Translations under genes and position numbers: made by a program
Notes under the pieces: model-generated
Databases searched by the model: none
Told to the model about the DNA's origin: nothing
What the model saw: the letters and a program-made list of their open reading frames with translations, nothing else
Shown here: positions 1 to 64,000 of the stretch, piece after piece
Layout: each line of letters starts with the position of its first letter
Numbering within the stretch: position 1 is the stretch's first letter
Assembly: GCA_964106645.2 (NCBI GenBank)
Contig: OZ067045.1
Source: Podarcis pityusensis
Lineage: Eukaryota
Direction: 5' to 3' (one strand)
DNA: 64,000 nucleotides

Positions 1-714
1 TTTCTCCTGCTCCTTGAACTTCTTCTTGTCCTGAAGATTGCGGAAAGCCTCAGCCAGTGCTGGGAAGAGGGTCTCGGAACTAGGAGGTGAGTTCTCTGGC
101 TCAGCGTCAGCAGCGGAACATGGTTCTCCATGACCCTTCCAGTCTTCAGTGGCAACAGCAAGCATGTCCCAAGCACTGGCTGCCCCGCTGTCAGGACTAT
201 CAATGCTTAGGGAACTGCTGGCATAACCATTGTCCTCTAAAGGGGAGCTGGCCAGCTTCCTTTCTTTTATCCTCTCCTTGGTCACCACCTTCTCATGCTC
301 TGGGTCATTGACTTCTGCTCCTTCTGGTGGTCTGCGGATGTCCTCTTCCTCCTCCTCTTCTTCTTCTTCTTCCTCCTCCTCCTCCTCCTCTTCTTCAGAG
401 GCAAAGGACATGCCACCAGACTTCAAGCCCTGGGGGACATCCTGTGGTTGGCTCATTGCAATTTGCCTCTGCATGAGCACTATTTGGTTATCAGATGCCT
501 CCGGTTCATTGTTCCCTCCTCGCTGCTCCGATTCCCCTGGCGTGCACTGGCTCCAGTTCTCATTGGTGTCATAGGCCTCCTTGCCCATGAAATTGAGGTT
601 TGTATCTGGCCGACAGTCCCTTCCACCAAGGTAAGCAGTGTCCAGTTGAGAGTTCCCCTTTGCCTCATTGAACAGCGGGTTAATGGGTATCTCTGGCTGA
701 CACATGGCGAACAT
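1..714 (-). CDS. C1orf216: C1orf216 (UPF0500) ortholog, single coding exon, 3' end runs off the window
   Basis: Open minus frame from ATG at 714: MFAMCQPEIP...NLNFMGKEAYDTNENW...RRPPEGAE...SPLEDNGYASSSLSIDS...LAEAFRNLQDKKKFKEQEK. This matches motifs recalled from human C1orf216 (SPLEDNGYASSSLSIDS, RSPPEGAE, KEQEK). Preceded by a polypyrimidine tract and CAGCAG acceptor at 733-728. Not in the ORF track because there is no stop inside the window. Confidence 0.93.
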   Translation of the reverse strand, partial: MFAMCQPEIPINPLFNEAKGNSQLDTAYLGGRDCRPDTNLNFMGKEAYDTNENWSQCTPGESEQRGGNNEPEASDNQIVLMQRQIAMSQPQDVPQGLKSGGMSFASEEEEEEEEEEEEEEEEEEDIRRPPEGAEVNDPEHEKVVTKERIKERKLASSPLEDNGYASSSLSIDSPDSGAASAWDMLAVATEDWKGHGEPCSAADAEPENSPPSSETLFPALAEAFRNLQDKKKFKEQEK

Positions 715-2735
715 CTGTGCACCCTCCCTGCTGGGGAAAAGAGAGTAAGAGAGAGAAATATAGGAACAAAATGTGTAACCCACACACAGGTCACATCCAC
801 GTAAGAAAATAATAATAAGAATAATAATGATGATAATAATAATAATAATAATAATTTATTTGTACCCCGCCCATCTGACTGGGTTTCCCCAGCCACTCTG
901 GGCGGCTTCCACATAACATAAGCAGAACATAATCATAACATAAGCAGAGCCTGCTGGATCAGGCCAATGGCCCATCTAGTTCAGCATCTTCTTCTCAGTG
1001 GCCAACCAGGTGCCTGTGCAAAACCTGCAAGCAGGACTTGAGCACAAAAGTGCTCCCCCTGCTTGCAGTTTCCAGCAACTTGTATTCAGAGGCATAATAC
1101 CTCTGACCTGTGGGCAGACCATAGCTTCCATCACTAAGGGCCTTTTTTGGACTATGTCAAGAATGGGGAACCTGTGGCCTCCAGATGTTGTGGGACTCCA
1201 ATCGGCTAACATGGCCAACGGTCAGAGTTGATGGGAGCTGGAGCCCAACAACATCTGGAGAGCCACAGGTTCCCCATCTCCTGGTCTGTGCCATGTGTGA
1301 AACAGCCCTCAGCTGAAACCCCACAAGTCACAATTGGGTGGTAAACCATTTTGAGAGGCTGTGATAAGGCACACATCCGCAGAGGACACTCACAATTTGG
1401 TTTCTTTCTTTCTCTGCTCCTTCCAAATTTGCACCCCAGCAATGTCATTGCCTCAGGCTGTGGAACTTTGGCAAACCCTGGCAGTAGCATGCAATATATT
1501 TTTTCAAAAAATAAAACACCTACAACGTGACTTGAAGAGAGGCTGTTGGCTGTGACTTTTGACAGACAGAAAGACAATGGAGATGGAATTCACCTACAGC
1601 TGGGGCAGGGTGAGGCTCATGGCTCTCTAATGTTTTTGCTGACTTACAACTCCCATCATCCCTGACCACGGGCCATGCTGGCAGGGGCATTAGGAGTTGG
1701 AGCCCAACAACACCAAGAGACACACAGGTTCCCCACTCTTTGACCAAGAGCTGGTAACCATTTTTAAGTGGCCAGTGACCTGTTTCTCAGAGCATCCTCT
1801 GCAGGCTGATGGGGTGCAGAGATATTCCTGCTTGCCTTCATGCACCACCATTGTAAAAATAATTTAGTTCACCAACCCAAAGCATTTTCATGACTTTAGG
1901 CAGATTACAGGCCCAACAAGGGAAAGGCAGTAGGTTTGGGAGCCTAGGGTGTCCTGGAGGTTGCAAAATGAACACTGGGCAATTCATGGACAAACTGAAC
2001 AACTGAACAGAGGGTGATGAGGCCTATAAACAGAGAGACTCTGCTACTCAGCTGCAGCACAGCTGATTCCCATACAGCAGTTTTTGCCAACCTAGTACCC
2101 TCCAGATGTTGTTGATCTACAACTCCCATCAGCCCCAGCCAGCCCCATATGGTGATGGGAGCTGGAGTCCAGCTACATCTGGAGGACACCAGACTGGCAA
2201 AGGCTGCTGCTCAGCAAGGATGGGGAACTTGTGGCCCTCCATATGTTGCTGGAGTCCAGCTCCTAAACCTTGCCAGTGATCAGGGATGATGGGAGTCGGA
2301 GTCCCCATCTGGAGGGGCACAGCTTCCCTCTCCCAGCTATACACAGTCTAAGGGGAGGCTGGGCAGTTTCCACCCCTGCACCTAAATACCTCCTAAGCGT
2401 GTAGCAGTTTTGTCTACACACACAAACACACCGGTCCTAATCCTCTCTCGATCCCACATTGTTTAACTTTACGACACACGAATTCAGCAAAGGAGCGGGG
2501 GCGTCCATCTGGCATCCTGCCAAACGCAAGTGGTTGCGCAGAAGGGCACGGTCGCTGCTGCAAAAATCCCTTCACAAGCAACAAACAGGGAATATGATGC
2601 AGTTTTGTCCCAGCTTTGGCACCGAAGGGGATCTGGTTGCAACCACCACCACCACCCCGCCGCTCTGTGTGTGTCAGTGCGCCAGCCCCTCACAGCTTTC
2701 TCGCTTGCTATACCAGGCATGTAACCGGCACTCAC

Positions 2736-3130
2736 CGCTAGAGCCTTGCAGAAAATCAGTGGGGAGGGGTGGGGGGTGTTTCAGTCTGCGTCTCTTGCCG
2801 CTGAGCTGCTGGAGAACGGAAATCGCATTAGGCAATGAAGCAGGAAAGCGTCACGGGCTGCCCGCTTCCTAGAGCAGGCAAGGTTGCTGCTGGTACTGCT
2901 GGCATGCAGCGGGAGGAGGAGAGAGCTCGGCGGCCGAGCTGTGAATGGCGCGCTCTGCAGCCACACAGGACCGCCGCTTGGGAGCACGACAGCAAGGCAG
3001 CGCCGCCACAGCACCTCCTCCGTCCGCAGCCAGAGAGGGCCCAAGACCAGTGCTGGACTGGTTTCCGGAAGACTAGCTAGCGCCTCCCCATACACACACC
3101 CGCCGCCTGCCCGGGCCAGTTCACACGACC
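2736..3130 (-). other. C1orf216: Probable non-coding first exon of C1orf216 (5' boundary approximate)
   Basis: Consensus donor G|GTGAGT on the minus strand at 2735-2730, at the edge of a CpG-rich block upstream of the coding exon's acceptor. Confidence 0.6.
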
Positions 3131-3360
3131 CAAACTAGCGTGTAGAGAATGCGAGTGGGACAGAAGGTGGGAGCATTTGGGGGCGGAACCGACCTGTTGC
3201 TGGCATTCTGGCCGCTAAACGAGAAGAGCGCCAACGTGCGTAAATAACTCCTTACGGCTTCTCTTGGTCGACAGACACGGGTGAATCACATGGCAAAACT
3301 CTCTGCGGTGGACCGACTCAAAGTGTGCCGGGGATAGGCGGGCCGCGAGGAGGAGGAGGA
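2780..3360. promoter_or_regulatory. CpG island / likely C1orf216 promoter
   Basis: High GC and CpG density relative to flanks; GC-box-like GGGGCGGA at ~3180; positioned at the 5' end of the minus-strand gene. Confidence 0.7.
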
Positions 3361-3431
3361 GGATGATGATGATGATTTCAACTTATACACGAGATTGAAT
3401 GCTATGTATGTGTACACTTGTGCATCAGTGT

Positions 3432-3579
3432 NNNNNNNNNNNNNNNNNNNNNNNNNNNNNNNNNNNNNNNNNNNNNNNNNNNNNNNNNNNNNNNNNNNNN
3501 NNNNNNNNNNNNNNNNNNNNNNNNNNNNNNNNNNNNNNNNNNNNNNNNNNNNNNNNNNNNNNNNNNNNNNNNNNNNNNN
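3432..3579. other. Assembly gap (148 N)
   Basis: Run of N characters. Confidence 1.
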
Positions 3580-3715
3580 AATGCCATGGGGGAGGGTTGT
3601 GGTTCAGTGATGGAGCATCTGCTTTACATGTAAACACTCCTTGATTCAACCCCTGGCATCTCCAGGTACCGCGCCCATCTGAAATCCTGAAGAGCTGCTG
3701 AAGGTCAGTGTAGAT

Positions 3716-3847
3716 CAGAGATGGCCAAACTTGGCCCTCCAGCTGTTTTGGAACTACAATTCCAATCATCCCTGACAACTGGTCCTGTTAGCTATGATGG
3801 GAGTTGTAGTCCCAAAACAGCTGGAGGGCCAAGTTTGGCCATCACTG
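3716..3847. mobile_element. Palindromic hAT-type MITE nested in a tRNA-derived SINE
   Basis: Long TIRs CAG(A/T)GATGGCCAAACTTGGCCCTCCAGCTGTTTTGG; 8-bp TSD gtgtaga(t/c) at 3708-3715 and 3848-3855; a near-identical copy lies at 43983-44118. Confidence 0.85.
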
Positions 3848-5286
3848 GTGTAGACCTTTGGCCAGATATTGCTGAACTACGATTCCCACCATCTTTGGCC
3901 ATTGGCCATGCTTGCTAGGGCTGATGGGAGTTGTAGTTCAGCATCCTATGGAAGGTCAAAGGTTCCCCACACCTACTGTAGACCTCCGAGCTAGATAGAG
4001 CAATAGTCTGATTCAGTACCAGGGATATAGGAGTGGAAGAGTGTGGTAGCGCTCATAGAATTGTAGAATTGGAAAGGACCAGGAGGGTCATCTAAGTCTT
4101 GCTTGTGGCCTTCCTGTTGGCTTCTGTGAGAAAAGGGTGGAGGACTGAGTCTTTGGCCAGATATGGGAAGGCCCTTCATAATCTCAGACTGTTCTGAACA
4201 CCCTCACAAAAATTAGCTCCCTGCAGTGTGAGTAGAAACCAAGGGAGGTAATCAGGTTTGAATTCATTTTAGGGTTCTAAGCTGTAAGTGCCCTAAACAG
4301 CTGTGCCACCCTTTGGCTGTACTGGAGTGAGAATTACTATAAGTACTGTTGGTCATCAGTTATGGGGAAGTGCCGTAGCTCAGTGGTGGAGCACATGCTT
4401 CGCTTGCAGAAAGTCGCAAGTTCAGTTGCCAACCTTTCCAATACAGTGGATCGTTCTGAGTTTGCAGGGTGTGGCATGATACTTGCCCAAGGCCTTGGAG
4501 AGCCATATCCAGGCAGCAGTGGTGGCTGGTGCCCATTGGGACTGGTAGGATGGAAGGCAGGGAGACCCAACAGTAGACAGAACCAGAGCCAGTGATAGGT
4601 AGAGCCAACTAATTTCACTTTTGTCCCTGTTCTCTTACCTGCTGAAATCTACAAGGGCAAATGGGTGGTAGTTTTTTTTCTTTCTGTTCTGTACCCCACC
4701 CTGGTATCTGTATTGATATGACAGCTTCATATGTAAGCTCAGGGCAAATCTGTATCACTTGCCCATTCCTTCATGTCTCCCACACCCTTCCTCATACCCA
4801 CTACCATCCCCACAGATAGTATGATCTCAAAAGGGTCTCTTATCACTACTCTGTGCCCCGGAGGCTTCTTGTCAACTTGAAATGAGAAGAGGGAGATGCT
4901 GGAAGAAGACCAAAATTCTGTAAAAGAATTTGGGGCACAGGAGTGTCTGGTCACATGAGAAGCCACATAGGAAGTGGAGATAAAGGGGCCTTTTGTGTTC
5001 ACTTGGAGGACATTGAAGCAAATTTTATAATTGCGGTGTTATTTTTATTGCAAAGTATCAGCTGCTTTCTACACAAGAAGTCTCTTAAGTGACTTACAAA
5101 ATGCTAAGAGCATAAAGCATGTCCCACACAATTCTCTCCTGTTTTCATCCTCACTACAACCCTGTAGGTAGTTTAGGTTGAGAGATAGTAAATAGTCGTA
5201 AGTTGAACTTCATAGCTCTGGAGATGAGAACCCCTAGTCCTGGTCTGACAGTCTAATGCACTAGACGATCTTACAAGTTGATTAAC

Positions 5287-5470
5287 AAAAAATTGTCCAG
5301 TAGCACCTTAGAGACCAGCTAAGTTTGTTCTGGGTATAAGCTTTCGTGTGCGTCTGAAGAAGTGTGCATGCACACAAAAGCAGAACAAACTTAGTTGTTC
5401 TCTAAAGTGCTACTAGACAATTTTTTATTTATTTCAATTGTGTCAGACCAACACAGCTACCTACCTGAAA
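5287..5470. mobile_element. Penelope-like element pseudo-LTR remnant arranged as an inverted repeat, with a degenerate hammerhead core
   Basis: Arms 5287-5352 and ~5369-5426 are reverse complements; central CTGAAGA-AGTGTGCATGCACAC-aAAAG; the left arm read on minus keeps CACAC-GAAAGCTTA. Confidence 0.6.
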
Positions 5471-6727
5471 GTTGATTAACAGTACAGTGCTATACATGGT
5501 CTACTCAAAAGTAAGCCCTAGAAAAGTAACTTACCCCAAAGTTTGTATTAGGATAGCAGCCTGTGCTGTTTATTTATGTAACAAGCAACATACATTTAAT
5601 AACAATAACAACATACTTATAAAATTCTTTAACCAGTTGATAACCCTGCTAAAAATGCAGTGCAAAAAGCAAGCGGGGAGCAAGGTTTTATTTTTAATTT
5701 TTAAAACACATTATTGCCCCAAACAAACAACACCCTGCTGATTCTGTCCAAAGTGTGCTGTGGGTTATTTCATTATAATTAAGAGCAATGGGCAGAAGTC
5801 CTCATTTGACAGCTGTGGGAATAGTAAATGGGAAAGTCCAGGTCATCCCTGCAACCGATTCAGCAGCCTCCGCTTTTCATCCTAGCAAGTCATTCATGGG
5901 GAGAGGCATTTTCTGATAGAAGCAGATCTCATTTGGGCTTTAAAAGCTCAAACCAGCACCTTGAACTGGGCCTGAAACCCAGCTGGATGTTGACACAACA
6001 ACGGTGGCAACTTTGATAGACTATGCTGGCACCTTCCCTCTCATGGTTATTTCAGAACATCAGTGCTCCCAGTAAACCCAGAGTAATCCAGAATGCCCTT
6101 TCCATTTATTGTAATTTTGATCTGGCAACCTCTGCCGAGATCAAATACCCGGAGTCCCTGACATTCAGGCATGCTATTTGCTATGCGCTAGAGATAACAG
6201 CTCAGCTCAATATCTGATCCAGGGTTCATGCAAGTAACTGCCCATGCTCCTCTCCTGCCAGCAACCTGCTTTTCATCTGTTGTGTTTTCTCTTAACCAAT
6301 CCAGCCCAATGTGCCACAGCCTTTGAACAAAATTGTTCCCAGCAGAGGCCTCAAGACCCCACTCCCCAGCCTGATGACGTCGGCATGTGTCACAAGAGCC
6401 TGTTGCTCTAACCTTTTTCCGTCAGGAAGGATGAATAATCGAGGCCTAACCAGTCCCGCATGTGAGGGAAGCTTTGAAGGGGAAGATGGCCAGGCACAAG
6501 ACACGAGGGCAAAACCACCAAATCGGAGGGGTGGGATGTTGCACGAAAGCTGCCTAACTCATCCTCTGGCTGGCTCTTCAGGGCTCCAGACTAACTCTAC
6601 AACTCATATCAGCCGCGGTAGAGATTAACCGGCTTTGCCCTTTTAAAAAAAAAATAGGAGTCAGCAACTTGCAGAAAGCAAGGATGTCAGCAGAGCCATT
6701 CGGGACCAAACTTTGCTGGTCCATTCA

Positions 6728-7469
6728 TTTTTTTTTTTTAAAGCAATTTATTAAATTTTACAATAAAGATAAACATAATAAACAATGTAACATTGATCTT
6801 AACGTATTTTCACATTTTCTTTGGACTTCCTCACATCTCCCGCTCCCATTTTCATCGTTGTAACATTTTGTCAGCAATTTATCATCTTATTTAAATTCTT
6901 ATATCCCTTCTATGTTTCATAATCTTATAATTCTCAAAAGGAGCTAAATTTCACAGTCTTACTTATTTTCTTAAAAAACTTCTAAATTTAGTGGTGCTCA
7001 GTTATTTTGATCTAGCATCTTGTTTAGCATTCACTCAAATTACAATACTTTTGTAAATAGTTCTTAAATTTCTTCCAGTCCTCCTCAATCCTCTCTTCTC
7101 CCAGGTCACGGATTCTGCCGGTCATTTCAGCCAGTTCCATGTAGTCTATCAGTTGTATCTGCCATTCTTCCAGTGTGGGTAGATCTTGAGTTTTCCAATG
7201 TTTTGCGAGAAGTATCCTTGCTGCTGTTGTTGCATACATAAAGAATGTCTGGTCCTTCTTTGCCACCCCTTGGCCGACAATACCCAAAAGGAAAGCCTCT
7301 GGTTTCTTAGTGAAGGTATATTTAAATACCTTTTTTAGTTCATTATAAATCATTTCCCAGAACGCCTTCACTTTAGGGCAAGTCCACCAGAGGTGGAAGA
7401 ACGTTCCCTCACACTCTTTGCATTTCCAACACTTATTATCAGACAGGTGGTAAATTTTGGCAAGTTTGA
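6728..7469 (-). mobile_element. 5'-truncated L1 LINE (ORF2 C-terminus, 3' UTR, poly-A)
   Basis: Minus translation KCWKCKECEGTFFHLWWTCPKVKAFW (L1 ORF2 CCHC region); AATAAA and poly-A at the 6728 end; 12-bp TSD ctggtccattca at 6716-6727 and 7470-7481. Confidence 0.9.
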
Positions 7470-9954
7470 CTGGTCCATTCAGTCCAGCATGCCAGGGTTC
7501 CCACAATTTTTTATTGCTTATTCATTCATTTAAAAGCATTTCTAAACCTCATATTTAAAAATCGAAGTGGTATATAAAAATGCAATAAAGCAGTGTCATA
7601 AAAACAGGTGCAACATAAAAACCAGGAAAAGTATTATAAAAATCAGAATTCAGTAATAATGGGGCCCTTTCTTATGGGTCAGAGAAAGTCAGGGCAGAAA
7701 GATAACCCTGGGAAGCACACAAGCAGGGTACACATCCAATAGATGTCTCCTGCTGCTAGTCCTCATAAACTCTTACTCATTGGTGTAAGGTAGTAGTGGA
7801 GAACCTCCAGCCCATAGGCATAATGCCTGACAGGCCTCCCCATTTGACAGGTGAAGCCATTTTGATGAACCCACCTGCCCTAAGCCTGATGCCATATATG
7901 GTGTCAGGTGTGGGTAGGTATCTTTGTATCTGCAAGGTCCTGTGCATAACATTTGGCAAACTCTGACAATCAGCTGATTGTTGGGGCTTCCATGCATAAC
8001 ACTATGCAAAGATGGGTGACCTGGCAACCCTACCAACCTGCCAAACCTGGCTTACGGCCTGGGAATATGGCACAATGGAATGGAATTTGATTTCTCTCTC
8101 CTTTTGCCTTCACCAACAGGATGAATGGAGACTGACCTGCTTAGGTGGTCAGCGGACCATCAGTCTCAGCAAATAGGATCAATGGTCAGAGATGATGGGA
8201 TTGGTACTCCAACATAGTCTGGAGGGAGCCATGCTGGCTGTAACCACTATAACATTTAATTCATTTTTAAAAATTTAAGTATTTATATTGTCTGCCTGAA
8301 CCTAACCAGAACAGGCCTGATGGTGAGTGCTGTACTCTTCACCCTACCCCCTACCAAAGTTGAAAATGTCAAGAATTTAAAGGCAAGTTGCTCTGCTTGG
8401 GGTTACACAATGACACCATTGGACAGTGTGTACTTGTGCCTATTGACTCATCCAGAGCAGGATTCAGGTCAGGGGTGGGAAACCTCAGGCTCAGAGGACA
8501 ACTGCAGCCCACAAGGCCTCTCCATCTGGCCCTCAGGACTCTTCCTAGGCCATGCCCCCTTCCAGGGGCCATACCCCTTATTGGCCCCTTTTCACACCCT
8601 TTTTGAGTATTTTTTCTTTCTTTCTGGAAAGTGTCCTTGAACTCAGACAATGCTTCTTGAAGGTGAGTGAGCATAGATACTATGGTACTTTACAACGGTA
8701 AAATCTGCATTCGTTGCTCTGCCTACCTTTTGTCCCTGGCCCCGCCCTCTGGTATGTGGCCCTTGAAAGGTTGTTCAGAAGGGAATGCATCACTCAGACT
8801 GAAAAAGTTTTCCCACACCTGTTTTAAGTAACAGGTAGGCTTAGGGAGCAGCATTGAAGCTCTCAGATGAGAAATGTGTGCCACAAGACCAAAGTCCAGA
8901 GGAATAATCTATCCTCCTCTTCCTCCAACAGTCTCGTTCCTCCTCAGATTCCAGCTCAGAAGGGTTTGGGAGCTGTGGCATTTGATGGGACCCTGTGGAT
9001 CACAGTCCCCGCAGGTGGGGCTTGGAGGTTAAGCAGTGTGACACAATGGCGACTGAAGCAATTTGCCAGCTCTCCAAATTGTAGTGTAGAAACATCCAGG
9101 CAAACTCATCCTCCTCACCAATGGGTTAAAGCTTCAGTTTTCTTTTTAAAAACTTCCTCGGACCATCTGTAACCTAACCCTCCCCAAATGCCTCATCTGA
9201 ATTTAATAAAGCAAGAGGGGAGTTGGAGAAATCTCCCAAAAAGCTTTCATAGAAATTAAAGTAAACAATGCGTTGACCTCCAGCCCTTCGTTGCCCTGCT
9301 GCTGACTTGGGCCTGCTTGTTACGGTTACAGACGGTTTGGCGTTTTTTGTTTAATTGTAAACACATTTGGTAAATACGCCAGGATTTGGTGGTAGCTCCA
9401 AAGGGGTCCATTAATGCACCGGTAAAAAAAAGCAGGGAAATGACTCCCATGGAAGGAGAGGAAATCTCCCATGTGAACGGGGGGGAGGCACACTGCTGAA
9501 CAGGCCAGAGACTGACAACGAGAGGCAGCTGCTCTCTCAAAAAAACCCGTAAGTGGACTGGGGGCCATCTTGGATTCAGCTTTGAGCAAATCAGTCAGGA
9601 GCTGCTTGCTGTTAGGGTAAGAAGCCTGTCCTATTTACAAAGCACAATTTAGGCTGCTAGGAAATGTACGGTAATCACCATCCATCCAAATGGTGGCTCA
9701 GAAAGACCTATTGGTGATACCAGATGGAGAATTGTATTGTTTGTTACCCATGTTTTTTGTGGGCAATACACTGAACCAGGGGTTGGAAACCTGTGATCCT
9801 CCAAGTGTTGCTGAACTACAAGACCCTGTATCGCTGACCATTGTGCAAGCTGGTTGGTCTAATGGGAGTTGGAAGTCCAACAGCAACATCCAGAGGGCCA
9901 TAGGTTCCCCCTGCCTATGTGCTAAATAGGCTATGGACATTGTTGGCTTCACAT

Positions 9955-10410
9955 GTAAGAACATAAAGAGTCTCCTGGATAGTCTAGCATCCTGCTCCCA
10001 CAGTGGTCAACCATAGGTCTGTGTGAAACCTGCAAGCAGGGCCTAAGCACAAGAGCACTCTCCCTTTCTGTGGTTACCAGTAACTGGTATTTATAAACAT
10101 ACTGTCTCGACCACAGGGTCAGAGCATAGCCATCATAGTTAGAAGCCATTGATAACCTTACTCTCCATGAATTTGTCCAGGTTGGTGGCCATGGTTGCCT
10201 CCCGCGAGACTGAATTCCATAGTTCATGCTGCATGAATAAGTACTTTGTTATATTTGTCCTGAATCTTCCAACATTCAGCTTCAATTGAATGTCTACAGG
10301 TTCTAGGGTTAAGACAGAGGGAGGAAACCTTTTTATCTGTGCAATTTCTTCATGCCATGCATATGCTCACATACCTCCACATCATGTCTCCTCTTACTTG
10401 CACTTTCTCA
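9955..10410 (-). mobile_element. Degraded CR1-type LINE 3' end
   Basis: Resembles squamate CR1 3' termini; related fragments at ~930-1130, ~30200-30480, and 33230-33336 plus 34240-34310. Confidence 0.55.
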
Positions 10411-12416
10411 AATCTGAACACTCACACAACCTATAGAAATCCTGATACATAAAGCAGAAGTCTGCAGTCACACTTAGAAAATGCTCTGACTCCAAAGAAG
10501 AAGGAGTCTCACCCACAGAAGCAAAGAAGTGAAGGAAGTCAGGAGTTTGGTCCATTCATCTCAGTGTTGCCTGCGCTGGCTGGCAAAGGGTCTCTAGAGT
10601 GTCCCCTGTTCACAAGAAAGCTGCTTGTGTTGGGAGATGCCTTCTGCCACATCAGGACATTGGTTCTTCTAGCTCAGTATTGTCTACTGCACTGACTGAG
10701 CAGCTCTCTAGGGTTTCAGACACGGATCTCTCCTAGCCCTGGGGCCTTTTACATGCAAAGCACGTGCTGAGCCACTCACTTACTGCCTGTCCCGGCCTTG
10801 TTCATACAATGCAATGTACAAACTAATTGCAGTCCACTGTTTCTTAACTACCGGGTTGTTTTTTTAAGTCAATGGCATCAGAAATGAACAGCAACCACCA
10901 CTATCTTGCCATTCTTCTTTGCCTACTAGCTTTTTCCTCAGGTATATTAAATTTGTCATTCTTTTAGGCTCAAAGCAAAGAAACAAACTTGTGAGGGATA
11001 AAGGCACTAATCAGATCTTCTGCCACATCCAAAACTGGCAGAATGTTCAACCGCTTACGTAAGCCTCCTTTTTGTTGAATAATAAACAAACAAACAAACA
11101 AACCAATCACCAGGTGAAAATGTTCCTCTTCAACCAGGCCCTGGGACGATTAAGATCCAATGCCCTTTTAAATGAATTGTGGGAGGGGCAGGCGGGTTAT
11201 TGGTTTGTTCTTGTTCTTGTTTGTATTATGTATTTTATTATTTTTATGTTGTGAACCACCCTGAGATCTATGGATGAAGGGCGATATACAAATTTAATAA
11301 ATAATTATAATTATAAACCACTGTTCTAGTCCATAAAGTTACCAGCCATTGCCAACAATTATATGGATACTGGAAACAAGTGTCAGAGAAAGTTGTGACA
11401 AGATGGCGGATTCAGGGCCCAGTGCTGGAAGTACCAGAGAGTTGGGTTCCACACACAGACAAAATTCCTTTGGTTCAGTGAGAAGCCTAGAAATGACTAC
11501 ATTAAGAAACATCCCCAAAGGGGATGTACACACCATACATTTAAAACACGCATCCTACAAAGGAATCCTGGGTAGTTTATCCTAAAGCTACCATTCCCAG
11601 CACACTTAACGAAGTGCAGCCCCTGGGATTCTTGAGGTATGGGGGGGAGTGCTTTAACTCTGCTTTAAATAAGTATGCAGCCAGAGTCCCAAAGGCAGTT
11701 CCTGGCAAGGGTGTTTTATTAGATGGGGGGTGGTCCAGAGAGCCTAAGCCTCTGGTGTTTCACCCTAGATCTCCCTGCCTTTTTATTTTGTTTTGTTTAT
11801 AGAGAAGCTGGGTACACTGAGATCCCAGTGACCCACCTACTTAATTTCCCAAAACAGAGGTGGATTTAGGGCAGTGTGACTGGTTCTGCCACACTGGGTG
11901 CTGAGCCTAGGGGGTGCTGCAGGGCATCACAATTATGACGTAGTGAATTGAGCAGAAGGGAAGGCAAGAGGCATGGGGGAGGGCTGCATCGGATTTTGGG
12001 CTCGCACAGGGTGCCACTGAAATTTGAAAGACCAAAGTCCCGCCCCTGCCCAGAAGCATCTGCAGATGTAAACCAGCCACTTGCTCCCCAACCATATGCA
12101 AAGTGATCTCTAATCCACTCCCACTATAAACATCAATAGACCCCCCTCCATTTATTACATACCTTAGCCACTCTCTCCAAATTCCCCTCCAGGGATAAAA
12201 ATAATAATCAAGATACTCTATCTGTGCCAAGAAAAAGCTGAGGTTCTGAAACCTGTGCCACATTATAAAATTAAGCAAATTTGCATACTCTCTCGTATTT
12301 TCCATAATTTATTCTGCATTCCCCACCCCCCAATTTTGCCCAAATGAATCTGCATCTGGCAGTCATAAGGAGGGAGGGGCCCACGGATATTTAGGCTCTG
12401 ATTCCCACCCACCCCA

Positions 12417-12419
12417 ACA

Positions 12420-12468
<49 letters not shown>
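12417..12468. repeat. Compound (CA)n(GA)n microsatellite
   Basis: Direct reading. Confidence 0.95.
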
Positions 12469-12472
<4 letters not shown>

Positions 12473-14591
12473 GTATGTTCTGCAATACATCTGCCTACTT
12501 AAATCTTACCAGGCATTGCTTATTTACATTGTCTAATCATAAGGGCTAGAAACTTGCTTTCCCCCCCCCCCAAAAAAATAATTAATATTATCAGGAATTC
12601 AAATTCTGAATGGCCAATTCCAAATTCTGCACTCATTCTCTATTGCACAGCAATGCTGAATTCACAGAGCTAGGGGAGGGGGAGGAATCCAGTCAGTTTG
12701 CACTTTCATTCACACTTCCTGAAACAATAAACTTCTCTGAATCTTGCAATGCAGTTCTCCAGCCAACCAAGTGTGCATGGAGACGCACATATTAGTGGGA
12801 AATAAAGTACAAAACTGCATTATGTTTGCTTTTATAAATGCATATATTAGGCCAAACAGCATACAATAATGCATAAGTTAGGAGAATCCTGTACAATTCT
12901 GGGCCGTTTTTTTAATAAAAATATGAATTTGCAAATGGATGTCGAAATGGGGCAAACTAAACTTACGGTTGGACACAAGAAAAATTGGGGGGGGGTGAAA
13001 TTGACATATCCATCCATCTCTACACAGAGCCCTACGCTTTGCTAACTCTCCATTGTCGCAAACGAGTGGGGTGGGGGAGGTTAAAAATATGTGACGTTTT
13101 CCAGGGAGACAATGCCCTCACTGCGGTCTCTGCTTTCTTAACTCCCACTCTTCTCCCTTCTCTCCCCAACCCTCAAAAAAGAAATGTGGCGGGGTAGAGA
13201 GTTGAGCAGCTATCTTGACTCCAGCCAGTGCAGCCTGCCAGGAGGAAGGCCTGGTGTCCCTTAGAGGCTTCCTCTGTGGTTTTATCTGCTGCTCCGCTAC
13301 AAAAGAAGAACTTTGATGCCAGCTCCTTCCCTTCCATTAACGCAGGGTCCAAAAAGAAAAGAAAAGAAAAAAATCCACCATTTCCTCTCGCTCTGTGAAT
13401 TGCTAATAAACTCCAGACAGAAAGGTCTGATTAGGAAATTGTTTAGGAAATTGAAAGGAAAGGGGGAGGAGGGGTGGGACCCGTTCCATGCTCCAGTTGA
13501 GCCAACGCTGCTTTTCTGAGCACGTGAGCCGGGGAGAGTGAGCTTGGCTTCGCAATACGCTTGTCCGCTGGGATCCTGCTCTTCTCCCTTTTGCGCAACC
13601 TGTTTCTGCAAGCTGGATCTGTCATGCAAGCAGAGACATTGCCACATGGGTCTGAGGGCTAGGGCTGCAGGGATGAGGCCCGAGCCAAATAGCTGATTTT
13701 CAGTTTGTTGCTGCCTGAAAGGGGTGCTTCCAGACTGTCAGTATTTTGCAGGGGAGTGGAGTGGGGGGGAATCACATTCCAGTAAATCCAAACATCACAA
13801 TTAAAGCTGCTTTGGAGCTGTAGCAAAACCAACTCACTTCCCGGAAAGGATAGGGAAATGCTCTGGATAGTGTGAGATGGCAGTCGATTTGATGCAACTC
13901 ATCTAACCTCCCCACAAACAAATAATTAAATAAATAGCCAACTTCATCTAATCACTCCAGAAACAAATTAGGCCACCTGAGTCTAGTCTCGAGTCTTGCT
14001 CTTTTGAAACCTATTTGAGCAGTAGTTTAGAGATTTTTGAACAAATTCAGTAGGCTTCTTTAAACCAAACTAATTCATTCCGAGCACTGGCTATAGGCCT
14101 GCTCATGAGTTTATGTTGCACCAGCATGTGATGCTCAAAGGGAGAGAAGTGTGAGAAGACAAAAATAGAATTATGATATGTACACAGAGTTCTCTCATAG
14201 ATAATGCTAACAGCCAGTGCCATTTGCAGATAACACCATGTCATATTCCAGTGGTGGTCCTGAGTTTTTAACACTTAACGTTTATTCCCTGTGAAATGAG
14301 AACTTTCCTTACCACAATGTTCCTTAGCACTCACAAGAAGTCATCTGGACAAAACATTTCTCAGCTCCTTTTATCACAGTCATTGTTCCACCCTCCTTCC
14401 ATTGTCAAGGATTTTTAAATTACCGTTACAACTTTGTTTTCCTCACTCCAATTTTCTTCTTAAATTTTGAACACATGCATGATGGCACAGTCTGCAACAG
14501 ATGAATCAAGGGCCCGTCCAGACATTTATTTGCTTTTACGATGATTTGTACTCATGTTGATATTGGAGCAGTTATATGCGATTCCTCTTTC

Positions 14592-14704
14592 TTTTATTTT
14601 TTATGGAACGCTTCATAAAATTGCGTATCATTCTTGTGCAGGGACCATATATCTTCTCTGTATTGTTCAATATTTTTTAGTGTATGTGCCACCAAAGTGA
14701 GCAC
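14592..14704 (-). pseudogene. RNU6: U6 snRNA processed retrocopy
   Basis: Minus strand reads GTGCTCACTTTGGTGGCACATACACTAAAA...ATACAGAGAAGAT...CAAGAATGATACGCAATTTTATGAAGCGTTCCATA, a full-length diverged U6. It is followed by an A-rich tail and flanked by TSD attcctctttc (14581-14591, 14708-14718). The catalytic AGC triad is lost. Confidence 0.92.
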
Positions 14705-16281
14705 ACAATTCCTCTTTCAATACTGTTTGCACCTGCAAAAGGTTTGGCGTGGACAGACTGCTCTGCTTCCGATTGTCCTGTTGCTTCCTGCTGAAACCCT
14801 GTAACTTTTTATACCATCAATGTTCTGCTTTAATTTCTATTCTGCTTTTGCTGCACTATACTTTAGCACCAGAGTGAACCACCCTGTGATCTTCAGATGA
14901 AGGGCAGTATACAAATTTAATAAATAATAAAGAAGAATGCCATTCTAGACAGCAATAATGCAGTAACATTTGGGAAGCATCACTTAAAAACTAATGAAGT
15001 GGAATGATGTGCAGACTGTCCAGTTTTAACCCACCACTAATGCACTTTTATTGCATCAATGACATGTTGCAGAATACAGCTGCAAAAAAGCACCCGTCTG
15101 GAGGGGCCCTAAGTGCATTGGAATCTAGGCCCTGCGAATGAGCTGAAAGCAGCAGATACAACAGTACTGCTCGAGTTAAGGTGTGGTGCTCATCTGTCTC
15201 TGGAAGAGAGATGGGTAAAAGCCCTGTGTAAGAGTAGGGTATAAATATAATACTTTTTCCAGCTGCATTAGACTCCAGAGACTTTAAATTGTTCCTTTAA
15301 ATAGATAAACATGTACATAAGTCACACCAATATATATTGTCTGGTGTTCATAAAAAAGCACATAGGTAAAGAAAACTCCAAGAATAGTTAATATTTCACT
15401 GCCATAAACAGCAGTTATGTATCTCCATTTGCATAATGCTTCAGGCAAACGGTATGCCAGGAAACGTAGGCTTGATTTATCACAATTTCCAGCTTCTGCC
15501 ATACTGCCTACAGGAATAATTGTTAAGGCTATTTGCATAAAGTTTTATAGGAATACCATGCAACCTTTTCTTCAGGATGCACCTAGGTAGATGGAAGTCA
15601 AAATGAATTCAGAATACTGATCCAATACAGGTATTAACAAACACAGCTAACTTTCCCCTCTGATCCTTTAGGAATGCCGTATAATAACTCATGTTCCTAG
15701 CCTTATTATCCAACTCTTTTACATTATCTGTTAATTCTGAAACAGGATCTCTTATCAAGGCCAGTGATTGCAATTTGCCTCAGGTAGCAAATCTGCCCCC
15801 ATCCCCACCACTGCCAGTCTAGTTGTGCCACTGCCAGCCCCACCGCAGCTTCAACTGTACCACCATCGCTGCTGCCACAGTGCCCTTGCCCTCGCTGCTA
15901 ATGCTGCACCTTTGCCGCTGTGTCATGGTGACAGGACGGGTGAAACTGCAAGCAAGGGTGCAGTTGGGGGTGGCGGCAGCAAAAGAACACCCTGACTCTT
16001 ACTAATCAGTCCCCCCCCCCCCGAGCCACTTATTACTCCACCAAATCCTTTTGGGGTTTATCACTTCCTTAAACTTTTTTCCTCTTAAAATGATTGCATG
16101 GGCACATATGTAAATAAGCGCCAATCCAAAAGAATAATGTTCCAAAACTGCAGCTAGCAGGAGATGGGAGAATGTGTTAATCATCATAGGTATTGCCCAG
16201 TAGGTGATCACAAGTCACACCAAATGCATCTTCATTCATATGTCAGTTATCAGTTCGACTCCTTTTCTAAGGCCCCATCTG

Positions 16282-16284
<3 letters not shown>

Positions 16285-16322
<38 letters not shown>
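16285..16322. repeat. (TA)n microsatellite
   Basis: Direct reading. Confidence 0.95.
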
Positions 16323-16325
<3 letters not shown>

Positions 16326-16437
16326 CAGTATCATACCACTTTAAACAGTCATGGCTTCCCCCAAAGAATACTGGGAACTGTAGTTTGTTACAGGTGGTAA
16401 GAGTTTGCTGGGAAGAGGGATGGATGATTAAACCACT

Positions 16438-19400
16438 GATGGGAACCAGTGTTGTCGACTACATTTTACTGACGCCGGAGCTATTCTCAATTTCTACAAA
16501 AATGGAAGTGGCTGAATATTTTGGTGGTGACCACCTTCCACTGACTCTATTGTTAAACCTAATAGAGCCAATTTCAGTCCCCTCAAACTATAGAACCACG
16601 GTACAAAGCCACCCTGTATACAAAACAAAGAAATGGACAAGCCTCAGCTCCTCTCTTGCCCTGGACATACAAAAATCATTTGATATGTCTGCAGTTCCCT
16701 CTGACCCAATCCTGCCCGCTGATCAATACCGGAAATTACTTGATGCTTTCTCAACAACTTACATAACCACCGCCTCGCCTACTCACCAACGCCTCTTCTC
16801 TGAATCGCCTTGGTTTGACAAGGAATGTAAAGCCCTAAGAAGGCGAATTAGGAAAATGGTCAGAATCATCAAATTTTCCAACGACCCCCAAACCCGTGCA
16901 AAGCTCATAGATATTAAAAGGACATACAGAAACATGATTCATTGCAAGAAACAGCAGCACATCCTTGAGGCTTGGTCCACTCTTCGTTCGGCTGTAGAGA
17001 GGCATGACTCCCGCTCCTTCTGGCGCTTAGTTAGACCTTCGGCACCATTCAATCCAGCTACCCAGATTTCCGCTGATGAATGGATTGCCTACTATTCAAC
17101 CAGTTTCGCTTCTCCAAATCATCTTACAGATCTCCTTCAATCCCCGTCGGACCTCTGTTCCTGCTCTCTTAGTCCCACTTCATCAATAAACTTTACTTCA
17201 ACTCGCATTTTCAACATCATAATGTCAATGCGAAGGAATAAGGCCCCCGGCCCAGACATGGTCCCGTTGGACCTTTTCCTGTCTGATCCTCTTTGGTGGA
17301 GCGAACACCTGACTCCTGTATTCACCGCCATCTCCTCCGCCCTAGACATCCCCGACTCCTGGAGAGAAGCTATAATAGTTCCGATCTTCAAAGGCGGCCA
17401 GCCAAACATCCCTAGGAACTATCGCCCCATCAGTTTATTATCCATCCCGGGGAAAATATTTGCCGCTGTTTTACTGGAGGAACTTCTCTCATGGGTCCAG
17501 GAGAGGAACATTCTACCGCTAGAACAGATTGGTTTCCGAAAGTCAGCATCAACCATGGACCACTGTCTAACTCTCTATCACCTTGCCAGTAAATACACTG
17601 CAACAAGGCAAGGCCACCTATTTGCCGCTTTCATGGACCTGGAGGCCGCCTTTGATTCCATTCCTAGGCAGAGATTATGGTCCAAACTTGCCCATCTGGG
17701 AATTGATCCGCACCTCCTCTCCCTAATTATTTCCCTTTATTCAAACACCACAGCTCGCGTCCGAAGTGGTCCCAACGGCTCCCTCACTACTCCATTTCCA
17801 ACGGCCAAGGGCGTCCGACAAGGTTGTCTCTTGGCCCCTCTACTGTTTAATCTCTATCTTCATGATGCAATTTCCACTTTGAAGCTAGCATCTAAGTACC
17901 CTCCTCACTTAGCAGGCCACCCCGTTGCTTCCCTTTTCTATGCTGATGATGCCGTCATCTTATCCAGAACAGCTGCGGACCTAGCAAATGCAGTTAATGC
18001 ATTTATCGCCTATTGTAAGGCGGAAGCTCTTAATATTAATTATAAAAAATCGAAAGTCCTCCACTTCACTCGTTCCCGCAAACTCAAGTTGGAGCCGCTT
18101 AAGATCACAGGTGGCTACTTAGAAAAGGTAAAAGCCTTTAAATATCTAGGCTTAATTTTCACTTATAATCTCTCCTGGACCACCCATCTACAATCTGCCT
18201 TTCTCGCTGCAACCACGACCTCTAACGCCATTGTCCGATTTTACCACCAGAAGGGCGGCAAACACCTTCCAGCAGCAATTCAAATATTTAATGCCAAAGT
18301 TGTCCCTAAATTATTATATGGATGCGAAGTATGGACTACAGCAATATCAGGTAACTTGGACCGCCCACTTCATATGTTTCTGAGATCTCTTTCCGGCGTC
18401 CCGAGATGTGTCTCAGGTGCAGCCCTACGACTCGAGTTCGCCCAGCCCTCAATTGTTAAACGAGCATGGAGTCGAGCCATTTCCTACAGCTTCCACCTAT
18501 TAGCATCGGATGCTCGAATTAGAGGTGGTTTTTCCAATCTGATCCTAAGAGATATTCATAATTCCCCTTGGAAAACTACAATTAACCTCAAATTCCGCTC
18601 TCTTCTCAATTTGAATTGTAAAACTGTTCTTAACTTAGAGTGTATCAGCCCGGCGGCCCTACCTCCAATTAAAAAGAAACTACAGCAACTTGACTTCTCT
18701 AACACAGCTTCCTATGCAAGAGGGCCGTGTTCAGGCCTAGCCCTAGCTATTCCACCCCCTGAAGGGATCCCTCTATACTGCTTCACAATTTCTTCGGAGG
18801 CTAAGCGAAGGGCCTTTACCTGTGCCCGTCTCAACTGTTTTCCTACAGCAGTTCTGTCGGGTCGTTATTCCAGAGTTCCCATCGCAAATAGAACATGCAC
18901 CTGTAACAACACGGCCCTGGAGACTATGGAACATGTAATGCTCTTCTGTCCTAACTGGACAGATGAAAGATCTCGGTTTTTAACTCCCCTCGTGAATAAG
19001 CTTCATCTCCCAATCCAGCCTTGGATAGTGTCCCTCCTTTTGCAGGATTCTGATTGTTGGATTACCGAGATGACAGCTAACTTCCTGCTTAGTGTGATGA
19101 AGAGGAAAGCGGCACTAACTTCTTCCTTAACACCACAGCTGCAGTCGATACGCCGCACAATCGAACGAAGTTCCAAGTAGTCTTATTGTACAAGGACAAT
19201 GGAGTTAGGATAAATCTGAGGAGCTGAAGGACCCTTTAACGGTCCTCCTCCAGCTTCAGCAGTTTTTTTTGTTTGTTTGTTTCTGTACTATCTGTTGCTC
19301 AATGTTTTAAATCCCCTGTCGCTTTAGTAACCCCCCCTTTCCCCCCCTCTTTCTTTAAGTATTCGCCCAGGAAGATATCTACCTTTACCTCCCCACCCCC

Positions 19401-19464
19401 ATTTCATGTTGTTATTTCAATGTATATCATGCTATGGCCACACGGCTAATGCAATAAAATCTAT
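16438..19464 (+). mobile_element. 5'-truncated non-LTR retrotransposon (LINE), probably RTE-X-like clade
   Basis: Perfect 13-bp TSD tgattaaaccact (16425-16437, 19465-19477); AATAAA near the 3' end; inserted into an older lizard repeat. Confidence 0.9.
16439..19180 (+). CDS. LINE pol ORF: end of AP endonuclease, reverse transcriptase, C-terminal Cys/His knuckle (N-terminally truncated)
   Basis: Uninterrupted frame. APE-end motifs SVVDYIL and GDHLPL; PWFDKEC; RT motifs KAPGPD, NYRPISLL, QIGFR, DLEAAFDS, GVRQGCLLAPLLFN, YADD, FKYLG; C-terminal CTC-x7-EHVMLFC. Confidence 0.88.
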   Translation: MGTSVVDYILLTPELFSISTKMEVAEYFGGDHLPLTLLLNLIEPISVPSNYRTTVQSHPVYKTKKWTSLSSSLALDIQKSFDMSAVPSDPILPADQYRKLLDAFSTTYITTASPTHQRLFSESPWFDKECKALRRRIRKMVRIIKFSNDPQTRAKLIDIKRTYRNMIHCKKQQHILEAWSTLRSAVERHDSRSFWRLVRPSAPFNPATQISADEWIAYYSTSFASPNHLTDLLQSPSDLCSCSLSPTSSINFTSTRIFNIIMSMRRNKAPGPDMVPLDLFLSDPLWWSEHLTPVFTAISSALDIPDSWREAIIVPIFKGGQPNIPRNYRPISLLSIPGKIFAAVLLEELLSWVQERNILPLEQIGFRKSASTMDHCLTLYHLASKYTATRQGHLFAAFMDLEAAFDSIPRQRLWSKLAHLGIDPHLLSLIISLYSNTTARVRSGPNGSLTTPFPTAKGVRQGCLLAPLLFNLYLHDAISTLKLASKYPPHLAGHPVASLFYADDAVILSRTAADLANAVNAFIAYCKAEALNINYKKSKVLHFTRSRKLKLEPLKITGGYLEKVKAFKYLGLIFTYNLSWTTHLQSAFLAATTTSNAIVRFYHQKGGKHLPAAIQIFNAKVVPKLLYGCEVWTTAISGNLDRPLHMFLRSLSGVPRCVSGAALRLEFAQPSIVKRAWSRAISYSFHLLASDARIRGGFSNLILRDIHNSPWKTTINLKFRSLLNLNCKTVLNLECISPAALPPIKKKLQQLDFSNTASYARGPCSGLALAIPPPEGIPLYCFTISSEAKRRAFTCARLNCFPTAVLSGRYSRVPIANRTCTCNNTALETMEHVMLFCPNWTDERSRFLTPLVNKLHLPIQPWIVSLLLQDSDCWITEMTANFLLSVMKRKAALTSSLTPQLQSIRRTIERSSK

Positions 19465-21489
19465 TGATTAAACCACTCTGAGAAAATGGCAGTTGTTCTG
19501 CAGTGTCCCCAATGTTATCATGTTGCTGTCGTCATCTGGAGGTGCAGTCTTGCACTATGTTGCAACAAAAGCAGAACAAACACCCCAGAACATTTGTGGT
19601 ATAAAAAGCTACAATACTGTATTTCAGCAGGAAGTTATGGGATGTGCATCAACTGGTAACAAAGCAGTATGTCCACCACAAAACTTTTGCAGGCTCAAAC
19701 AATATGGAAAATGAGATTGTGTGTAATTGCCCAGGCATCATCATGAATGCACAATAGAAAGAGCCCTTGTGTGACTGACCAGTGTGGATGAAGGATCAGG
19801 GCTGCGCCTTCAAAGGCAAAAACTACCAGCCACCCCCCTCCCGGCAACTCATGGCAAGAAAACAATACATGGGTGGTGCTACTGGGGGGATATACCGATA
19901 TACCACAAAACCATTTCCCATCACATCAGCAACATGCCCGGGAAGCCCAATATTTTAGTTTACTGTATTGTATTTATCTGCAAACTTATAAACCACAACC
20001 AAACTAGTTAACAATAAAATAAAATATAGAATACAAAAACATTACAAACTCAATCAACTAAGGACAAGAGAACCATTTCTACGGCTGTGCAAGTATTATT
20101 CCATAAAACAACTGGGTCAGTGTTCAGGGAAAGCCTTCTTAAACAAACAAAAAGTTCTTCAACTGAAGACAAAAAATGTCTTCAAATATGCCACCCTGGG
20201 CCAGTTCCAGTACAGATGCAAGGCAAGGAACATTTTACTTGCCTTGGGAGAAGGAGGAGGACACAATGGTACTCGCCACCACACAAAAAACCCCAGAACT
20301 CAGTGCAGGAAGACCCTTCTTGCAGATTCCACCATCAGCACTTAGGTCTGGTAGGGTATTGTGCACTGATCCACTGCAACCGATTAGTAAAGCCCATGTG
20401 GATGGGAGGCCAGGGGTCTTGCAAGGGCCCCTTTAAGGGATTCCATAAGCAGCAGGTCCTCTGCCTACCATAGAAGGGACTGGGAGCCTCATTGATGCAG
20501 ATACTCAGATTAAAAGCAGATGGCCAAATCTGCATTCCGCTCAGCCTCCGTTGACTTTAATAAAATCGCCAAACTCCTTGGAAGCTTCTTCCTTCCTTGC
20601 CAAGTGACGTCAGCAGCCGGCCAGGAGGTTTTCTGAGCAATCTGTGGAGCCTGGTTGGACTTCCTTCTTCTGGTCCAGAAGGATGGCGCGTTTTGGAACA
20701 AAGAGCCTTTTTCTCATTAAGTAATATGAGGCAGTTTCAGGCCCATGGCCGGAAACTTTGTGTTGAGGGGGCTACGGATGTGCTGGTGGGGAACGTCACA
20801 ATTAGTATAGTCGGTATTTAAAGTTATTTAACAAAATATTAACACATGAAGCTCCCTGAGGCTGAGTCAGACCTGGAGCAGACCACTTAATGCATCATCT
20901 GATGATGATATAGAGCAGAGGTCCCCAACATGATGCCCATGGACGCCACCTCAGCCCCCCTTTTTCAATGAGTGTTTTTGGGGTATTGGTTTTGAGGGAG
21001 GGTAACCTGTTTTTGTCTGTGTCCTATTTGTTTGGGGGGGGGGGAGAGTCTTTTGCCTGGGAGGGGGTGTCAGAGCATCACCAGTTTGGGTTATTTTTTG
21101 TGGTGCTCACAACTGTTTCAGATTTCCAAAATGTGCTCCATGTCCAAAAAGATTAGGGAGGCTGGACATGCAGTGCTGGGGGGTCTGAGAGATCCTGGGT
21201 TGGTGGTGAGCATGCTGTTCAGGGTGCTAAAATGGTTTTGGCAACCTCTGAGCTCCGCAAGGCTAAACAGCAGGATAAATGGCAGCCTGAGTCATTGTTT
21301 TTCTTTTTCTTTTACGCTCTCCTTAATCACATTTATTTTTCCGTTTCTCAACCATCAAGAAGCCAGAGGCTGACGCACAAGAAAGGAGCCGCTTGTTCTC
21401 CAGTGGTACAGAAGGGGCATTTGCTAGATGTTACAAAAGTTGACCAAAGTGGGTGTAGAGGGAAGAGAGAAAAATATAGCTGTATAGAT

Positions 21490-21662
21490 GCTTCATGGTA
21501 GAGTATCTGCTTTGCATGCAGAAGGTCCCAGGTTCGATCCCGGACATTTCCAGGTAAGGCTCGGTAAAGACTCCTGCCTGAAACTCTGGAAACCCCCTGC
21601 CAGTCAGTGTAGAAAATACTGAGCTCAATGAACCAATGTTCTGCATTAGTATGATCCTATGT
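21490..21662 (+). mobile_element. tRNA(Ala)-derived SINE (Squam3-like); representative of many copies
   Basis: Head GGTAGAGTATCTGCTTTGCATGCAGAAGGTCCCAGGTTCGATCCC with B box. Other copies at ~3588-4030, 10615-10770(-), 24050-24140(-), 31490-31620(-), 45940-46112(-), 48140-48315 and 51915-52090. Confidence 0.75.
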
Positions 21663-22359
21663 CCACACATCAACGTTTGTCGTTGGCTCAACTAAAGCAT
21701 CTCAGGAGCCATCGATGGGGTTTCCTTGCAGAAAACAAATAATATGATCAATATTTTGGGGCACCAACAGGGTCTAAGGTGGTTGCTTACGCATCACCCA
21801 AAAAGAAGACAAAGGAAGACACAGATGCAATGCTAATGCATATGCATATATGCAAATTTAGAAATAATAACTATAATTTAATTAGACATACCATATATCT
21901 CACTGGAATGCTGTCCCGGTGCTACTAACTATGGATGGATAACTATTCAAAGGCCCCTGCTGATTTACCTTTTATCTGTAAACTGAAATTCAACTGGACA
22001 GCCCTTCAAACAGAGGACTCCTTCAAAAGGTAAGGACTGTCTTTTGCCAGCCCTTCTAATATGACATGTGGCCACCCTGCCAGGGTCAAGATGGGTCTTT
22101 AGATCAGCAATGCCAATCAGGGGCAAGGAAACTATTTGGCCTGGGGACAAAGAGGGCTTCAAATTTAGACACTTGTTAATTTTTTGGCCTTTGGTAAGTT
22201 TCACAGCTTACTTTTATTTTACGTATTTATTTTAATATTGCTTTCCACCTTTCCTTCAAGAAGCTCAAGGTGGCGTACATGGTTCTTCCTCCTCTCCATT
22301 TTAGCCTTACAACATGGGGAGTACCGGCTCCTTTTTTTCCTTTTAGAAGAAAAGCACTG

Positions 22360-22545
22360 CTAATAGCAACACCTTGAACTTGGCCCGGCAGCAAACTGGC
22401 AACCAGTGAAGGTGTTATGCTGAAAGGGTTTCCTGCCAGCAACTGAGCTGCAGGGTTCTGCACTAACAGTAGCTTCCAGGTCAAGCACGTGGGAAGTCCC
22501 ACATAGAGGGTATTGCAGTAATCCAGTCCTGAAGTAACAGTGTAC
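22360..22545 (-). mobile_element. L2/CR1-group LINE fragment
   Basis: Minus translation resembles GLDYCNTLYVGLP...KLLLVQNPAAQLL. Related 3' fragments (RAFSV/APRLWNSLP/LKTxLF type) at ~27880-28020, 38290-38412 and 40410-40525. Confidence 0.65.
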
Positions 22546-25500
22546 TGACGCTGTAAGAGGATAGCCAGAAGCCATGTGTAAAAAGTGGGATTTGAGCAGG
22601 GGGTTGTAAGAAGGAAAATAGGAACTGCCTAATGCATCACACAGCAGTAGGGTCTTACCAGTGTTTCTCCTTGTCAACCATTGTGGGGAAAGCAGGGATG
22701 GACATTTTCCGGTCCAAGGGCCACACTCCCTTCTGGACAACCTTCCCGGAGCGACATGCCAGCGGTAGTCAAGGGCCAAGTGGCAAAAGTGGTCAGAGTT
22801 TACCTTTGTACAGCACTCTAGTTTCTTCACACCCTGACTCAGGCCTTAATATCTTCCATCCAGGCAAGCAAAAGGCATTGTCAGAGTTCAAGGGTGCATT
22901 CTATACAGGCAAAAGCACTCAAGGGGGGTGCGAAGCAGGGCCAGTGTGGCTTAGGAAGTGGTGTGGGGAGAATCTCAAGAGCCTGATAGAGAGGTTTTGA
23001 GGGCACCATTTAGTCCCCAAATCTGCGGTTCCCCCACCCCCAGTTGTAAACACAAAACCTGAGTGAGGGCGTTAGCAAGTGCACATACCTGTAGGCAGAA
23101 GATTTCTGTGACTTCTTCGATTCCCCTCTGAGGCTTTTCCCAGGTCATCCAGCACTGAGATCCCTCACAGTGTGGAGGAGAGATGCACATCCTTAAGCAT
23201 GCAGCTTTCACACCCCAGGGAAATGGCGCCAATCGCACCATATAGTCTCTGGTCTAATGTAGAGTTCTGCTTTTGCTCCAGGTCTCTGTTTGAAGGGCTC
23301 TTAACTTCTTTAGCTGAAGGCTGATCTACCTTTATGTGGGTGGAAAAGAACCCCTTTCATGAGCATATGGGGTGGTAGAATTGGGGCCTTGTGTACATTT
23401 AATGTAATCCCTTTTCTTTTAAGCCCACTGGTCTTCCAAACCAAAGAAAATAATGCATTCCATTCTCTTATAATTGAGCCCAACCCAAATTAATGCAACC
23501 ACAGAGCTACTAGGGATGTGGGGAAGGCTGCCAGTGAGCATCCAGTAAGAACATGACATTTGGGCAGCGGCCCCTGTGCCTGTTAACAGGCCACTTTTGC
23601 CAATTAAGTCAGAATATCTGGCTTTTAAAGACATCATAAAAATGGTGATATGCCCAGTTGCAAAAGCAGAGTAGCTATTAGGCAGCAGACAAACAGCTGG
23701 GAGAGAGATCCGTGGCTCCATCGCTTCCTGGTGACTGTCTGATTGCTATGGAAGAACAAAAAGCAAAAGAGTGTCCCCTAAGCTCCTAAATCTTTAGAGC
23801 AGGAAGTAGACACATCTGTCCATTTCAACGGGGGATAAACTCCAAGGCAGAAAAAGATCCCCATGTCCGAAACATACTTAATTCTCTCACATCTCCAAAG
23901 GCTCTGTACTGCGGGTGCATCCAGGCAGCAAGGTATACTGGGAGCTCAAAAGGATTTTGGAAAAAAAGTTTGGCCTCTTTCTCTCACGTTCATCATGAGA
24001 AACCAGACATGTACCAACATGGGCAGAAAGATCCTACAGGAACACAGGAAGGAAGGTGCCTTATACTGAGGGAGAACATTGGGCTATCTAGGTCAGTATT
24101 GTCTACACTGACTGGCAGTGGCTCTTCAGGGTTTCAGACATTCCCAGCTCCCATCAGACCCAGCCAGCATGGGATGATGGGAGCTACAGTTCAGCAATGT
24201 CTAGGGGGCCCATCCCTGTAGTAGACTGTGAGGCCCTCCAGGGTTCAGGGCTTGTGGGGCCTGAGGCAATGCCGTGCAGAAAGTGTATTATGTAGCACCA
24301 ATAGATGTAAAGTAAGGCAACTTCTCTGAAATGTCCACTGTTAAATTGCTGAACTAGGAGCTGGAGAAATGAACGTGCAGGTTTGCCTCAGGAACTCTGA
24401 AATGCACCTAGTTGTCCTGGAGGGCTGCTTTGAGGTAAAATACCAGTAAATCAACTGCAGTATTGAAAGCTGTCCACCAACAAATTCTGTTGACAAAGAT
24501 ATCACCTTTGTTTGCATTTTTTTTACCTCAAGGTCAGCAATTTCCCCTCAGGACTTCACCTCAGCTCTGCAGTACTGGCTCTAAGGAGCCTGCCATTGCT
24601 GACCGCCTGCTCTAGAATCCTGATTTTATTTTTACTTTTGTCCAAGGCCCTACTCTAGTTGTTTAAATTCATAAGCTTTAGTGTTATGCGAGGCTCTTCC
24701 TTAGGCAAATATGTCCCCAAATTAGACTTGTCAGGTATTTGTCATGACAGGCCAGTCCCAGGTGTGATGGCTCTAGTCATGAGGCTCCTCACTCACCTGA
24801 GCAAATGCTAAGAAATGTATCATGGTGAGGAGAGGCAGTTGCATAAAATGGGCCCAGTTCTGCCCGCAATAAGGCCATGTTGATATGGCAGTGCGTTTTG
24901 CCTCCCGTGGTCTATGAGGGAAAATGACTAGAAAGGAGCCAGCCAGCCAAATGCACCGGAGGCAATGGGTGTGGAGCACATGAGACAGTTGTGAAAACCG
25001 AGGCTGGAATTCCTCATGCTGCATGATGAAGTTATAAAATGCCTCCCGATGCATCACGTGGCGTCTCCCCGTGAGGAGGAAGAATGTCTCTTTCAGGATG
25101 TAGTTAAACCTCAGCTTTTCCCCCTTAGGGATAAGATATGTGGGGCAGTGCTATTAAAAAGGAAAACAGCAGAGTTCTTCATCTGTAAGGGAAGCTCTTG
25201 TGAGTTTTTAATTGCTAGGAATAGGAAGATGGCTGGGAGATGCAAAGGGTTGTCTTCTGGGTTCCAGCTTAAAAAGAGTAATGTCCCCTGGTCAGGGAGG
25301 AGAAGAGATGGGGAGGCCAGCAGGCCAGTCTTGTGATAACATCTCATCCTTCTAAAGGGCAGAACTATGTGGGTAGAAATCTCAAAAAAGAGTCAGAGAC
25401 AACTCTTATGGAGCAATCTTGGATAATCTGAAAGACAGGAGTTAGATCTCTTTTCCTGTATCCCCTTGTTGTTTTAGAGTTCTCACTGAGGCAAGAACCC

Positions 25501-26152
25501 ATATCTGAGCTAAGCAGATTGTGGCTGCATATACACCATACATTTGGAAGTACACGGATTCCCAAATAAATCCTGGGAACTGCAGCTTTTTAAGGGTGCT
25601 GGGAACATACCCTCCAACATTTCTCCGATGAAAATAGGGAAGTCCCATTCCATAATCATAATTTTACTATTTATACCCCACACACCTTACTGGGTTGCCC
25701 CAGCCTCTCTGGGCAGCTTCCAACATATATAAAAACATAATAAAACATTAAACATAAAAAACCACTTCCCTATACATGATTGCCTTCAGACAGCTCGAGG
25801 TCAGATAACTCCATACTCTCCAGTGAAAACAGGGACATCCTACCATACCCTCCAACATTTCTCCAATGAAAATAGGGACTTCCTAAGGAAAAGCGGGACA
25901 TTCCGGGATCAAATCAGAAACTGGGCCAGCTTCTCTAAATCAGAGACATCCCTAGAAAATAGAGACACTTGGAGGATCTGTGGGAATTGTGGCTCTGTGA
26001 GGAGTAAACTCCATTTGGTAAAGGTCCTGAGAATTGTTAGGAGGCGCCTATTCCCCTCACAGAGCTACAATTCCCACAGTTAATTATCATTCAATCCCCT
26101 TTCCAAAAGAACACCTAACAACTAAGAGCAGCCTTTACAAACTAGGTAAAAA

Positions 26153-26353
26153 GGGATGCGGGTGGCACTGTGGTCTAAGCCACTGAGCCTCTTGGGCTTG
26201 CCAATCAGAAGGTCACCGGTTCAAATCCATGTGACAGGATGAGCTTCCGTTGCTCTGTCCCAGATCCTGCCAACCTAGCAGTTTGAAAGCACACCAGTGC
26301 AAGTAGATAAATAGGTACCGCTGTGGCAGGAAGGTAAATGGTGTTTCTGTGCT
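26153..26353 (+). mobile_element. Sauria SINE, 5' half
   Basis: GGGATGCGGGTGGCACTGTGG...GGTTCAAATCC (A/B boxes)...CCTGCCAACCTAGCAGTTTGAAAGCAC...AGATAAATAGGTACC. Confidence 0.85.
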
Positions 26354-27055
26354 CAAACTACCATCCGGACTGGTCTGCATGCTACAGCTATGGATGAGTG
26401 CCTGTGTGTATTCTGTGCGTTTAATGGAAGCCCCAGACACCTGATGCATACATAACAAGGCCTTCCAATAGCTGGGGCTCGATTAACACATCCCTTTAAA
26501 ATCCCTTCTTGTTGAATGTTTGTTGAGAATAATAAAACAGAATAACAACTTTTCACATGCAAGTTGATCTTTCAGGAATGCAACCAGGGAGCTGAGTTTA
26601 CTTTATCCCATGTAGCTTGCCCCAGGACACTTCTATATCATAGAGCGTTGCCTTCTACCCCACCCCCAACCCAACCCAACATTAAATGCTGGCTTTACTG
26701 TAAAAATAAGCTGGAGGCCAGTAAAAATAAGCACCGGAATCTACAACATACACACTCCTTAAGTGCCCTAATAAGAACTGCTGAGAAGGGAACACGTGAG
26801 CCTAAAGGATTAAAAGTGGGGTGATAACAGTGTCGGAAACACTGGATGTGGCCGCAGAAGACCTGAGTTCAAATCCTAACATTTTAGCCACACTAAATGG
26901 AAAGCAGGAGAGTTCTGCTGTGGACCATGCATTAGTGCTTTTCCACTTGGCTGAAAAATATTTCAAACATCAAAAAAGCAAGCTATCTTTATAGTTCCCA
27001 AGTCAGCTTTCTTGTCCAGATCGACTGGCACAGAAATCCCTTTGTTACCATATGT

Positions 27056-27284
27056 CAGGCATGTCCAACTCCCAAGAGACTGTGATCTACTCCCAGTATA
27101 AAAAAAACTGGCAGTGATCTACCCATTGTCATTGGAGGGAGGAGGAGCGTGTGTGGGGTGGGTGGATTGCACAGAGTTTTTTATTCCCCCCCATAACTTT
27201 TTGCACACAATAAGGATCCTGTGATCTACCAGGATCAGCTGGGGATCTACCGGTAGATCGCGATCTACTGGTTGGACATCCCTG
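27056..27284. mobile_element. hAT-type MITE
   Basis: TIR CAGG(C/G)ATGTCCAAC; perfect 8-bp TSD ccatatgt (27048-27055, 27285-27292). Confidence 0.88.
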
Positions 27285-27443
27285 CCATATGTCAATGATG
27301 CTGGACTATTCTCACAATCCTAGGTTGGGTTTAAAAGTCCCATGGCTAAATTCTCAAGCTGCTGCAGTATGGAATGGTTGACGATCAATTATTATATGTA
27401 TTACTTATTCTATCAAGTGTTATTTATTTGTTTTTATTAGTTA

Positions 27444-27669
27444 CAGTGATACCTCAGGTTACATATGCTTCAGGTTACACACTCCGCTAGCCTAGAAATA
27501 GTGCTTCAAGTTAAGAACTTTGCTTCAGGATAAGAACAGAAATTGGGCTCCAGCAGCGTGGCAGCAGCAGGAGGCCCCATTAGCTAAAGTGGTGCTTCAG
27601 GTTAAGAAGAGTTTCAGGTTAAGTAAGGACCTCCGGAACGAATTAAGTACTTAACCCGAGGTACCACTG
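27444..27669. mobile_element. Tc1/mariner (Tigger/pogo-like) MITE
   Basis: TIR CAGTGGTACCTCGGGTTA (left copy mutated); TA TSD; second copy at 37984-38209. Confidence 0.88.
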
Positions 27670-30504
27670 TATTTGTTAGACCCCATCTAAAACCACTTCT
27701 CAAACTACCAAGAAATAACAATATTGCAATAAAAGGTCCACAATGAATCTTAAAAATCCAACTCAGCATAAAACGCAAATACAAGACAGAATAAAATACA
27801 AAGCCAATTGCAGGATCTGAAAACAACCACCAAATATGAGGGGTTAAACTCACCAGCCATACCAAAGAAACAAAAATAAAAAGATCTGGAAGAGCCTGAG
27901 AGAATAATGATCTTAGCCTGATTCCAGTAATACAACAATGTGGCACTCAGGCCTCCCCAAGGAGAGCATTCCATAGCTGGGAAGCCACCATCAAAAAAAG
28001 CCCTCTCTCCACGACTGGATTTACTCACTTTCCTAACCACAAAAGTCAAGTTTGTTTGTTTTTTAAGTGGCTTTGTTGCACCAGGGTGTCAGAGCACTTA
28101 AATCCACTTTAGTTGCACAGACCTAAATCCCAGAATATGCTTTGAATCCCTCCTGCAAAATACTGACAGTCTGGAGCTGACGTGAGTTTGCTCTTAGTGC
28201 TCAGGATGGTGGTTGCACCTGGTGATTTTAAAGTTCTGGAAGCATATTGTGGAGATTGTCCCAAGAGTGTTTGACATTGCTGTCATTAGATCTGGTGGCA
28301 ATTTTTATTGGTTTCCTCAAAGGAAAGGTGAAACAAGTAACAAGTAGAAGTACTACTGTGTCTGCTTTGAATGATGAAATACATTCCAATTCCAAGATAT
28401 TCACTTTAAAAATAGTCCCACAACCATTAAGAGTTTTGCTTTCTAAAGTAGAGGAATCATGCAAAATTCAAGAGTTTAAATGAACTGAATGGTGCACATT
28501 TTCTTCAAATTAGAGCTGGGTGCCAAGCTACACGATGAGATAGTAAAAATGCAGGACTTGCCAATGTGGCAACCTCTAGTTGTTGACTCCGATCATCCCT
28601 AGCCATTGGCTATACTGGCTTGGGACTGATGGGAACTGGAGTCCAGTAACATGTGGAAAGCCACAGGTTCCCCCACCCCTGGTTTAATCCTTTTTGTAGA
28701 AGAATAGGGATGTAAGAAGGTATCATTTCCCATTGTGCCCTAGATTTGTTGCATGCACCACTGTTTCCATTCTGCCTCAGTTCATCTTCTGCCAAAAACT
28801 ACCTTATTTGTCTCAGTGTCTGCTGTGATGAAATTATGTAACTTAGAGAAATACACATTCAATTCTGTAAATTACATTGTCATTACAGTATTCCACACCA
28901 TTCATTTCACTGCAAAAGGAGGGGATTATCATTTGCATATCACTTGCAAACTGCAAGCAGCAACAACATATTCCCTGAACTGATTTCCATTCTGGACATG
29001 GGATGAATAAGCAAACATCAGCAATTTCCACTCCCATTGTTGAAATTATCTAACATTGCTATCCAATAACACCCCTTGCCAACAACAGTACAGATCACTG
29101 CCACACCCTAATACAGGAGTGCCCTCCAGATGTTTAGGAGATTCCACCTCCCAACAGCCACTGCCACCGGGGCCAGTGGTCAAGGTTGATGGGAGTTGTT
29201 GCAGACCAACAACTTTCTGGCTACCTTTGGTCAGAAGCTTTGTGCACCTGTTGCACTCAATGGGATGGAGTTCTTTCAGCATGTGTGGCACATTATTGTG
29301 CATTACTGGCAAGAGGTACTAGCAGCATCTCAATAACTCTTACCTTTCTGTAGGATTTCATGGGTTAATATCAGTGCCTGCCCTACAAATAAGGGAAGCA
29401 ATTGAAAACGAGCAAGCTTGTTTCTCAGCAGGAGGCAGGAAAAGAACCTGGGGTTTTAAAGGCAGACTGAGTCCTTTAAGGCCACATGAAGCTGGGTTTA
29501 CAAGTCATCCCCTCGCCTAAATGTCACTTTTCCAATTCAACAACAGAGGCTTATTTTTACAAGACTTTTATGGCTCCGCTAGGAGCATGAAAGAGGATCA
29601 GGCAGGTTTATTAGAACAGTTTTGCCTCCATGAAGCCTTCATACCCAAACTGACAGATTTTAAAGAACTTTGGGGAATGAAGTTTTCAGGGAAAGCAAAG
29701 CACAGAGAAATGGGGTGCATAGTCCCCACCCCATTCCCCACAGTGGCAAATTACAGCCATGCTCCTCTGATCTGAGAATAGGGTGACTGGCTATGTCTGG
29801 CTTGACACATCCCTTTGCTAGGCTAACGCAGGTGATATGTTGCCATGGGAACTAAATAGCAAGTTGCTTTTGGATACAGGATAATTTTGGGAATGTCCTG
29901 GATAGGAAACCACCGCAGAACATGCCAGACCTTCCCCTCCTCCTAGCAAAGGATGAGACAATCCAGGTGTCTATGTGAAGAAAGGCTGTAGTCCGATAAT
30001 ATATCCATATACAAGCCCCACCAGTTTGGAGGCCCCATAGTCTACTAACCAACCAACCAACCAACCAACCAACCAGGAAAAATAGGTGCTGCTTGTCCTG
30101 GCAGATGTAGCAACAGAGGCACATCACTCCTAAATATCTGCCTGGCATGAACCTCTGGAAGCCACAACATGACAGTTGGGGTGTGGGGGGAAATATAGCA
30201 ACATCATGCAGCACAATTGAACTATGGAACTTGCTCCCACAGGAGGTAGTGATGGGCACCAACTTCGATGGCTTTAAAAGATGACTGGGCAAATTCATGG
30301 AGGAGAGGGCTATCAATATGCTCTACTGTACTTCCACAGTTGAAGGCAGCAATATTCTGAACAGAAGTTGCTGGAAATCACAGGAGAAGAGAGTGCTCTT
30401 GTGTTCAAATCCTGCTTCTTAGCTTCCTGTGGGCATCTGGGTTGGCCCCTGTGGGAACAGGATGCTGGACTAGATGGACCATAAGAAGTTATTATGTTCT
30501 TAAG

Positions 30505-30754
30505 CATGGGTCAGCAAACTTTTTCAGCAGGGGGCCAGTCTACTGTCCCTCAGATCTTGTGGGGGGCCGGACTATTTTTTGGGGGGGGAAATGAACAAAT
30601 TCGTGTGCCCCACAAATAACCCGGAGATGCATTTTAAATAAAAGCACACATTCTACTCATGTAAAAACACGCTGATTCCAAGACCATCCGCGGGCCATAT
30701 TGAGATAGTGATTGAGCCAGATCCAGCCCCCGGGCCTTAGTTTGCCTACCCATG
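30505..30754. mobile_element. hAT (Charlie-like) MITE
   Basis: TIR CATGGGT..GCAAACT; perfect 8-bp TSD ttcttaag (30497-30504, 30755-30762). Confidence 0.88.
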
Positions 30755-30854
30755 TTCTTAAGTGTCCCTTCTCCCTAGTCCTTCACTGACCTTCCATTTC
30801 CATCAAATGTGCTTTATACCCGATAAATATATATGCCCTCTTTCTCTTCCCCCT

Positions 30855-30893
<39 letters not shown>

Positions 30894-31762
30894 GATTACA
30901 CACACACAGTTAAAGGGGTCGAGAGTGGGTGGGAATCGAGATCATCAAGATCTCTTGGCCCGGCTTAGCACTGTTTACTTTGAAGCTGTAGCCTTGGAAG
31001 GAGGAGGGCTGCCCGCTTTCGATTTGTGGAAACATGGGCTTTTAGCAATTATAGCAACATTCCACCCTAAATTCGTACTTCCTGGTGGCAAGTTTGTTTC
31101 CATTAAGTTGTTTGGGCCGCAGAGTAAATGGATCCCTGTGCGAGGGCTACGGAGCAACGGCTGAAATAGTTTGGTAAATTCTCTCTGCATGGGTGAAATT
31201 CCCGGCGCTACCAGAGGTTATTATCTCCACACAGGAACCAACAATATCCTTTTCGTCGAGACACTAATTCATACAGCATGTTCAGAGGAAAAGCAGGGAA
31301 GGGGAAGAAAGACTTGGCTGCTTAGGGATCCTTTGAAAACGCGCTGAAGAGATCAGGCCAGGGGAGTCTCTCACAGCTGATTAATTTCCCTGTGCTTACC
31401 CCCATCCCCCCAAAACTAGTCCACCACCTTTTCAACCCATGATAAATCTTCCCTCACTGAACTCTTGGGGTATGAACCTAAATTGAGCCAGACCATTGAT
31501 CCATCTAGCTCATTGTTGTCTACACTGACTACACTGGCAGTGACTGGAAATGCTGGGATTTGAACCTGGAGCCTTCTGCATGCAAAGCAGGTGCTCTGAC
31601 ACTGAGCTATAGCCTTTCCCGGTTTGCAACTGCCTTGCTCGATGAACCAAGATTACTGTTATTTTTTAAATTGGGTTTGTGTGCATTTATTTCTTGTTAT
31701 TCAATTTGGGCGCTTCATTACAGAAATATTAGATAAATCAATATTAGCAAAAATAATGTACA

Positions 31763-32194
31763 TGTCAGGGAACTGACATCGGAGCTAGAGGCAGAGGGAA
31801 GGCTCTCAAATGATGCTGGAGAAGGGCCCAGCAGGGAGAGAGGCAGCTCAGCAGATGGGGAAGCAAATCAGCGCAACACCAGGGATAAAGGGGGGCAGAT
31901 GGGGGAATCGGCGAGAGGGCTCCAGGACTCTTCACCGGACACCAGCGGGGAGAGCACGGGTCCTCCGCTACCCACGCCCTCCCTGCACAGAAGACTTCCG
32001 CGCAGGGAGAGTAGGAGGAGACTTGGCATCAAACAACTTTTATGTTGGAAAAGGTTTAAGAAACGCCCACTGACGGATTCTGCTAGCGACTGAGGCAGCC
32101 ACGAAGTAAAGGGCTGTCCAGACAGAAAGGTTTAACCAGGCAACATAGCCAGGAGAGGCGGCAACTTACGCACGAGCAACCCATACTCATTACA
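31763..32194. mobile_element. Solo LTR (432 bp)
   Basis: TG...CA termini (TGTCAGGG...CATTACA) with perfect 5-bp TSD gtaca (31758-31762, 32195-32199). Confidence 0.8.
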
Positions 32195-32210
32195 GTACAG
32201 AAATGCATTA

Positions 32211-32439
32211 CAGTGGATGCTCGGGTTGCGAACATGATCTGTGCGGGATGCACACTTGCAACCCGCAGCATCTGCAACCCGCAACGGCGCTTCTGCGCAC
32301 ACGCGGGTTGCGATTTGACGCTTCTGCGCATGCGCGACCGCCAAAACCCGGAAGTAACCCATTCTGGTACTTCCAGGTTTTGGGGGTCCGTAACTCGAAA
32401 AAACACAACCTGAAGCATCTGTAAGCCGAGATATGACTG
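32211..32439. mobile_element. Tc1/mariner-type MITE
   Basis: TA-flanked with CAGT...ACTG ends, imperfect TIRs and internal GCAACCCG subrepeats. Confidence 0.75.
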
Positions 32440-33664
32440 TATATTTGGGACAGTTGCTTTGCAAAAATATGTATATTTAGGAGCAGTGCACATCCCATTC
32501 ACATGCGCACCTGCAACTAGGGGCAGGTGAATCTGTTGGTTTCCGTTTCTCATTTTTCCACCCTTAGGTTCAAGTTCCACATCAGTTTGTAACATATTTC
32601 TTAAAAGTCCTTATGAAGATTCATCAGCATTATAGTATGAATTTCCCCTAATACATTTTAATGCAATTTCCACCAATGTATACATGATTGCAAACAATTT
32701 CTCCTAATATAATGCTTTTTTTTGGTATGTTATTTTCACCAATATATGTGTTTTTATCCATGTTTTGTGTGGATTTGTGTACACATTACTGGGCTGGAGA
32801 ACTGGCATTGCAAAATTTGGGAAAGTGCTATATTTTGCAAGATGGCTGTCTTTCTGTTTGTGCATTGTCTTGGAAAGTAATTTGGAATTCTTGTGTTCTT
32901 ATGTTCAGTTTTCTTCCTCCACAGTAGCTGGATCTGCTTTACTGTATCAGGCTCCAGGTTGTGGGCCAAGAAGAAGCTGAGATATGCATGAATCTGCCAA
33001 ACAAGGCAATATACATGCTTTTTCTTTTTTGTTTATTTTGAAAATGGGTAAATATTCCACACTGAAAATATTACATAATCTAACACCATTTAAAACATCT
33101 GTCTATTGTGATCACATCTAGGCTTCTATTAAGGTAGGTGCCCTATCCATATAATGATGCTGCTGCTAGATGGCACCTTATGAATTTGACCTTCCAACTC
33201 TTCACTTTCTTAGATCCTTTCCTGTACCTAAGCATAAGAACATGGGGACAGCCTGCCAGATACAGTCAAAGGCCCATCCAGTCCACCGTCATCTCCTCAC
33301 AGTGGCCAACCAAACACCTCTGGTAAGCCTGTAAGCTGCCATGAACTGGCAGAACAACGGGGAGGAGGAAGAGGATCCCAGCGAGGGGTGTAGCCAGGAC
33401 TGGGACACACCGAGGCAAGCAGGAGATGGGGAAGGAAGTAGTCACAGGTTGATGGAGGATAACGAGAGAGTGGAGGTCAGTACACAGGAACCAGAGCAGC
33501 AGGACCCATCACCAGAGCCAGAGGGCCTCCTGTCTTCACAAATATGGCAGGCTCTGAGGTGTAAGGAGCAGCAAGAGGGGTGCTCCAGGAAGCTGAGGCA
33601 GGCAAGGGCCCAGAGCCCAGCTCCCTAGCTGGCCAGACTCGCTAGCTCTGGGAGGAGGTGTGTG

Positions 33665-34138
33665 CAGTGGCGTAGCGTGGGGGGTGCCAGGGGGGCCGGC
33701 CGCACCGGGCGCAACATCTGGGGGGGCGCGCTCGCTGCCTCCGGAGTCGCCGAAGAGCCTCGGGCGCAGGCTGTAGCAGAGCCCCATGTCTCGTGGAACC
33801 GACGAGCTGTGCGCGCGCCCGGGCTGAAGGCGTCCGGCAGGCAGCGGCTCTCAGCCCCGCGCGTCAGGGCCGCGGAGGACGTGCCAGGCAGCCCCTCCTC
33901 ACAGCCCCGCCTCCGCTGCTGCTGCTGCAGCTGCTGGGCCATGTTGCATTTTCCTCGCCTCTCTGCCCCCCTCCTCCTCCGGGCAAGCGGCGTGGTTTGG
34001 GCAGCAGCGCCAGCAGCAACTCGACTCAGATCGGCAGGTTAGGGGTTGGGGGGGCGCAAATTACTTGCCTTGCCCCGGGTTAGGGGGCGCAAATTACTTG
34101 CCTTGCCCCGGGTGCTGACAACTCACGCTACGCCGCTG
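33665..34138. mobile_element. Non-autonomous hAT-type element carrying a captured host gene fragment (Pack-type)
   Basis: TIRs CAGTGGCGTAGCGTG / CACGCTACGCCGCTG (14 of 15 match); perfect 8-bp TSD ggtgtgtg (33657-33664, 34139-34146); GC/CpG-rich interior. Confidence 0.88.
33729..34036 (-). pseudogene. GNAL: Captured fragment of GNAL long-isoform (XL-Golf) first exon: 5' UTR plus ~20 codons
   Basis: ATG at 33787 gives MGLCYSLRPRLFG, versus recalled human GNAL XL N-terminus MGLCYSLRPLLFG; similarity ends at the element's subterminal sequence. Boundaries approximate. Confidence 0.75.
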
Positions 34139-35704
34139 GGTGTGTGATTCCTCAGCTGGAGTAGGCTTGGAACAGGTGAGGGGCACGTGCCTCATCAAGC
34201 CCAGATGCTGCAGTCAAAAGGGAAGCAGACCTAAGGTAATCACTGGTAGCCTTCTCCTCCATGAATCTGCCACATCTCTTTTAACACCATCCAAGTTGGT
34301 GGCCATCACTATGAAACAAATCGAGCCCACACTGTTTGTATGTTTTGCTCAATCAAGGAAAATCAGCTTTTTCCTTCTTCTGCATTACTACAGTGCTGAG
34401 CCTTAAAATCACAATTTCCATACAGCTGGAGGGTGCAATAAAAATGCTTTTAAATTTGTTCTGTCATAAACCCCACATTAAGCATCAAGCAAAGCCAGGG
34501 TGTATAATTGATCATTAGAAAAAATAAATTAATTTCGGTCCTTGGCAAACCAACAAGACGAGCCGCGCATATCCAAAACGTTCAAAAGAGATATTTACAT
34601 CTAGCCAGGGATCCCAAGGAGTTCTACTTACTGCTCAGCAGGTAGAGAAACTGTAGGCTAGTAGCAGCCAGTGTTGTGGGGCAGAGCCAAGGAGCCACCC
34701 TCCTCCTGACACCAGTGGTGAGTCTGCTTACCTAGGCAGCACTGGAGTGGGGCAGGGAACCAGGGGGGTTGGGCCTGTGAAGGCACACTGGCAGAGCCAA
34801 TCTGATTACCCTCTGCTGCACCCATGCAACCCTGACCTTACTGATGCCCTGCCCTTGCCCCATTGAGTAAACCAGCAGTGGTGCGGGTGTTGAGAGGGTG
34901 GGTCTCTATCTCAGCTAGGGATGTTAGATAATTCCACTGAGAAGGAAAATGTGGGCCATATTGGCTTATTCATAACTGAGTATGCCCCCCCGCTCCTGTC
35001 CACCATTTGCATAGCATTTCCTTTGCACTGAAATGAATGGGGTGGAGTTCTGGAAGTTTCAGGGGCAGCGGTTTCCAAATATGTTAAAGCCCCAACACTT
35101 CTTTTTTTACAACAATCATTCGTAGGCCAAGGCGGTAGTGCCAAAATATGACTATGCAACATCTGTGCTTCGGGGTGGGTGGAAATGGCATGGGGCTGCC
35201 CAGAGGGGCTTAACTGAAAGCAAAATCTGGGGGTTTGTTCAATTCTTTGAAGAGGGGAGCTAGCAGGCTAAGAAAAGGAGGGAGACAAGGATGGAAGCAC
35301 AACAGTGAGATGGAAGAAGACTGGGAGCCATTGTTAGGCGCTGGGGTGAGGGGATAGGCATCCACTTGTCAAGAGAATGAAATACATGAAGAGTGTGACA
35401 TTTCACTTCAACATTTTTGACATTTTATTTTGAATACGGTTGGCGTGAAGTATGTCCATGACAGGAGACTTCTTTTACAGCAAATGTCAAAAGAGATGTC
35501 AAATTTGTATTGGGGGGCGGGGGGAGGAAATGTCAACCTCTTAATTCTTATTCCTTTTCTCTTTCCAATAGGCTTTTTTTTTTTTCCTGGAGCAGCCCCG
35601 GATTTAAACCATAAGTAACATGACTTGGAACAGGTGAGATGGAGCTACCTCAATAAGATTGCGAAGAACCTCAGAATCAGATAAGGATGACAATAAATTG
35701 CTTT

Positions 35705-37851
35705 CGGACTTCCGGGGTGGCGCCATCGGCAATGGCGGACTCCCTCTGATCTGGAGGGACTAGCTCCACGCGAAACGGGTCTTTTCCGCTACGGCGAAGC
35801 GGGGACCCTTTCAAAAATCACAGGCGGATGAAGCCTGTGACCATGGGACTCGGCAGGCACCTTTAGCGCCCCCCCAACCCGCAAAAGAACCCACTAACGG
35901 GCTCCGGAGCGAAGAGGGGGAAGTGGCGCGGTGCTGAGAGTCAACTGCTTCTTCCGTGGAGCGAAGCCGCACAGCCGTTGCCGGAGAGCGCTGCCTTTTT
36001 CCTGGGACAATTTGGCTTCTAAAATAATCACCCGTGAGTACTTAAATTTCGGACAATTGGACTTTAAATAAGGACTTGCGAGCAGAAAGGAAAATTGGAC
36101 TTAAAAGTTTACCTCAATTTGGCACTGAAACGGGAAGGTCTAAACAGGAAGTTAGCCTTCCGTTTCTTTGTAGATAGATTAAAGCAAAGACATGGCAAAC
36201 TAGAGCTCAGAAAATCGCTTGTAAAGGATTAACTTTCATCATTTAAAATTGTTGAACCCCCCTTCAGAAGCAGGAGAAGAGGGGGGATTTTTTCGGACTG
36301 TTTAAACCTGCAGAAGTGAGTGTAAAGTAAAGTAACTTTCCACCGTCCTGATCCTGGAGCGGGGTGTCAGGACTGACGTTTTTTGAAGCTCATTGACCAG
36401 AGACAAACGTTTTTGACAGATAGCTATAAGAAGAGAAACATTGATTCCATTGTTCCCCTTCGCATTTTAAAGGAACAAATATTGACAAAATATCTGAAAA
36501 AGGAAACATTGTTGTTAGACTTGTCTTTAAAAGAAAGAACAAATAGAAGTTTTCCCCCTAGAGGGAGACTGTGAAACTGTAACCAACTCCAGGGAGCTTG
36601 CAGCTGTTATAGATTACAATCATGGGAATAGACTTCTGACCTTGCAGGACAATGTTTTCAGAAGCTCTGTTGCGTGCTTTCTGTAAAAGAAATGCCCTAC
36701 TGGAACAGCTACATGAGAAGACGGACTTGATGACTGATGCGATCAGAAATTTTGAACAGGCAGTGGGAAATTATATGGAGCCCACCCAGGAATTAAATCA
36801 GGAGTGTGCCCTGACAGAACAGATGAGGGAAGAGGATGTTGCTGAATCTTGGGCACCAGAGATGAAGGGAGCTGTGGCCCAGCAGGAACATGAGCTTTTG
36901 GACTTGACAAATGAACTTGGAAAAAGCCAGATTTGGAAAGATAAAGTTTGGTCTGGTTTGGAAATGGGGGGTTGGATAGACCCCCCTATGCAGGGATGTT
37001 TGGACCTTTCAAGTCTGGCAATGGGCCGTGAGATGTTTGGGGTTGTGGGGGCTCTTAATTTTGGAGGGATTTTGAAACATGTTCTTAAATACCACATTGA
37101 GTTTAGTGTGGACTATGGAAAAGGGGCTGATTTGTTGAGAAGGGTCAAAAACATTGTTAAGCTGGAGTTCCCACGAGTGAAAGGAGCAGGAGACAAAGGA
37201 AAATACAGTTATAAATATGAAGAAGAGCTGCGGAAGGGACATGGAAGAGACTTAAGGGCCTCGGATACAAGGTTACCAGGTTAATGCGCTAGATCGATGG
37301 GATAATAAGGACTGACAAAACCCGGGACCAGGAGGAAGGGACGCTGGATGAAGATTGGATTGTTTTTATTTCTTTTTTTTACTACTAGGATTGTTTTATA
37401 AAATTGATGAATGTTAGAAAAATGTTGGAACAAAATTACTTGGCTTTAGCAAAAATGTTTAAAGAATTATGTAAGAATATTATGGTTATGAGAAGTTGGT
37501 AAAAATAAGATTTAAGTTTTAAGCTTTAAGGTGCTTTATAGTAAGATAAGATTAAAATAGATTAAGGTAATGTAATGACAGAATATTATGAAATATGGAA
37601 AGGATTTGCTGCGACAATTAACAACTAGGATACAAAAAAAGGGAGGAGGAGGAGGTCAAAGAAAGAAGGTAATGACAGTTGAGGATTTGAGAATGATGGA
37701 TTTGTTTTTGAGTGTTTGTGGTGTATTTTTGTTTTTTGAATTTGTATTGTTTGATGTGGTTTGTTTTTTCTTTGTTTTTTCTTTCTCTTTTTCTGCTTTG
37801 TTCTCTTTTGTAATTCTAAAAATTTTCAATAAATATCATTTAAAAAAAAAA
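35705..37851 (+). mobile_element. Apparently full-length non-autonomous L1-dependent retroelement (HAL1-like), 2147 bp
   Basis: Perfect 16-bp TSD gacaataaattgcttt (35689-35704, 37852-37867); CpG-rich 5' end GGACTTCCGGGGTGGCGCCATCGGCAATGGCGG; AATAAA and poly-A; no RT motifs. Confidence 0.85.
36652..37284 (+). CDS. 210-aa ORF of the non-autonomous element; N-terminal half coiled-coil-like, possibly an L1 ORF1p derivative
   Basis: Longest ORF in the element, ATG-initiated on the sense strand, with E/Q/L-rich helical composition; no domain recognised with certainty. Confidence 0.45.
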   Translation: MFSEALLRAFCKRNALLEQLHEKTDLMTDAIRNFEQAVGNYMEPTQELNQECALTEQMREEDVAESWAPEMKGAVAQQEHELLDLTNELGKSQIWKDKVWSGLEMGGWIDPPMQGCLDLSSLAMGREMFGVVGALNFGGILKHVLKYHIEFSVDYGKGADLLRRVKNIVKLEFPRVKGAGDKGKYSYKYEEELRKGHGRDLRASDTRLPG

Positions 37852-37983
37852 GACAATAAATTGCTTTGAGATTTAAGGGTGTCTCAGAGTGGCTTACAAT
37901 ATAAGAACAGGCAAAACAAGAAACATTAAAATCAAAATAAGGACAAGAATAAAGCAATAACTTAAAATGCTCATCCATAAATA

Positions 37984-38209
37984 AAGTGGTACCTCGGGTT
38001 ACAGGTGCTTCAGGTTACAGACTCCGCTAACCCAAAAATAGTACCTTGGGTTAAGAACTTTGCTTCAGGATGGGAACAGAAATTCTGCGGCAGCAGCGTG
38101 GCGGCAGCGGGAGGCCCCATTAGCTAAAGTGGTACCTCGGGTTAAGAACAGTTTCAGGTTAAGAACGGACCTCCAGAAAGAATTGAGTACTTAACTCGAG
38201 GTGCCACTG
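37984..38209. mobile_element. Tc1/mariner (Tigger/pogo-like) MITE, second copy
   Basis: Near-identical to 27444-27669; TA flanks. Confidence 0.88.
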
Positions 38210-38787
38210 TAGTTATAAAAAGACAGAGCCAGCCCGCCAAAATAACGAGCACAAAAAGAGGCAACAGGCCTAGCCTCCAAGTTAAGGGCCAAAGGCCTGG
38301 CGAATAAAAATGTTTTTGCCTGGTACCTAAAAACAGACAATGACGGCACAAAGCTTACTTCTCTGATGGGAACATTCCACAGACGGGGAGCCACCACCGA
38401 AAAGGCTCGTTCTCTTATTTACTTACTTACTCACTTTAAGCCAGTTGGGTGGATCATTTTGCATTTGGTCCCAGAAGTACCCACTGACATGGTCTGAGAG
38501 TCATAACCGGACCACTTGAGAGGCTTCTATTTTCTTTAAAGCACTCTGTTCTCCTGGTCTAAATCCCACCCACCTTCAAGCTTGCTTTTAGCTGCACCTG
38601 TGTTTTGTCTTATTTTCAACTTCCAGGGGAAGGGGGTGGGGTATTTAGATCAAAACAGTGTTTGAAGGGATCAGATTTGGAGCCCCCTGTGCCTGTTTTA
38701 AAGTAAACAAAAACCCATCTCAATGTCCTGTTATGGATGTTTTGCATCATCTGTGCATTCGGCCTTAAAAGCTGTGTGGATGGGATC

Positions 38788-38824
38788 ATATATATATATA
38801 TATATAATACCTGAAGTCAATCTG

Positions 38825-38867
<43 letters not shown>
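38788..38867. repeat. (TA)n and (TCTA)n microsatellites
   Basis: Direct reading. Confidence 0.9.
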
Positions 38868-38868
<1 letters not shown>

Positions 38869-41800
38869 GTGCCTGTCTTTAAAAACCACAGACTACTTCT
38901 AAGGTGTCATGCTTTCTCTTATCTTTGCTGAGATTTCCCATGGACTCTGCCATATTGCGAAAGGTGCTGCGCTGGCTGGCATGATCAGCAGCTGAGCTGC
39001 AGAAAGAAGCCCACGTTTTTGCACTGAACTCAAGAACCATGCCACTTGCACCTTTGCTTTCCACCCCCCACCCCCACCCCTGCACCCCAATTGGCAGCTG
39101 GCTGTGTGAGACATAATCAGCTCTTCTGTTCCGAAGGAGGTCTTTCTGGAGTGTCAATGCAACAATCGGCCGCCTTTTCCATGCCGTCTGTTGAATCTCC
39201 TAAATCGTTCTTTGGTGTTGACAATGTAAATATAGCTTTTCATGGACTTAAAGACCCTTCTCCCCACCCCCACCCCCACCCCCGCCCGCCCTTGTGTGGT
39301 GGCACTGCATATACGCAAACACACACACACACACACACACACAACCACTTAACCCCGGTGACAAAAAGAGCAGTGAATTGGCTGTTTTGAGACCCGCTCG
39401 TGCAAGAAAAGCAGACTCAATAGGATTTGGGTAACTGGGTGTATAGAAATTGCCATGCCTCACAGCTTGTCAATGGGGGATTCAGAGTTGAAGCATGTGC
39501 AGCTAAAGCTTGCGTGGAGACCGAAGGGGTTGTTCCACCTCTTAAAAAGCAGCTGCTTCCCTTTAAGAAAATAATGATTTATTCATACCCATTCAGGAGA
39601 GGGCGGAATATATTGGAAAAGCATCCTTTGGGGGGCCCAGGACTTAACACCATCAGCGTCTTTCTGTCTCTCTCCCCACCTCCACCCCCACCAACTCCTT
39701 TTGTCCTTTAGAATCTGTGACAATGTGATCCCGCCATTGTTTCTTGACAAGATGCCCTAATAGAGACTTACTAAGCTGAGCAATATGGTCTCAGAAGGAG
39801 AGGACGAGGATGAAGAAGCTGGCTTTGCATGCAGCTCGCTTGGTCTGAAGAAGTGACAGTTCGGAGGGGAAGGTTGACTTCTCCAAGCCTCTAGCCGTGG
39901 GGGAACAAGAATTGCAGAGGCTCCACCTGGAGTCTCTCCACAAGTGGTCATTTTATCTGGGCTTGACTGCTGAGCAAGGGAGCCTCAGGCCTTCCTGGGT
40001 CTCCTGCAGTAGAGTCTTCTGAATCAGAGGAAGCCAGTGCCACTCCCTCAGGCTGGCGGACAGGGGGCAGGGGCTTCATCTGACCCTGCAGGTTCACCTG
40101 AGTGTGCTTCTGGAGGTGGCTCCCTCTGCAAGCCTGTCCGTTTCTGCTTCAGAATCCTTGTCCTCATCCCCTAAAGATCCAACTCTGGGATCTTGGCAGG
40201 CCTGAAGCTCCCCACCCCTGAAACAAAATAAATAAATATCTACTTCATAAAATTTATACGGCGCTTGACTATTAAGAAAAACCTCAACGTAGTTTACAAG
40301 GAGAATAAAACAATAAAATCATCAGTAAAAAGAACAACTCTTTAAATCATTCAAAACATTAAATCAACAAAGAACAGATTAAACCACGCTACCACATTCT
40401 ACATGTCTAGTTCGTCTAAAACACAGACGTTTTTAGCAGGCGCCAGAATGAGCACAGTGAAGGTGCCTGCCTGATGCCAATAGGCAGGGAGTTCCACAGT
40501 GTAGGTGCTGCCACGCCAAAAGATTTCTTACGAATGTGGAAGGGGTATGATGGGGCACCTGCAACAGCCCCGGTTCTGCAGACAATACTGGTCAAGTGGG
40601 TGTATATGGGTAAGGCAATCTTGCAGAGAACTACCCTCTGTAAAGTAGGACACATGGCCACCCTGACTCCCGGCAAGGCCACCTCAAGTGCTCTGCAACC
40701 TCAGCCAAGCACATTGACCCGCCTAATGCATTGCGTAAGGAAATGCACACTTATTTGACGAGGTGGAGGGCCTTGCTTTTTCTCTGTGTGGAGTTTCGCC
40801 ATTAACACCCCCCAGAAAAAGGCCGGAAAAGGAAGCCCTTCTTCCCAGATGTATTATCATACTTCTTGGCTCGTGTGAGATGCTTCCCATGAACATATGC
40901 ACAGGGAGAGAGGCAGATGAGAGAGCCGAGGCTATCATAACAAGGCCAGATAAGGCTTTGATATCCTTTCCCCAGGAGAACGGCTCTCATGGAGGGCTCT
41001 TCCAAGACCCTCCTGGCTCTCAGCGCAAGCACAATGGGGAACACATGTCAGGCTGAGCCTCCTCTTGCTTTAATTAACTTCAGTTCAATTGTTATTTTCA
41101 TACGATTGCCTTTGTTCCTCCAGCGTTGGCTAATTTGGTCTCCATTACCTTTCATCCAAAGTAGCCCTTGGCTGCAGTGGCTACATAAAATCAGGGGTGG
41201 AGAAACTGTGGCCACACGGATGCTGCCAGACTCCAGCTCCCAGCAGCCACAGCCAATGGTTGGGGTGATGGACATGGTAGCTCAGCAACAACCCAGAGAG
41301 CCACAGGTTCCCCACACCTAATGCTGGAGGCCAGAGTCTCTGCCCTGGTCCAGAGCAACAATATTCCTTGCATACGGATGTTGGAGAAGCAGGCGGTGGG
41401 GCCAGCATCTCTAGTTAGGGCTGGGAATGTCCCACCTGAAAGCCTGGAAAGCCACTAGGAGTCAGCGTAGGCAATACTGAGCGGACCAAGGGTCTGATTC
41501 AGTAGAAAGCAGCTTCCTATGGTACCTTCCATATGTTTTAGAGAGCAAAACTCCAATCTGCCTGGCTGGGGATGCTGGGAATTGTAGTCCAAAACATATG
41601 GAGGCCCCAGATTGGCAAAGGCTGTGCTGTGTTATGGGCACAGCAGATAGGAAAGAGCCTCTCTGTCTGAGACCTTGGAAAGCCATTGCCAATCCGGGGG
41701 GACGGGGGGGACCCCAGGCAGGATAGTCTCATCTGGTATAAGGCAGATGAGACAGATTCCTGTATCTGTAACTCTCTGAACAGGACTGATGTCCAGAATT

Positions 41801-43982
41801 GTGCCTTCATTAATATTTAAATGAAGGTTGTGGAAAAGCAAATGGGATTACACAAAGGTTGTTTGTCTGATTGCTTTGCATTCAGACACCTCTTAAGATA
41901 TTGCATCCAAAGTTTTGCAAGATGGTTCCTGAGATCAAGGAGCAGTTTTTTGGCTATGTTTGGATACAGTTGGGTGCCATTTTGTATCAAGAGGGCAGAC
42001 TGAACTGCACTGGTTTTAACCACTGTTTTCAAAGCTGCACTGATCTTTTTGGTTTCTTAGAATTCCTCGGCAATCTTTCAAAACAGAGGCCTTCCCTCTG
42101 TACAGGACAACACAATGGCCACCCTACCTCTGTCAACAGAAGCAGGATTGAAGGTTTGCTCTTTTGAGAAGAGAAGAGGTGGCCAACAGATGCTCAGAGC
42201 CAGGATGTGACCTCAGAGGCTATAATACCTGAGACTGGAAGTAAAATTGCAGCAGAGGTGGAGCAGATGAGAGGGAGGCGCTTACACTCCTTCAGGGAAG
42301 TAGGGAGGAAAAACCCTCTTTAGCTTCTCATCAGCTCAGTTCAGTGGCCCAAATATTCCAAGGCAACAGGAGAATAGGCAAAATGTACAAGGTTAGCAAC
42401 CAACTCTGGAAACGACCTGGAATCTGTAACGTAGGTAGGCACGCATTCTATAAAATGTCTTGGGGGCCCGGCATCTTGATTGGGATGATTGGCAGGTCTG
42501 TTGATTTCAGGGACAGGGGCTGATTGATGGCTGCTTTAGTTGCTGCCCTGGGCCTCTTCACAGCTCGCCGAGGTGAAATGTTCAGCCGAAGGATGGGAGC
42601 CTGTCCCCAGAGGGACATTCAGGACCTTTGGCCTTTTCCTACTCCTTGCTCACTGTTCAGAAGCTCCGACATCCACCATCACACACATCCCCGACTTGCC
42701 AGCCTAGAGCAATCATGCAGAGGAGAAGACGTTAAACATTACCTAAAGAAGGCTGGGGAAGTCTTAACCTGTTACTGGTTTTGCAGAGACGTTGGTATAC
42801 AGTTATCACAGAGGCCCAACTAATCCACCCCTCAGACAGATTTACTTTTTCAGTTGCCTTTTAAGGTGACTCACAACATACCACACACACAAAATATTAC
42901 AAGCATAAAATTGTATCCCAATGTAAGGACCAGGGATTAATAGATCAGACTATTTATGGCCTGAGTGTGTTCCTAATACCTCATACCACACAATCCTGTG
43001 TGACTGGTCTGTTTTTTTAATATATATATATATATATATATGTGCATTTAAAAATATGTATTTTCAATGTGCAATATGCACATTAAATGCATTTGTCCCT
43101 AAACTATAATTTTTTGTGCATTTGGGTACATTTTTTTTAGTTAATAGCTGTATTGCAAAATTACGAGAAGTTCAAAAGTCCAAAGGATAATTATAACCCA
43201 GTTCATGTGAATTGAGAGTGAATTGTGAATTGTGTCACTCTGCTTAATAATGCGAACCAAATGAAATTCTTCTCCATCCCTAGCAAAAACACATCTAAAA
43301 ATATACCAAAACAGGAGCAGAAGTATGAAACAGACCTCAGCTCATTCAAAAGCTGACTAGACTAGAAAAGTCTTTAGGGTTTCTTTAAAATCTAACAGAG
43401 AGGGGCAAGAGGATTTCAACGTGATGAGGCCTTTGCAGAAAAGGCCTTGTCCCTTGTAATCACTAGTCTAGCAACTCTTGCTGAATGTATTAATGTATGA
43501 ATTGTTAGTCCCATTTATACAGAAGAGGGGCAGAATTAATGTATTAATTGTTATTCCCATTTATACAGAAGAGGGGCAGAACGAAAGGAATTTTTTACTG
43601 TGAATTTCTATTCCTAGAGGCTCCTGAAGGACTTCACATTGTACAACCTTCCACTAGTGCTTTGAGTGGAATGGATGTTGCCAAGGCTGGCCACACACTA
43701 ATCTCTTTGCAGCACAAAAATGTAGCTTTTCTCAATCCAGCGTCATTCAGCCTAGATCGATTCTAGATCCTTTGCTGTCCACAAAGGTGGGTTTGGTTAC
43801 TTAATTATGTGTTTGAAAACCCTTCCCTTGTTTGGGTTATCTGCTGCTTTTCCTCTCTGCACATCCCCCAGAAGGCACTGGCATTGTGATCTTGGCATAC
43901 TCACGCCTACAGCATCCTTGAGCAGGTGTGGATACACACACACAGAACCACCTACATCTGTTTTCAAATGGACACTCTATGG

Positions 43983-44118
43983 CAGTGATGGCCAAACTTG
44001 GCCCTCCAGCTGTTTTGGGACTACAACTCCCATCATCCCTAGCTAACAAGACCAGTGGCCAGGGATGGTGGGAATTGTAGTCCCAAAACAGCTGGAGCGC
44101 CAAGTTTGGCCATCACTA
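43983..44118. mobile_element. Palindromic hAT-type MITE
   Basis: Same family as 3716-3847; 8-bp TSD c(t/c)ctatgg. Older related palindromic copies occur at ~1163-1283, 2076-2200, 2216-2335, 9777-9913, 28560-28682 and 41192-41320. Confidence 0.85.
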
Positions 44119-45274
44119 CCCTATGGGTTAATGCAGAATCCATCTACAATGAGCTCCCCCCTCCCAACAACCCCATGAAACCAGTCTCAATAAGTGCTTT
44201 TCAGGGACACAAAATATGCAGCAAACCTAGATTGTGTGCAGACTATGTAAAAAACAAGAAGGATGTGTTCTATGTTGATTCCTGAATAAAATGTTGTATG
44301 TCTGCAGCCAAAGACACCAAGTAGATCTCGGTGCCCCCTTCAGGGCTCCTGAAGGAGAGCAGGTCTTCCATCACCTCCTCCCCAAATAAGGCTGCATGGA
44401 TGGGGATTTTATCAGGTTCGTTTTGGGGGAAGTGGTATGCTTTCCCCACTGCTCTCACCCTGGGGATGCTGCACCAGATGTTCTTGATAAGGGCTTGTGA
44501 TTCCTTTTAATTAATCACAGCTGTTCTCGTCTGTACTTGGCATTACGACTGCCGCATTGAGGTTGGGTAGGGGAGAAAAACATGGGAGAAGCTCCCCGAA
44601 AACAGGTGACAGGATCTGGTTTGGATAGCCTCAATCTTCTTCCCACTGATGAAATAAGTGGGGAGAAGTTGGAACTTCACACACAAAACTCCAGTTTAGG
44701 TTGCTAACTCGTGACAAGCCCCACGCTTTTGGACATCGGATCTGTTAAATGCTTTGGGTAGAGGCTGGGGCTGAATCAGTCAAATTCAGTTTCTTGTTTT
44801 GCCAATCTTGAATTCAGTTCACAACATTTCTGCATCAGTTTGCAATTTATTTATTTTGAAAAGTCCTCATGAACATTTCATCAGCATTTTTAGTGTGCTT
44901 TTCTCTATTGGATTTAAAATTGTTTTTACATATGAAAGTGTTCTAAGTGCTTTTTAATTGTTATAATTATTTTTATATATGAAATTGTGTGTTGTTTTCA
45001 TTGCTGGTTTGCTTGGGGGGGGGGAATCCGTTGAGGTAAATGGAATAAAATAAATTTATTCAAATAAACCTATTATTGTATGCATTTTTGCCCTACACAC
45101 ACATTATTGCAAGTGATATCCACTAATATAAATCACTTTTATTCACCCTTCCCCCTAACAAACACATTTATAGACATGCTTTTAGGATGGAGAACTACAC
45201 CAGAAAATTCAACAGAGGACAAATTTTCAAAGTCAAGCACATTTCAGCATGCACACTGTGATGTGAATTAGTTA

Positions 45275-45516
45275 AAAAGGTAAAGGGATCCCTGACCATT
45301 AGGTCCAGTCATGATCGACTCTGGGGTTGTGGCGCTCATCTCGCTTTATTGGCCGAGGGAGCCGGTGTACAGCTTCTGGGTCATGTGGCCAGCATGACTA
45401 AACCACTTCTGGCGAACCAGAGCAGCACACGGAAACGCCGTTTACCTTCCCACCAGAGTGGTACCTATTTATCTACTTGCACTTTGACGTGCTTTCGAAC
45501 TGCTAGGTTGGCAGGA
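45275..45516 (-). mobile_element. 5'-truncated Sauria SINE
   Basis: Matches the Sauria SINE body and ...CCCTTTACCTTT tail; 12-bp TSD gtgaattagtta (45263-45274, 45517-45528). Confidence 0.9.
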
Positions 45517-45711
45517 GTGAATTAGTTAGGCTTGCATTAAAATATAAACTGGACTGAATTCCTCCCACAACGCTTTTTATCCTATTGTATACCACTTCAG
45601 TCTTTGTAAAATCAGTAACAACACCTGCAGGGAACAGCTTTCCCATCCCTGGTCTACGCTGACACACACACTAGCTCTCCATGGTTTCAGACAGGGAGTC
45701 CTTCCCACCCC

Positions 45712-45881
45712 TGTGCAGTTTGCCGACGCCTTTCCTCTGAAGGAGTTTGGCTACAAGCCAGAGCCGATCCAGTACCTGGAAACTGTGGGCTGGGTAGAAT
45801 TGGCGGATGGTTTGCTCATGGCCTTTGGGCCTCAGCTGCTGCAGGAAATCAGCTATTTTGTGCTCATGATCGTCATGATAG
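45712..45881 (+). pseudogene. TMEM35B: Orphan, 5'-broken internal exon of TMEM35B (ZMYM6NB)
   Basis: VQFADAFPLKEFGYKPEPIQYLETVGWVELADGLLMAFGPQLLQEISYFVLMIVMI-G|gtaag resembles recalled human VQFAEVFPLKVFGYQPDP...GPPMLQEISNLFLILLMMG; flanking exons not found in the window. Confidence 0.8.
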
Positions 45882-48800
45882 GTAAGAGCTGTGCAGGGGT
45901 CGGCTGTTTCCCTACCGCAAGGTAGAGAGGGGCTGCTGGAATGTAGGAAGCTGCCTTATACAGAGTCAAACCAATGGCCCTTCTAGGTCAATATTGCCTA
46001 CACTGATTGGCATCCACTCTCCAGGGCTTCAGACAGGAGTCTTTTCCCAGCGCTCCCTGGAGATGCCAGGGACTGAACCTGGGACCTTTTGCATGCAAAG
46101 CAGATGCTCTGCCACCAAGCTGTGGCCCTTCCCAGATATACCAGTGATCTGTTGCAAGCCCACTTCTGTTAAAAGGAGAGCTCAAAGGGCACCCCCCCCC
46201 AGCCCTGCGAGCCTCTTTGTAACATATGCCTGTCTTCTCTGCGCAGCCTGCACTTTGTGCCTGGCATAGAATGCAGAGGTTGGTGGTGATACGATGCTGC
46301 TCTCTAGTGGCCAAAGGGCAGAGCGTCAGTGTGACACCACAAGCCAGTTTTTACGACTGACCCGTGTCCTTAGTCTCAAGAAGAGGAGCATGCAGGGAAG
46401 TCTTTACAGGGGAGCAGAGCCAGCGTCAGCACCTGGTCTCCTTGGACAGCAGCTGAGGCCCAGAGTCCCAGTACAGCCCACTGCTGGACCCCTTTAAAAA
46501 CAAAATACCCCTGGCCCTGCATCCTCAGCAGTGCTGTGCAGCTGTGTCCTGCCTCCATTTGAACTTTTCAGTGACCTGGATTCCTATTATAGGATGAACA
46601 TGGCAAAGCACACCAATGGTGCTCTCCATTTGCAGGGAGACTTTTGCACATTGGCCTCCTGTGCAAAGGACTCCCACATGCTTCCCATATGGAGTTGGAC
46701 TAGGACCTAGGAAAGCAGGCTTCAAATCCCCACTGGGTGACCTTGGGCCAGTTGTAGTCTCTTAGCCTAATCTACCTTACAGGGTTGTTGTGATGACCAT
46801 GGATGCCACCTTGAGCTCCTTTGGGAGGAAACGTGGGATATAAATCTAATTAATTAATAAATGACCACGTACCGTCTAAAAATCTGGCACATCTCTTAGG
46901 CCACTTGTGGAAAGGAGGGCAGAGCTACCAGGCCTCAGCAATGTCCTGCAAAAACTCAGCATGCCCCCAACATACAGGGCATAACAGGGCAAGGCCAGCC
47001 ATGGCAGTCAAGCTGTCTAGTAAGTGCTGCATTGCCTATGCAACTCCCACTGTTGACACTTGCTGTCTCTTCAGCTAAAGAAGAAACTACTTCTTTTCCT
47101 CCTGGTTTCCAGTTGCCTTTTAACAAAGCACCTTTCCCAGCACGGACTCAAAATGATAGCCTCACTCTGGCTCCATGGCAAGCCCCAGGCGAGGGCAGGC
47201 AGAGACACCGGTCCGTTAAATTTCAATTTTCCCTTTCAACTCCAGGCCATTTATTAAAAACACACACACACACACACACACAAAGGATGCACTCAGGGCC
47301 CCCTTTTGACACAGCGTTAACTTTATCAAGGCTCCCGGTACAGGGCAGTGATAAATTGAGCATCCCTGCGGTCTGTCAGAGGCAGATTAATACGGTGGGC
47401 TAAATGGCCCTTACATGGCTAGGAGGCCAGACATTTCGTAGTCATTGGAAAGAGAGAGGCAGAGGCAGGAACTTGCCTGCGGAACTTGCATCGCGATGCT
47501 CTCCTTTAGCAAAAAACGCAACATCAATTCTCATCACTGCACCTAGGAGAGGCTAGGGCTGGGCCCCCCTCCCAGTTTATTTTTAATGAAGTCGCACCCT
47601 GAGAGCTATTTCCTTCTTTTTTAAGAGTCGGGACAAAGCTGTACGTCAGCAGCAGCTAGTCTAAGCTTGCACAACCGGAGGCCCACCAAAGCAAACATGT
47701 GCCAGCTTGGACTCTCTCTCCTTTTGGTTTCCCTATTGGGACTGCCCAAAATGGGATGCAAAGGACCCAAGCAAGGCCCAATGCTGGCCCTACCATTAGG
47801 TACAACGAGGCAGTTGCCTCAGGTGGGGAACAGACAGTGATGAAATGTTGCAGGACTGAGTTGTAAGTGCCACGTTCCCTCAGGTGCAGCGGAACGGGGC
47901 TGCCTCTTCAGCAGTGTTGAAGTGAGGGTCAACTGCAAGTCTGATTAACCTCTGTGTGCGGAATGGGTGGGGCATCTCTCTTCTCCTTCACCTTAGGCAA
48001 GAAGGCTCTTTCCCTGCGAGACTGTGTTTGGTTTGCCAGTTCCAGTGTTGCACAGGACCCTGAATAAATGAACTGTCCGTCTGCGTGAAGACACAGGCTT
48101 CAGACCCAAGAGTCGGGGTTGGAGCCCATTCACAGGGCTTCAGCCTCAGCTCAGTGGTAGAGAACAGCAGGTCCCAGGTTCAATCCCTGGCATCTCCTGG
48201 TAGGGCTGCAAGGAAGTTCAGTCGGAAAGCCTGGAAAGCTGTTACCCGTCTGTGTAGGCAATAATGAGTTAAACGTTAGAATGTTCTGTCTCAGTATAAA
48301 AGCAGTTTCTTATGTCCCTTTTGTTGCAAATTGCCATCTTTGCACTTACGATCGAGGAGCTTGGGAGCAGAATCATATAAAGATACAAATTTTTCTAATC
48401 ACATTGTAAAAGAATTTTTTTTGCAAAAAACGTAATATTTTACAATTTTATAACACATGTTGTTCTGGATTTCTCACATTCTGAACTATACTTAAGGCCC
48501 CTTCTGAGCATCAGCTTTTTGTATTTTTTTGATTTGGTAGCACCCTGACATCATAGGGCCCTGGCCCATTGGTGGAATACAAGATGCAACCTCAGGCCTG
48601 TGGCCTGTCCATTCCTGGATTCCATTTGGAACAGTTGCCCCTCACAGGCTCATTATGTCTCTGAATATTCTTCCCAGTGTGGACCCTAGGATTTTGTCCT
48701 GGAATTTTTCTTCAAGAGGCTCAGAAGCCCTCAGTCAGAACATCAGGTACCTGCAAGCCATGCAAGGCCCTGTCCTCTGTTCATGCAAGAACAAACCCAG

Positions 48801-50974
48801 TGGGACCTTTTCCCTTTGCACAAGCTGCTTAAGGTGGAAACACCCAGCAGGGTCAAACAGTATGTAGATTTCAGAGAAGGGGTGGGGAATCCCTTTTTTT
48901 TTTTTTGTCCAGGACCACATTCCCCTGGACTCGTGCGTGTAGTCACAGGGGGTGGTGCCAAAGCCCAAAGTGGGCAAGGCTACTTCTCTCTTTCACTCAT
49001 TTCTCTTCCACTGTATAGCGTGCTGTTGGGAGGAACAGATTGTTCCTGCCATCTACTTGTAGGCTTTTCTGCCCTCCCCACTGAATGCTTTTCAGTTGCT
49101 CTGTTTCTCAAATACACCCCTCCCATTAGGCTCAACGTAGACCGAATATGGCTTGTCTACTCTTGCCCTAAACTACATACTGAACCTCACCACTTGCAGC
49201 CACCCCTCCTCAAGCATTGAGGTGCACCAGGGCTGGCTTCTCTTGTAGCTCCTCTGGATAGAAAAGTGAGAACTTGAGTAGGGAGAGGCAAGGTCTTGAG
49301 GACAGCAGTTCCATAAAGTGGAGAAATCTGTTGCCAACCAAGATCTCCAATAATTCTTTTTATCCATTGTTGCTTGTTGCTGTTCTTGTTAAACCAACCT
49401 GCGGAGTGTGGGAAGAGATAGAGGCCTCTACTGGCTGGGCAAGCAGCTGAGAAGGTCAGCTGCTGCTGGTGCTTTGGCAACCTCCTGCCCCTCTTACTGG
49501 TCTGCTGAGGACAATGTGTGAATGGAGAGCAGCAACCATGAGACAGAAGGGAAAGGTAGCTGGTGGCAGCAAGAAAAAGCAATGGTTTGTGCTAGGCTGG
49601 GCAGGAGCGGGAGAATGCCTCTGAGATCAGGAAGGAGTGATGGGCAAGGGAGCCAAGAATGGTAGAAAACAGATGACAAACTTCACATGTTGGGGGTTTC
49701 ATATATAACCAAACTAGGGGCCACCTTGTCAATTAAGACATTAGATGGCTATAAGCTAAAAACTGAAACTAACTGTATGTGTGTGTTTTATACAACCATT
49801 GTTGTGATAAGTAAAATAAGCCCAAAGGAAATTAAAAAGAGAGAGAAGACTGTTGCTTTCTGCTTCTGCACCTGCACCCCGCTACAAAAGGACCTACCTT
49901 AATACATATTTCCTTGCTCCAAGGATATGTCCCATTCATCATTCACTGGAGAGGTTTAAAGTAATGAGATAGTTCCTAACATCTGAAACCAAAATTGTAA
50001 CAGGATCGATCTCTCTCCCTCTTCATAAGACATACAGAGCCCTCCTTGCCCAGAGGCACAATCCTTGTCCTTTAACCCCATGGCCAGGAGCTGGGGGAGG
50101 AGAGGGGTTACTGAAAGATCTGGGATGGAGGACAGCAAGAGAGTTCACACACACACAAAAAGGCTTCTTCTTGGCTTGTCCACTCAAAAGCCATTTTTCA
50201 CATTTTGAAAATAGAGATCATTTTTAGCCTGGGTCCATCTGGTTTCTCAAATAGCCTGTCTCTTTGATAAATAACATAAATTAAATTAGACAAGACAAAC
50301 AAATAGGTTTTTTGCTTCCCTCCCACCCACCCTGCTTCTCCACCTCTGCCCCCCCCCCTTTCAGGAAAGAAACAAAAGCAAATATAATTCAGCAAGTGCC
50401 TCCAGTCCCCCCAGGACCCGTTGCAGCAGGGAGCAAGAGTGATGATTAGGAACGTGTCTGCAATGTTAACCTTTAACACCAACTGTGGGCCGCGGCTGGC
50501 CCCATGCCTTTTAAACTCCTTTTAATTTCCTCTCCCATGAACCAGTGCTGCTAACAAGGCCAGCAGGTTAAGAGCTCTCTGGTTTTCTATAGCCCCTATT
50601 ACCCAAAGACTGCGAGATCCTTCAGTGCAGAACTACCCTTTATGCAAGCAGCTAAACTGAAGCATTACTAGAAGAAAGAGCTGCTACAGGAATCTCTGGT
50701 GGTGCAGCAGCTCTGAGCTAGCCTCCGCCTACTCCAAGTGGGTCCCATCATCTCAACATAAAGGTAACTTTTATTTTTAAACGGAAGAGACAAAATTTGT
50801 GGATTATAAACCTACCCATGCTTCCTAGCCATATGAAAATGGAGCTGTTTGTGCAGAGGCAATGAACCCTTCACTATTAAATGCTTAGGACAAGCAATGG
50901 GGACTGCAGGACTTCACTGCCTTGCTTGCCGACTCCCCAAGGGCACTTAGCTAGCTGCTATTACTGCTGGAAAT

Positions 50975-51752
50975 GTTGTTGTTCAGTCGTGTCCGACTCT
51001 TCGTGACCCCATGGACCAGAGCACGCCAGGCACTCCTGTCTTCCACTGCCTCCCGCAGTTTGGTCAAACTCATGTTCGTAGCTTCGAGAACACTGTCCAA
51101 CCATCTCGTCCTCTGTCGTCCCCTTCTCCTTGTGCCCTAAATCTTTCCCAATATCAGGGTCTTTTCCAGGGAGTCTTCTCTTCTCATGAGGTTGCCAAAG
51201 TATTGGAGCCTCAGCTTCAGGATCTGTCCTTCCAGTGAGCACTCAGGGCTAATTTCCGTAAGAATGGATAGGTTTGATATTCTTGCAGTCCATGGGACTC
51301 TCAAGAGTCTCCTCCAGCACCATAATTCAAAAGCATCCATTCTTCGGTGATCAGCCTTCTTTATGGTCCAGCTCTCACTTCCATACATCACTACTGGGAA
51401 AACCATAGCTTTAACTATGTGGACCTTTGTTGGCAAGGTGATGTCTCTGCTTTTTAAGATGCCTTCTAGGTTTGTCATTGCTTTTCTCCCAAGAAGCAGG
51501 CGTCTTTTAATTTCGTGACTGCTGTCACCATCTGCAGTGATCATGGAGCCCAAGAAAGTAAAATCTCTCACTGCTTCCATTTCTTCCCCTTCTATTTGCC
51601 AGGAGGTTATGGGCCCAGTGGCCATGATCTTCGTTTTTTTGATGTTGAGCTTCAGACCATATTTTGCACTCTTCTCTTTCACCCTCATTAAAAGGTTCTT
51701 TAATTCCTCCTCACTTTCTGCCATCAAGGTTGTGTCATCTGCATATCTGAGG
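50975..51752 (-). mobile_element. 5'-truncated RTE-BovB LINE
   Basis: LRYADDTTLMAESEEELK...FELWCWRRLLRVPWTAR; (CAA)n tail; 11-bp TSD ctgctggaaat (50964-50974, 51753-51763); premature TAG at 51139-51137. Confidence 0.95.
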
Positions 51753-53069
51753 CTGCTGGAAATAGGGTGCTGGAATAGATGCCCCACTTGGGCGCAGTTT
51801 AGTCATTTTTTTTGATTCTGGACTTCAGTGCTTTTAGCGAGGTATAGTCAGTATCAAACAACATAAGGCTCAGTGCCTACCAGTCCAGCGCCATCCCCAA
51901 CCTGGTGCCCTCTGGACAAGGGCCACAGCTCAGGGGTAGAGTGTCTGTTTGCAAGCAGAAGACCTCAAGTTCAATCTCCAGGTAGGGTTGGGAGAGTTTC
52001 CTGCCTGAAATCCTGCGGAGCCGCTGCTGTGCAGTGTAGACAGCACTAAGATAGCTGGGCCAGTAGTATAAGGGAGCTTCCTATGTTCCTATCTGGAGGC
52101 AGCCTTAGGTTTGTCTACAAGCAGTATGGGGTGGGGGATGTTTTACCTGTGAACTCCTGGTGCCTAGGGATAGCAGGTGATGATCTCAAGGGATCATCTC
52201 ACACCTCAAAAGATGAGGACTAATATCTTAATCGTCCTGTGCGAAATATACTTCCTTTTTAAATAAAGACATGCCACAGCTCAGGCCAATGTGGGGCCCT
52301 GCCATCTGCCTTTAAAGGTAGCCTTGAAGTTTAAATCTCAAAGTGCAGGGACATGTTCCAGTTGCTCAGTCGTGAAGCAAAGGCATTCTGTAGATGTTCA
52401 GCATTACTTTGCTCTGTTTTATGAAACATCTTAGGCTTTCTTTAAAAAGGGGGCCTAGCAACATGTCTTTTTGTAGCCAAAGGAGTGAGCCAAAGAGAGA
52501 GACCAGCAAGTGACAGTCTCTGCTTTCAACACGCCCCCAAAACAGGATACAAAATGTGGTTTTCTTGGTGCAAAGAAAAGTTTTTGAGTATCACAGAGGA
52601 GAAGAGCAGCTTGGCAGGGCTCAATAGCTGCAGCGTTCTGCTAGGAGAAGTCATTTAATAGAAGAAAGCCCTTTACCTACTTTCTCATTCCTTGGACCTG
52701 ACCAAATAGCTCTTGTTTCTGAACAGTGCCCTCAGGTGGCTGAAAACATAACCAGAAAAAGAAGGCTGAGAAAAATAGAGATGAACTCCACTGAGGGTGG
52801 AGAATTATATGCATGCTCTAAAATTGTGCCTGAAGCTGTAACATGTAACCATCTTGCTAAAGCTAAGCAGGCCATGTACACCCACCTCTGGAGGAAAGGT
52901 GGGAGATATATGTAATAAAATAAAGTTATCAATATAAATGCATAATTTTAACAAAAGGCAGTTTTTAAGAGAAAGTATTTTGATTCCCTGAGAAACAAGC
53001 TAAATAGTTTCCTATGGAATCTAGAGATTAACACATTCCAGGTTCTACAGTAGATTTAAAAAGCACTGG

Positions 53070-54046
53070 TTTATTTTGAAAATCTGCTTGCACAGCCTCA
53101 CATCTTTCATCATCTGTACACATCCATTTTTAACACTATACTTTCTCTCCGCCCCCACCCCCACCCCCCGGCAGAATAGATTTACAATTCAGAATGACTC
53201 CTCTGAGATCGTGGAGGTACAAAGTTTGAGGATGTTTAGATGCAGGCAAGATGCTGTTGTAAGAAGTCTTCATTGCAGCACTTTCTAAATATAGCCATAA
53301 ATATGTTGTTTATTTCCATTCACCTTTCAAATTTCAAATCCATCCTCAAAAACTGAATGTAACTGTTAAAAAAAACCCTCCCCTCCCCCTTCTATTTTTC
53401 ATGTTGAAAGCTTTAAAGTGTTCAAATAAAGGTATGGAGAACTGAGAAGGATGCACAATGGACAGAAGACGACTTTCCATGCCTCAGTTTTCTTCCTCAA
53501 CACAATTTCACATGTTCTGTTTAAAAAGGAGGGGCAACAATTGAACATTAGAATGAGGTGTGGGGGACAGAAAAAGGAACCAAAATTGCCTTTAAAAAAG
53601 TTAAAACCTTGATTTAAAAATGCCCTAGAACTTTCAGATATATATAATGTTAGGGAGCCCTCAACAACTAGCGAAACACAGGTGGGGAAGATATTCAGCC
53701 TCCGTAATCATTTTTTTAAAGCATGAAAACACAGGCCTCAAATGCCTGGACCAGAACTCTTCTTGGGAGTGCAATGCAGATTGTGCAAGTTGAAGATAAG
53801 ACCAATGTAGAGAAGTGCAGGTTTGACTGGTACTCAAGCTGCAGCTGCATCCAACAGGTAGAACATACCCTTTCACCTGCTCTCTTATTTGTGCACCCAG
53901 GGATGCAGGCCAAGTGACATTCCAGGCATCTCATTATCAAAAGGGTTCCACTCTAGAGAGAGAGTTGCATCAGTTCTTTCCCTTGAGAAGTCTGTGCAAC
54001 AGCTGGACCAAGACCAAGCAACATCGGTGCTCTCCACCCACGTCTT
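53070..54046 (-). other. CLSPN: CLSPN 3' UTR with candidate poly(A) signals
   Basis: Follows the stop at 54047; AATAAA on the minus strand at 53314-53309 and 53075-53070. Confidence 0.6.
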
Positions 54047-54157
54047 TTATCGCTCCAAGTACTGAAATATACTCCGGGTTTCTTGAGCTGAAGTGCCATC
54101 GAGCCGTAGCCGTTTGGGAGAAGGTGTTGCAATGGCGACAGGAGCTCTCTTCTTGAC
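54047..54157 (-). CDS. CLSPN: Claspin, last coding exon
   Basis: ttctag|VKKRAPVAIATPSPKRLRLDGTSAQETRSIFQYLER*; phase 0; matches the recalled claspin C-terminus (TRSIFKYLES). Confidence 0.93.
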   Translation of the reverse strand, partial: VKKRAPVAIATPSPKRLRLDGTSAQETRSIFQYLER

Positions 54158-55113
54158 CTAGAAGGTGACAGGAACCATGAGACCACAAAATCTCTTGAGC
54201 ACGAGAATTTTTTAATTAACTTAATTGGCTCAGATATACGTTGACCCTGCAAAAAGAACACTGCACTCTGTGAGAAGGAGGGTCCCTGCTTTTGTCCCCT
54301 GGACATTCTTATTTGCCATAGGCAACTGAGCGAGTGGCTGTTTTCAAGTCTGAATTATATAATAACTCAGCAGTATTTTGATTATGGACCATAGGATGGC
54401 AGCTGGTCTTTTCTGCTAAGAGGGCCATGTGACATTCCTGTCCTGGGCAACTTGGCTGGGTCAGGGCCCAAGCAGACAACACACACACACAGTCTCTTTG
54501 TCACATTTAGGAAGGGCAAGGTAGCTGCTGACAGCCAGGAAACCACTCAAGATAGCAAAATGTAAGAATTGCCTTGCTGGATCAGACCAAAAGGTAATCT
54601 AGCAGAGCAATGATCTGCCAGATGTAATGGGAAGATTACAATCAAGGTTCCTGCCCCTTTGCCCCCCATATCAGTTAGTTATCATTAAGCTTCTGTCACA
54701 CATACCCCAAAACACAGACACATTTTCCACTCTTGGCTGTAAACACCCGACTTCTTTCTTCATATGGATAATGCTGTCCATTTCTGTTCCTTCTCCAGCT
54801 TCCTCCTATCATTTGCACTCCTGAACATAAACTACTCTTCCTTACCTTCAAGCAGTGCTAATGAGTCCCTACTAAAGCACTCTTCAAGGAGGCTGACAAA
54901 CTTAGGAAGGAATGAAATACTGTTGTGGGAAGGAGGGGTTCTGAACTCCTAGGGAGCCTCTAAGGATGGATTAACTATCCTGTCCTAAAGTAGAGGTTGT
55001 GAATCTCAAACAGGGTTGTCATTGGCATGCTAAAGAGCACAAAGATATATAAAGAAGGGCAGCTTTTTGGCCACCCTAGCCCAGGTTCATTAAACCTGAC
55101 TGACAGCAACTCT

Positions 55114-55288
55114 TTTTTTTTTAATAGATTTTTATTAGTTTTCCAACAAAATTATACAATTTTATCCAAATTTTTGACAAATTAAGTCTTTTTTGGACTT
55201 CCTTCAGCTGCTCTGGTAATCATCCATAGTTATTCTTCCGTACGCATTCCCTTCATTATATTGCCATTTGTCTTCTTATATTGCCATT
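55114..55288 (-). mobile_element. Short L1-type 3' end insertion in the last CLSPN intron
   Basis: Poly-A and AATAAA; GGAAGTCCAAA 3' motif; 13-bp TSD tgacagcaactct (55101-55113, 55289-55301). Confidence 0.8.
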
Positions 55289-55841
55289 TGACAGCAACTC
55301 TAGCCCTAATATACAAGATCCTTTAATGCAAGTACTGGATTACTGATTGTGCAAAGTAATACTTACAAAGGTATGTGCTCATCTAATAGCCCAAGAATCC
55401 ATCCCCAGGATGTTCCACTGGATGCCCTGTAAACAGGATTCTAGGAGACTGGGAGGCAGGCAAAGACCACCCCAATGCCTGCTGCAGTTGGACTTTCTCC
55501 TGCCCCACCCCCAGCACCAGTTTAACACCAGCTGCCCCATAGGAAGGATGCTGTTGTTTTCCCTGATGTTTAATGTTTTTTGTAAGCTACTTTGGAAGGA
55601 TCATATTCTGGAAGGTGGGGTATAATGAATGAATGCCACATAATGCTGCTCTGCCTACAATATGAATGAGAAAGCTGTGCTTTGGATCCATATCATAATC
55701 GTGTCTCAAATTCCTTGCCAGCCAAGAGTGCAAATTCTCCCTCAGACCATTCCTGCTGAGGCATACCCAGTTCAAGGAACAAAAAAATTAAAAGCAGACT
55801 AAGTAAATGATTCCATTCAATTTAAATCAAGAGATATCTAC

Positions 55842-56003
55842 CTGGGGCTTGGACTTCTCCTTCGTCTCCTCGCTCTTGACTGGGGAGAGTGTCTGGAAGA
55901 CGAAATTTCTTGAGTTCCTGGGGGCATTTGGGTTGAGATCTGACATGGCTGCCAGTTTCTGCAGGACTGCTTTGGGCCTGTTCAGCAGTGATCCATTCTT
56001 CAG
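55842..56003 (-). CDS. CLSPN: Claspin exon
   Basis: AG/GT bounded, 162 nt, phase 0/0: [41 protein letters not shown]... Confidence 0.95.
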
Positions 56004-56358
56004 CTGCAAAAAGGAGGAGGGGTGGATCCAGAGGCATAACATTCAAGTAACATGACCTGAGTTGTACACTGAACACAATTTAAGCCTTCAGAAGAACTGC
56101 TAGTCAAGTTGTTCTTTCTCACAGGAAAAGTAAATCGGAACTAGCAATCCACTTGATCTCCATTGTTTAGCTTACTAAAATAAAATAATGCACTGTTCAA
56201 AGAGAAGCGATGTGCAATTTGGTACTCCTATCTCAAAAATGAGGCCCACCTTCAATTTTAAAGAAAGCTATCTAGATGCAATATGAGAAATGATGAAGGG
56301 AAGAAATAATCTATTCTCAAAAGAAATAATCCGTTCTCAAAACTACTAAAGTACTGAC

Positions 56359-56441
56359 CTGTGGATCACTGGCAGACCGGAAAGTTTCAAATGGATTTCT
56401 GGGTAGTGATTTAGTTTCCTGTACAGCTATTGAGGGAGTTG
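56359..56441 (-). CDS. CLSPN: Claspin exon
   Basis: 83 nt, phase 1/0: (A)TPSIAVQETKSLPRNPFETFRSASDPQ. Confidence 0.88.
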
Positions 56442-57065
56442 CTAGAAAAGCAAAAAACAGATAAAGTTTTGAAACTTTGCAAGAGAAAGGCTAAGAACTG
56501 TAGCGTATAATAATACATATCTGCCAATTCCCCTCCCAATGCCACTTGCTCTGTACAAAGGTAGCAAGGTTTTAGGAACAAGCCACTTGGAAGTATGGCC
56601 ACAGCTGGGACCATTCAAAGAACCTGAAAATCAACCCTGTGGTGGCAAACAATTGGCCTTCTCAGTTGTCGTGTTCTGACTTATGGAAAGCTCTTTCCAG
56701 AAAATTAAAGAAAGGAGGCACCTGGCATTAACATAAATCCAAGGCCCAGGTCTTCGATGCAAGACTTTTGATGGCTAACGCTGATCTACTGTGACTGCAG
56801 TTTTTTTTGGGGGGGGGGGTTGCATCATATTAGCTGCTGCCTCTCTTTCATTATTTTTAAGACTGATCTGGCATTTCAGAAGTTTTATTTTTGTGAGCTG
56901 TTTTATAGCTTACCAATATTTAAAATGATATCAAAGTCTCACTAGGGTGCAAAAGTATTTTTTCAATCAACCTGCAGCCTTGGTGTGGAATTTTGGTGCC
57001 CACCCATCCCCATTCTGCTAAGGTTCTGCTAGCATTCATAGCACTTCAGTAAGAAACAGGTGTAC

Positions 57066-57156
57066 CTTTCTTTTGTAGGGACTTGACAGTGACTTTTTTG
57101 GCCAGTTTCATGAACTGGCTGTTTTCATCGATATCCTCCTCTTCCCCTTTCTCCAA
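57066..57156 (-). CDS. CLSPN: Claspin exon
   Basis: 91 nt, phase 0/1: LEKGEEEDIDENSQFMKLAKKVTVKSLQKK. Confidence 0.92.
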
Positions 57157-58093
57157 CTGTAAATAAGCAGAATTTTCATTAGACCACATCATTATAAGCA
57201 TGGAACAAAAAGTAACTGAAAAAAGGTGCAGTTTCTTTAATGAATGACACTTTTACTAGTCATGTGCTTTCGCTTAAAAAAAAAAAACAAACCACTTTGG
57301 GAGGAGCCCAACAAAACAGTTCCACTAATGCAAACATTTCTGGAACGGCACAATGGAACTTCCCCTCCCTGCTTGCACCCCCTAAATCTGTTGTGAGTTT
57401 CCCTCAACCTTCCCAAGTAGAGTTAGGGGGCATATGGGGAGAGGAGAGGGAGGGGAAGTTCTGCTTGTGCTGGCAGAATTATTTAGCTGTATACTCTTTG
57501 GACTTAAGAGGCCAGTTCCAACCGTTATGTGGCAGCAAACTTGCATCTGTCATTGAATGTATCCTCTTCAGGGAATTGCAGCCGATCTTACCTCTCTGAC
57601 AAGGGATGCCAATTTTTGTGCCTTTTAGAGGTATACTTAAGACAAGTTATGTATGTTTTTAAAAATGCAAGTTATGTATGTTTTAAAAAAAACATACATA
57701 TGTGAAATAATCCATAAAAGAATTTATTACTGATATTTTGCTTTACTTGCAAGATACTGGCACAGTTCTTACTTCACAATCCATTAACTGACATTAAAAG
57801 CTGTTTTAAAACCTTTTCACCATCAAGTTTACAAACTCCCACAGACATCTTCATCCATATTGCCTCCTATTTTATAAAGAAGACTACCACTGATACTGGC
57901 CCAGTGGAAGATGCTATCTTCAGTATTATTATTTTCTTACATTAGAATGTTTGCACCACCAAGAATACTAAATATCTATGGCTTGTAACCAAGAACAGAT
58001 AGGGGGGGACATTTCAGGTCTCATCTCAGTCTGTCATAAAAGCAGGCTAAATGAAATGGTCCAGGAAGAAGCCTATCCACGAAGGTAAGCTAC

Positions 58094-58224
58094 CTGTTCC
58101 CGAAGCCACTGCTCCCGCTCAAAGCGCTCCTTCCTCCACTTCGCCTCTGTCTCATCCAGGTGGTCTTCGTTTTCATCATCGTTCTCTGCATCATTGTGAA
58201 ACATATCCTCCTGAAAAGAACTGT
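58094..58224 (-). CDS. CLSPN: Claspin exon
   Basis: 131 nt, phase 1/0: [12 protein letters not shown]...[22 protein letters not shown]. Confidence 0.93.
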
Positions 58225-58482
58225 CTGAAAACAGAGACAGAAAGGGATTTGGTTCTGGCCACTGCTGCCTGAAATGCTCTACTTAGAAGTAAAAGTGTTA
58301 AATGCAGAAAAAGCATTGTGAGCCTGGTGGGGGAGAAAGAGATGAGGATTTGGACAGTTGTGGTAGGGATAGAAGGGGAAAGCAAGAGACCCTCCTGCTG
58401 GAGTTTGGGTTTACCAATGTAGCCTGCAGAACAGACAGCATATTTGCATAAAAAAGTATCAAAGCAGCTTACAATTTTAATA

Positions 58483-58837
58483 CAGTGGTGCCTCGCAAGA
58501 CGAAATTAATTCGTTCCGCGAGTTTTGTCGTCTTGCGGTTTTTTTCGTCTTGCGAAGCACGGTGTCGGGAAAGTTTTGGAAAAGCTTCAAAAATCACCAA
58601 AGTCTTTAAAAACCTCAAAAAAGGCTACCACACCGCGTTCTATGAGTTGCTCCTCGAAGTCAAGTCGCAACTGTATTAACGGTGTTAAGAAAAAGGAAAC
58701 AAACTTGCAAGATGTTTCCGTCTTGCGAAGCAAGCCCATAGGGAAAATCATCTTGCGAAGCAGCTCAAAAAACAAAAAACCCTTTCGTCTAGCGAGTTTT
58801 TCGTCTTGCGAGGAATTCGTCTTGCGGGGCACCACTG
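58483..58837. mobile_element. Tc1/mariner (Tigger-like) MITE in a CLSPN intron
   Basis: 22-bp TIR CAGTGGTGCC(T/C)CGCAAGACGAA; TA TSD; internal GTCTTGCG subrepeats; CpGs retained, so young. Confidence 0.9.
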
Positions 58838-59126
58838 TACAATAAAAGCCACACAAAAATGTAAAACAGATCAGCAGCTATTACATATTTTAGAGACTGA
58901 AAGACGGTGGGGAGTAAAGGTCTGTTTCTCTCCTTCTCTAGGACCATTTGTGACCCACTAAGCTGAACACAGGCAACAAGCCATGTAGGGTCTCAATAAG
59001 CCTTCTTGGTTTTTTTCCCTGCCTGCGACCACAAGCAGGGACTATCAACTTGTATCAGGCATGGCTCATTCATCTTCATGGGTCACCAGTTGTGCAGGCT
59101 TGCTCTAGAATAAGACAGCATTATAC

Positions 59127-59248
59127 CTATGTTCTTCCACCTGAACTTCCTCATTCGCCCAGGGCCATCGCTGTGCAAATCTCCATCAGCAAGGTATCTT
59201 TCTTGATACAAGCGCAGCTGTCGTTTGTCATCATCCAGCATCACCTTC
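59127..59248 (-). CDS. CLSPN: Claspin exon
   Basis: 122 nt, phase 2/1: [40 protein letters not shown]. Confidence 0.96.
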
Positions 59249-59372
59249 CTAAAAAGTATCCATGTGCAAGGGAGGGAAACTGAAATTAGTCTTCATTCAA
59301 AAACAAGGCTGTGCTTTCAGAAAAGCACAACCACAAACTATATTTTAAGCTGATGTATCTGCGGCTACTGAC

Positions 59373-59537
59373 ATGTGTATTTTGTTGACTTGATCCTGGA
59401 GTTCTGCATCTGTAGGGAGGACCTCATCAAGGACTTCATCTTCATAAACATCAAGTTCCTCACCGTCATATTCATCCTCACTCCCCATCTCACTTCCCGA
59501 CAGCTCAGCCTCCTCTTCCATGAAGTCCTGCAATTTG
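59373..59537 (-). CDS. CLSPN: Claspin exon
   Basis: 165 nt, phase 2/2: [27 protein letters not shown]...QVNKIH. Confidence 0.95.
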
Positions 59538-60691
59538 CTGAAATGTTTTGAGAGGAGGGAAAGAAAACCAGGAATCCAAGTTGAGTCTAAAAAGATTTCA
59601 GGAGCTGTTGCACATCATGACAAACTTCATCTTACCCAGAACTGCCAACATTAGCAGGCAGAGTCTCAAATCCAGCCCTCCAAGACTCTGTTCTCAGTCC
59701 TTCAAGGAGAAAACATTTATACCTTGCAAGGCAGGAGTTGAACTGAGACTTCCATACATACACAGGAACTGCTTAAATCACCAAAGAACAGCACAATGTG
59801 TGAGTACAACACTTAAAGATACTGTGAAATATTGCAAATCCCATGTTAGGAGATACCCTAACATGCAATAGAAATTTTCAACATCATGCCAGTATTTAAG
59901 GCCACAAAAGTTGTAAGCCTACATTTTTTAAAACTAGTTGTGCATTATTACTATTAGTAGTAGCAGCATTACTATTATTATTTTATTAATATATGCCAAA
60001 TCCATGCTTCTAAAAGATGCAACAAAATAGAAACAATTAAGCCCCAATCAAAATGAAGAAAGACAAGGAACCCGAGGCTCTCCTCTTTTCCTTTCATCAT
60101 ATAAAACCTTTGCCTTCAGTCATGGTTTTTATTGTTCCCAATAAATTTCAGAAACATTTGTTGCCATTTCTTTAATACAGAATTTAGTTTATTAATATTT
60201 TGAAATAAGAACAGATGCCAAGGGTAAACCGAATCAAGTTGGGAGAGCTTGTTCCTTCCTGCTGCTGCCTTCTTGGGGTGCCTTCACAAGAGTGTGTCAC
60301 TGAGCTCATTTCAGCAGCATCCAGAAAAATAAACAGGTTAGCCCTCTGAGTACCCTTCCCCTTGCCTGCTTCATCGTCAGCCCGCCATTTCATTAAATGG
60401 AACTGGGCTGTCAAACCCTGCAGTTGTTCAAGCAGCGGCTGATTGCCACTGTTGTCTGCTTGCTCCACGCTGCCTTCACCAACCATTCAGCGCAAAAGCA
60501 GATTTGCCTTAACCATCCCCCATATCTCAGTCTGTGTCCAATTTGCATCGAGCCATGGTCTGAGTCCGGGGTTTTGTGGCCTGAGGGCAACCCAGTCAGA
60601 TAGGTGGGATCTAAGTAATCTTTTCCTCGTCTTCTTCTTCACTGTTGGCTGACACTTGAAGGTTCCATGCCAGCCATTGGCGTGATATCAT

Positions 60692-60747
<56 letters not shown>

Positions 60748-60953
60748 CACTCCCCTGCCTGCAGATCAACTGAGGTGGTGCTTATCCCCCTCAAAGTGCA
60801 TGAAGTTTAGCAAATTTGCCAAGAAAGCCCCTGGAAAGATTTCTCTGCCAACATCTTTCAAGCCTGTCCCTTTTTATTTTGTTTTAGCTAGCTTCATATA
60901 CTGCATTGATCCTGTTTATTGCAAAACTATAAAGGCTAGAAGGATTTACTTAC

Positions 60954-61099
60954 AATTTCTTCTTCATTCCTTCCCTTCGTCTTAACACTTCCTCTTCATC
61001 ATCATCATCTACTTCATCTTCACTCTCTTCTTCTTCCTCTGTCTCTCCTTCCTTTTCCTCCTCCTGCTCATCATCCTCCTCCTCTTTGTTCTTTTCATC
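60954..61099 (-). CDS. CLSPN: Claspin exon (acidic patch)
   Basis: 146 nt, phase 0/2: DEKNKEEEDDEQEEE...EEEVLRRREGMKKK; GTAAGT donor. Confidence 0.88.
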
Positions 61100-61677
61100 C
61101 TATCAATTCAGGAAATGAATTCAGGATTTCCTTTAGTATCTTATCACCTCCTTTACTACCTTCTATATTTCAGCTTGTTCTTTTATTTAAACAACACAGT
61201 TAGAAGGTGGTGTCTACATGATGATTGTTTAGGAGCATAGAAAACCCACAGAATGAGCTACTGGGTACAGCCTCCAGCTTCATTTAAAAAGCAATAGAAA
61301 TGGGAATGGAAGAGCACAGGGCAATGTCTGTTGAAATCTCAGGAGCCTGAGGGGTGACTGAACAAGATACTGAGGGTTTAGGCTTGAGGCTTCAGTGCTC
61401 TGCAAAGGTACTCCCCATGACTGATAAAGGCAGAATCAATTACACAAAGTAAGGAAAAATATGCAAATTTGCTTAGTACACACATTCAGGCTGCAGAATG
61501 GAGTTTCTCTTCAAATCCATTTACTCTGGGGCATACCCAGCCCTGCCCATTAGCTTCCGGTGGACTAGTTGAGTAGAACATTGGCTTTGGGGTGGGAGTG
61601 GAAATAGTTAAGGTTTTGTGTGGAATGCATGCCTGGTGTTTAATTCTGGAATAACCACAATAGTTTGCAGTACTCAC

Positions 61678-61756
61678 TTCTTCACTATCAAAGGCATGGT
61701 CATCTGTTAAGAGACAGAAGTCTCCAAATTCTTCTTCCTCATCTTCTTCCGCTTCT
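61678..61756 (-). CDS. CLSPN: Claspin exon
   Basis: 79 nt, phase 2/0: EAEEDEEEEFGDFCLLTDDHAFDSEE; GTGAGT donor. Confidence 0.92.
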
Positions 61757-62233
61757 CTACAGGAAAGGATTTTTAAAAGGGAAGAAAAAGACTTGCTTAG
61801 CAACTAGAATCTAGCAAAGTGGGAATGTGCAAGTGGGAAAACAGGAGTCCAATATACATTTGGAGGGCCACAGGCATCTCGCCCCTGCTGTCCAACCTGT
61901 CACACCTAGTTAGCCATGACAGAACATGGTGAACAAAACAAAACGCATTAGGACTTATCTATCCTCACAGTCCCCAAGATGTCACTGTACTTAGCACTGC
62001 CTTGGACTAGCTGCGGCTAATTTTCTGGAGTTTAGTTTAGTGCAGAAAGGTAAACAATAAGGAGAGATAGCACCACTTCTTGGCGACTAGGCCAGTGAAA
62101 AATTTTGCTTAATTGAGAAGTTTTCTCCTCCCAGTCGTACCGATTATCTCAATACAATGGATGTTTTCATGCTCCCTCTACTAAAGGAGAGGAAAACCTT
62201 TGGAGAACTGAGTTGCACATCTCCAAGGCTTAC

Positions 62234-62345
62234 CTCTCAGTTGAAAAAGAGCCAGAACAAAGAGCTACTGCCTCAGCCATTGGATCATCAGTGCTGCTCT
62301 CTTTTTCCAGTTTAGGGTTTGCTGAGGAGGATCGAATGGGAGAAT
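62234..62345 (-). CDS. CLSPN: Claspin exon with third Chk1-binding repeat
   Basis: 112 nt, phase 1/2: ...DDPMAEAVALCSGSFSTE. Confidence 0.93.
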
Positions 62346-63650
62346 CTGAGAAAGAAACCAGAATTGAGATGTCACTGGAACAGGGACCAACAGGCAGAAC
62401 CCAGCTGGTCCCAGATAAAGTGTTCTTGTATCCCCAGCCCTTAAACTTATTAAAAAGCTGCTGCTGCTAAAGAAACAGCAATTCCTCTACCTAATATTGG
62501 GAGCTTTTATTTCTCTATATATTATAATGTAAGAACGTCATCACACAGCTCTCATTGGAGGATTTGCATAAAGTCAGGGAAGGGGAGCAGAAGACAAGGC
62601 TGGTTGCACAGCAGCAGCGACTATGACATGGAGGTAAGAAGAGAGGAACAACGAAAGGGAAAAATGTGGCTGTTTCAAACAATAGCAAAAGTCTGAGTAA
62701 AGTGAAAGGTGGGTATCACTTAGAGGAAAATTGCAGTTTTAAGCAACAGCAGGGATTTAAGTAAAACAGGGATGGAGAGATACTAAGACTGAGAAAGTGA
62801 CAATTGTCAACAATGGCAGAGGTTGGACTCAGCCACTGATACCCAAGATGTGATTGTAATCTGTTTAACTACTTCTATTTTTAAATTTTGGGACCTGCTG
62901 GTGAAGGGCAGGCAATAAATCTAATGTCAATAAATAATGATGATAATAAACCAAGCAGGGGAGACACTATGTTTAAAACTAAGGTTTGGGTACAGCAAGA
63001 AGAGAATTTGGAAAGGCTCTGCTGTGCTAGTTTCTGTGGTGAACCCATCTCTGCTATTTCTCCTCGTTAAAACTATTTGGTTTCAAATAAGAAAAAAAAA
63101 TCCTCAGTGTCTTTCCATCTTTCCTTTACTCAAACTCTAGTGTTGCTTAAAACTGCAATTTTCACATTTGTCCCTCCACCCCCACTTTACTGAAACTTCT
63201 GCCAGGTTGAGGAACTTCTTTCCTGGGATGGGACTTCTTGCTCCCTTGACAGTGGCCTTCAGTCACAACAAGAACTTTTCGGGCAAGCAGTCAGACTACT
63301 AAGCTGTTGCATTTTATACAGGTTTCCTTAATCAGATTGTTATATATGCTGTTCTTACCTCCTTATCTTGTTTATTGTTATCCTACATGTGTCTACTATG
63401 CTGCAAGCAGCCTTCAGCAGTGTGTAAATTGAAAATCAGAGTAAAGATTATTTTTAACGGAATAAAATTGCCATTAAAAAAAAAATCCACAGACAAAACC
63501 GTTAAATTTACTTGCCAAAACTAGGTACCTACTAGCCTCTTTCCCTTTGGTTTGATCATCATATTCTGGGTGTAGAATTTAGCAAAAGCCTACCGAAGGT
63601 GGTATGTGCAACCGTAGCTCTTGCTATGAGGAGCAAGATCCACAACTTAC

Positions 63651-63877
63651 TCTGGGAAGCAAACTTTCCAGAGCAAAGGTTGAGCAGCTCTTCCATGTTC
63701 TGCTTCTTGCCATGGTAAGTGTTGGGAGGACACTTGTTCTGAGAGGCAAACTGGCCAGAGCACAGATCCAACAGCTCATCCATGTTTGCATCCATGGCGT
63801 TCTCGTCCATGCTAGCCAACGGTAGGCGGTCCTTGGATGACTGGTATTTGTTCCGGTGATGGCCAACATTCAAAAAC
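63651..63877 (-). CDS. CLSPN: Claspin exon with Chk1-binding repeats 1 and 2
   Basis: 227 nt, phase 2/1: ...[23 protein letters not shown]...[16 protein letters not shown] (ExxxLC(S/T)GxF motif). Upstream exons lie beyond the window. Confidence 0.96.
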
Positions 63878-64000
63878 CTGAAAGCAAAATTCATAACCAT
63901 CTTTGAAAAAGTCCACAGTCATCAGAGGAAGCTCAGATGGTTTGGCAAGAAAGGTCTCCAGCATGGACCTTTTGGGATGCTTCTTCTGTAGCTACACTTA

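Follow-up and report, generated by a model that had tools for sequence, protein, structure and literature searches.

Pack-TIRs, the closest described systems, are elements in which 100-5000 bp of internal sequence lies between both ends of one TIR element (PMC8277862). Their definition also calls for an unambiguous parental copy in the same genome, at least 90% identical and without flanking element ends, and leaves out segmental duplications and retrocopies (PMC8277862). A survey of 100 animal genomes recorded 370 of them, 208 of hAT type and 38 in alligator, and found that gene capture by TIR transposons in animals is nearly always single-copy and independent of transposition (PMC8277862). 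Multicopy cases numbered 4 among 281 unique ones and favour GC-rich cargo; those passages of the survey that give counts list 3-5 copies (PMC8277862). Anolis, the only lizard surveyed, yielded no Pack-TIR, with 77 such TIR elements annotated (PMC8277862). In Pack-hAT-N8_XT of Xenopus tropicalis, 291 bp of the CAPSL 5' UTR lies within hAT arms (Tan et al. 2021, PMC8277862). Capture by the Helibat Helitrons of vesper bats is biased to promoters, 5' UTRs and first exons, and these elements reach thousands of copies (Thomas et al. 2014, PMC4224331).

The 64-kb stretch of Podarcis pityusensis DNA analysed here (the window) contains a 474-bp unit at 33665-34138. We read it, with a probability of about 0.8, as a multicopy Pack-hAT that carries the start of the brain signalling gene GNAL (long isoform) and was amplified by transposition in lacertids. 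It resembles Pack-hAT-N8_XT in its cargo (a GC-rich gene 5' end of about 300 bp), its distal insertion, its distinct TSDs and its breakpoint in mid-element. Unlike the frog element, which has 3 copies (another frog case has 5), the lizard element apparently has hundreds or more, its family occurs in at least eleven taxa, and its cargo includes the start codon. Like the Helibats, it carries a 5'-end gene cargo amplified over a lineage; unlike these rolling-circle elements, which have neither TIRs nor 8-bp TSDs, the carrier is a cut-and-paste hAT MITE. Plant Pack-MULEs and Pack-TYPE elements likewise have TIRs around GC-rich gene fragments about 300 bp in length and are often multicopy, but Pack-MULEs belong to the Mutator superfamily, with long TIRs, 9-10-bp TSDs and plant hosts (PMC8277862). 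hobo_AC of Anolis carolinensis is likewise a lizard hAT with foreign DNA and mosaics, and its families reach hundreds of copies; it differs in its TIRs (TAGGCTTG), its length of 1.3-15 kb and its filler, mostly other transposons and not a first exon (PMC3014272). The Pegasus-like BmMITE-15 of Bombyx mori likewise has a TIR beginning CAGTGGCGTA, a free-sequence 8-bp TSD and the 300-bp size class; the link of the lizard family to the hAT-Tip100 or Pegasus-like clade is one of TIR likeness. Gene cargo is not reported for BmMITE-15 (PMC2997013).

The copy scale and the lineage-wide spread by a cut-and-paste element are apparently the new part, judged from contig depth and two full copies. A loaded hAT amplified across a lizard family would be a clear counter-example to the single-copy conclusion of the animal survey, and comparable to the bat Helitrons. 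The first-pass annotation had called gene capture little described in reptiles. This understated the record, as animal Pack-TIRs including those of alligator and the cargo-carrying hobo_AC of Anolis (PMC3014272) are known, and the high copy number is the more unusual feature. We found nothing in the literature on this element family or on gene capture by lacertid hATs.

A hAT-type unit and a second full copy

The features of the unit are as follows.

33657-33664 (plus): left TSD, 8 bp, GGTGTGTG, exact match to the right TSD
33665-33679 (plus): left TIR, 15 bp, CAGTGGCG-type, same class as BmMITE-15 (PMC2997013)
33665-33729 (plus): left arm of the parent MITE, G-rich, with the GGGGGCGC motif at its end, from contig joints
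33730-34036 (minus): captured CpG-island cargo, very probably GNAL long-isoform 5' UTR and first 17-19 codons; left border uncertain (33730-33736), GNAL assignment covering 33736-33953
34037-34113 (plus): central motif with TTAGGG, and the subterminal unit as a tandem 33-bp duplication, also in the Podarcis lilfordi copy, missing from the cargo-less form
34077-34138 (plus): right arm of the parent MITE including the right TIR (34124-34138), from contig joints
34139-34146 (plus): right TSD, GGTGTGTG, exact match to the left TSD

The first-pass annotation had described a 474-bp unit with 15-bp TIRs and a perfect 8-bp TSD, and this description held: the TIRs (33665-33679 and 34124-34138) agree at 14 of 15 positions and the TSD is exact. 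A strict scan found 2 TIR+TSD units in the window versus 0 in each of 30 shuffles. In TIR start, TSD and size class the element is presumably similar to hAT-Tip100-type elements such as MER97. Both TIR starts, CAGTG at the left end and CAGCG at the right end, fit YARNG, the start motif of hAT TIRs (PMC3014272); the ends of the family are written here as CAGTGGCG...CGCCGCTG. The unit is a non-autonomous hAT-type element, as had been proposed, with 8-bp TSDs and YARNG-start TIRs. No autonomous hAT with matching ends was found in the window or at the P. lilfordi locus described below (L001). A Pack-MULE was excluded by the 15-bp TIR and 8-bp TSD, against the long TIRs and 9-10-bp TSDs of that class.

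The duplicated subterminal motif of about 30 bp noted earlier is a 31-nt repeat at 34050-34080 and 34083-34113, whose spacing of 33 makes it a tandem 33-bp unit. The interior (33729-34036) has a GC content of 0.71 and a CpG o/e of 0.83, against 0.29 for the whole window, and the window contains no further copy of the element. A G-quadruplex motif by the loose rule lies in the left arm at 33679-33726, and the strict rule gave no match in the element; because the arm satisfies the loose rule only, the G-quadruplex idea is weak. Comparison of the element with Rfam gave no significant match, and RNA folding showed no special structure (z -1.8).

A protein search with the antisense frame gave a sole match, PODLI_1B014909, a predicted protein of Podarcis lilfordi. 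Its locus (L001; GCA_947686815.1, OX395143.1) contains a complete 515-bp copy at 9878-10392, flanked by its own exact 8-bp TSD, CCAGTACT versus GGTGTGTG in the window. The two copies agree in their arms, left breakpoint, tandem duplication and TIR asymmetry. The P. lilfordi copy has the TIR mismatch too, which makes the mismatch a trait of the family, not a sign of decay. Substitutions amount to 3.5-5.7% in aligned blocks, and the structural differences are 31-bp and 9-bp indels, a 40-bp block that has diverged and an additional piece of 86 bp. Beyond the TIRs, unrelated repeats are all that the two loci have in common, and the loci are non-syntenic. Segmental duplication and retrocopying were excluded by the two loci without common flanks and by the absence of a poly(A) tail; the cargo ends inside the first coding exon.

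The 86-bp piece (L001:10201-10286) is GC-rich, occurs only in the P. lilfordi copy and has GTAAG, a donor-like site, at 10240 (minus strand). It represents either further upstream GNAL sequence, lost from the window copy, or the end of another captured first exon. As a gene, PODLI_1B014909 (80 aa, CAI5797314.1) was rejected, L001:10001-10241 being the antisense frame of the element copy; copies of the element generate false gene models of this kind.

Identity of the cargo

Three features on the minus strand bear on the parent of the cargo.

33771-33787 (minus): start-codon region ATG-G-L-C-Y-S, 15/17 against the mouse Gnal long-isoform reverse primer
33934-33953 (minus): 5' UTR stretch, upstream ATGs at 33949 and 33942, 13/20 against the mouse forward primer, core 12/14
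33536-33787 (minus): chimeric 83-codon frame that begins with about 18 codons of GNAL and continues through the transposon arm and TSD into the host repeat

The mouse Gnal long isoform (NM_177137.5) has its own exon 1, and isoform-specific qPCR primers for it have been published (PMC12408007). Reverse-complemented, the reverse primer reads ATG GGC CTA TGC TAC AG, or M-G-L-C-Y-S, and the first six codons of the cargo peptide agree with it. In the cargo, the minus-strand ATG at 33787 opens MGLCYSLRPRLFGDSGGSE; both differences from the primer fall at third codon positions and are silent. We take the ATG in the primer to be the start codon of the GNAL long isoform. The human long isoform presumably begins MGLCYSLRPLLFG, and the first-pass annotation gave its identity to the cargo peptide as 12 of 13.

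The two mouse primers support the earlier assignment of the cargo to the first exon of this isoform, and indicate that 33736-33953 is very probably GNAL long-isoform exon 1. For MGLCYS to be a chance match, or for the cargo to be a mosaic with only its last 60 bp from GNAL, is very unlikely. It is true that the forward-primer match is weak alone (67/3000 simulations, p about 0.02). One RNA-size contig also exits the element at 33991, and because of this exit and the 86-bp P. lilfordi piece with its donor-like site, the distal cargo may be composite. However, not one simulated interior out of 200,000 had MGLCYS at an ATG, the analytical value being about 5e-6, and 33771-33787 is the best match of the reverse primer across the 64 kb on either strand. 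The second primer lies upstream of it, on the correct strand and in the correct order, at a qPCR-like distance of 184 bp (137 bp in the P. lilfordi copy), and control primers showed no pairing on the element.

Searches for a GNAL parent with 20-30-aa start peptides were blank in PDB sequences, 1.84-billion representatives and the ESM Atlas, as were those with the 83-aa and 119-aa frames in a word-indexed protein database. These blanks are uninformative because the query was too short and the full-length protein lies beyond the length window. DNA-pattern searches of metagenome and viral contigs found nothing, nor did the literature contain anything on the cargo peptide or the variant names. As a gene, the 83-aa frame was rejected: protein searches found no homologue, and it is probably no gene. 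It enters the left arm and the flank after about 18 codons.

In the P. lilfordi copy an upstream ATG (L001:9880-10112, minus; MAQQQQRRRG...) lies in frame with MGLCYS, 36 codons upstream, and in the window copy the upstream ATG is out of frame. The ATG stretch is similar to the mouse 5' UTR primer, so GNAL long-isoform leaders may have kept an upstream ATG.

Copy number, age and capture of the cargo

Two DNA runs (X1 and X12) and two RNA-size runs were compared with 33455-34354. The summed depth of the cargo was 13,000-69,000 in X1 and 27,000-368,000 in X12, versus 8 and 67, respectively, at the unique flank; summed contig depth is no copy number, since overlapping short contigs inflate it. 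Taken at face value the depth gives 400 to a few thousand copies, and a tenfold discount leaves no fewer than 40-160. Copies per genome apparently number hundreds or more, with tens to thousands possible from summed contig depth, and two copies (window and P. lilfordi) were read end to end. Flanks at both TIRs are heterogeneous (57 and 89 contigs, agreement 0.34, in X12). The first-pass annotation had predicted dispersal with different TSDs, and both these flanks in the DNA runs and the pair GGTGTGTG and CCAGTACT agree with this prediction.

If the element were a low-copy Pack-TIR comparable to the frog CAPSL element, with anything from a few copies to some tens, the high depth would have to come from overlapping contigs and from GC-rich low-complexity matches at 85% likeness. 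Besides the inflation of summed depth, this reading can point to a predicted protein from only one other copy and to a depth that varies 5- to 13-fold along the cargo, because of which parts of the cargo may be shared with other subfamilies. Against it, even the lowest cargo bin has about 1,600 times (X1) and about 400 times (X12) the depth of the unique flank, and that bin equals the adjoining CR1-like stretch in depth. Single variants of the cargo lie on 80-104 distinct contigs in X12, and the discounted figure of 40-160 copies allows for tenfold inflation. We therefore regard a low-copy element as improbable and retain the multicopy Pack-hAT.

Cargo 31-mers were present at 0.52-0.78 in runs of nine other organisms from seven studies, none of which has all of them, and at 0.15-0.26 in those of a tenth, which are small and probably RNA. 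Because the cargo is common to the window species, P. lilfordi and ten other organisms, the capture is old and lineage-wide; by this sharing it predates the split of at least eleven lizard taxa. The proposal that the capture is recent failed, because the left breakpoint and the 33-bp duplication, like the cargo, are common to P. lilfordi at 3.5-5.7% divergence and the cargo is present in ten other organisms. The CpGs, which had been called intact, are not so: four or five window positions are CpG losses relative to the family majority. In X1, 33 of the 71 variant places are C>T or G>A changes; in X12 it is 51 of 91. The window insertion alone may be fairly young, judging by its exact TSD.

The DNA runs also contain a cargo-less form, in which 33724 is joined to 34077 via TTA to give a 125-bp MITE (8 and 19 contigs). 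Depth over the arms exceeds that over the cargo by a factor of 15-25. About 307 bp thus lies between arms that occur joined in the 125-bp form, as in Pack-TIRs. The middle of the cargo-less MITE has TTAGGG-like units in variable number, so that the MITE is a dispersed and very abundant source of short telomere-like repeats in lacertids. GGGGGCGC is single in the empty form and present at both cargo borders in both loaded copies. Some contigs have other letters after the left arm, from 33730 on, and in one variant 33735 is joined to 34032; these joints suggest that other cargos use the same place.

The sequence of events could be as follows. The ancestor would be the 125-bp non-autonomous hAT (MITE), a very abundant element that is present in lacertids and has ends of the CAGTGGCG type. 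In the G-rich, TTAGGG-containing middle of one such MITE, a break or stalled replication may have been followed by repair synthesis with a switch of template: the CpG island of GNAL long-isoform exon 1 would have served for about 300 bp before synthesis went back to the MITE. GGGGGCGC would come to stand at both borders if short repeats of the element were the points at which synthesis departed and came back. The route would be the gap-filling or FoSTeST of PMC8277862, for which the criterion is microhomology of element and parent at the breakpoints; the doubled GGGGGCGC is the element-side observation. Because both ends stayed intact, hAT transposase acting in trans could have moved and amplified the loaded element. 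Its copies would later have acquired indels and further insertions, consistent with the multicopy state and distinct TSDs observed. They are most likely passengers, methylated and slowly losing CpG, with some carried in host RNAs.

A use for the cargo is a different matter. It might have aided spread as a portable CpG-island leader with a start codon escaping silencing, or neighbouring genes might draw promoters, 5' UTRs or N-termini from it. CpG o/e is kept at 0.83-0.84 in both full copies, cargo with arm is found on contigs of the RNA-size runs, the P. lilfordi copy has its upstream ATG in the same frame as MGLCYS, and 5'-end cargos reach the highest copy numbers in bat Helitrons (PMC4224331). 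However, CpG-loss changes dominate, and the frame of the upstream ATG differs between copies. The window copy has no splice donor after the ATG. The RNA status of the runs is a guess and their contigs are without strand or start; passive inclusion in host transcripts explains the cargo in them. The cargo is dispensable for spread, because cargo-less arms are 15-25 times deeper. A useful cargo is, in our judgment, unlikely, and the passenger reading is preferred.

A broader reading is that one lacertid hAT MITE family repeatedly captures CpG-island first exons at a G-rich hot spot in its middle that resembles telomere repeats. Several loaded subfamilies, that with GNAL included, would then occupy hundreds or thousands of sites, and some copies would serve as portable promoters or as 5' leaders that bring a start codon, or would give RNA that feeds back on GNAL. 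We consider this doubtful; if true, it would amount to gene capture on the Pack-MULE scale by a vertebrate cut-and-paste transposon.

An empty parent, loaded variants and many species make three questions testable: the route of capture, a benefit of the CpG island (spread or escape from silencing) and the spill-over of silencing. Silencing of hundreds of copies might spill onto the parent promoter, as proposed for plants. The copies will also confound read mapping and methylation calls at lacertid GNAL exon 1.

Genomic setting of the window copy

The window copy lies within another repeat, of which two parts can be recognized.

33330-33656 (no strand assigned): left part of the host repeat, multi-copy and unclassified, from contig depth and joints; left border approximate
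34147-34230 (no strand assigned): right part of the host repeat, from element-free contig joints; right border approximate

Both DNA runs contain host repeats free of the element, with joints of 33634-33664 to 34139-34170; in the RNA-size runs, two long contigs span both host-repeat flanks without the element. We treated such contigs as paralogous empty sites. The first-pass annotation had asked for an empty site, and one was found in this paralogous form in DNA and RNA-size runs. One X12 contig, 97% identical to the unique right flank, departs from the window at 34236, as would a contig from an orthologous site without host repeat and element. TG..CA/TSD borders of the host repeat were not found. 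We take 33230-33330 and 34235-34310 to be the two halves of a CR1-like fragment. The nesting has three layers, the CR1-like fragment containing the host repeat and this the Pack-hAT.

Claspin (CLSPN) exons lie at 61486-63900 on the minus strand, and that at 63562-63900 matches PDB 7pfo_Q (E 7e-29). Because this exon is Claspin, the window is not the GNAL locus; Claspin and GNAL are, we assume, on different chromosomes in human and chicken. The window copy is one later insertion into another repeat, just past the 3' part of a Claspin gene and not at GNAL, as its surroundings show. The reverse direction, in which the GNAL first exon derives from the element or the window is a misassembled GNAL locus, is largely refuted and hardly credible. 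Apart from the missing parent locus, nothing speaks for it. The start region is common to mouse and far older than the family, whose copies differ by 4-6%, the reading frame crosses into the arm about 18 codons in, Claspin is the neighbour, and an independent assembly has a full copy with another TSD. The direction from GNAL into the element stands.

Elsewhere in the window, an unbroken frame of 931 codons at 16385-19180 (plus) encodes a non-LTR retrotransposon reverse transcriptase with a YADD motif. A CpG-rich 5' end at 35705-37851 is accompanied by a 210-aa orphan ORF at 36652-37284, and 2500-3350 is CpG-enriched and promoter-like without an assigned gene. An N run lies at 3432-3579. Three small hAT MITEs of other families, with 8-bp TSDs, are present at 3716-3847, 27056-27284 and 43983-44118.

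Follow-up and report, generated by a model that had tools for sequence, protein, structure and literature searches.

A lacertid half-L1 (HAL1) family that appears to keep a shortened ORF1 protein under selection and to have taken its promoter head from an autonomous L1

Background

A 2.15-kb insertion with one open reading frame (ORF) and no replication enzymes of its own raises two questions: how it moves, and why it keeps the ORF. We analysed such an insertion in a 64,000-nucleotide stretch of Podarcis pityusensis DNA (the window), which an earlier note had described as a full-length, HAL1-like parasite of L1 with a novel ORF and an internal promoter of its own. HAL1 elements are ORF1-only derivatives of L1, with several origins in mammals in the accessible parts of the literature (PMC5753468, PMC13756887, PMC3627910, PMC2241872, PMC8535693). 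Our best overall explanation, to which we give a probability of about 0.8, is that the insertion belongs to a HAL1 family of lacertid lizards that borrows the ORF2 protein (ORF2p) of L1, has a shortened ORF1 protein (ORF1p) under selection and carries a captured promoter head.

Structure of the insertion

The features are listed below with the evidence for each in parentheses; L1-X is the autonomous L1 family to which the element is compared throughout.

35689..35704, + strand: 5' TSD, 16 bp, perfect (direct sequence)
35705..36050, + strand: CpG-rich promoter head, apparently captured from an autonomous L1-X subfamily (identity to L1 heads)
35708-35715, start of the head: ETS-like ACTTCCGG (direct sequence)
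35721-35726 and 35732-35737: YY1-like cores, CGCCAT and ATGGCG, respectively (direct sequence)
36005..36068, + strand: duplicated block, two 18-nt copies 46 nt apart (repeat search and head alignments)
36051..36651, + strand: remaining 5'UTR, from the L1-X ancestor (HAL1 clade 100/100 for the region)
36652..37284, + strand: deleted ORF1p, 210 aa, ATG start (blastp E 1e-13 to L206/L207 ORF1)
37285..37417, + strand: non-coding remnant of the last approximately 45 codons of L1-X ORF2 (blastn/tblastx to L191, L206, L207, L209 and L213)
37418..37841, + strand: AT-rich 3'UTR, homologous to the L1-X 3'UTR (64-72% identity to L1-X 3' ends)
37828-37833, + strand: AATAAA (direct sequence)
37842..37851, + strand: poly(A) tail, 10 nt (direct sequence)
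37852..37867, + strand: 3' TSD, 16 bp (direct sequence)

The perfect TSD, poly(A) tail, CpG-rich 5' end and single 210-aa ORF, with no endonuclease (EN) or reverse transcriptase (RT), can all be seen directly. The ends, leader and ORF of the earlier note therefore stand as described; it had overlooked the 3' remnant of ORF2, the loss within the RRM and the captured head. An ORF scan of the element found no frame for EN or RT, and it thus lacks the ORF2 of an autonomous L1, which encodes both. The observed/expected CpG ratio is 0.8-1.0 in the first 450 nt and far lower in most later intervals. Five ATGs lie upstream of the ORF (one in L207, an L1-X copy), and the codons for approximately 48 N-terminal ORF1 residues are missing from the 36051..36651 region. 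The junction of the ORF1-to-ORF2 deletion falls approximately at the ORF stop (37284); the idea that the end of the ORF is ORF2 read in another frame proved wrong, because this end is the ORF1 CTD and the ORF2 remnant begins at about the stop. The closest named protein to the ORF is a hypothetical Podarcis lilfordi protein (85%).

Just past the 3' side of the insertion lie short repeats with GGTACC cores (37982-38166), which probably belong to a small flanking DNA element of non-autonomous type. Two other features of the window are unrelated to HAL1, namely an open LINE RT-type frame of 969 codons (16271-19180, + strand) and an RT fragment (about 51140-51800, - strand), which we take to resemble RTE/BovB.

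A large and dispersed family

Long TSDs, poly(A) tails, a bias toward pyrimidines before the nick and 5' inversions are marks of L1-type target-primed reverse transcription. The window copy is a recent full-length insertion of a large, dispersed HAL1 family in which these marks recur: 81 of 99 unique full-length copies have an exact TSD of their own (9-22 bp, median 17 bp), the target site of full-length copies has T or C at -1 in 82% and is A-rich past the nick, and 5' inversions are present (for example, in L090 and L340). A 29-mer taken from the ORF matches the genome exactly at 623 sites (control, 0), a lower bound because it misses copies with mutations and probably also subfamilies D and E. 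All 40 genomic DNA matches that were scored have 94-100% identity, and 39 are essentially full length. Among the first 40 matches to the 29-mer on contig C1, the 5' end is present in 34 (a figure conditional on the copy reaching approximately 620 nt from the 3' end) and an ORF of at least 185 aa in 25, with lengths of 191-210 aa that indicate many subfamilies.

We built majority sequences for subfamilies A, B, E, D and C. Subfamily A, which includes the window copy, encodes 210 aa, and its copies lie a median of 1.3% from the majority; B encodes 196 aa, E 210 aa (copies 3.2% from the majority) and D 191 aa (2.8%). Subfamily C consists of four near-identical copies (L121-L124) within 85 kb (G000:C2:125.62-125.71 Mb), probably a segmental duplication, and each copy carries an uninterrupted 196-aa ORF with 98-99% identity to Logan protein P0003. 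A one-heptad unit of the ORF is present one to three times, and relatives also occur in sequence from other organisms. The copy count and consensus sequences (hundreds of copies of the same structure, in several subfamilies) bear out the multicopy, full-length, non-autonomous element with L1-type ends that had been proposed.

Descent from an autonomous L1

An RT search of the genome found several L1 families, one of which, L1-X, shares its ends with the element: identity is 68-81% over the 5' approximately 800 nt and 64-72% over the last approximately 550 nt, where the match starts inside the last approximately 45 ORF2 codons. The ORF aligns end to end with the ORF1 of L1-X copies L206 and L207 (25-26% identity, E 1e-13) with scores of 142-143, as compared with shuffle maxima of 55-60 and scores of 35-47 against the ORF1s of three other L1 families. 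L206 is intact, with both ORFs open, and ORF1 and ORF2 overlap in L1-X. Subfamily D, at 50% amino acid identity to L1-X ORF1, bridges the other HAL1s and L1-X. In the protein tree the nine HAL1 proteins fall into a single clade (100/100), attached by a long stem in the vicinity of L206/L207. This stem is about ten times the length of the L207 branch.

By these alignments the element consists of the L1-X 5'UTR, a shortened ORF1, the last approximately 45 codons of ORF2 and the 3'UTR, in other words a HAL1 (half-L1), and the family was born from a clade-1 L1 by loss of nearly all of ORF2, with a single origin for all subfamilies. Its ends are L1-derived, ORF1p is all that it encodes, it has amplified as a unit and its ORF1 coding capacity has been maintained by selection; TSD length, target bias and 5' inversions are indirect hallmarks of mobilisation in trans. 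Judged from the sequences, HAL1 identity and mobilisation by the ORF2p of L1 are very probable. The HAL1-like reading of the earlier note is thus upheld, both ends and ORF being homologous to an autonomous L1 of the same genome, and its 'novel ORF' has to be given up: the ORF is the internally deleted, fast-evolving ORF1p of the clade-1 L1-X.

Candidate drivers include L1-X, through its intact copy L206, and many L1 copies of other families with an open ORF2 of 1241 or 1261 codons and identical scores (for example, L183, L188 and L189). The latter copies suggest very young autonomous families and have no detectable ends in common with the HAL1 element.

Domains kept and lost in the shortened ORF1p

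A profile of ten lizard ORF1s matches human ORF1p (PDB 2YKP; E 2e-10), as does the predicted model of the L207 ORF1 (Foldseek E 3e-10), in which the coiled coil spans residues 50-157, the RRM 161-251 and the CTD 255-317. The protein, in the earlier note not obviously a canonical ORF1p, descends from L1-X ORF1, the model of which folds like 2YKP. Mapped from the L1-X model by alignment, the 210-aa ORF contains the coiled coil (aa about 1-94), the first half of the RRM (about 95-139) and then the CTD, and it starts at what is an internal Met (about 48) of L1-X. A deletion of 42-44 aa at about 37068/37069 has removed the second half of the RRM in subfamilies A, B, C and E; D has lost the whole RRM and kept the full CTD; and no HAL1 lineage examined has the complete RRM of a canonical L1 ORF1p. 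The CTD of the 210-aa ORF has a 12-aa deletion and no acidic tail, pieces of the CTD are also missing in P0014/P0019, and the distal coiled coil has acquired prolines and deletions.

Segments of the coiled coil and CTD can be aligned in all five genomic subfamilies, and a C-terminal motif is shared with three distant proteins, two of which share the RRM junction too. An arginine that is invariant in the CTD of the L1 alignment (R261 of L207) and aligns with human ARREW is replaced in nine of nine HAL1 proteins; we take the arginine of the human motif to be important for RNA binding.

The model of the HAL1 protein itself has a pLDDT of 39 (from a 14-row alignment) and rises above 50 only in the N-terminal helix (2-65), and a score of 0.00 for the protein modelled in complex with a pair of L1-X ORF1 cores, with neither alignments nor folded controls, speaks neither for nor against co-assembly. 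An ESM Atlas search with the ORF was uninformative (best 0.81), and a PF02994 profile search of the genome gave no match. Pfam returned HAUS5 alone for the ORF, under the cut-off (E 0.05); because it does poorly on true lizard ORF1s as well (best Transposase_22, E 0.013, in one of ten), a missing Pfam match is no sign of novelty.

Selection on the ORF

Conservation of the ORF was measured by dN/dS, a check that the earlier note had proposed. Between subfamily majority ORFs the ratio is 0.23-0.41 (kappa 1) or 0.32-0.65 (kappa 3), values that rest on majority sequences, and 19 of 20 bootstrap intervals lie under 1 (the other touches 1.00); it is 0.14-0.28 among three L1-X ORF1s and 0.5-1.1 between HAL1 and L1-X at kappa 3. 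The synonymous share is 31% among private post-insertion mutations (131/421) versus 49-52% between subfamilies (Fisher p 0.001-0.035, for three pairs that are not independent). Of the variable sites among A, B and E, 54 of 117 are synonymous, as compared with approximately 29% expected from the UTR spectrum, and the excess is confined to frame +0 and the antisense frame sharing its third positions, and is spread across all three regions (27:36, 11:13 and 16:14). The ORF indels that distinguish A, B and E are 9, 21 and 54 nt long and preserve the frame (nucleotide alignments to D are too gapped to count), whereas most UTR indels would break it. Open frames extend across subfamilies that are 47-85% identical in protein, although intactness is biased upward in B and E, whose copies came from a protein search. 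Divergence of the ORF equals that of the UTRs (A-E 0.125 versus 0.112/0.113), indicating either that the UTRs are constrained as well or that constraint on the protein is slight.

On these comparisons the HAL1 ORF appears to be under relaxed yet real purifying selection, weaker than in L1-X, and the protein sequence quite probably matters. Bao and Jurka reportedly found in 2010 that HAL1 ORF1p evolves faster than L1 ORF1p. Master-lineage substitutions are strand-biased (on the sense strand, C>T 0.16 and T>C 0.14 versus 0.07 per base for G>A and A>G), more strongly so than post-insertion mutations, and do not as such show a one-sided erosion from C to T.

A captured promoter head

The 5'UTR has two histories. 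In a tree of the first approximately 330 nt, subfamilies A, B, C and E group with L213-type L1s and D with L207; over the rest of the 5'UTR all HAL1s form one clade. In midpoint-rooted trees of 17 selected rows, the head rejects monophyly of the HAL1s (p-AU 4e-91, a test prompted by the earlier head tree) and the body supports it at 100/100. Heads could be found in 26 of 30 L213-type loci, 29 of which carry the ORF2 start; these 26 heads are 89-98.5% identical to that of subfamily E (nine at 97% or more), as compared with 60-62% for the body, and the E head is up to 98.5% identical to the heads of L299-L315. The head of the window copy is 90.1% identical to that of L313 versus 79.8% to that of L207.

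Because the E head is nested in L1 heads and the HAL1 body lies nearer to L207, we infer that capture ran from L1 to HAL1. Identity to L313 stops around nt 350, at a duplicated block (36005/36051 in the window) that is likely the scar of a junction near 36050. The first approximately 350 nt of HAL1 thus appear to have given way to the corresponding head from an autonomous L1 subfamily, likely by a template switch during reverse transcription, and the captured head would co-express parasite and driver. The 5' motif of the element matches the 5' consensus published for lizard clade-1 L1 (PMC5381506), so that the ETS/YY1-like head, once read as the element's own promoter, is an L1 promoter head, in which the two motifs are putative factor sites. 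In the accessible parts of their paper, Boissinot and Sookdeo (2016; PMC5381506) report no 5'UTR replacement in lizard clade-1 families save L1_AC9, whereas the present non-autonomous family evidently exchanged its head for that of an autonomous element. In subfamily A the captured head has drifted by 10%, whereas donor copies differ from E by 2-3%; like the long HAL1 stem in the protein tree, this suggests quicker turnover in the parasite than in the L1 from which it came.

Proposed mechanism and the role of the protein

We propose that HAL1 RNA would be transcribed by Pol II from the L1 head and translated into the short ORF1p, which, while on its own RNA, would join L1 ORF1p or itself via the coiled coil; ORF2p would be borrowed from an autonomous L1 and captured at the poly(A), and the copy would be made by target-primed reverse transcription at Y|NARA-like sites. 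For transcription and reverse transcription the proposal relies on L1 biology together with the marks left by insertion. The proposed role of the protein is drawn from the parts kept and lost, from the proposal that HAL1, HeT-A and Ag-Sponge proteins multimerise with the protein of their driver (PMC5786205), and from the report that truncated human ORF1p acts in trans through its N-terminus and coiled coil (PMC5605252). Contigs of four putative RNA runs cover most of the element, a coverage that is no measure of expression. Donor- and acceptor-like motifs raised the idea of a 5'UTR intron, which we rejected: there was no GT-AG joint among the joints listed, and genomic copies retain the full 5'UTR.

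By sequence and analogy, the shortened ORF1p probably assists the entry of its own RNA into L1 particles, and does so by its coiled coil and not by RNA chaperoning, although as the role of the protein we give coiled-coil co-assembly somewhat less than an even chance. The N-terminal approximately 48 residues are absent, yet the human trans effect requires them together with the coiled coil; and a second L1-headed family without a long ORF is also mobile, indicating that an ORF is not obligatory for such elements here. This second family (L197:6081-7785, 1.7 kb, with relatives at L220:4770-6476 and L203:3-666) has no long ORF in the three forward frames of the L197 insert, which carries a clade-1 L1 head 65-70% identical to the HAL1 element, a poly-A and a TSD of approximately 18 bp. 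The insert sits in ORF2 of another L1 family, and a full-length relative is 74% identical.

The main rival to co-assembly holds that translation alone counts: an open frame would hold the RNA on ribosomes near nascent ORF2p and safe from decay, with the protein a near-inert relic. Such an account sits well with the repeated loss of core domains (half of the RRM, the whole RRM in D, and CTD pieces in P0014/P0019), the poor model of the HAL1 protein, the equal divergence of ORF and UTRs, and the strong in-frame indel signal. It does not explain a synonymous excess greater than the mutation-spectrum and frame controls allow, in all three regions, nor the heptad-sized repeats and the C-terminal motif retained in very distant proteins, and we hold it possible, if on the unlikely side. 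Packaging in cis, in which the protein would bind its own RNA through the CTD and a homo-oligomeric coiled coil, is the standard model for mammalian HAL1 (PMC2241872, PMC3627910), and segments of both are kept in all five genomic subfamilies; with the RRM half or wholly gone, the invariant CTD arginine replaced in all nine proteins and an acidic net charge (27 K+R versus 34 D+E), we judge it unlikely here. A one-off internal deletion of an ordinary L1 is very improbable, and so is a neutral element of SINE type that has an open frame merely through youth: the small divergence of subfamily A copies (approximately 1.3%) makes openness alone uninformative, but there are hundreds of copies of one structure, frames open across deep subfamilies and relatives in sequence from other organisms, and the copy number and open frames already refute both ideas.

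An extension of the co-assembly proposal would have a long-lived reptile HAL1 lineage turn ORF1p, an RNA chaperone in origin, into a coiled-coil adaptor or decoy. Without its RRM the protein would enter the ORF1p oligomers of the driver, load HAL1 RNA into L1 particles and poison those of the driver, and the lineage would re-capture the driver's promoter head so that the two remain co-expressed; we regard this as doubtful.

Comparison with known systems

As far as the accessible parts of the mammalian papers extend, mammalian HAL1s are likewise L1 minus ORF2, with promoter, ORF1-derived frame, 3' end and poly(A) kept; they too are multicopy, hold their coding capacity over time and mostly retain the 5' end. 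The lizard family is of independent origin. Human HAL1b ORF1p is drawn with coiled coil, RRM and CTD (PMC7586669), whereas the lizard protein has 191-210 aa and an RRM half or wholly deleted; rat HAL1 is 98% like an active L1 over 2.6 kb, whereas lizard HAL1 is 25-33% identical in protein to its L1, and its one closely matching part is the re-captured head. Lizard clade-1 L1s (PMC5381506) share with HAL1 and L1-X the 5' terminal motif, a 5'UTR of approximately 1 kb and, in the parent, an ORF1 of coiled coil, RRM and CTD; HAL1 differs in having no ORF2. HeT-A (Jockey clade) and Ag-Sponge (CR1 clade) also encode an ORF1-type protein alone (PMC5786205), but they belong to other LINE clades and are of unrelated origin, and the lizard copies are dispersed along contigs with no sign of telomere targeting. 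Truncated human ORF1ps (PMC5605252) resemble the HAL1 protein in being coiled-coil fragments without intact downstream domains; their sources are defunct L1 copies, and their action, which depends on the N-terminus, suppresses L1. The lizard fragment, by contrast, has lost the approximately 48 N-terminal residues and belongs to a family that propagates itself and maintains it. Searches of the openly accessible literature brought up no account of a reptile HAL1, an RRM-less HAL1 or head capture by a HAL1, and 'HAL1' is absent from the main texts of PMC5381506 and PMC5203782.

Implications

The HAL1 type itself is known; the lacertid variant combines a degraded-RRM ORF1p, apparently under selection, with a captured promoter head. 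HAL1 ORFs are currently annotated as hypothetical host proteins in Podarcis entries. HAL1 sequence also lies within the predicted host proteins P0024 (Podarcis lilfordi CAI7935470.1) and P0001, which are likely annotation artefacts.

HAL1s have been described from mammals, where the reason for keeping ORF1 is still argued from sequence alone. The lizard family is useful here, being young, abundant and mostly full length, with an intact parent L1 in the same genome, and it offers a natural deletion series under selection (half an RRM, no RRM, a shortened CTD) that makes it testable whether ORF1p acts in cis via RNA binding, via oligomerisation or through mere translation. It also documents cleanly, down to the junction, how a parasite can acquire its promoter end from an autonomous L1 subfamily, and does so where 5'UTR replacement is reported to be rare. 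If the adaptor or decoy reading were true, the family would be a natural experiment that parts ORF1p oligomerisation from RNA binding, and it could help to explain the low numbers of full-length L1s in lizards.
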